DNA from: Perkinsus olseni
Lineage: Eukaryota
DNA length: 40,723 nt
Direction of reading: 5' to 3'
Assembly: GCA_013115125.1 (NCBI GenBank)
Contig: JABANN010000308.1
Coordinates: forward strand, 1-40,723
Both the position numbers and the translations under genes were made by a program. Of the stretch, positions 1 through 40,723 are shown piece after piece; position 1 is the first letter of the stretch, and every line of letters begins with the position of its first letter. The notes under the pieces were generated by a model, which saw only the letters and a list, made by a program, of their open reading frames with translations, did no database searches and had not been told where the DNA came from.

Positions 1-59
<59 letters not shown>

Positions 60-72
60 GAGTAGTAGTAGT
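1..72. repeat. (AGT)n/(TAC)n microsatellite, about 24 units, inside a Vps34 intron
   Basis: Near-perfect AGT run with one interruption near 60. On the minus strand it follows the donor GTACTAC right after the exon ending ...LLQLTLALR. Confidence 0.95.
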
Positions 73-2015
73 ACCGTAATGCAAGAGTAAGCTGTAGGAG
101 ATAGAGCGATAGGGTAGCATCATCAGTTGAGGTGGCCTCTACACGTGAGACAGCATAATACCATACAGGAGGGGGTGGTGGCCTTAGGATGGCCACAGCG
201 CCAGGAGTCTCTACTGGAGCTGCTGGAGTTGGGGTGAGCAAACATAGTGCGTCATCAAAGCCTAGCGGTGCCCAGGCATCGAGTAGTGATTGGGCCTCTG
301 TAACCTCCTCTGGATCATTCCAATCAACTGCTTGCATTACCCGTTGTAGTGCTTCCGGCTGCTTACTCAAACCCCAACAGTACCTGCCATTACGTCCTTA
401 CAGCACCACCATCTACGCATTAGAACTCTCAAACCACTGGCGGACTGACCTCAGTAAAAGATGCTTCTGGCCAAGAGTGAGAGGTTGTGAGATGACAGGT
501 AGACGCACTAGACGAGTGAGAGCTCTATTCTCCTCAGCTGAGGGCCGTGGGGCGGTAGCTATAGCCGCGGCTACATTCCCCTGCCCTTTAGGTAGATGTG
601 GTAGTCTACTTGTATACTTCCTTGATAGTTTATCAGCCTTAATAGCACTAGGATGGATACGATGAGCCTCATAATCCACAACAGGCATAAAGTGGACGAA
701 GGAGGCACCACTGAGGAGGCCACTAGATTGAATAGCTAGCATCTGAGCCGTCTTAGGCTCCACACCATCAACAACGCCATCAACAGCAGTAGGCCGCGGC
801 ACGTCATTAATACCGTCTCTAGGGGCTAGAATCCAAGGCACGTTGGTCTGAGCAGGGAAAGTGGGAGTGGGAAGCCGCTTAGATAAGGCTGCCGTGAGCA
901 GTGTCGTCCTAACAGGCTCCTTGGGCCTGACCGAGGAGTAGAGTACGGGGGCCTCCGTCCGGGGATTCAGTTCTACGATGATATATCTGTGCCCACTCTG
1001 GGATAGGGCATGTATAACAGCTTCATCAGGTGGTGGGGAGGGGATAGTGCCAATACCCCTAGCTGCACACTCAGCCTCATAGTCCGCCACTAACGCCTCC
1101 TTCACATCATCATTCCCCTCCTCTTGGAATATCCTATTATTGGAGTTCTCGATAAGGGATATGGACTCATCAGGGGCGGCAGCAATGGCGGAGGCATAAG
1201 CATGATAGCGTTTCAGGATATCCCACTGACCGGTACTCAGTGTACCGCTTCCCTCCTCTCCTGATGCACGGCCTCCCCCTCCCTGTAGCTGCATAATTCT
1301 ACGCCCTTGTCTAAGTACTCCACGAGCCTCCGTGAATACTGGTAGTACGCATTTTCCAACACATTCAAAGTGGTGGCTAACACGATAGACGGTGAGTACT
1401 ATCGTAGCAGTGGAAGGTAGCTCGCGTATCTGTAACGTGGAACGAGCATGGGGACGATTGAAGATCGGAACCTTAGGCTATTATTACAGGATAGGTTGTA
1501 CCAAGCGTTAGCTCATCTCGTCGAGGTTGGGTATGGGCAGCTGACCAACATTCCTGTACCTCAGCCGGGGTGGATACCGTTTGCAATGGTGCACCATAGG
1601 TACTTCTAGTGCACACTACTTTACCGTCTACGATTAATTCCATCGTCACATTACACCTAACATCATCATCGTCATCACCAACATACCACTCCAATCGCTA
1701 CACCCGTCTACTACTACTACCACATCGTAGCTTCCGACATACTGTGCATCACTCCACATACAGTAAGGGATAGATACAAGGGGACGTCGCAAGAGTACCT
1801 ACGATGAGGTGTTCCACTGGGTTAATACACTGAGCTGCACCATACTACATGAATTTGCACACTTGGCCTCCCCCTCCTCCACTACTGCTGCTGGAGGTCA
1901 ATGGGGCAATGGGCACATCAGCAACGGTTGGATTAGCCCTACCGCCGAGCGATGATGATGGTGAGGCTGCCCGGTGAGCCCCATAGCGCTGTCCTGATTG
2001 TTCGGAGGTCATCAT
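1..2015 (-). CDS. VPS34: Class III phosphatidylinositol 3-kinase, 5' part (C2 and helical domains); multi-exon, continues beyond the left edge
   Basis: Spliced translation gives KFMYSCDVPLYLSLTV (Vps34 N-terminal YSCD motif), C2-like IRELPSTATIVLTVY...CVLPVFTEARGVLRQGRRIMQL, and helical-domain EALQRVMQAVDWNDPEEVTEAQSLLDAWAPLGFDDALCLL...YAVSRVEATSTDDATLSLYLLQLTLALR. ATG at 2015. The kinase domain is outside the window. Confidence 0.88.
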
Positions 2016-2366
2016 TTGGAGTCAGCTAGGGAGGGTATAAGCATCTCACTGCAGGGACTGTACTCCAAGTTATAATAATGCCACACCATGGAGGTGCCCA
2101 AGGCTAGATACTTTCCAACTCAATGCAATGAGAGATGTATAAGAGAAATCTGGATAAACAGTCGAAGTGGTGACAATGGGGTGTAGGCCAACGATCGCTA
2201 CTACTACGACGACGAGGATGACTCCCAGCATCATTATAACAGCGAGCTAGCGTAGTAACTCTAGGAAAACGATGATTCCACTATCAAGTCCCCTTCAAAG
2301 ACTATTCGTCCAGGACATCATCGAGGGTGGCAAGTTGTTATAATGATGATGAGGATGAGCAATAGT

Positions 2367-3571
2367 CTAATGGCTCTTGGCCGCCTCTGCCTCCTCACGA
2401 GCCTTCTTCCTCATGGCCGCTTTATTAATCTTAACATGAATCTTCTGTATCTGTTGTAACCTAAAATGGACCAGCACGATACACCGCACTTCGGCAAGCC
2501 ATGCTGCTGCACTACCTCAGACGCTCAGGGACTAGACGAGTCGCAGCCCAAAATTGTAGATGGTGGGCCCAGTGAGTAGCGGTCCAAGTATAGCCGGCCT
2601 GGTCGGGGAAAGACAGCTGACGGAGAACAGTATCAGCGCATCTGCAAAGGAGAGAGGGACGCATGTAATACATACAGCGAGACTGTAGCATTACGTCATA
2701 GGGGAGGTGATAAGCCAAGTCTCCTTCTTCAGCTTGCTCATGTTACTCATAACATACCCAGGATTGACGGCAAGGAAGTCAATGCCCTTAGCCTTGTACT
2801 CCTCATACAGGGATAGACTGAAGGAGTAGGCATAGGCCTTGCTAGCACTATAAGGTGCCAACATAGGAGCACCCAGAGGGCCAAACATAGATCCAAAGGA
2901 CAACACAGCTCCACCATTGTTCCTCTTCACCATTTGAGGGAGTAACGCCTTAGTGATAAAAGTATTGGCACGGATATTGACGTTAATAATATCGTCAACA
3001 ACCTTATCCGTATGATCGGTGAAGAACTGGGGGAAGGGATTATTAACGCCAACATTGTTGACGAGTAGGCAAAGGTCGATACCCTCACAGGCCTTCACAA
3101 GGCCAGGTAGCCACTTCTCGGTAGGGGTGGCGAAGTCGCAAACGACGGTAATAATCTGATGACGATGAAGGTAGTGTTAAAGTCCACAGTGCGGATAGTT
3201 TCTTGAATACTACCTCGGCTGGGCCCTTCCCCTTGGCTTTGACGTCATCGCGGATCTGCTTCGCACAATCCTCCAACTTACTCTCACTACGAGCAGCAAG
3301 GACTACTCCGAACCCCCGCAAGGCAAGAGTATGAGCGAAACCAAAACCAATACCACCGGTGGCACCAGTAACCTACAAGGTACATCATTACACATAGGAG
3401 CAACGAGAGTAGTATTACCAATGCAAAGGGTCGTTTACCAGGCTCTTCGTATTTCCTCCTTAGCTGCTCTGGTGGAGGCAGCATGAAGTAGAATCGTATC
3501 CAGCATGCCAGCTGATATACTTTGGTAGCGACGAACACGGCGCCGACTAGAAATAGGATGGTACTGATCAT
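2367..3571 (-). CDS. Very-long-chain 3-oxoacyl-CoA reductase (KAR/17-beta-HSD12-like SDR), multi-exon
   Basis: N-terminal TM segment; LVTGATGGIGFGFA Rossmann motif; LLVNNVGVN; catalytic YSASK; NPGYVMSNMSK; basic C-terminus ...AAMRKKAREEAEAAKSH*. Confidence 0.9.
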
Positions 3572-3698
3572 GGTTATCAATCCCAAAGCAGCTGCCGAAC
3601 ACTGATGGGTTTGCGATGATCAATTGTGACGCCTACGATGCTGGGTCAGCGTGCTCGGGACACTTCTCGCGCACGCCCAAACAATCGACATTTTTGGC

Positions 3699-4375
3699 AT
3701 GTGGTCCGTAAGGAGAGGGGTTAGGAGGGGCCGCGGTCGTCTATCTCTGATCTGTAGAAGAGCTTTCAGTGCCAGGCCTGTGGATCCATGGGAAGAGGTA
3801 TGCCCGCACCATCTTTTAATTGAGCTTAGGGTTGGTGGTAACGTCAGGTTGAGGCGCATCGTCCCCGCGTACCCACCTTGCATGGTTATCGACGGCCCGC
3901 TGCGGCACCACAGAATCAGACAGACATACCACGGGAGGATTTCCATAAGTTTATGAGGTTCTCTGTCCCTCCCCCTTTTATGATCTCCTGTTAGAATGTA
4001 CTGCTATTCAGGGGCCGTCCGCGAAGGTTTCCTGACGAATTAGCTCATTTCCTCTTTACGTGGGCCATTATAATCTTCATGGTTTGTAAGTACTGTGTTT
4101 GGTGACTGTCTCTCATTGAGGCTCTTAGGTTTGACAGCAGGAACGATGTACAAGCTCAGACCGGACGATTTTGATTGGATTGAGCAGGAGAGGTAGTAGT
4201 AGTGTTCGTGGTGGTGGTGGTGGCAGTGATACATGATCGTCCTGTATGGTATAGATCGAAGGCAGAGGCAGCCAAGGCCCGTCTTGATAAACGATTGGAG
4301 GCTCAGAAGACCGCTGCCAGAGCGATACAAGAGGGGCAAGTGCTTGGTGGTACGTCGAGTACTGATGATAAGTGA
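3699..4375 (+). CDS. 155-aa predicted mitochondrial single-pass membrane protein, Coa3-like
   Basis: Five exons (3699-3797, 3848-3957, 4012-4085, 4129-4192, 4255-4375) joined by GT-AG introns give one open frame. It has an Arg-rich presequence MWSVRRGVRRGRGRLSLICRRAFS, a TM segment FLFTWAIIIFMVCLTAGTMY, then KLRPDDFDWIEQERSKAEAAKARL (coiled coil). The Coa3 assignment is inference. Confidence 0.75.
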
Positions 4376-4663
4376 AAGATAGTCTTAAACATGTTTCATC
4401 CTTTACAACATGCTTATGTTGGTGTTAAAGGCTCAATCGGGTACGGGTAATAATGATCCGGCAAGCGCTCGCGGAGTACGGCTCACAATTACATTCATCA
4501 AATACTGCCCCCCCCACACAACACCATTGTGGTGGCTGTAAGTTTATGAAAACTACTAGAGAGCGTCACCATCACCTCCCTCTTCTCGATCCAGTGCGCT
4601 GGTCTCCCTTTCTCTGAGATATCTAACAGGGAGGATAGTCTGGTGGTACTCCTCTTGTTCTGA

Positions 4664-5111
4664 TCAGTACTCGGCAATATCGTTCTGTAATTGGAATATC
4701 CTCTGCATCCTTTTATCTTCAGCAGAGGGATCTCGATGTACCTTAGCATGATGTCACCTGCCGCCAAGAGCAGTTCGTTTGGCTTCCCACCTTCATGCTT
4801 AGGACCTCACCTACTACGAGCTGATCTGGCAAGAGTGATAGGGGTAGCTCCACTGATTGATGATCATACCTACACACGAATCATGGACAGCCAGCTGTGA
4901 GTTTATGCTACGTTATAAGCGTTGCAATGCCGTCCTCAAGATCGACTCGACCAACGAAGAATCGATTCTTAGCTGAAGGGGATGTGTGGCGACAGAGAGG
5001 AGCTTGACAATACCCACCTTGCATCGATACGAATGGGAGGTCGTCATCAGCACTAGCGTCTATAGTTGACTGAGCCGGAGATGTCCTTATGATTGAACTC
5101 GATATGGACAT
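4664..5111 (-). CDS. About 103-aa protein consisting of a single Chs5-N/DUF3006-like domain
   Basis: Exons 5111-5018, 4972-4912, 4869-4791 and 4741-4664 (GT-AG introns of 45, 42 and 49 nt) give ...MQAKNRFFVGRVDLEDGIATLITYDHQSVELPLSLLPDQLVVGEVLSMKVHRDPSAEDKRMQRIFQLQNDIAEY*. The start codon is uncertain. Confidence 0.72.
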
Positions 5112-5221
5112 GAGGAGATCGCTTACCAAAGCATTCTCTGCTAAATCATGATATAACAAAAACACAACCTCAAGTTGGTAGGTAATTTTACACATGATTT
5201 AAGAGATATCACGTACATGAC

Positions 5222-6322
5222 TTAGCCGACCACACCGTCATCATCCATGCCCCCATCCACACCCATTCTCTTCATCGGTGTATCATCTTCTCTCCTCTCC
5301 TCGGCATGCAACCAGCACACCATCAGAGACGCCGGTAGACACCAGTGCATCACGCCAGTGGTATTGGTATCAGAGGAATCATGCTGCTGCTGTTCACTGT
5401 CTTCTCGAGCAGGTGGAGGGGATGATGATGATGCGGGAATCATGATCGATCTGACGGACTACTGACCATTAGCTATCGTATGGCGATGTCGAGGAGGCTA
5501 CCGTGGATCCAGAAGTCCCTCATCGATCCTGTTGAGTACACGTGTAGTTAGTGTACGGAATACTTCCTGTACACCTTCGCCTGTAGCTGCTGAAGTCTCC
5601 ATGAACAATACTGAGTTCTCCTGGGCAAAGCGGCTCGCTTCAAGGAAGGATACCTACCACTCATTCGGAAGATACCACTGGAAGCATTGCCGACCTCCCG
5701 TTGATCAGGCCCTAAGTCTTTCTTATTCCCTAATATCACCACCGACAAGTCATCTTGACCTGTCTGATTGCGGGCATCTTGGAGCCATCCTGGTAGATGA
5801 TTGTAGCTCTCTCTTGATGTTATATCATACAATAGTACTACACCTGCTGCCCCTCTATAATAGCTCCTAGTTACAGTACGGTACCTGCAGCAGCGGCGGC
5901 AGCAGCAGCTGTTTCAGAGGAGTCTGTACGAGTCCTTCACCGAGAAGTAACCCACAATCTTGCCATATATTCATGGCGCTCGTTTATTACCGTTGTTGGC
6001 CCGCTGTATCCCATATTTGAAGCTTAACTCTCTTGCTGTTGACCTTAATGACTTTGCTAGCGAATTCAACACCGATAGTGTGTTCGGATTCGTCGCTGAA
6101 TACCCCTTCAAGGAACTGTCTTATTATGCATGACTTCCCTGATCCAGCATCCCCTATAATGATGATCTTCAATCTAATATCGTATTCATGATCTCTCTGT
6201 CTTGGTTGCCCTCCCATTGGAGTAGAGAGTGAAGCAGCGGCCATCGCCATCTGGGAGGGCTCACTCAATGTCATAGATGTTGATGATGTTATTGAGGTAT
6301 CCAAGGTAGCATGCCTCATCAA
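5222..6322 (-). CDS. RAB4: Rab4-family small GTPase, multi-exon; start and C-terminus uncertain
   Basis: [10 protein letters not shown]-loop; [40 protein letters not shown]; and the Rab4-diagnostic [14 protein letters not shown]...ETSA...[12 protein letters not shown]. Confidence 0.85.
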
Positions 6323-6472
6323 AAGGGAGAAGAACGACTGTTAGGCTGTTACCTACTAACTCGATGCCCCACGCTGATTCACCGATTCAAAACTGCTACT
6401 AATACTGTGATATCAGAAACCAGCATGATGAAACACGATAATGGCACGAGGCATGGGCCGGCGCTCCTGTCG

Positions 6473-8121
6473 TTACTCCTCTTCAACAGCCCTTCTCTCG
6501 GGTATACCCGCTTTTCGACGGAATTCCCTCAGCTTAGCATCGAACTTTCTCTCACTAACCCCTTCCGATTTATACACATCTTCCTAAGAGGCTCATCGAT
6601 GACAAGTCATCCTCCTCCACCGTAAGTGCACTGGTGACTACATGTTGTAATTTGCCTTCCTCTCTGCGTTGCTTTTCCCTAAGCCAATAGCTATAGTCCA
6701 ACTCTGGAGCTATCTTCGTGCTCAGGACCTGCAAGGGTGATCACCAGTTCCTCACCAGCAACTGAGTAAGAGTTCACCTGTAACATCGCATCAGCTCGTT
6801 GTTGCGACACCCTCGGCTTCGGTGATGTTGGATCTACGTCGCAACAGCAACTGGGATTGCCAGGAGTCGTTCAAGAACCCACCTGTTCGATACGCATGTG
6901 GTTGAGGTACAGCAAGCCTACTAAGCCGATACACTAGCCATTGTACAGGGTCCATGATAGGGAAGGTATGATATACCTTAGGGACCCAGTCGTACCTGGC
7001 AAGAAACTAACGCCATAGGAAAGACGGAGTTATGAGCCTCTTACGGTGCAACACACATGACTTCAGCTCGGCACACTGCCTTGACCATCTCTGCTTGTTT
7101 CTTCCTAGAGAGCATGGTTACTCGTCTCGGGTGTATGTATCCATTCTGTGCTCTGAAGGGATACATTCAATACGCTGCAACGGCTCCATGATGGAAGATG
7201 TGACCTATAGTGCTGAAGAACATCCACGTTCCGCCAATGCATCTGCTCTCTAGCAAGCTGCTTCTGCAGAGGCGACGGCTCCCAAAAACTAACAGGTTTG
7301 GAATATACACCAACTTATCGAATCTAGAATACAGAGTGACATCTACCTCTGCTCCATTTTATGTGGTTTTGGTATCTCCTCCGCAGGTCCACGATTGAGC
7401 CACTTCCTATATTGTTTAGAATAAGAATCATATCTCAGTTTGAACTGTAGTAGGCTCTTCCTTATAGCCACTCTAGTCCTCTTAGCTTCAGCTGCGGACG
7501 CTACTCTTGCATACTCTTCAAAATCAGCAAGCAACTTATCTAACAACATCACGCGAAGACATATCCACCTCCCGAGCTGCTACGCGTGATAGCACGATTA
7601 CCCTTAGTATGATCCAGTTGTGTAACGAACGGATCCCAATAGGGGTCTATTTTATGCTGTCTTTGTGCCACACGCCACTCCCTTTTCTGTGGCGTTTCAT
7701 CATCATTAAATTCGTCCAGTCGATAGAATAGTTTTCGCGTTAACTCAGTCTCCTCCTGCGTCAGCTTCTCAATAGCTATGGCTGGTCGTGTATGTATGTC
7801 AGGATCCGTGTCGCAACGACTCTTCCGTATCTACATGAAACCTCGCCATGTGATGACAGAATAGCCATTGTCCCCTACCTCATCAAGACATTCCAGGAAC
7901 AGTGCTTCACTCGTTGCCCTCTTGCTGACTTTAGTATCCGAAGCAGCAGCAGCAGCAGCTGACGATGACGTCGGAACATCAGTCTGACCAGAGCCCTGCT
8001 TCCATGGACCCTCTCTCCTTGATGTAAACAATCGGCGAGGCTTCAATGGTGGTACTAGGGCAGCTGCGATGTTGACGATAGGGCCACACGATGAAGAGCC
8101 ATTGAAGCGGCCTAGTATCAT
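6473..8121 (-). CDS. Mitochondrial ribosomal protein S18 (bS18m) with long N- and C-terminal extensions, multi-exon
   Basis: Spliced core QMHWRNVDVLQHYRAQNGYIHPRRVTMLSRKKQAEMVKAVCRAEVMCVAPY fits the bS18 pattern (YKNVDLL..F....GKILPRR.TG...K.QR....AI.RAR..AL.PY). The N-terminus is presequence-like (PRRLFTSRR). Alternative ATG at 8166. Confidence 0.75.
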
Positions 8122-8184
8122 ACTGATCACACTCCCATCAGAGGTTGTAAGATCCAACAAACTCATGAGATGCCTCCAGTGAAA

Positions 8185-10637
8185 CTAGACGGGGTGGGGA
8201 CCATCATCATTGAGTTGCTGCCCCGGTATCCCAGCAGTCCCTTGGTAATCATCACTCGTACACATCGATACGGAGCGAGTTCCACTGGCGTTGTCATCGC
8301 CATCAGCAGCAACAACATCGATATCGCTACTTAATTGTTGTTCAGCGGCCTCCGTTTCTACAGCCGCCGTCGCAGGGGAAGGCTCGGACTCTATGCCTAT
8401 AATGATACTTCTGATGTTAGACCACTTCGACAATGCTGATTGAGTGAACGTATGCTCGCTACCACACAATACCTAACAATAGGAAAAATGAGGCTTCCAG
8501 TGAAGGCTGTAAACCATACCGTTAACATGTAGAAAGAGCGCTCGTATAAAGCGAGCATTTGATTGCAAGCGGCCTTGGTGATGAGAGATGCTGAGGTAGC
8601 ACCAATGAGGTTGAGGTAGGTGTCAGCTATCTCCTCGAAGCACCATGCGTAAGAGTAGTTAGCAAGAGGTGTTACTCGAGACAGGAATCTACTATCCAAG
8701 ATAGGCACACTAATACTACGAACAATGTGGTGGTGGTACTACTCAGCCTTATCCTTTTGATGAGCCGCCGCCCCCAGCCAGTCGGACTTCTCTCTGCATA
8801 TTGCAGCCAGCCATACATCCATTTGATGTAGTATCCAATGGCACCCTCTCGAGAAAACCTTCGCCCCTTCAGAATATACTAATTGGATATCAGCCTCATC
8901 GTCAGCTTCGGTGACAGCAAGGCGTTCATCATACCTTACGATAAACACCATCACCCTAGCCCGAGCACTCCCAACAACTACTGTCGCTCGAGATCCTCCA
9001 GCTCCTCCATATCAGATTCATTCAATCGTGTTCTACAGAATGTACAGGGTGACGTACACCAACAATGCTTGGATGCCCGGCAGTCACCACTGATAGGTGA
9101 GGATCCATCCTATCATGATGAGCTGTGATGTTACGAGGCAGGCCATTACCTCAACTCACCTTCCATTCTGTACAAGGGTACACTACTCCCGTATGGCACT
9201 GAGTACATCTAAAACCTCTAGCGTAGTCGACAGGCTCGTCACATCGATGACAGTGGCATGTGAATAACCACCCTGGGCCATTGAAACGATCTTTTCTCAC
9301 AGCGAGGGGTAGCTTGGGCGCCCACCTTGAAGCCGTTGTCTGCGTATGTTCGTACTCTTGAAAAGCTCCTCATCTCCAATATAGGATATGGTGAGCTCAT
9401 CACCAGGCTCGATAGGTACTCTCGCTCTTAATACGAACGAGTCGTTAGGGCCGTAGTGCCAACAACAGGTAGCCTAATGGACTACAGTGTACTGCCCCGA
9501 TAAATGAAGCGGTTACTGATTCATACCTCACAGGAGTGGCTGAGCATCGATATCTTGTCATACATGATGAGTCCATCAGCTACAGTGTGATGGCCAAATG
9601 AGTTGAACCTGCGAAGAATGAGAAGCATCGGGTGTACGTATCTTGTAATAGTAGCAAAACAGCAGCGTGTAAGATTGAGTACCAGTACTACTACTACCTC
9701 CATATGAGCAATAGATGAACATAGTCACGAGTATCTAGTTGTATCAACTTCCACATCCATACTTCCCTCTCATCCTTTGGTATGGCTTCCACGTGACCAT
9801 GTACCAGTGTATGGAGCATATGTTGACAGTTCGGATAGTTGCTTGATGGCTCGCCTTGAGATTCTGTAAGAGAGAGCACATAGTTTGTAGACAAGTAGCC
9901 GTGGTGTTGTGTACCATTAGTAGGAGCATCAACTGGAGGGGCCCATTTATCATAACAGCGAACTAGTTTATCCTCATGCAGGAAGAGTAGTGATGATAAT
10001 GCTGCCATATGCCATACGATAGGGAGCTCTAAGGCAGAATAGTAGCCAAGCCAAGGAGTGGGCCATTCCCCTAGTACTACCCAGAGATACCGAGGCTTCC
10101 TCTTCCTTCAACCACTCGTACAAAATCTGATGTTAAAACGTAAAGATAGATTGTGGATAGGATATTGAGTGCTCACTGGGCAAGTGTCTGGTGTAACTAT
10201 TTGAAGGGGTGACTCCGCAAAAACGATTTCTCCAGGATGTATAACATCATCCTCATCCATACGACTAAACATGCATCTGCCCTTGTCTGTGGTGTCCCTT
10301 ACCTGAGCATAACCTCATAGCAGGCTAGTAGCAACAACATTGTTATGACCTCAACTCTCGCTGCTATCCGGGCATCACTCCAATCCTCCCCACACACGGG
10401 CTCAGTGGAGTCCGGAGTCGCATGGACGGCAGTATTAGAGGACCCCTCCCCAACATCTCCTGGTGTCTCTTCATCAAGATCACGCATAATAGATTCTGTT
10501 TGATTGTGTGAAGATGATGTAGATTGACTCCGATGTTGGTGATGATAAGGCTCCTCAGTGCAATGCTGTGATGTGACTGTTGAATGGTTGGAGTCTGTAA
10601 GGGTGTCCGGCGGTGGAGGAGGAGCCATTGAGGGCAT
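8185..10637 (-). CDS. SMYD-type SET-domain lysine methyltransferase, multi-exon
   Basis: KGRCMFS...IHPGEIVFAESP; RFNSFG; SMLSHSCEATCCWHYG; LRARVPIEPGDELTISYI; post-SET GWLFTCHCHRC followed by FRCTQC; helical C-terminal region. Confidence 0.88.
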
Positions 10638-10732
10638 CGACAGAAAACATCCTCAGTAGGTAGTGATATGTGACGGTTATGACTACAATACAACCCCATA
10701 ACAGTGGACACAGGAAACAACATGTAGGAGTA

Positions 10733-11887
10733 TCACGAGTCGCTATCATCATCATCTTGTGTATCCAACTTTAAGATGTTCGCCAAGCTGGCAGCGCTAT
10801 CAAACCCTCGGAAGAGCCAGATACGGATGACCTATACAGTGGAGACAATACTTCCCTAGTCTCTCTCGCAGGCATGCATGCTTAAGATGCTACGGTGCAA
10901 GTGGGGCTAATGCTCGGCTACTCCACCGTGGCCGACCAGTACTACCTGTGCAGCATATTTGGATACGTCATGAAAGAGAGCTTGTTCTCGTGCATTGAGC
11001 CTGCCCAATGCTAGGCTAGGTTTCACCCTCTCCAGGCCGCCACCTATCGCCCTCTTCCCCATACCTATTCTTAGACGGGCTACTTCCTCTGTACGCGTGA
11101 CCTTGATAATGAGCCAACGGTCTTTTACTGTAACTAGCTGTAACACATTACCTTCAGTATGCTCTCCAGACCATTCTGTCCGCCACTACTACCACCCGGT
11201 TTCATTCTGAGCTGCCCCAATGGTATCGTCAAGTCATCACAAACAACAAGGACCTACCTACGCAAGAAAAGGCATCAACCTGATGGTCATGGCCGTGTAA
11301 TGCCATCACCGAATTCCGATCGTTCGCTTGGAGCCTCAAGTCGGATAATGCCGGTCTCGCGGCTAACCCCGATCGATTCATGTAAGTACGGGGCTTGACC
11401 AGGTTGACACTTTCCAGCGAGGGACGCCAAACACCATTCTGACGAGGTTGAGCTGCGCACGTTTGGTTGGTCGGGCGGTTAGTACATCCTCAGTGGCCTG
11501 CTTTGATCTATCACTCCTCCTATCAATAAGATCATCTCCTCTCATGCTTGCTATATAATCAAAGGTTAATTCCTTTATTTCACATACATCACTTAGCCAT
11601 CTCTTACGACTAGGAAAGGACGTTTGTGGCGTGGTACTACTACCCAGTAAACTGGCAGTCCGATCACCAACCGCAAAGCCAGCATTATGCCGTGTACCCT
11701 CAAATTTAGGGCCATGGTTGCCGAGGAATAGTACCAATACTTTCGATGATGGTGATGATGCACCAGAATGGTCAGATTTCGACCGGCGTGTAGACGCCGC
11801 GATTGCCCTCCGTTGTACGTTGCACGATAGCTGCTGCTGCAACGGTTCCAAGCGCTGCACACGTAGACCAAAGGCGGTAGGCTTCAT
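10733..11887 (-). CDS. PTH1: Bacterial-type peptidyl-tRNA hydrolase (Pth1), probably mitochondrial, multi-exon
   Basis: [72 protein letters not shown]. Arg/Ser-rich leader from ATG 11887, preceded by a pyrimidine-rich TTTTACAG acceptor. Confidence 0.88.
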
Positions 11888-12099
11888 CTCGGCTGTAACC
11901 TTATTGTCTGTAAAATTGCAAACCAACAACGGAAGTTGTGGACTGAGATGAAATGACCGCCCAAGCCGCCGCAACTCCGAGAAGAATTGTTGGCGTTGAG
12001 GAATTTTTAAGAGTAATGAAGGACGCAAGATTCTGAGTAGAGGCCATTCCGCCCTGGGTTGAGCCGCGAGGCCTCTTCCAGTTCATCTGTATCATCAGG

Positions 12100-13670
12100 A
12101 TGTCATTCTCATGTTTCGGCACTGGTGCGACATCAGAGGATGGTACAACCCTGGGCTATAATAAAGCATCGTATCAACAGCAGCAGCAGCAGTCAGGAGG
12201 GCAACATCACGAATCACGAATGCCTCGGAATACTCGGAGATTATCAAAGCTAGAGCAACTAGCATCGGCAGAAGCATGTGTATTCGATGTATACTCGGAT
12301 ATATGCCTGAAACAATGTAAACTAGGGATTGGGGAGACACACTGGAGGAGGCTACTCAAAAAGGCCGGGGTTTTGGATGTAATAATAACAATTATAACGA
12401 CAACCACCTGAATCATGTACGCTGCCTGTTTCAGTTTGTAGGGTCCTCAGTAGCCGCCAATGTACATTATCGTTCGCTGCTTCCCGGTGGTATGAGAAGG
12501 CTCAGGCTAGAGGGATTCCAAAAAGCTATAGCAATGATTGCCAACTACTGCTATCCGATACAACAACACCCACAAGGAGGAGAACAGCACGGTGACAGCA
12601 ACAGCAGCAGTAGAACGTTAGTTGACACGTAGGGTGTGGATGATATCGATTCCCGCCGATCTCCCCAACCTAGATACATTCATTTCGTATGGAAACACTT
12701 ACGACCACAGGTAGGGACTTGGAAGATTGGTAGTGCAGAGACGATGCATCATCCATCTGTACCACCGAACTTTGATGAGTGTGACATTGCAGCAGATCTG
12801 ATCAAAGAGTGGCGTAATAACAATGTCCAGCCAATGCCGCGCACTATGCTATCAATCAGGTCATAATCGAGCTAGTACGACCTTCGTGACATCGGTCGAT
12901 GCGGTACCAGAGCGGGTCAGCAGAACGGCGCATGCTAGTAGAAGGCATTCAGCTGAGCAGCAGACTGAGGTGATTGCAGGGAAGGGAGAAGTCAATGGTC
13001 GGGAGCGGCAAAGGGCCGTCAACGAAGGCCCAGTTGTAGCAGCGTTTGATCATGATCCTCCTCCTGCTACTGGTGATGATGATACTGCTGCCCATGAGGC
13101 TCCCAGACGAGCGGTAACACCGATGAGATTTGGTGGCAAGGCTTTGTTGGCTGCTGCTAAGTGGCGGAAACGGAAGCATCAGAAAGAAGCTGCTCCAAAA
13201 GATGAAGCGAATGACGTGATCCAAACGGCAGGGTTGGTATCCACCATGAGTAAGGAGAAAGCACGAGAGTTCTATTTATGGTTGAAGGAAGTGTATGAGT
13301 AAGACTAGATGCAGGGGTATTGATGTTATTATGCGATGTAGGTACACAGTAGCCTTCGAAGAATGGATAAAGGACCTTAGCCCTATTCATGATGCATACG
13401 AGTATTTAGACAAGGCCTGTGGTACACCTAGTGGCAGAGTAACGCTTAACAAGCTCCAAGCAGCAGCAAGAACTGCTAAGTTTACGGTCAGTACAGATGC
13501 CGTTAATGTAATACAACCACGATGAACTCGACAGGCAACTTGCCATTTCGTCCCAGATCCTATTCTACTTCCTGGACATACATGGAATTGGATACGTCAC
13601 TCGGCCGGCTTTCGAGCAGTGGCGTGCTGTACGACAGAACACTATTGATTCTTACATGGCCTTGTCCTAG
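12100..13670 (+). CDS. Hypothetical protein with a p25-alpha-like N-terminal region and a degenerate EF-hand-like C-terminus, multi-exon
   Basis: Spliced WRRLLKKAGVLDFVGSSVAANVHYRSLLPGGMRRLRLEGFQKAIAMIA; later AYEYLDKACGTPSGRVTLNKL and LFLDIHGIGYVTRPAFEQW; TAG at 13668-13670. Confidence 0.6.
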
Positions 13671-13886
13671 TTCATGATACTGTTACCAATGTATAACCAT
13701 TACTACCAATGTTTGGGTTCAGTCATGAAGTCCTTTGGTCGTTCCATAATACAAAGGAAGTCACCAAAGCTGCCCGAATGACCACTGTCGACCCCCTTGC
13801 CTATAGAGTACTGCAGCATCAACACATGCACATGCGATAAGAAACAATGGTTATTGTCGTTTTACGTTCCAGTTAGCGCTGTTACT

Positions 13887-14519
13887 CTACATATCCATAT
13901 CGGCTTTGTTGTTGTTGGCAGCAGGAAGATCATCGGTAGACTCGATCACAGGGACCTGGTCCTCCTCAAGCTTGGCGTCACGGATAGCTTCCTTCTTCTC
14001 CTTACGAATAGCCTGATACATACGTGATATTCAAACGACATGATTAAAAATGGCTGCCACGATTCCAAACTAAAATCCCGTTCAAAGGTTTTCTCTTCTT
14101 CCATTATATCCAAGGATCTCGGATACATGATTCAGATGAGAGCCCAGCGCTCACCATGTAGTGATAGACGATGGTATTGTGAGACACTCGAAGGACCATG
14201 AACGGATGATGATCCTCTCGAGTACCGGATCCCCGAGGATAGCGTTATATCCTCGATATCCTACGGTGTACAGGACTGTACACGGTCTCGGGATGAAGGT
14301 GGTGAACCATTCCTTCAGTTTCGTATATAATCTCCAGGGGAGAAAGATGGCAGAGTTCCGCAAGATGTATTCAAAGACGTCTCGGGGTATCGAAAGTATA
14401 GCCCACAATCTACCCATCACCATTACTCGTGATCCGCTCTTCTTCCATTCCCTGCTCTTACGAAGCTTCTTGACCTTCTCGTAGGATGTCTGTCGAGTTG
14501 CCTTGGCAGATCGACCCAT
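13887..14519 (-). CDS. About 72-aa small basic protein; probable host gene for intronic ncRNAs
   Basis: Exon 14519-14427 (MGRSAKATRQTSYEKVKKLRKSREWKKSGSR) joins in phase 0 across a 414-nt GT-AG intron to exon 14012-13887 (AIRKEKKEAIRDAKLEEDQ...ADMDM*). The donor choice is uncertain. Confidence 0.55.
14154..14424 (-). ncRNA. Candidate intronic structured RNA (H/ACA-like closing stem plus ACA)
   Basis: UGGUGAUGGG (14422-14413) pairs with UCUAUCACUA (14168-14159), and AUUGUGGG with CUCACAAU; both contain G-U pairs. Internal hairpins UGAAGG/CCUUCA, GUGUACAG/CUGUACAC and CGAGGAUA/UAUCCUCG. ACA at 14159-14157. Confidence 0.5.
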
Positions 14520-14551
14520 AGAGTACTGCTGTAACAGGAACAACTTATGAG

Positions 14552-14802
14552 AGCAACTTCTTATGAATGCATGGCCTGTGTAAGACTCTGCTTCGGACAA
14601 AGGCGTATAGATCAACTGTATAGCATATACCTCATGAAATCCGAGCGGACGGCTAATGGAAGGCACTTCACGCCGTGAAGTTTCCTCAAACAGTTTGAAC
14701 TTGATGTATTCTGTACCGTATATTAGATGAAATCTACGGCAATGCCGTGACGGCACAGGACATTTGAGTCTTGGAATAGCAAGCCGCACTATAAGATGAT
14801 GC
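14552..14802 (-). ncRNA. Candidate structured RNA in a 5'-UTR intron
   Basis: Long interrupted closing stem (UCUUAU/AUAAGA, GUGC/GCAU, GGCUUG/CAGGCC, AAGACUC/GAGUCUU) encloses hairpins CUGUGCCGU/ACGGUACAG, ACUUCAC/GUGAAGU and UCGGAU/GUCCGA. It lies in a putative intron 14856-14529 (GTAAGT...TTACAG). Confidence 0.5.
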
Positions 14803-15238
14803 CAGCAGCAAGACGTCCGATAGTAGTCAGAATGTCTCCAGTCGATACTAACTTACTACTACAGAACTGTGCGCTATCAGGTCTGTCCCCCTTGCCCTCG
14901 TGACGCGAAGGATGTCACCTTTTCGGCCCACCACCCTCGTAGTCAATCGACGGCCAGAGTGGTTCTCCCTCTTCTCCAGGATCCTCTCCTCACTCTTTAA
15001 CAGTCCGTTATACACGTGGCCTCTCTGCGTTATCTCTATACTTAGTAACCACGAGCGGGCGGGCGGGGATGGTGGCTTTCTCGCCCGCCTTCGTCTTACT
15101 CGTGCGTGTGTATGGAAGTAGAGGGCTGCTGTGATGAAAACTGGCTCTGGTTGATCAATCGTTCCTTGGAACAGCGCCGAATCAATTGATCGATAATGGT
15201 GTGGTCAGTAGTTGTTGTGGTTGAAGGCCGTGCTCATT

Positions 15239-18200
15239 ATGGGTGGCAAAAAAGGAGGGTCCAAGGCAGGTGGCAGTAAACAACATGGCAAGGCTGGGAG
15301 TATGGACGATGCAGACGATCCAACATCCTCACAATACAAAGTGAATGCTTGTATTGTTTTGGCGGAGAACTTTGATGAAGGATGCCAAACTGAGACCATG
15401 TTCGGTGAAGGAACGGCAGCAGCAGGCCAGTCAGACAGGATAACGGGTAGTGCTCTGGGGCTGCGGGGGCTGCTTCATCTATATACGACATTTATCGGTA
15501 CACCAAAGCCTTGTTCAGGCCTCCTACCCTTGCCTGGTGGCACAACTCTACTTCAACGCACTGTTGACTTGGCACTAGACACCCTTCATATGAGAAGTGT
15601 TTATGTTCTATGCCGTCAATGCAATACATCAACAGTAGAAGGAGCCCTTGCACGCAGCAAGAGGATGACTGTCACTGGAGTGCCGGACACATGTAGTCCT
15701 TGCTGGGAATAGTGTGGGGGGGGGGGGTATGGCTTACTGCACAGGCACTTCGGTTTGTGAAGTACTCCGAGCATTCGGTTCCGGAGTAACACAGTGTCCT
15801 CTGGCCCAACAGGACTTCCTTCTCCTGAGAGGCGACTCCCTAGCACAGCCCAGTATTGTTAAGGTAGGAGGGGTAGGGAACATGCACGGTGATCCGTATG
15901 TTGATGCTGTCAGCCTATTTATGATAGTGTACTGGAATACCATACATCCAGGCGGAAGGCGGCCAAGTCGGAGTATCTCATGACCAGAATCTTTGTACTA
16001 GTGGCGCGCAGTGGTGAGGATGTGGATTGTGCAAGTCATCTCAGGTATCGGCATCGGTTGATTCAACCTCGTGTGATGATGTCCTTACCAACATTGTAGT
16101 GGGTACTGGTGGTACTGGAGAGGCTAAGGGCCAGCTTAGTGATAACCTGAAGCAGCAGGGTATCACCATCGGAGAGTTGCTTCATTGGTCTGGTACTGAG
16201 TCATCGTCATCAACGGTCGGGTTATCCGAGCCCCTCCTCCATTGGGGATTCGGGGCAACCTCGAAGTTCAATGAGATACATTATCGGACAGGGGTAGTCG
16301 TGACAGCAGCAGCAGCTATCCGATAAGTGCAAGGACCCGTGCTTAGGTGTTGGGTGATGGTGCTCTAGGGGATGTATTCTCCCCAGATGTATTCCGCCTG
16401 CTAGAAGAGGAGGCTGACTACAAGTAATACCTATAGTGCTTTTAGAACGGCGGTCCTATCTGCCAACCCAGGTCCCTCCGTGATGACTTGGTCAAGTTTA
16501 CCATTGGTGCCAAGTTTGATGACGGTGTATGCCCCTTCGGTATTGGTGCCTGCGTCGTGCCGCCACTCCCTCATCAACTTGTCCGTGTCACCAGCCCTCG
16601 TACGATCTTCTCACCCTTCAACCATCATCATCGTTACCCGTACTGCTTCGTGTAGGTACATATTACGAGGGTGCAGTAACAATGATGTTGGACAAATCAC
16701 CGAGGGATTTCTTGACTCCCTGGCCCAGCCATAACGTAGAATCTAGACATCTCTATGCCAGCAAGGATTGTCGATGGAGTACGGATGGTAACGATGATGA
16801 CCTTACAAAGGTAGTACTAGTGAATGGGATGACGACGACGAGAGGGATATGCCTATGGATGACTATTGGCTGCTCACACAGGTTCATGGAGAGGTAGCTT
16901 ATATTGATACAAAGGCTAGTGTGCATCCCTCGGCCGAGCTTTCCCGGTGCTACATCGCCCCCGGAGGTACTAGGGCACGAGTGGGGTGGTGGCTATCCGA
17001 TGTCCCTGTTGTAGCTACTATTGGAGCAGGAGTGGAGATAGATAGTAGCATCATAGGCCCTGGTGCCGTAGTCAAAGAGGGGGCTAAACTCAACAGGTGA
17101 TGCATCATCGGCATCGACTATCATCCCACAGATACTCTTCAGATGTATCCTCCACGCCGATACCACAGTGTCACCATCCGCAACAGTTGAGGGCGTAGTA
17201 GTGCCCCCACACGGATCCGTCACCTCCTCGACCGTCGCTCGTCCAGTGGAGGGGGTCGCCATTGGGGCACCATTGCCAGACACAGCCCAGGCACTTGCCA
17301 AGCTCGATGTAGTGTGGGGTGATGGTGTATGGTACCGAGACTTTGGCAGTATCTCCACGGCAGGCCGCCAGAGCATCAACGGTCGAGTCTAGTGGCACTG
17401 ATGAGGTCGCTGATAACGAAGAGGAAGGTGAGGATGATGATGGTATCACTGGGTCACTTAGCGGAGATGAGGCATTCAAGCAGGGGTTCAGAACGGAGGT
17501 CATACCGATACTAATGATCGTGCTATAGCCCCGCAGTTGTACAATACTCTGTCATGCTCCAGGTATACTCATTCTTTAAGGAAGGGTGGGAAGAAAAGCA
17601 AGATGTTTCCCACGTGTGCCAACAGTTGAGAATATACCGGACAACAGAACAGGTAATGCTGATAACGCTGATCATTTTCATAGTAATGGATAAATCAAAA
17701 GACAGGAGCTCACAGGCCGGAGCGCTTCTAGGGAGGCCTCCTCGTTATCGTGTGGTCGAGCATTCACGCTGCCTCATCTAGTAGTAGCGTAGACATGGAG
17801 GCAATGTTACATGAAGGCCACCATCAGCGCCATCAGTTGCTGCTGCCTGTTCCCATTAGGCTCCCCTCCCAGAGCTATTAACAGCTACTGTATTGGCACT
17901 TGCAAGAGTGTGTTGTGAGGTATTGGTCAGTGATAGCAATGCTGGTAAACCAGAGCAGCCTCTGGTGTCTTCATTCTATGAATACTGGGATGATGCTCTG
18001 GAAGAGCTGTAAGGATCTGCCCACCGCCTCTCGTACCACAACATGCCTGCATCTACAGTTACTTGACAGATCAGGCGGGCTTACCATCGTGGTGGCTGGA
18101 CACCCTGGATGCTCTTTGTGAGTACTGTTCCCAACGTGGAGGAGACCTTCACAAGGAGTGCTGCCTCTTTATATGGGTAACATGAGATTCAGCATAAGGT

Positions 18201-18491
18201 TAGCATGGTATGGTACTGTATTTTAGGGTATGTACGCGAATGACTTCCTCTCCAGAGAAGACCTATTAGGATGGTGGAGTCGTGCCCCAGGTTAGTGTTG
18301 TGATGCTAATAATAGTAGTGTATAGTCTCCCCATTAACCCCACAGATGCATACCAGCAAATGCCTCTCATGGCACAGCTGGTAGGACAGATAGAGGAGGA
18401 GTCCGACGAGAGTGATGATGATGATGATGAGGAGGAGGAGGAGGAGGAGGAGAAGGAGGAGGAGGAGGAGAGTGATGATGATGAGGAGTAG
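15239..18491 (+). CDS. Translation initiation factor eIF2B epsilon subunit, multi-exon
   Basis: Nucleotidyltransferase-like N-terminus (ACIVLAENF...KPCSGLLPLPG); hexapeptide beta-helix (SVHPSAELSRCYIAPG, TIGAGVEIDSSIIGPGAVVKEGAKL); W2/HEAT domain (FRTEVYSFFKEGWEE...LYANDFLSREDLLGWW); acidic tail. Confidence 0.82.
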
Positions 18492-18576
18492 GATGGTCCA
18501 TCCCCTGACCTGCAGCCTAACAGTTTCACTGTGTTTCGTGATAGTGTCGTGTGGTCGGGTGTAAAAATCCTGCGCC

Positions 18577-18577
<1 letters not shown>

Positions 18578-18619
<42 letters not shown>
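18578..18619. repeat. (CTG)n microsatellite, about 14 units, intergenic/5' UTR
   Basis: Perfect CTG run between eIF2B epsilon and the first transporter gene. Confidence 0.95.
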
Positions 18620-18621
<2 letters not shown>

Positions 18622-18650
18622 AGTTTTTTAATCCCAACGTTAGAGTGAGC

Positions 18651-20103
18651 ATGGTACCTACTAGTCCCTCAATGAAGGCCTCCCCTTCGGCCGATTGTGT
18701 ACAAGGCTCGAAGAAGTCCAACTTTAAAGGGAATACTCGCGGCAAGACGACTACACTTGGAGCCATGGCCAATCTGGTTATGATATGTATTGGTGTTGGG
18801 ATACTTGGCCTACCTCTTGTTATGCAACAGGCTGGCTGGATCGGAGGTTATATCCTATTAGTAGTCGCTGGTGCATCATCCTTATGGATGGGAAAGCATC
18901 TTGCTGATGCATGCAGTACCTATTCATCATCAGATTCCTGTGGTAACCCTGTATTCCCTTCCTATCAGTCCCTGGGGTACATGACATACGGTTTTATCGG
19001 TAAAGCATCCGTTATTGTGACTATGGATATCTTCATGCTTGGCCTTTGTGTTATACTATTAGTATTATTCGCTGATAATACTCTAAGAATATGGCCAGTA
19101 TTGAATCGTAGCAGCTGGATCCTAATCTATTCTGGTATCATGATACCGCTAGTATGGATAAGGTCGATGAAGCTGATAGCATGGCTGTCGATAGGTGGTG
19201 TTGTATCGGTATTTGCGACTGTTGCTGTGGTACTCGTAGCGGGTTTTAGTAGGATGGCCAATCGAGGCTCGGATGATACTATAACACACTCGTTATTCAA
19301 CTACTCTGACTTGGGCGCTGCTTTTGGTACCCTCATGACATCGTTCGGTCTGACTGCTATGATACCTTCGGTAATGAACAATATGGAGAAGCCTGACAAA
19401 GTTGGCACTTCACTCTATGGTGCTTTCGCTATTATATTTTCAGTTTACATTTGCCTCACTGTAGCGGGCTACGGCGGGTTTGGTAATTCTATTGCTCAGT
19501 ATGGTGATATCGTCAGTGCTATATCTGGTACTACCACATCTACTCTCAATGATCAGGGTTATGCCATAATAATATGCATCCTTATACTCTGTGCCTCCCA
19601 TTTCCTGGCACTCTTCTGTCCAGTTGCCACTGACTGCGAGAAGCTTATTCCACCAAAGGCGCCCAAAATCACAGCTTATGTCGTCCGGACCGCACTAGTT
19701 GGGATATGTGCCTTCTTCGCTACTGTTGTACCAGGTGTAACCGATATGATATCCTTGCTTGGATCAGTGTGTGGTATGCCTAATGTAAGCTTTGGCCGTC
19801 ATTCTTGCTGCCAGTTCCTTCTGCTCGCCCTACTATGGACCTGCTGTCACTTCCCCATTCCTCAGGTAATGTTGCTGCCTTTATTGTTTTATTGGAAGGC
19901 CTGCCTCGTCGACGTCCATGGTATAAGAGGGATCTACAGAGGCCGCATCGTGAAGTTCATAGCAGAACTTCTCATCTGTGCACTATCGCTGTTCACCTTT
20001 GGCTATGGATTGTAAGTGCTCCACTCACCTCCTGCTGCTGCTGTTGCGGTACCTCCCTCATCACAGGTACGGTTCAATCCTGAACATAGCGAGTAGCAAG
20101 TGA
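18651..20103 (+). CDS. Amino-acid transporter (AAAP/Aa_trans family), copy 1
   Basis: GAMANLVMICIGVGILGLPLVMQQAGWIGG; SYQSLG..YG; MEKPDK; GYGGFG; multiple TM segments. Exons 18651-19784, 19866-20011 and 20067-20103. Confidence 0.93.
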
Positions 20104-21623
20104 ACTGTTAGAGTGGACTTGTAGAACTATTATGAGTATTGAGTGATACCTCAGCAACGGAGCATGATAGGCCTGTAGGCTTCAGCTCACTTTTCCGCTT
20201 CAAGCGTTCTGCGCACCTCTCCATAGAATAGATGACGAACAGGAAACTGCCGATTTATTGTCAAGAGCAGCTCTGCCATGCGTCGATGGGCTGCAGTCCC
20301 CGACAGTGATATGATAGCCGCTCACCAGCGGAGCGGTGTCCTCTGTTATCTCATCGTCATTGGTCTTCTCGACCTTTGACACAATTGTCACATTCACTTT
20401 TTTTTCGGATTCATCTTTCCACTCCGACCGAGTATCAACTTTTCTGTTCCGCGTCCGTTGGCTTGCGCTTCACGTGAGTAGGGAGATCATCACTGATGAG
20501 TCATTCGCCATATCGCAGGAGTCCCTATGTAGCCTTTCTGCTTCTACTTCTCTCACAATCTCCTATGGGACTCGGCAGCGGGTCCGCGGTGTCCAGCAAG
20601 CTATCCATCTTCGGAGCAACAGCTAATCTAGTTATGACGTCCATTGGTGTTGGTATACTTGGCCTTCCTCAAGTTATGGAACAAGCTGGTTGGGTAGGCG
20701 GTTATATCCTCTTAGCGATCGCAGCTCTTGCATCACTCTGGATGACGAGGCACTTGACTGATGCATGCATAAGATACTCCAAGAACGGGGAGTATCCATC
20801 ATACCAGCAGCTAGGGGAACTCACTTATGGTCGATGGGGCCGTGCAGCGGTTATTGTCAGTACCGATATCTTCATGCTGGGTCTTTGTGTTATCCTATTG
20901 GTACTATTTGCTGATAATACCATGCGAATGTGGCCTGTTATGAATCAGACTGATTGGGTCCTTGTGTACGCTGGCCTTATGGTGCCTTTCGTTTGTATCC
21001 GATCCATGAAGCTCATCAGTTGGCTATCGATGGTCGGGGTCGTCTCTGTTCTCGCTACTGTCATCGTTATTGTCATTGCAGGATTCTCTAGATTGGTTGA
21101 ATATATTGGGACGATTGATTACTCTCTATTTAGCTTCAACCAGCTGGGAAGTGCTATCGGTACCCTCATGACATCGTTCGGTCTGACTGCTATGATACCT
21201 TCGGTAATGAACAATATGGAGAAGCCTGACAAAGTTGGCACTTCACTCTATGGTGCTTTCGCTATTATATTCTCAGTTTATATTTGCCTCACTGTAGCGG
21301 GCTACGGCGGGTTTGGTAATTCTATTGCTCAGTATGGTGATATCGTCAGTGCTATATCTGGTACTACCACATCTACTCTCAATGATCAGGGTTATGCAAT
21401 AATAATATGCATCCTTATACTCTGTGCCTCCCATTTCCTGGCACTCTTCTGTCCAGTTGCCACTGACTGCGAGAAGCTTATTCCACCAAAGGCGCCCAAA
21501 ATCACAGCTTATGTCGTCCGGACCGCACTAGTTGGGATATGTGCCTTCTTCGCTACTGTTATACCCGGTGTAACCGATATGATATCCTTGCTTGGATCAG
21601 TGTGTGGTATGCCTAATGTAAGC
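19326..21623 (+). repeat. 465-nt near-identical direct repeat (19326-19790 and 21159-21623) inside the two transporter genes
   Basis: Aligned by eye without gaps; I count 5 substitutions. Confidence 0.92.
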
Positions 21624-21901
21624 ACTTCACTCGTGATAGGCTCGGCATTACTCTAGTCTCCGCTCAGGTCATGCTCCTACCTCTACTGTTCTATTGGAAG
21701 GCCTGCATCATTGACGTCGAAGGAGTACACGGCATCTATCGGGGGAGACCTTTCAAGTTCGCCGGAGAGCTCTTCATCATAGCTTTGTCGCTCTTCACCT
21801 TCGGATATGGACTGTGAGCTCTAATTGCCCTTTCATGTCGGTTCAGAGGCCCATTCTCCTCCAGATACGGTTCCATCTCGAGCATGATAAACTCACGGTA
21901 A
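20496..21901 (+). CDS. Amino-acid transporter (AAAP/Aa_trans family), copy 2
   Basis: Tandem paralogue with the same two intron positions; ANLVMTSIGVGILGLPQVMEQAGWVGG; ends GLYGSISSMINSR*. The start may instead be ATG 20565. Confidence 0.93.
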
Positions 21902-22147
21902 ACTCGTGAAAATATGTGATAAAGAGGCGTAGTGATGATAGCTGACGTTCTGCCATGTCGTGCTGAACTCAGTCGAAATCTCCCCGTGGAGGCCCTTACT
22001 CAGATAGGCTAGTAGCTCCAGTCAAAGGCGTTCTTGCTCGTTATGATTATTCATGAATGTCATCCAGTCCCCGCAGTCTCATATTTTCCTAGTCTACGAG
22101 GCATTGCCGTCGAATGCCGAGGCCCATAGGCTGACGTAGATCTGTTC

Positions 22148-24234
22148 TCATAGTGTTCCTTTCTCTGCTAACATCGTTAATGACTGGTGACCTACAATCG
22201 TAGGTCCTCTTTCTTGCTCTCCGGGACGGTGTCGATCGTGTGCGGCTGCCCCAAGAGCCTGTTTCTGCTCACCAGTATTATCCACCCACAGTTCCTGTCG
22301 AGTTACAAGTATACGAGAATTGTAATACATGCTGAAGAGAGGTTATGGTACACGAATGGCGGCCCGTCTCTCCGCCACGCCATCTCGCCAGTGTTCGTCC
22401 GAACATGCGGGACGCGGTCAAGTGATATGATATTGAGGAACTCTGCTGGACTGTACCTCCAAACACGCGTCATCTCCAGTACGAAGAGATTCCGCGATGT
22501 GTCGATTGGATGCTCCCGGTCCTGCTCACTCGAACTCGATGATGAATGAATCAGTTAGAAACCATTCCGAATTATTAATGATTGTATTCATGAAGGTGTT
22601 CTAGCCTCGGAAGCAGCAGCTTTCCTAGCGCTACTGCTGGGCTCCTTCACAAGTAAATTCTGATTCATACCGCCTGGTTGTTCCTACATAGTAGCAGACC
22701 CTTACCTGGAAGAAGCTCCTATTCGTCACTGGAGTTGACACTGTTGCTGTCTCCGGTGATGTTGTAGCATGGACTTGTGGAGGCATTCTCTCTGCCATGC
22801 GACTAAGGAATGCCTTCATACTGTCGACGGTAACGACAGGTTGAACCTGGGGCTGCTCACATTGTCGGAGATTCCAGGATGAACTACAGTACCCACCTGA
22901 TCTTTTCTAACATTCTCCTCGTCAGTGTCCGAGTCGAAGAAAGTCTCAATAGGACGAGCTGCAACACACGTCCTTATAACGTTGAGCTCTTAGAGGTTGC
23001 AAATTACAGAGGAACTCGGAATCCTCAGGGCTGACGGTGTGACGGAACGTATCAGGCCCGCCGTCTTCTCCAGGGGACAAGCAAAGTAGCGCCCTCTCGG
23101 CATCATTTCTGCGGCTATTTGGTAGTGTCCTCCCGTACAGTTGTGCGACAAGGTGTTCATAACTGGGATAACCTTACCACACCCAGCACGACAGAGGATG
23201 GAGATTCCCACAATATCCGGCCGTTCCGAGCGGTGATCCCTGCGGTTACAGCATCACACTCGCGTAGGCTCGAGAACTCCGAAGCATCAGTGGCGCTGAT
23301 GCGGGCCGGCAGTAAACAGCAGCAGATGACGCGTTCGGTGTACATTAGGGTCGCGCCGTATTGGCTGGCACGATGTCTGAGATGTACGAGTACCGGACGC
23401 CACTTCAACGGGTCGATCTTCCCCAATGCATCACAGCGCGTTAGCACCTGCCGAAGATCTATGTCAAGGCCACAGTTAGCGACCGTGCCGAGGGTACAAC
23501 TATGAGGGGGAATCCTCGATTGCAAAGCCACTCCAAATCTTCGGATGCTCCTGGAACCTCCGAGGCACCTACGAACTACTGCCGCAAAGCTTGACCAGCA
23601 GTGCCCACCCTGTCTTGCTCTAAGTATCGTCTGAGCGACCTTCGAATATAATACTTCTTGGGTCGCCATGTCCATAGTGTCGAGTATCGGAGCGTGTATC
23701 CTGAGCGACGGAGCAGGCAGGAGTCCACGAGGTAGCGGGACCGTGGACTAAAGCATCGAGGCAAGCACGAGGTAGCCCATCGTGAGACGAAGTGCAATGA
23801 ACTGCTACTGTGCTATGGTCTCAAGATGGGACTCGAAGTTGGGTATAACACGCTCGGGGTGCATCATGTCAAGGCATACAACAGCTGCAAATCTGGAATG
23901 GGCTATGAAGCTTTCAAGAGATTGTCTGCTGATGAGCTGATGATGTTGAGGATGCTCACAGTAGAACAAGGATAGGGTTCCTGACCAACTGACAGTCGGT
24001 GAGTATACACCTACTGGAGCGCCTCTCACCAAGCTCTACACAGACGTTATTATTCTCATCACCCAGCACCACCGCCGGCATGTAGCCGAAATCTATCGGA
24101 GCCATCCGGGGCACACCCTTCGCAATAGCCGCTTGAGCCGCCATGGAGGCCGCTAGTAGTGACTCGTCGTTTTTCGAAACGACTAAGTATGAATGACAAA
24201 GTTCCATCGTTGGCCGACGATGAACCAATACCAT
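22148..24234 (-). CDS. Hypothetical multi-exon protein with a possible TRAF-type Zn finger; boundaries uncertain
   Basis: A series of minus-strand exon-like ORFs flanked by GT/AG; includes the motif ILCRAGCGKVIPVMNTLSHNC. The full model was not resolved. Confidence 0.4.
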
Positions 24235-24299
24235 TGGTCGAAGCGGCCCTGTTCTTCACATCGTTATTCCCTTGGCATCCTGTAGAGACCCTACTCATA

Positions 24300-25380
24300 C
24301 TGCTACCCGGATTCTTCGGCGCTCGGGAGGGGTTGCCTATGAATGGCACCTCACACGTTTAGAATAAGGGAGGGCTCCTGTCACCATGGTGGAAGACGGG
24401 GTTCCTGATACGATTAAGCTGACGTTCAAGATCGGAGGCGATCGACTTCAAGAGAGTTCGTTTGCCACACCCAGGCACACCCATGATGAGAACCTGAAGA
24501 TCGTGTTGATTTGGTATGGATGATATGGTGAGTAGGTGGTAGTGACCGCTGCATTGTCTCTGCTGAATCCTTCTCCTGTATCGTTAGACGTCTGTGAGGA
24601 GAGGAACTGTTGCCATTTGCTGCTCTTCTCTGCCGCTCCCTCCGCCGCCGATGATGATGAGTGAACAGTGGCGACCATAAGCGAGGAGACTGTGACTGCG
24701 ACGGAGGCTTCGGATAACCTGCTGCCGTCGGGTGTGAACGTGATGGCACAGATACTGATAGTCGGAACGCAACAAGAAAGTGGCCGTAACGAGTTAGTAA
24801 AATTTGAGCATCATGCGCACAACGAGCCTAGTGGCCCTGACTGATGCTATGATTTGGTGAAGTTCTCAGACCCGGGGCAAGAACGGGAACATCCAACGAT
24901 CGGAGTATTCTGATCGACTCTCGGCATTGCCTGGACCATCTGAGTCGAGGAGGAGGAGAAGGAGTTTCTGCATCGATAGGGTACTCCCTCAGGGCACCAC
25001 CTAATCTTGGCTATCCTTTCTTCATTACGACCAACGGCAGTGGCCGATCTCCTTCTGCCGTTACGGTCAGCCTCACTGTCTTCCTGCACAGAGTCGATCT
25101 TATCTAACTTCAGTCGCCGCTCTACTCGGGATGCAATGCCTGAGAATGGGAGATCCAATGGTGAACGGTAGATGCAAATCCTTCTACTGTAGTGTGGGGG
25201 CAGCTGCCTCAGAGACCGTGACGAAGATGCACCCATGCTTCTGCTGCTGCTGCTGCTGCTGCCGGCATTGGTGCCCCTCTTGTCGCTAATAGTGTACGTA
25301 GGAGGACTCAACATGCACAGTCGTCCAGGGGTCGTATCCAGTGATGACGATGATGATCCACGAGAGGACGAAGATGGCAT
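24300..25380 (-). CDS. Hypothetical low-complexity Ser/Arg-rich protein, multi-exon; may join the downstream model
   Basis: 177-aa ORF 24847-25380 plus further minus-strand exon-like segments; no recognisable domain. Confidence 0.35.
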
Positions 25381-25905
25381 TAGTGATGTTACAGTTCTTG
25401 TACTGGTAATAGAAGAGAGTGATAGACTCGTAGCTGTACAAGGGAATTCGAGCTACAGAGGCATTAACAACAGAACTACTGATTGATCATATACTCTGCA
25501 CTTACACACATTCTCTGCCATGGACGGGAGACAATACCGAGTGGGGTATTCTTCTTCTTCTGTTGTTTTTCTAGTCACCACTTAAACTAGTAACTTCGCA
25601 TACTACATCTATAAGGACTCCTGCCATTGCATCATCATCATCATCATCACCATGACGACAAGAGAATGGAGAGGAGGAGGAGAGGGACAGTGCAAATGTA
25701 TAGATTCAGTCGATATTCATCGATGAGGGAGGGGCTGCTGCTGCTGCTACTCATGCTACTAGACTAGTAGGTTGATGATGTGCTGCTGCAGCCGTTATAC
25801 GAGAAAAAAAGGGAAGAGAAAAAGGATTCATCGGAAGTGAAAGTCAGTAACGTGAGGGTAGACTTCTCTGCAACAGCAGAGGTCACCACGCCGTACGAAA
25901 AATCT

Positions 25906-26801
25906 TTAGCATCTTCGAGCAGTCTTATGTGAGGGGGCTGCTGCCTCCTTTCGGGTACGGCAGCTGCGGACACGTTTCTGCCTCGAAGGGAGCTGTGGAC
26001 GAAGTATTCCATCAAGAGCAGTCTGCGCGTCTATAGTATCATCTTCAAGGCTGGTGAGGAAACGTTCATAGCGGAGATCTTGCACATGTAGTTGACGCTG
26101 CAACGCTGCCGCCTTAGTACTCCTCTCTGATCTCAATAATCCCTCATTATACCGCACAACCCAGTCTCTGCGATCCATCGGTACAGCGATACCACATCCT
26201 GCGGAATCAGCAGTATCGCTGCCATCCGCCGGTTGCTCCTGACTTGCCGCGTCAGGCACGGTGGATTCTCTGTCCGTAGCCTTGCTCGTGTTACCGGTTC
26301 CGCGTCGTCTGTACCTAGTCGAGGACCATGAGTAGCTGCTAATGCGAGTAGAAGTACTCACATATAAGAGCCTGAACTACCCGGGAATTGAGAAAAAAGT
26401 TCAATCTTGTTAGTAGACCACAGCTGAATACCCCGTACCATCTCATTCTGTATTGACTGTAGAATACTCAAATCCATCTGTCGCCTTGTGACGCCTCTCA
26501 CTAACGGTACGATCGCTCCTGTGGTGGGCCGTGTCGATGGCGATGCGGTAGGCCTCGATTGAGGGGCGCCTTTCGAGGCACCATCAGGCTCTGTAATTAA
26601 TGAGAGCTGGGGATGTTCCGTGGTGGAGGGTATCACATTGTCTCCTAATGATGATGCGGAGACAGATTGACTGCAGGTGTTCGATTGAGTAGACCCGGGA
26701 GATGCTGCTGGTCGAAGGCGAACTATTAACCCTGCGTTGATGTCTACCCCTGCTTTCACGTACGGTGGTTTGGGAGGCTGCACGAAGGCGTTGGCTGCCA
26801 T
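25906..26801 (-). CDS. Hypothetical protein, multi-exon
   Basis: Adjacent ORFs 26358-26804 and 25906-26361 can be joined by short introns. Helical segment DRRDWVVRYNEGLLRSERSTKAAALQRQL; no family recognised. Confidence 0.5.
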
Positions 26802-26910
26802 CAAAGCGACAAGGCTCGAAAGCCTGCATGGAATCGTTCGTGCAACGCAATACTAGAATCAGACTGAGGAAACCACGATCGGTGGAGCTCCTGCATGTTG
26901 TGGTATGCGC

Positions 26911-28085
26911 TCACAGATCCTCATGTAATGTCTCCGTCATGGCAGACATGTCACGGGGCTGCTTTCCTAACCACAGCTGGGTCAGTCCCCCGTTATGGGG
27001 CCCACGGTCTCACTGGGACGGCGTCTATGCATGTTACACTTGCCAACATCTCGGCATACCGCTCGTATCGTAGGACCCAACCTGAAGGTAACTTGGCAAT
27101 CTTCATACAGGCAGCAGAGACGTGCACCGCCACTGTCGTACTCAACATGACCGGTACGTTGCTGCTGGTGGTGGTGGTGGTTGTGGTTAGCTAGGTATTC
27201 CGCTATATCATCTCCATAACGCCCTATTGTAGCCTCGCAAGCGTAGTATAAGGCGTCGTAGTCGCGGTTATACCTGAGTACCCACACTACTATGATGACC
27301 ACCATGCGAAGAGGAAGGAGACCCCGTCTGCAGCACACGCTACACCTCCATCTGGGCTTCTGTCTTAGGTGTGCCTTTTTTGAGGCAGATGTCCGTAACA
27401 TCCTCATTTCCGTTACCCTGTACTTTATCCTCGCAAGGTCCTGCATGGAAGCCTGGAGGGCACAACGGTGAGAGAGATTGCCGCGCATGGGTGTGACCTC
27501 TCGCCAAGAGGGAATCTTTGAAGTGTTTGTTGCATCCAGTTCTGCTAAGATTGATTCTATTAACTTGTGGATCGGTGCTCTTCTTCAAAGTATCCTCGTC
27601 TATGGGGCCTACTACAAACTTCATCCAGCTTAGATGTCCAGTTACCAGCATCAGTCATCGGCGGCGATGATAGTACTCTCTAAAACGTCCAGTATATCAT
27701 CAATATGAGCTAAGCTTTGAGCCTTGGGTAGGAGCTCTTTGAGGATCTCCTCACATACGTCACATCTAACCTGCGCTACAACCAAGGCCATTGATTCAGG
27801 TGGTTGATTTTACGACCTTATTGGCAATGGTAAGACTATGGGATCTATCATCGTCAGTCGGTGGGCGTATGAATACTGATCTGTATCTCGAATACTCTCC
27901 TGATGTTCCCGATACCTGCTCAATCATATGCTTACTACCATCGACCACCACTATTCCTGCTGGCACCGACGACGACGCAGAACACCTACCTGCTTGCCCG
28001 GGCCCATTCCAGAGGCATACTCAAGCGTCGATTGACTCATCGCTAGGCTCGAGAGTATGATACTCAATACCACATTGTAGACCAT
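26911..28085 (-). CDS. Canopy/saposin-B-like (DUF3456-type) ER-lumenal protein, multi-exon
   Basis: Signal peptide MVYNVVLSIILSSLAMS; VRCDVCEEILKEL; GCNKHF; ALYYACEATIGRYGDDIAEYL; RAVCRDVGKC; last exon ends TETLHEDL*. Confidence 0.68.
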
Positions 28086-29761
28086 GCTACGGGCTATCTT
28101 AACTCCTTCAGTGGGTAACTGCTCACAGCAGCTCACAGACTGGGTATCGACCTTCGCTACAGCGAGGTCTATGGTATGGTCCTAATATCTCAAGGAGTGA
28201 GAGTGTTAATAAGCTAATTGAAGCAAACACAACCGAGTAGCTGTAGAAGATACAGAAGATATGGACAGGAGGAGACTGATGGACGGGATGGAGATCTCCA
28301 TAGGAGGGGATGATGATGATGATGATGCACCGTCAACATACACGAATTATACTTCACCATCGTCACACCATCGTCATAACAATACGCCAGGCAAACGATC
28401 ATCATCATCTACCTATCGAGGCGGGTCCATCCAGAGACAGGTAGAACCACAATATAGAGGCTCCTAGAGTATCACTTCGAGAACCGAGGGACCTCTAAAC
28501 TTGCCATGAATGTTGTGGTGAGAGCGACAGCAGCAATGGTAAAAGTGTAGGGATTACTGGTAGGGAAGGTAGTGATAGCAGCAGATACAGCGGTAGTGTT
28601 GGTAGTAGTGATACAGTGAGAATAGAGAGAAGGTTCACGACACATTCACCGCGAACGAAAAGATTACATCGCCGTTCGTGACAGCGTCATCATTACGACG
28701 CGTGTCGTAGGCTCGACATAGAAGTAGTAACATAACGATGGAGAGCCGTACGATACTCGACGCGAGACGAGCATTTTACGGTATATGACCAATCGTAGTA
28801 GGAAAGGGTAGTATGAGGATAGTGTTTCGACATGTTATTAGCCACCATCACAAGCAGTATCCTGTATCATCCAGTCGTGTTAACTTAATAGCCTCGATGA
28901 TGGAGGGCTATAAAAATTATAAATATTCCGCGCAATACATGAGGATTGTGGGCATAGCCCACTAGATGTATCCAACTATTTCAAGCATACCCGTACCAGC
29001 AGCTAGGTCATTGTAAGCTGACAGATGGTACGGGCCACTGCTATTACTATTGCTACTGGTGGTGATGATGATGAATAGAGGAGCCTAGCTTCCTCAAGTG
29101 ATATTCAAATCATACAACAATCTTGACCACTCTTATTGCTGCTACTACTACGTATTACTACTGATCTACTGCTGCTGCTGCGTTGTTGCCCCAGCTAGGG
29201 TAGCATGGCTGGACACCTTTGAGGGCACTACTAGCCAGCACCCTTACCAAATATACCAACAACAGGTAAACATCGGACAACGAACTACCAGGCCACAAAG
29301 AGGAAGCATGGGCCAGGGGTAATGCAAGTAACAGCGATAGTCACAATAAGAGCAGTACTATAGATATATCCTTAACAGAGAATAGTCACATACGATGAAC
29401 AACAATACTACGGGAATGGACGATCATCATCATGAGGAGAAGGTGGAAGGCTCCAATACACCTCTAGGCCAGCAGCAAAGGCAAGAGGGATGTCGACCAT
29501 CATCAGCATCATGGAGAATTCCTAGTAAACTACTGTAAACTACTATCAACTACTACGTTTCAACTACTAAGGCCCTAACGATGATATTACTACTCATGCC
29601 GAAGCAAGCACCAATACAAACGGTAGTAGACTATTCCGGTAGGGGGAAAACCAGCCTCGTAATACAAATACCTCGTTCCTTCACACATTATACCGCAACG
29701 ACCACTGATGGTCGTCAGTCTTATAACATTAATACGAGGATGATAAATGGACGAATGCAAC

Positions 29762-30281
29762 CTAGAAGATGCTTCGCAAACTGAAGCATCCCCGATGGCT
29801 CTTGCCATGAGGGAACTGTTCTTCGGAATTATATGCCTGAAAGCAGCCAGACTGAACCGAGCATAGCAGTGGTTGTTGTACTACCTTCCAACTCTCTACT
29901 ATAAAAACGTTTTCCAAAGGCTCACTATCACCCTCCACTTCATCAGCGAAGGATATAGAGTGAGACTTGGAACCATAGTGTATGAAGTTACCTATCATAA
30001 TGAACATCATCAACCGGTCTACGGAGACTCAGTTACACTGATGGGATATCCATTAACAGTACGCCAATGATGAAGGGCGCTACAGTGGCCACCAAGAGCC
30101 ATGCTGCCCACTATCGCGTATGCCTACTACCTCTCCTGTCAATCCTAATGTTATCCGTCGAGTCGCCCGCACGGCGCAATATCCCATCGGTGGATGTTGA
30201 AAAGGATGATACTGTGGATTCCGTGGGCGACTTAGGGCTCTGAGGAACACTAGTTCCATACCACTGTACCAAGCTCATCAT
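29762..30281 (-). CDS. Small protein with an RVxF-like motif (candidate PP1 regulator), multi-exon
   Basis: Spliced ...RTVNGYPISNFIHYGSKSHSISFADEVEGDSEPLENVFIVESWKAYNSEEQ...GCFSLRSIF*. The first-exon junction is uncertain. Confidence 0.6.
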
Positions 30282-31079
30282 CAATTGTGTCGACTCACGC
30301 CCAAGGCATCCCTCCTTCTGGGCCACGTTGGGGTTGGATTATCATCGAGTTTGCATGATGGTGAGGGTTTACGACGGAAGTTGAAGAGCATTCAGGGTGT
30401 GTTTGACTAATCAACTGGATAGCATGACAATAGTAGGGCAGCATCGAGGATGCAGACTAATAAGATACCACCCCTCCACGATCACCAAGTAATCTTCGTA
30501 ACCATATCATTGTTCAAGCTATCTAGCTAGCGTAGACCAAACCACCGCTATGCTGCTACGCTTACCGTGTAGTGTGCTTTGTAAGCGATCACCGAGACAG
30601 AGCCTTCTACAAAGACGTTGAATCCCCGGTAGATCAACGCTGCTGTTATTGATAGCTCGATTTAAGGAAGGAGTACGACCTATTCGTGTGCGACGAGTCA
30701 ATGACCGCGCGCCACGAAATTCGAACGGGAGACGTGCGGCTCGAGAACTCTTCAATGGCGCCGTCGATGGTACTCAAGCGAGTAGTTCGGATCCCAGAAT
30801 CGATTCTGCAAGGTATTTCGTGTGTAATTATCAAGGATCGATGCAAAGTTAGATCAGATCAAGTTACTCGGCCAAGCGGCTGGTCCAAAGATGATGCACA
30901 GGCAAAAAAGCGGCGGTATCACCGCGGATCATTGGGTATTAATCGACCCCTCTAAGGATCTTTAGGTCGGATGCAACCATTTTGGTAGACAGAAGACTCA
31001 TTATGCGCTCGACAGGAAGGATAATAAGCAGCGTAATTAGCTGGGAGAGCAGGATGACGTTGTGGAAGGTTGATAGAGC

Positions 31080-31690
31080 ATGCAGCATCACCATAGTTGT
31101 TCTTGTACTATGGCTAGAGAGCATCATCATCACCATCCCCACCCACCATGTGGCGACCTTCCTGGATTAGAGTGGTCCGAAGCTCACCAACGATACTTCC
31201 CCAGTAGGAGCCACCCGTTGTGTTATGACCGATGCCATAACATTCTCTTAGTCGGCCACGTTCCATCGCGAAGGAGAGAATGTACACGGGAAGAGGAGCA
31301 CAGCTCAAGCGCGTCAGCATCATCATCCATGTCGAGGGATGGTGATACTAGAGCGATAATAGCAAGCCATCCAGTAGACCCTAGAGTCCTCAATGCACTA
31401 GACTCTATTACGCTAGGCAATGGTCATGAACCTACTGAGTGCAGCATATGTGTACAACGGATAGGGAGGGATGATAAGTAGTAGCATATATCATCTGTCA
31501 TGATGCGTCAGAGTTAATCGTCAGATGCCTTGAGCTACCTACATGTGGTCACATCTACCATTGGGATTGTATAATGAACTGGCTGAAAATAAGAGGTCAT
31601 TGCCCAGTATGTAGAGCAGTGGTTGATGAGTCCTTTGCTATAGCAGCGGAGAGTGCGGCTGCTGCTGCTGCCTCGTCACCGGTGAGATAG
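31080..31690 (+). CDS. RING-H2 zinc-finger protein (putative E3 ubiquitin ligase)
   Basis: CSICVQRIGRDDK joined across an intron to CLELPTCGHIYHWDCIMNWLKIRGHCPVCR gives a complete C3H2C3 RING; TAG at 31688-31690. The start is uncertain. Confidence 0.88.
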
Positions 31691-31788
31691 CCAACAATAA
31701 CGTTTCTAATAGCCACTTGAGTGGTGTTGTACAGTGATCAGGGCGATAACTATTAGAAGTACCAGTTTTATTGTTGAAGTTATTTCAA

Positions 31789-33372
31789 ATGAAGGCGTTT
31801 TCTTCTTCCAGTAGGGCCACGATACTGAGCCTCTGCCTAAGCCTTTGGTGCATAGCTACATTACCCAGTAGGGTGTACGCTTGGGATAAGGATATACATG
31901 AACGTATTGGGGAGGCTGTCTCCCGGGTACTCAGTTATAGGGATGTGTAAGTTATCATGCAAAGTGACAATCATATTCTCGCGTGACTGATGTTGTCGTC
32001 AGGGAAGACCTCAACAAGTTCCTCAATGGCCAGTCTATTGCCTACATGTCACGGTATGCTCATGATAAGCTACAGTACGCTAATTATGATAGGACTGTAG
32101 AGAACCATTACGAGACCCAGCTGAGGTAGCAACAGTGGTCGCGATGGCGGCTCATTATTAATATCAGAGATTGGAAGTGTACCTTCGACGTTGACCATCC
32201 GGATAGTGATGCAGAGTCTAAAGGCCTTTATCAATCGGTAGTTGAATAAATACTCAGGCCGGGCGCAGTAAGGTTGGGTACTCTTATTACGTCAGATACA
32301 TGACATATTTGGAAGGGTGACGCATGAGAGTAAATCGGCACAAGACCATGGCATTGCCAAGGACATGACAGAGCCTGTCCAGATTAGCTGGCTCCTAGGT
32401 ACCTCTCAACAAATGCTGAATATTCGTTAATGAGGGCGTATCTTAGGTTTGGTACAGGACTTGCATCAACCTCTTCATACTGGGTTCGGTGCTGACGACC
32501 ATGGACGGAGGATTACTGTTCAATACCATGATGACCCTAGCACCAATTTATACGACTTCTGGGAGCGTGATGTAGTACACTGGGATACTGTAGCATGTAG
32601 CTAACACCAACATCATCTTGCTCTCAGGTTTCTTCGGCTGTTAATCTAGAAACCCAACTCGTGTTGAGAGCGTATAACGATGAGCTGGATAAACTAGTCC
32701 AAGAGGGAGGTTATGGTATAAAATTAGTTCAGAAGATATATGAAAAGGGTAGATTACGGTGTACCACTGCCTGCGCGCCGTATGAATGGTAGTATAGGTA
32801 TAGCGGAGTGGATAGCAGAATCAATGGAGATGGCATGTAGTGATATATACTCAGTCATTGCTGGTGGTAGAGGGAGGGAAGTACCCAGAATGTAATACCA
32901 ATGCCGGAGCCCAGTCATCTTCATCATCATCTGCGCACATGCTCGTATAGGTACCAAATAGATGATGAGGTCTATGCTCGCTGGCGTGATTTGGCTACGA
33001 AGCAGGTTGTTAAAGGTGCAGCAAGGTCAGCTGTTGTACTGCATGCCATAGCCATACATGTAACCCCCTCAACACCACCATACTACATGTTCAGTCATCA
33101 TAACAGTTATACACAGGCACGATACTATCATCCTGAGATTGTGGGCGCCCTAGCTAGGTCGAATAAAGTACAGCGTCATAGAGTTAGAGGTAACTGGATG
33201 CAGGCGTTAGCCAAGAACACCATCATAGCGGCTGTTGTGGTACCTCTCATCCTGATACTACTCAACTATCCACAGTAATATCAACAACAATGACACTACT
33301 TCATGCTAACGATCGCCATATTGTAGATTTGTAAGACGCTTCATGCCCAACAAGGACAACAGGTCTGAATAA
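31789..33372 (+). CDS. S1/P1 nuclease-family protein with signal peptide and C-terminal TM anchor, multi-exon
   Basis: Signal peptide, then mature N-terminus WDKDIHERIG; LVQDLHQPLHTGFGADDHG; NLYDFWE; EWIAES; C-terminal hydrophobic TIIAAVVVPLILILL. Confidence 0.85.
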
Positions 33373-33709
33373 GTCTTCTTGCGCCTGCTGCTCTCGGCAC
33401 ACCTCTTCCAGTTCATCATGCCAGTGACAGCTGAAGCTGCAGCAGCAGCCTTACTAAAGACGGCCTTAGTCACCACTCGACATTTACACTGTTGTTTCCA
33501 AGCCTCTCGATGATTACTCAGGTGTTCAGTGCTCAGGAGTTCAGGGTTCAGTGCTATTGCGTTACGGCACTCAGTGGTGGGCGTATAAGAGCTAGCATCC
33601 TCGTCGTAGCTATTTTTAACTCAACACTCTTCTTCCTTCTTCTTCTTTCTGGCATCCACTAGATAAGAGTCTTACTGCCGAATCTGCATCATCCGCTAGT
33701 CTCTAGTTG

Positions 33710-36700
33710 ATGAAGTTTGAGAAACAGTTGCGACGCTACGCCATAGCAGAATGGGCCGATAACTATATAGATTATCGTCGTCTGAAGAAGGCACTGAGAA
33801 GGAGTGTAATACACCACCACATGATGGTCATTACATCATCAATACCTGAACACTACTGTATACGTAGTAGTGCGCATAGTGTCGTCTAACATGATCAGGT
33901 GCATAGTAGGAGTCGGCGACTACAGAGTAGTATCCATGATGCATCATCAATTGAGGATCTAATGCGGAGGTCAAGGGAATACAGTCTAGTAGGGGCAACT
34001 CAAGGTGGCCTACCTCCCGCCGAGCCCCATCAGGTAGTACTATCAGAGGGGCTATGTAACAACACTGTTAAGCGAGTGTAGTATCACCCGGTCTCCACCT
34101 TCAACACTGACTCTAAAACTCCGTCTCCTCAGATAGTCGCATTGTATTCATATCTAACAAAAGGGTTCTATCAGCCATGTCCATGCCTGCACGTGGCCCC
34201 ATAGGAGATATGACCCTCTGTGTAGATACTGGGTATATCACCGTCCTCCTTCGTAAACAGTGAGACGTCATTAGATGAATGGTATCAGCTGTTAGAGTTG
34301 CAGATACGCAAGGTTAACATATTCTTTGAGTAATATCGTTCTACTGAGGCAGCCAAACCTCACCCTCATGCTGCTCTCATCATGCACTATTCAGGCTACA
34401 ATACGAAGACCTGGAGTCCCAAGTGGTAGAGACAGAGAAGCTGGTGTAAGGAGGGGAGGAACACTATCTGTATTGTCGTGATGGTGATCTTCTTATCCTC
34501 AGTCATTCAATAGCATCATCTTCCTCATCGAGTGGTAGTGGCTCTAGCATTGGTATTGCAACGCAGTACCATCAGCATCAATCACCTGTGTATGCACAAG
34601 AGCATCATCATCAGCGGCATGAAACTGATGATCTGAATGGAAGACAGATAGAATACCCATACAACCCCTCTGAGGGCAACCTGCAGGCCCCACTCATACG
34701 GGAGAAACGCCATCGGAGTCCGGAGGAAACTCACAACAGTAATACTCTTCGAATGCCAACCTTCTGTCCATTATTTTTTGCATCCATAGTTTGGCCACTT
34801 ATTTATCATCTCAGCCCAAATGATGATGCGAGCCGAGAATGCTATAGCTAACCTGACGGAGAGGATAGACCTCCTACGTTCATACTCAAGGCTCAATCAT
34901 TTAGCTGTTGCCAAGGTAGTAGTAGTAGTTAACACCAGCTCGCGAGGAGCACCTGCGTAGTAGCAGATACTGAAGAAGCATGATAAGGTTACCCGGATCG
35001 GTCTATCTCAAGTCCTCATGCCAGAAGTATCATCTCAGCCGTTCTATGACCTTGGACGTTTGGATGCAGTAAGGTGAATGATGATGCTGATGAGGCGTTC
35101 ATTGAGGCATTTGTCAGCTGGATAAACGTCTGCAGCGTCTAGTGCCGTGTACGAATCCAAGCGAGGGCGACCAACAATTCCTAAAGAGATTACGCTACTT
35201 TAGGGAGCATATGGGAGGTGGACACTCGAAACTGTAGGTCCTGTTATCATCCGACACCACGACCATCATTCGAACCTATTAACAGGTTGCGAGGCTTCTA
35301 TGTTGGAGTATCGGTGATGCTAATGATAGACCTAATTGTCCTTATATGTATTCCTCACACCAACCCTAATTTCGATGAGGCGGCCTTCTTTGCCAGTCTA
35401 ACGGCCTTCAGGTAATAGTTGTACTACTAGCATCATCATCATGATCGTATCATTCTTGGACGCTTCTTATTCGTTCCATATCTACAGGTTTGTATTCATG
35501 TGTTCATTGGCTTTATGGTCTGCTGGCTGGGCTATGAAGTAATAACAATACTAACACCGTGTATTCGTCACATCCCCCTTCTTCACTATCTTAGTGTACT
35601 GGAGACCTACTCTGTCAACTACCTTTTCCTACTGGATTGTGACCCCAATATTGAAGTTAGATCGGATACTTTATTTAACATAGCAGCTGTACACACCAGT
35701 CTCTTTATCCTCTTTTTTGGACTGTAAGCCTCCTTCCCCTTCTCCTCCTGCCATCAATCATGCTGCCCTCAGATACGTAGTAGATTATAAATTCGCTATA
35801 TTTGGGTATCATGGATACTACGTAGTATACCCGGCCATACTCCTCTTTTTCTGGCTTGTATCTATGTTTTGGCCCCATGACGTGAGCCCTACTACTTCAC
35901 GTATAAAGGCTTATCTTCCCCTCTACCTTCGTACAGGTATTCCGGCTTCGCTATCGTAAGGGCATAGCGATGTCACTGTGGAGAACAGTGAAGGCTCCGT
36001 TCGGAGGCTCGGTTACCTTCGCTGATAATATCACCGGTGATGTTCTTACTAGTGCAGTTAAACCCCTCCAGGTAAGTATCACTAGTAGTGTTAGTCACGC
36101 AATGCTCGCCATGCCTGCTGCTGTCTCCTCAGGATCTAGTCCTCGCATTCTTCTTCTTCTCCGCCCCGTTGGACATAGCTAGAACAAAGACTGAGAATCA
36201 TCCCTTTCTTATACCATTGATAGCTTTCTTGCCGTAAGAATACTCGATACCTGCATCTGCTGCTGGTGGTTATAGTCTGGGTAAGCCCCATAGCTTTATC
36301 TCAGGTATTGGTTCCGAATGATGCAATGCTTGAATCGATGGTGGGAGACTAGGGAGACACGACACTTGTGGAACTTCGGAAAGTAATGAGGGAAACGGTT
36401 GCATCGAGCAGTGCTCAGTGGTACTCTCACTTCGTATTAGGTATACATGCGGGAACATCATGGTTGTTGTAACCGCTATCCCGCTTAGTGACTTTCCCTA
36501 TTTCTCAGTCTACACTGAGAGGCTTATCTGGGTATGTTCTCCCTTCATTTAAGTTTATGATAGCCATGCTTCCTTGCATCATCAGGTATTCGTCTATTGC
36601 CTATCATCTATGTATATGTATTGTTGGGATGTTGGTATGGATTGGGGTATTGTCAGCTTCTCCACTACTGACCATACAGGTAGTAGTGGTCGTCATTACT

Positions 36701-37259
36701 GCTAGGACTAGGACTTATTCAGTAACCAGGTACATTCCTTTCGAGGGAGCATATGCTACCTCGCTGGATGTATGGTGCTGCCGCGTTCACTAACCTTATA
36801 GGTCGAACGACGTGGGCCCTTACTCTTATGCCTGCTCATACGGTGTTGAAGTCACCTGTGGGTTCACAGGTTTTGAGGACTGTTGTGGCTGGTATGGAAA
36901 TCATGAGGTAAACTGCATCACGATCATTAGCTAGGGTATCCAAGCTTGGTTGTTCATCTCAGACGAGCTCAGTGGTTTATAATTCGATGCGAATTTGAAC
37001 ACCTTACGAATGCAAGCAAGTATCGATCGCTTCTTTGGGTGCCTCCACTCATCTCGAAGGAAGATTTGCATGCTACAAGTAGGTCTGCCATTGTAACTGC
37101 ACGGTGATCGTTAACTATGTGCTTTCAGGGAAGAGAATGAAACCTCTGTTCACTGTGAATGTGAAGTCTATTGCAGTAGATCCATCCTGGGGTATAAAAG
37201 ATACGGCCGTGGCCGCTATGAATTCTGTACGATCTCGAGGGGAATCCTTCGCACCTTAG
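33710..37259 (+). CDS. SPX-EXS phosphate exporter (XPR1/SYG1/PHO1 family), multi-exon
   Basis: SPX motifs MKFEKQL..YAIAEWADNYIDYRRLKKAL, KVNIFF and LNHLAVAKILKKHDK. EXS motifs VTFADNITGDVLTS, RMMQCLNRW...HLWNFGKY, YCWDVGMDWG and EIMRRAQWFIIRCEFEHL. Confidence 0.92.
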
Positions 37260-37772
37260 AAGCTACTATCATCACATCTACATTTTTCTCAAGTTTCTCC
37301 AACTTGTTGCCTGTTGTTGAGTTCCTTATATTCCAGAGTAACTAACGGCCGCACTCCCCTCTATTTATGCTGCGGGAGAGCGGGCTCTAGAGGTGTTGGC
37401 TCTAGTCAGGGGCATGCTGGAAGATCGCGTCTGCAGAGCCATCGCGGGGCACGTTGGTGATGATGTTGTTCGTTGTTTGCTCATAGTTTGATGTTGTTCA
37501 GTGAGGAGCACAACTTGCTGTGCGTAAATAAGCGCATCGTAGGCGTATCATCTCGATAAATACCTCTTTGGTGTGGCGTTGCTTATCATACATGTTACAA
37601 ATATATGTATATTCATGACCCCTTCATCCCTTACACATTGTCCACTCTCCCAACACGAAGCGGTCAGTTATAAGAGAACGAGTTACTAAACTATCAAATG
37701 TACGATCATACAATATGAGTGATATCTGCAACTGTATCCAGGCTACTGTAACTCAGTGGGTGGTATGCCCTT

Positions 37773-40723
37773 TCACAGTAGTAAGTCGGGTGGGCCTTCG
37801 GCGGTATCACCCTGCGGAGGCGCTTGCCTTCCCGATCGCACATCACGGACGGTGCCCTCGTTACTACTGCTACAGGCAAAGAAGTTATCGTCGACCACGA
37901 CATAATCATCTTCCACCAACCTATTCGGCATCCCCATTTCAGATGAGGAGGGAGTTGCACTTTCGAAGGGTCCAAAGTAGTCGTCCGTGAGGTTGTTGGT
38001 GGGGGAAGCAGTACCTCCACCGCTACCATCCCGTGAATGCCTACGCTTTATTTCCGGCTCGGACACCCAAGACAGCAAATCCACCTCGGGTGCTGAGCTA
38101 GTATTTGATAGCCTGTTCGTCTGTTGAGCGGGGGGCCGCGTCGTCGAGCATGGAACAGACATCCGCGCCGGCCGACGTTTCGCTCTGACTGGTGAACGGA
38201 CAGTAGGGAGATCAACGGCGAGTTTGAAAGTTGCACTAACTGGCTTATGATCTGACGAAGTGTACCTGAGAATGAGGGCTAACACAGTGATAGCTCCCTC
38301 ATCGGAAGTAACCTATGATGAGACTGGTAGGTTTCATTGACCAGGGCTCTATGAGGCGTGCACTGATAGAAGATTCTATCACACCAACTTGGACATCTGT
38401 TGACAGCTAGCTGCATCGTTCCTGGCTCAAACCTGAGCTAGTAGCCATGCGGCAACATGGTAACATGTAGTGGTAGTAGTACTTGTAAGTGGGCATGAAG
38501 TTGGATATCTTGCCTTCGTTGCACTCCACGAGTGTGGTATCTGTGCACTCTCCTTCATAGTACTGGTCATATTGAGCCAGTCTCTCTGATGACATGTAGG
38601 ACGATTTACGGCATAGGTTAGTGGACGTTACTACCAAAGTCGCCCGTGTCGAGCAGTGCCACTGCGGTTTCTCTATCACAGTTGAGACGGAAATTAAAGT
38701 CCCCGAGTAAGAAGAGCACCCTCCGTTGAAGAGGCTGGTCCATCGTAGTGTACTGTTCCCTGACCTGCTGTCGGTATTCGCTTGTTATCATATGCAGCTG
38801 CTCATTCCGTATATCCATCATTCTGAGGGAGGCAGCAGAGAGATGACGAGTTCGATGCCTTCGGGACCTCGGCAGAGCGACTGTCGTGGCTGGTACTGCT
38901 CTCACCTGTCACCAGCCTCGAGATGGACGCTACACATTGAGATGAGAGTATTATGCAGCTTCATGCTGAGTAACACACCACCCTTATTGCCGTGGGCACC
39001 GCCAAGGCCTGATATCGACTCCTCAAGCGCAGTGTTATTAGCAGCCACTAGAGCACTAGTACCTCCCTTTATTTTCTTAGTATGCACATGAGATATCTCT
39101 CTAGCCAGTGATTCCCTAACCCATACTGAGATGTAGAGCCCTACCATGGTTATGCATTGTACCTGCCATTAGCCACCGTCTTCGCTATGATCATACCAGG
39201 CCAAAGCCTACTTCAGTGTAATGTACCCTATCCTGCCTGGGTATACCCTGCTTCTTTTGGTAGTTATCGAAGAGGCTACATAATACACGGTTGAATTGAG
39301 CCCTCCGCACTTCATGCTCGGTCTCTCCCTCGAACTTACTCGTCATCTGCGTAGAGCTATCACTATCAGTTGTAACGCCAAAGATCGTGAATAAGCTTAC
39401 CATTCTAAACCCTCTTTTCAGAATAGCCGTCGCGTCCAAGTCGACAAACTCCTGCATACCAATAATATATACCTGATACCACAACATCCCCGAATGCCAA
39501 CCAAGGCTCATCAGATACGGCGTTACATCTCTAAGATAGGAATCCTCATCATCAGTACCATTGGTAGAATGATGATGATGGTGATACGACAGTCTGAGCC
39601 AATCAGACAGGTCTTCGCCATTCCATGCCCTACTAGCATTGATGTTCCAAGTACCAACCCATATGGAGAGCTGAGAGCCTGAAGACACTCCAGCACCATC
39701 CAGAAGAGCTCCATAGGAGACGTTGAAATACACTCTGCTGTATCCGCTGTTGTACTTGAGGGCTCGGAGCTATCATCTTCCGCGTTACTGCTTGTTTCCA
39801 GCGTACCTTCATGAGGCTGATAGACGAGTACCTCATGCAGGAGAGGTAATCACTCTCTGTTGCCTTCTCCATGGGACCTCCTCCTGCTAGCGATGATGAT
39901 GATGATAACGCCGTCGATTGACGGTTGTCCCTAGACTGCTTGCCACTGGTGGTAAAGTCGCGGCGAAGAGTAAGAGAGGCATCTATCGCTGACTGACGGT
40001 CACGGTCCTCTCCGAAGTTATTCTTTACGTATCTTACAGGAGGCAACGATGGCAGCGATGGCAGCAGGAGCAGCAGCAGTGGCAGAAGTAGTGCTACTAC
40101 CTATTGGCGCTCCTCAGCATCTGCTGCATGGAGTTCTGCCAGGAGCTTTGGCCTGTTGTGACCAACTCTGTTAGTACCGACCCAGTACCGGTATAATGCA
40201 TCTGAATGAGTCGTCAGGTGTGGTCGGATGGATCGAACACAGGAGTATTATTTACAGATATCTGATCCCCATGCTCGGCCCAAAGGGTGGTGAGGACCTT
40301 CTTAGGGTCACCGTAATCATCATACTTTACTCCGAGCCCGGTTAAGATTTTACGTAGGATAAAACATGAGAAGGCCAGCTGACCTGTCGGCAAGTGGCAC
40401 TAATCGCTTATCAACCCTCGACCACGTTACCTGCATTGGTACGATCTAAACAGTCTAAACAGTTGGTCCTGATGACCCCGACTTGCTCCTTATGGGTGCT
40501 AGGTTGCCACCATTGGAACCTGCGATGATGAGTGATAAGCCGTGAACTCTGGAGCATAGAGCCTACTCCAGAGCCTTAGCCTCTCCTGATGATACAATAG
40601 TATCCAACACAGCATCAACATCTAAGGATGGAAGAATGATGGACAATGCGGAGTGGTATGCCACCAGCACGCGCATGTCTAGCGCACGCCATAGCTCTTA
40701 GCGCACGTCCGAGATTGTCTACA
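37773..40723 (-). CDS. Synaptojanin-like phosphoinositide phosphatase (Sac1 domain plus inositol polyphosphate 5-phosphatase), 3' part; begins beyond the right edge
   Basis: Sac1 catalytic GVIRTNCLDCLDRTN (about 40435-40480) and LWAEHGDQIS. 5-phosphatase motifs IWVGTWNIN, YIIGMQEFVDL, GNKGGV, SVHLEAG, LLGDFNFRL, PTYKY, PSWCDRIL and SDHKPV. Confidence 0.9.

Follow-up and report, generated by a model that had tools for sequence, protein, structure and literature searches.

What do the ChAPs of protists bind, and where did exomer come from? Chs5, the exomer core (yeast Chs5p and S. pombe Cfr1; PF16892; PDB 4IN3, 4WJW, and 4Q66), is held to be fungal, whereas ChAP proteins are found more widely. 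The first-pass annotation of the DNA analyzed here had noted both points, and both are stated in the accessible part of a eukaryote-wide survey (PMC6057913). That part of the survey reports no credible and no full-length Chs5 outside fungi, on the basis of a 1e-40 BLAST cut-off followed by HMMER with reverse BLAST; a 70-residue match would be expected to miss the BLAST cut-off. ChAP is placed there in ciliates, Toxoplasma, Neospora, Bigelowiella, Guillardia, and dictyostelids, as well as in Entamoeba, Trichomonas, algae, and choanoflagellates, and is given as "not found" in Chromera, Vitrella, and most of the apicomplexans sampled, with Perkinsus outside Table S1. For a protist ChAP without Chs5, the same text considers "an analogous subunit" or Arf alone as the partner, and for the origin of exomer it offers "no clear hypothesis."

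The locus examined here raises the possibility of a homologous partner. It lies on the minus strand of a 40,723-nucleotide contig of the oyster parasite Perkinsus olseni (JABANN010000308.1; the window below means this whole stretch) and had been proposed to encode a stand-alone protein resembling the N-terminal domain of Chs5 and prokaryotic DUF3006. In the literature searched, which leaves most subscription papers (those on the main exomer structures included) outside it, we found no report of a non-fungal Chs5, no paper describing stand-alone protist CHS5_N proteins, and no mention of DUF3006.

Structure and expression of the gene

The peptide quoted in the first-pass annotation is present on the minus strand of the window, and on the genomic frame three further residues follow its end before a TGA at 4666-4664. 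Candidate GT-AG junctions are compatible with two models, one with four exons and 103 aa that ends at this TGA, the other with five exons and 123 aa that ends at a TAG at 4558-4556. Transcript contigs were taken from 4 of 21 listed runs, one recorded as RNA and three guessed to be RNA, and are read as evidence of presence only. All four introns are absent from the contigs in each of the four runs, which come from four studies. Since contigs with the four joints occur in every run, the five-exon model is the expressed form, and the Chs5-like gene is real and yields a separate, spliced mRNA. The four-exon model is ruled out by the intron-4 joint 4622-4671, seen in all four runs. Of the "four clean exons" followed by a stop that had been claimed, introns 1 to 3 are confirmed by the contigs as implied, but the gene has an additional intron 4 and exon 5; the TGA taken for the stop lies inside intron 4 (4670-4623) and is skipped in 4/4 runs. 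The features are as follows.

5500..6200 (approximate), minus strand: Rab4-like gene, the upstream neighbor and not part of the protein (Pfam Ras hits; name Rab-4A of P0001, the P. chesapeaki model)
5138..5139, minus strand: probable trans-splice acceptor AG and 5' end of the mature mRNA (X1 and X2 contigs start at 5139)
5018..5111, minus strand: exon 1, which holds the ATG at 5111 and encodes an N-terminal extension (residues 1-31) rich in Ser, Thr, and Asp (contigs)
4973..5017, minus strand: intron 1, 45 nt, GT-AG, in frame and stop-free (joint 4972-5018, 4/4 runs)
4912..4972, minus strand: exon 2, encoding the first two strands of the Chs5-N domain (contigs, structure model)
4870..4911, minus strand: intron 2, 42 nt, GT-AG (4/4 runs)
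4791..4869, minus strand: exon 3, encoding strand 3 and the beginning of strand 4, with the conserved P..LLP and G (contigs)
4742..4790, minus strand: intron 3, 49 nt, GT-AG (4/4 runs)
4671..4741, minus strand: exon 4, the end of strand 4 and a long helix, aligned with yeast Chs5 helix residues ~55-73 (contigs, alignments)
4623..4670, minus strand: intron 4, 48 nt, GT-AG, containing the TGA at 4666-4664 (joint 4622-4671, 4/4 runs)
4556..4622, minus strand: exon 5, a short acidic tail and the stop TAG at 4558-4556 (contigs)
4672..4967, minus strand: domain with the Chs5-N/DUF3006 fold, residues ~34-102, four strands (OB-like barrel) and a helix (searches with the orthologue, profiles with the window protein)

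The contigs start at 5139 (X1 and X2), 5131 (X3), and 5068 (X6). Those of X1 and X2 open with four extra letters, and in X1 these letters plus the genomic AG read CTCAAG, the letters in which the Perkinsus spliced leader ends at its 3' side, as given in the part of PMC3101222 consulted. The presumed start is the ATG at 5111, the earliest in-frame ATG from which the spliced frame is open. At the other end, the spliced frame halts at 4556, only 21 residues past the helix, and the contigs terminate at 4538-4571; FN3 and BRCT domains are absent after the core. A convergent plus-strand transcript with its poly(A) at 4405 leaves no room for an FN3-BRCT module beyond the gene. The description of the protein as stand-alone, lacking FN3-BRCT, is thus upheld.

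The position directly downstream of Rab4 is likewise correct: a Ras-family gene lies immediately upstream on the same strand, and the corresponding P. chesapeaki gene bears the name Rab-4A. The order of Rab4 followed by the small gene is the same in the two species. In the public P. chesapeaki model (P0001, KAF4668608.1, "Rab-4A"), the Rab domain is joined to the Chs5-N domain, and the Perkinsus protein might on this account form the C-terminal portion of a fusion with Rab4. We regard this as extremely unlikely, because the spliced contigs of all four runs start at or below 5139 with none joined to Rab4, the end of the spliced leader is present at 5139 in X1, and P0001 has nothing corresponding to exons 1 and 5 of the gene in the window (comparison over 5181-6340 and 4556-5111 of the window). 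For the species of the window, a fusion is largely refuted by the transcript contigs, and the joined P0001 model probably stems from two annotations having been merged, with the small gene hidden as a result. The adjacency to Rab4 need not reflect a functional link, since two ciliate-like contigs place the gene between C2-domain and LRR genes.

Several features of the neighborhood are recorded here as separate observations. The Rab4 region is covered by a single unspliced contig (X1); at 5500-5230 on the minus strand, the Rab4-like gene has no obvious C-terminal cysteine prenylation motif in three frames, and no spliced contigs occur there. At about 4000-4405 on the plus strand, a small gene with spliced, polyadenylated transcripts converges on the Chs5-N gene and is present in 4/4 runs. 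At 18624-20015 and 20478-21656 lie two tandem, nearly intron-free genes, which we take to resemble amino-acid transporters; their second halves are near-identical, which suggests recent duplication or gene conversion.

Relationship to fungal Chs5 and bacterial DUF3006

The closest match to the window protein is the P. chesapeaki orthologue P0001, and remote searches were made with its residues 220-289 as a stand-in, which is 92% identical to the window protein over 71 columns (93% over the exon 3 match); the spliced protein of the window itself received profile scores only. The exon 3 open frame alone matches CHS5_N (E 0.018). In Pfam, the orthologue exceeds the DUF3006 cut-off (PF11213; 36.5 bits, cut-off 32.3) and falls short of that for CHS5_N (30.1 bits, E 4.4e-7, cut-off 39.8), such that the profile check proposed in the first-pass annotation succeeds for the former family and not for the latter. 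NCBIfam returned no family for the domain. A PDB sequence search with the 70-aa orthologue gave yeast Chs5 as the top three of six matches (E 3.8e-5 to 5.7e-4).

The AF2 model of the domain has four strands and a helix at pLDDT 90, the same barrel and helix as in fungal Chs5 (rmsd about 2.4 Å, with 28-29% identity over 67-68 aligned residues). Exomer Chs5 chains occupy Foldseek ranks 1-6 (best E 9e-5, TM 0.72), and VIA gives Chs5 Z scores of 8.2 (4q66_A; rmsd 2.5, 68 aligned) and 7.6, followed by the unrelated HypC at 6.8, a modest margin of 1.4. In the Atlas structure search, a bacterial DUF3006 cluster comes first (TM 0.80) and Chs5 clusters follow (0.63-0.66), and the link to DUF3006 that had been noted thus holds in both Pfam and structure. 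For P0001, nothing usable came from the Atlas feature search; leads for P0018 were all below 0.9 and all bacterial DUF3006. After exomer, the nearest solved folds are the hydrogenase chaperone HypC/HupF and then OB/cold-shock domains, and the Chs5 core therefore resembles a small OB-type barrel with a helix.

Profile scores separate the two families. With a eukaryote profile from which the Perkinsus row was omitted, the window protein scores 82 bits, fungal-type rows 61-84 bits, and bacterial rows 1-18 and 3-29 bits; the maximum over 1000 shuffles plus the reversed sequence is 5.2 bits (758 received any score), and the similarity is not due to chance. The rows of this profile had been picked by likeness to the Perkinsus protein, and a second profile was therefore built from only the four FN3-bearing Chs5 proteins: the window protein scores 62.2 bits, 18 stand-alone rows 32.9-71.2 bits, and 35 bacterial rows at most 21.5 bits. 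A DUF3006 profile of the 35 bacterial rows gives the window protein 23.5 bits. Conversely, when the profile is built from 14 FN3-less rows, its match to yeast Chs5 extends ungapped across 67 residues (E 2e-20).

The bacterial rows were drawn from 17 GTDB loci (16 from Bacillota) and 24 loci of the phylum Myxococcota, where 21 of 151 genomes matched; an alignment search (A2) matched none of four bacterial genomes known to carry DUF3006. Trees separate 22 eukaryote-type from 35 bacterial rows (tree 1; 57 rows, 81 columns; split 99/98) and 21 from 23 (tree 2; 44 rows; split 100/100), each resting on 81-84 columns, on eukaryote rows picked for their likeness to the Perkinsus protein, and on bacteria from two phyla only. 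Tree 1 left out partial sequences (P0005, P0007, P0016, L011, L038, and L039), near-duplicates (L006, L018, and L020), the low-scoring L044, and near-copies (P0025-P0040, P0042-P0046, and P0048-P0050); for tree 2, 13 further long or redundant rows were dropped. In AU tests, placement of the Perkinsus protein with Myxococcota (p 0.007) or Bacillota (p 0.002) is rejected, whereas neither its placement as the deepest eukaryote-type branch (p 0.44) nor a single clade of stand-alone rows (p 0.35) is. Full-length Chs5 rows form one group (98/89 and 100/98) that is drawn within the stand-alone rows in both trees, and full-length Chs5 may, on the drawn topology, have arisen from inside the small forms.

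Residues of the helix follow the same division. E86 is found in 4/4 full-length Chs5 and 18/18 stand-alone rows, with T in 30/35 bacteria; Q97 is found in 4/4 and 17/18 rows, with R in 17 and M in 11 of the 35 bacteria; and R81 is common to full-length and small forms, not to bacteria. The bacterial D-R motif (D in 33/35) is absent from the Perkinsus protein, which reads V-G-R. Although the Perkinsus protein, through its orthologue, passes the DUF3006 cut-off and shares the lone ~70-aa domain and predicted fold of that family, it groups apart from the prokaryotic members of the two phyla sampled. Together, profile scores, trees, and AU rejections support one eukaryote-type family with Chs5, within the sampled rows.

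Our results demonstrate that the protein is homologous to yeast Chs5 residues 1-77 and is closer to them than to the sampled bacterial DUF3006; sequence, fold, and tree all bear out the claimed homology to the Chs5 N-terminal core. The protein does not count as a canonical Chs5, since FN3-BRCT is absent and the CHS5_N cut-off of Pfam is missed. It differs from the fungal proteins also in lacking the long C-terminal tail, in its short N-terminal extension, in belonging to an alveolate, and in that its ChAP partner is putative.

Small relatives are found in other protists. A phmmer search of 1.84 billion representatives returned 24 matches: P0001, two repeat-driven false matches that were dropped (P0002 and P0021), four proteins with FN3 (two named, from Rhizopus and the chytrid Boothiomyces; the other two are P0014 and P0023), two fungal-type fragments, and 15 proteins without FN3 or BRCT, of which P0016 and P0017 may be partial. 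Among the 15 stand-alone forms, one is species named, from the ciliate Pseudomicrothorax dubius (P0009), and others come from MMETSP (P0012) and EukProt (P0006 and P0024). They share with the Perkinsus protein the same domain without FN3-BRCT, which lies at or near the C terminus in 14/15, but differ in N-terminal extensions of 0-294 aa. Some exceed the CHS5_N cut-off of 39.8 (P0003, 44.4; P0008, 45.8; P0010, 50.6), and automatic Pfam labels already tag some of these proteins as CHS5_N, so the fact itself sits in databases. The closest tree neighbors of the Perkinsus protein (100/96) are P0013, P0015, and P0039, of 82-84 aa, from ENA contigs, which Pfam barely detects. Two AT-rich genomic contigs carry complete, intron-free stand-alone copies amid kinase and B-box/kelch genes, and we read both as eukaryotic, probably from ciliates. 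In these contigs (L045:158-4258, with copy P0041/L045, and L046:2541-6644), which are intron-poor and use the standard code, the order of C2-domain gene, Chs5-N gene, and LRR/coiled-coil gene is kept. In the EukProt protein P0024, whose gene prefix is presumably that of a unicellular relative of animals, CHS5_N stands first and is followed by a 340-aa acidic tail without FN3 or BRCT; it lies beside the full-length group in tree 1 (91/66) and may represent an intermediate architecture.

The named taxonomic breadth of the family is thin, and an alignment search returned 14 proteins. A word-indexed search for short relatives of P0001 residues 219-289 gave none among two candidates, the P0015 locus was not found among 352 candidates, and viral contigs yielded none from 66 candidates.

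Predicted dimer, proposed ChAP partnership, and alternative readings

The first-pass annotation had noted that the Chs5 N-terminal domain dimerizes. For the Perkinsus protein, this is supported as a predicted homodimer only: the two-copy model scores 0.37 against 0.02 for the best control. The mark that it passes is reached by 21/30 microbial pairs and 0/23 single chains, and by 17/29 eukaryotic pairs and 0/30 single chains; among eukaryotic pairs without an older solved relative, however, only 1/7 passed, and the pass may therefore reflect solved exomer structures memorized by the predictor. At least 67% of contacts are shared between runs, with partner pLDDT of at least 66. In the model, which did not use the alignment, strand 41-52 pairs antiparallel with its counterpart, and the helix lies outside the interface.

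In yeast, Chs5(1-77) suffices for dimerizing and ChAP binding but is "not fully functional," according to the accessible text of PMC4207043; Chs5 is bound by TPR1-4 of the ChAP (PMC3496614, in the part consulted), and ChAPs bind Arf directly (PMC6057913, likewise). We favor, as fairly probable, the reading that the Perkinsus gene encodes a minimal Chs5, an exomer core without FN3-BRCT that would act as a 2:2 adaptor with a putative ChAP. As predicted, two copies would pair via the fourth strand and leave their C-terminal helices free; with each helix docked onto one ChAP through its TPR region, the assembly would be 2:2. In this way the dimer would link two ChAPs into a bivalent adaptor for cargo and membrane at the late Golgi. 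The FN3-BRCT module is the Arf1-binding part of Chs5 itself. Because it is absent here, Arf1 and membrane contact would have to be supplied by the ChAPs alone, and fungi would have added FN3-BRCT to a pre-existing scaffold. The helix residues held in common with fungal Chs5 and not with bacteria suggest that the binding face has been kept.

An alternative, which we consider unlikely yet deserving of weight, is that the protein is a true eukaryotic relative of Chs5-N that serves as a small, ChAP-free dimerizing adaptor for some other partner, in Perkinsus or in protists generally. ChAP has a patchy distribution and was not found in several alveolates in the accessible part of PMC6057913; the terms ChAP and Chs5 gave no matches in the supplements of PMC13623125 (10 files) and PMC2868825 (2 files) or in those of PMC4501334 besides files 13-16, though all of these supplements may omit domain names. 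The bacterial relatives, moreover, adjoin a different gene: a ComEC/Rec2-type gene lies near the DUF3006 gene in 34/41 loci from two phyla (e.g., L001:2180-3225 and L003-L044). The domain can thus serve another partner, and by analogy DUF3006, if it dimerizes like Chs5-N, may be a scaffold for the ComEC/Rec2-type enzyme. Against a ChAP-free role stand the shared helix residues and the ciliates, which have both families, ChAP (PMC6057913, Table S1, in the part consulted) and the stand-alone form (P0009), albeit in different species.

The direction of change could also be reversed, with FN3-BRCT ancestral and lost in protists; the small form would then be derived rather than a proto-exomer, and could still bind ChAP. 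A single stand-alone clade is compatible with the AU test, and the FN3-bearing P0014 and P0023 might be non-fungal. This reading is nevertheless quite improbable to us, given that the bacterial outgroup is likewise a lone domain, that both trees place the full-length rows as a single group among the stand-alone ones, and that no full-length Chs5 beyond fungi is reported in the consulted part of PMC6057913. Still less probable is an independent transfer of a DUF3006 gene from bacteria to Perkinsus, with the likeness to Chs5 a matter of shared fold only. The Pfam score for DUF3006, above its cut-off and above CHS5_N, the TM of 0.80 to the bacterial Atlas cluster, the AU result for a deepest-branching Perkinsus protein, and the unassigned organism of the nearest rows P0013 and P0015 all fit such a transfer; yet neither a bacterial name nor the D-R motif occurs among the 24 nearest proteins, profile scores and the AU rejections oppose it, and the gene has four spliceosomal introns. 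The proto-exomer reading of the Perkinsus protein stands as likely but unproven.

Implications for the origin of exomer

We put forward more tentatively, as a reading that we hold possible without giving it preference, that the last common ancestor of eukaryotes had a two-subunit exomer, composed of a dimer of a ~70-residue Chs5 core and two ChAPs, which would survive in alveolates and other protists; its core would derive from prokaryotic DUF3006, and fungi would have added only FN3-BRCT. The protein described here is a candidate answer to the question of what protist ChAPs bind, namely a minimal Chs5 in alveolates that is homologous rather than analogous, and DUF3006, as the prokaryotic relative of the core, is a candidate answer to that of exomer origin. 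If true, an exomer in the last eukaryotic common ancestor names the missing partner of protist ChAPs and gives exomer a prokaryotic root. Since only the addition of FN3-BRCT would then be fungal, there is also a consequence for the proposal that fungi could dispense with AP-4 once Chs5 had arrived. The occurrence of small Chs5 cores in Perkinsus, in ciliates, and in other protists suggests a stripped-down, ancestral form of this sorting complex.
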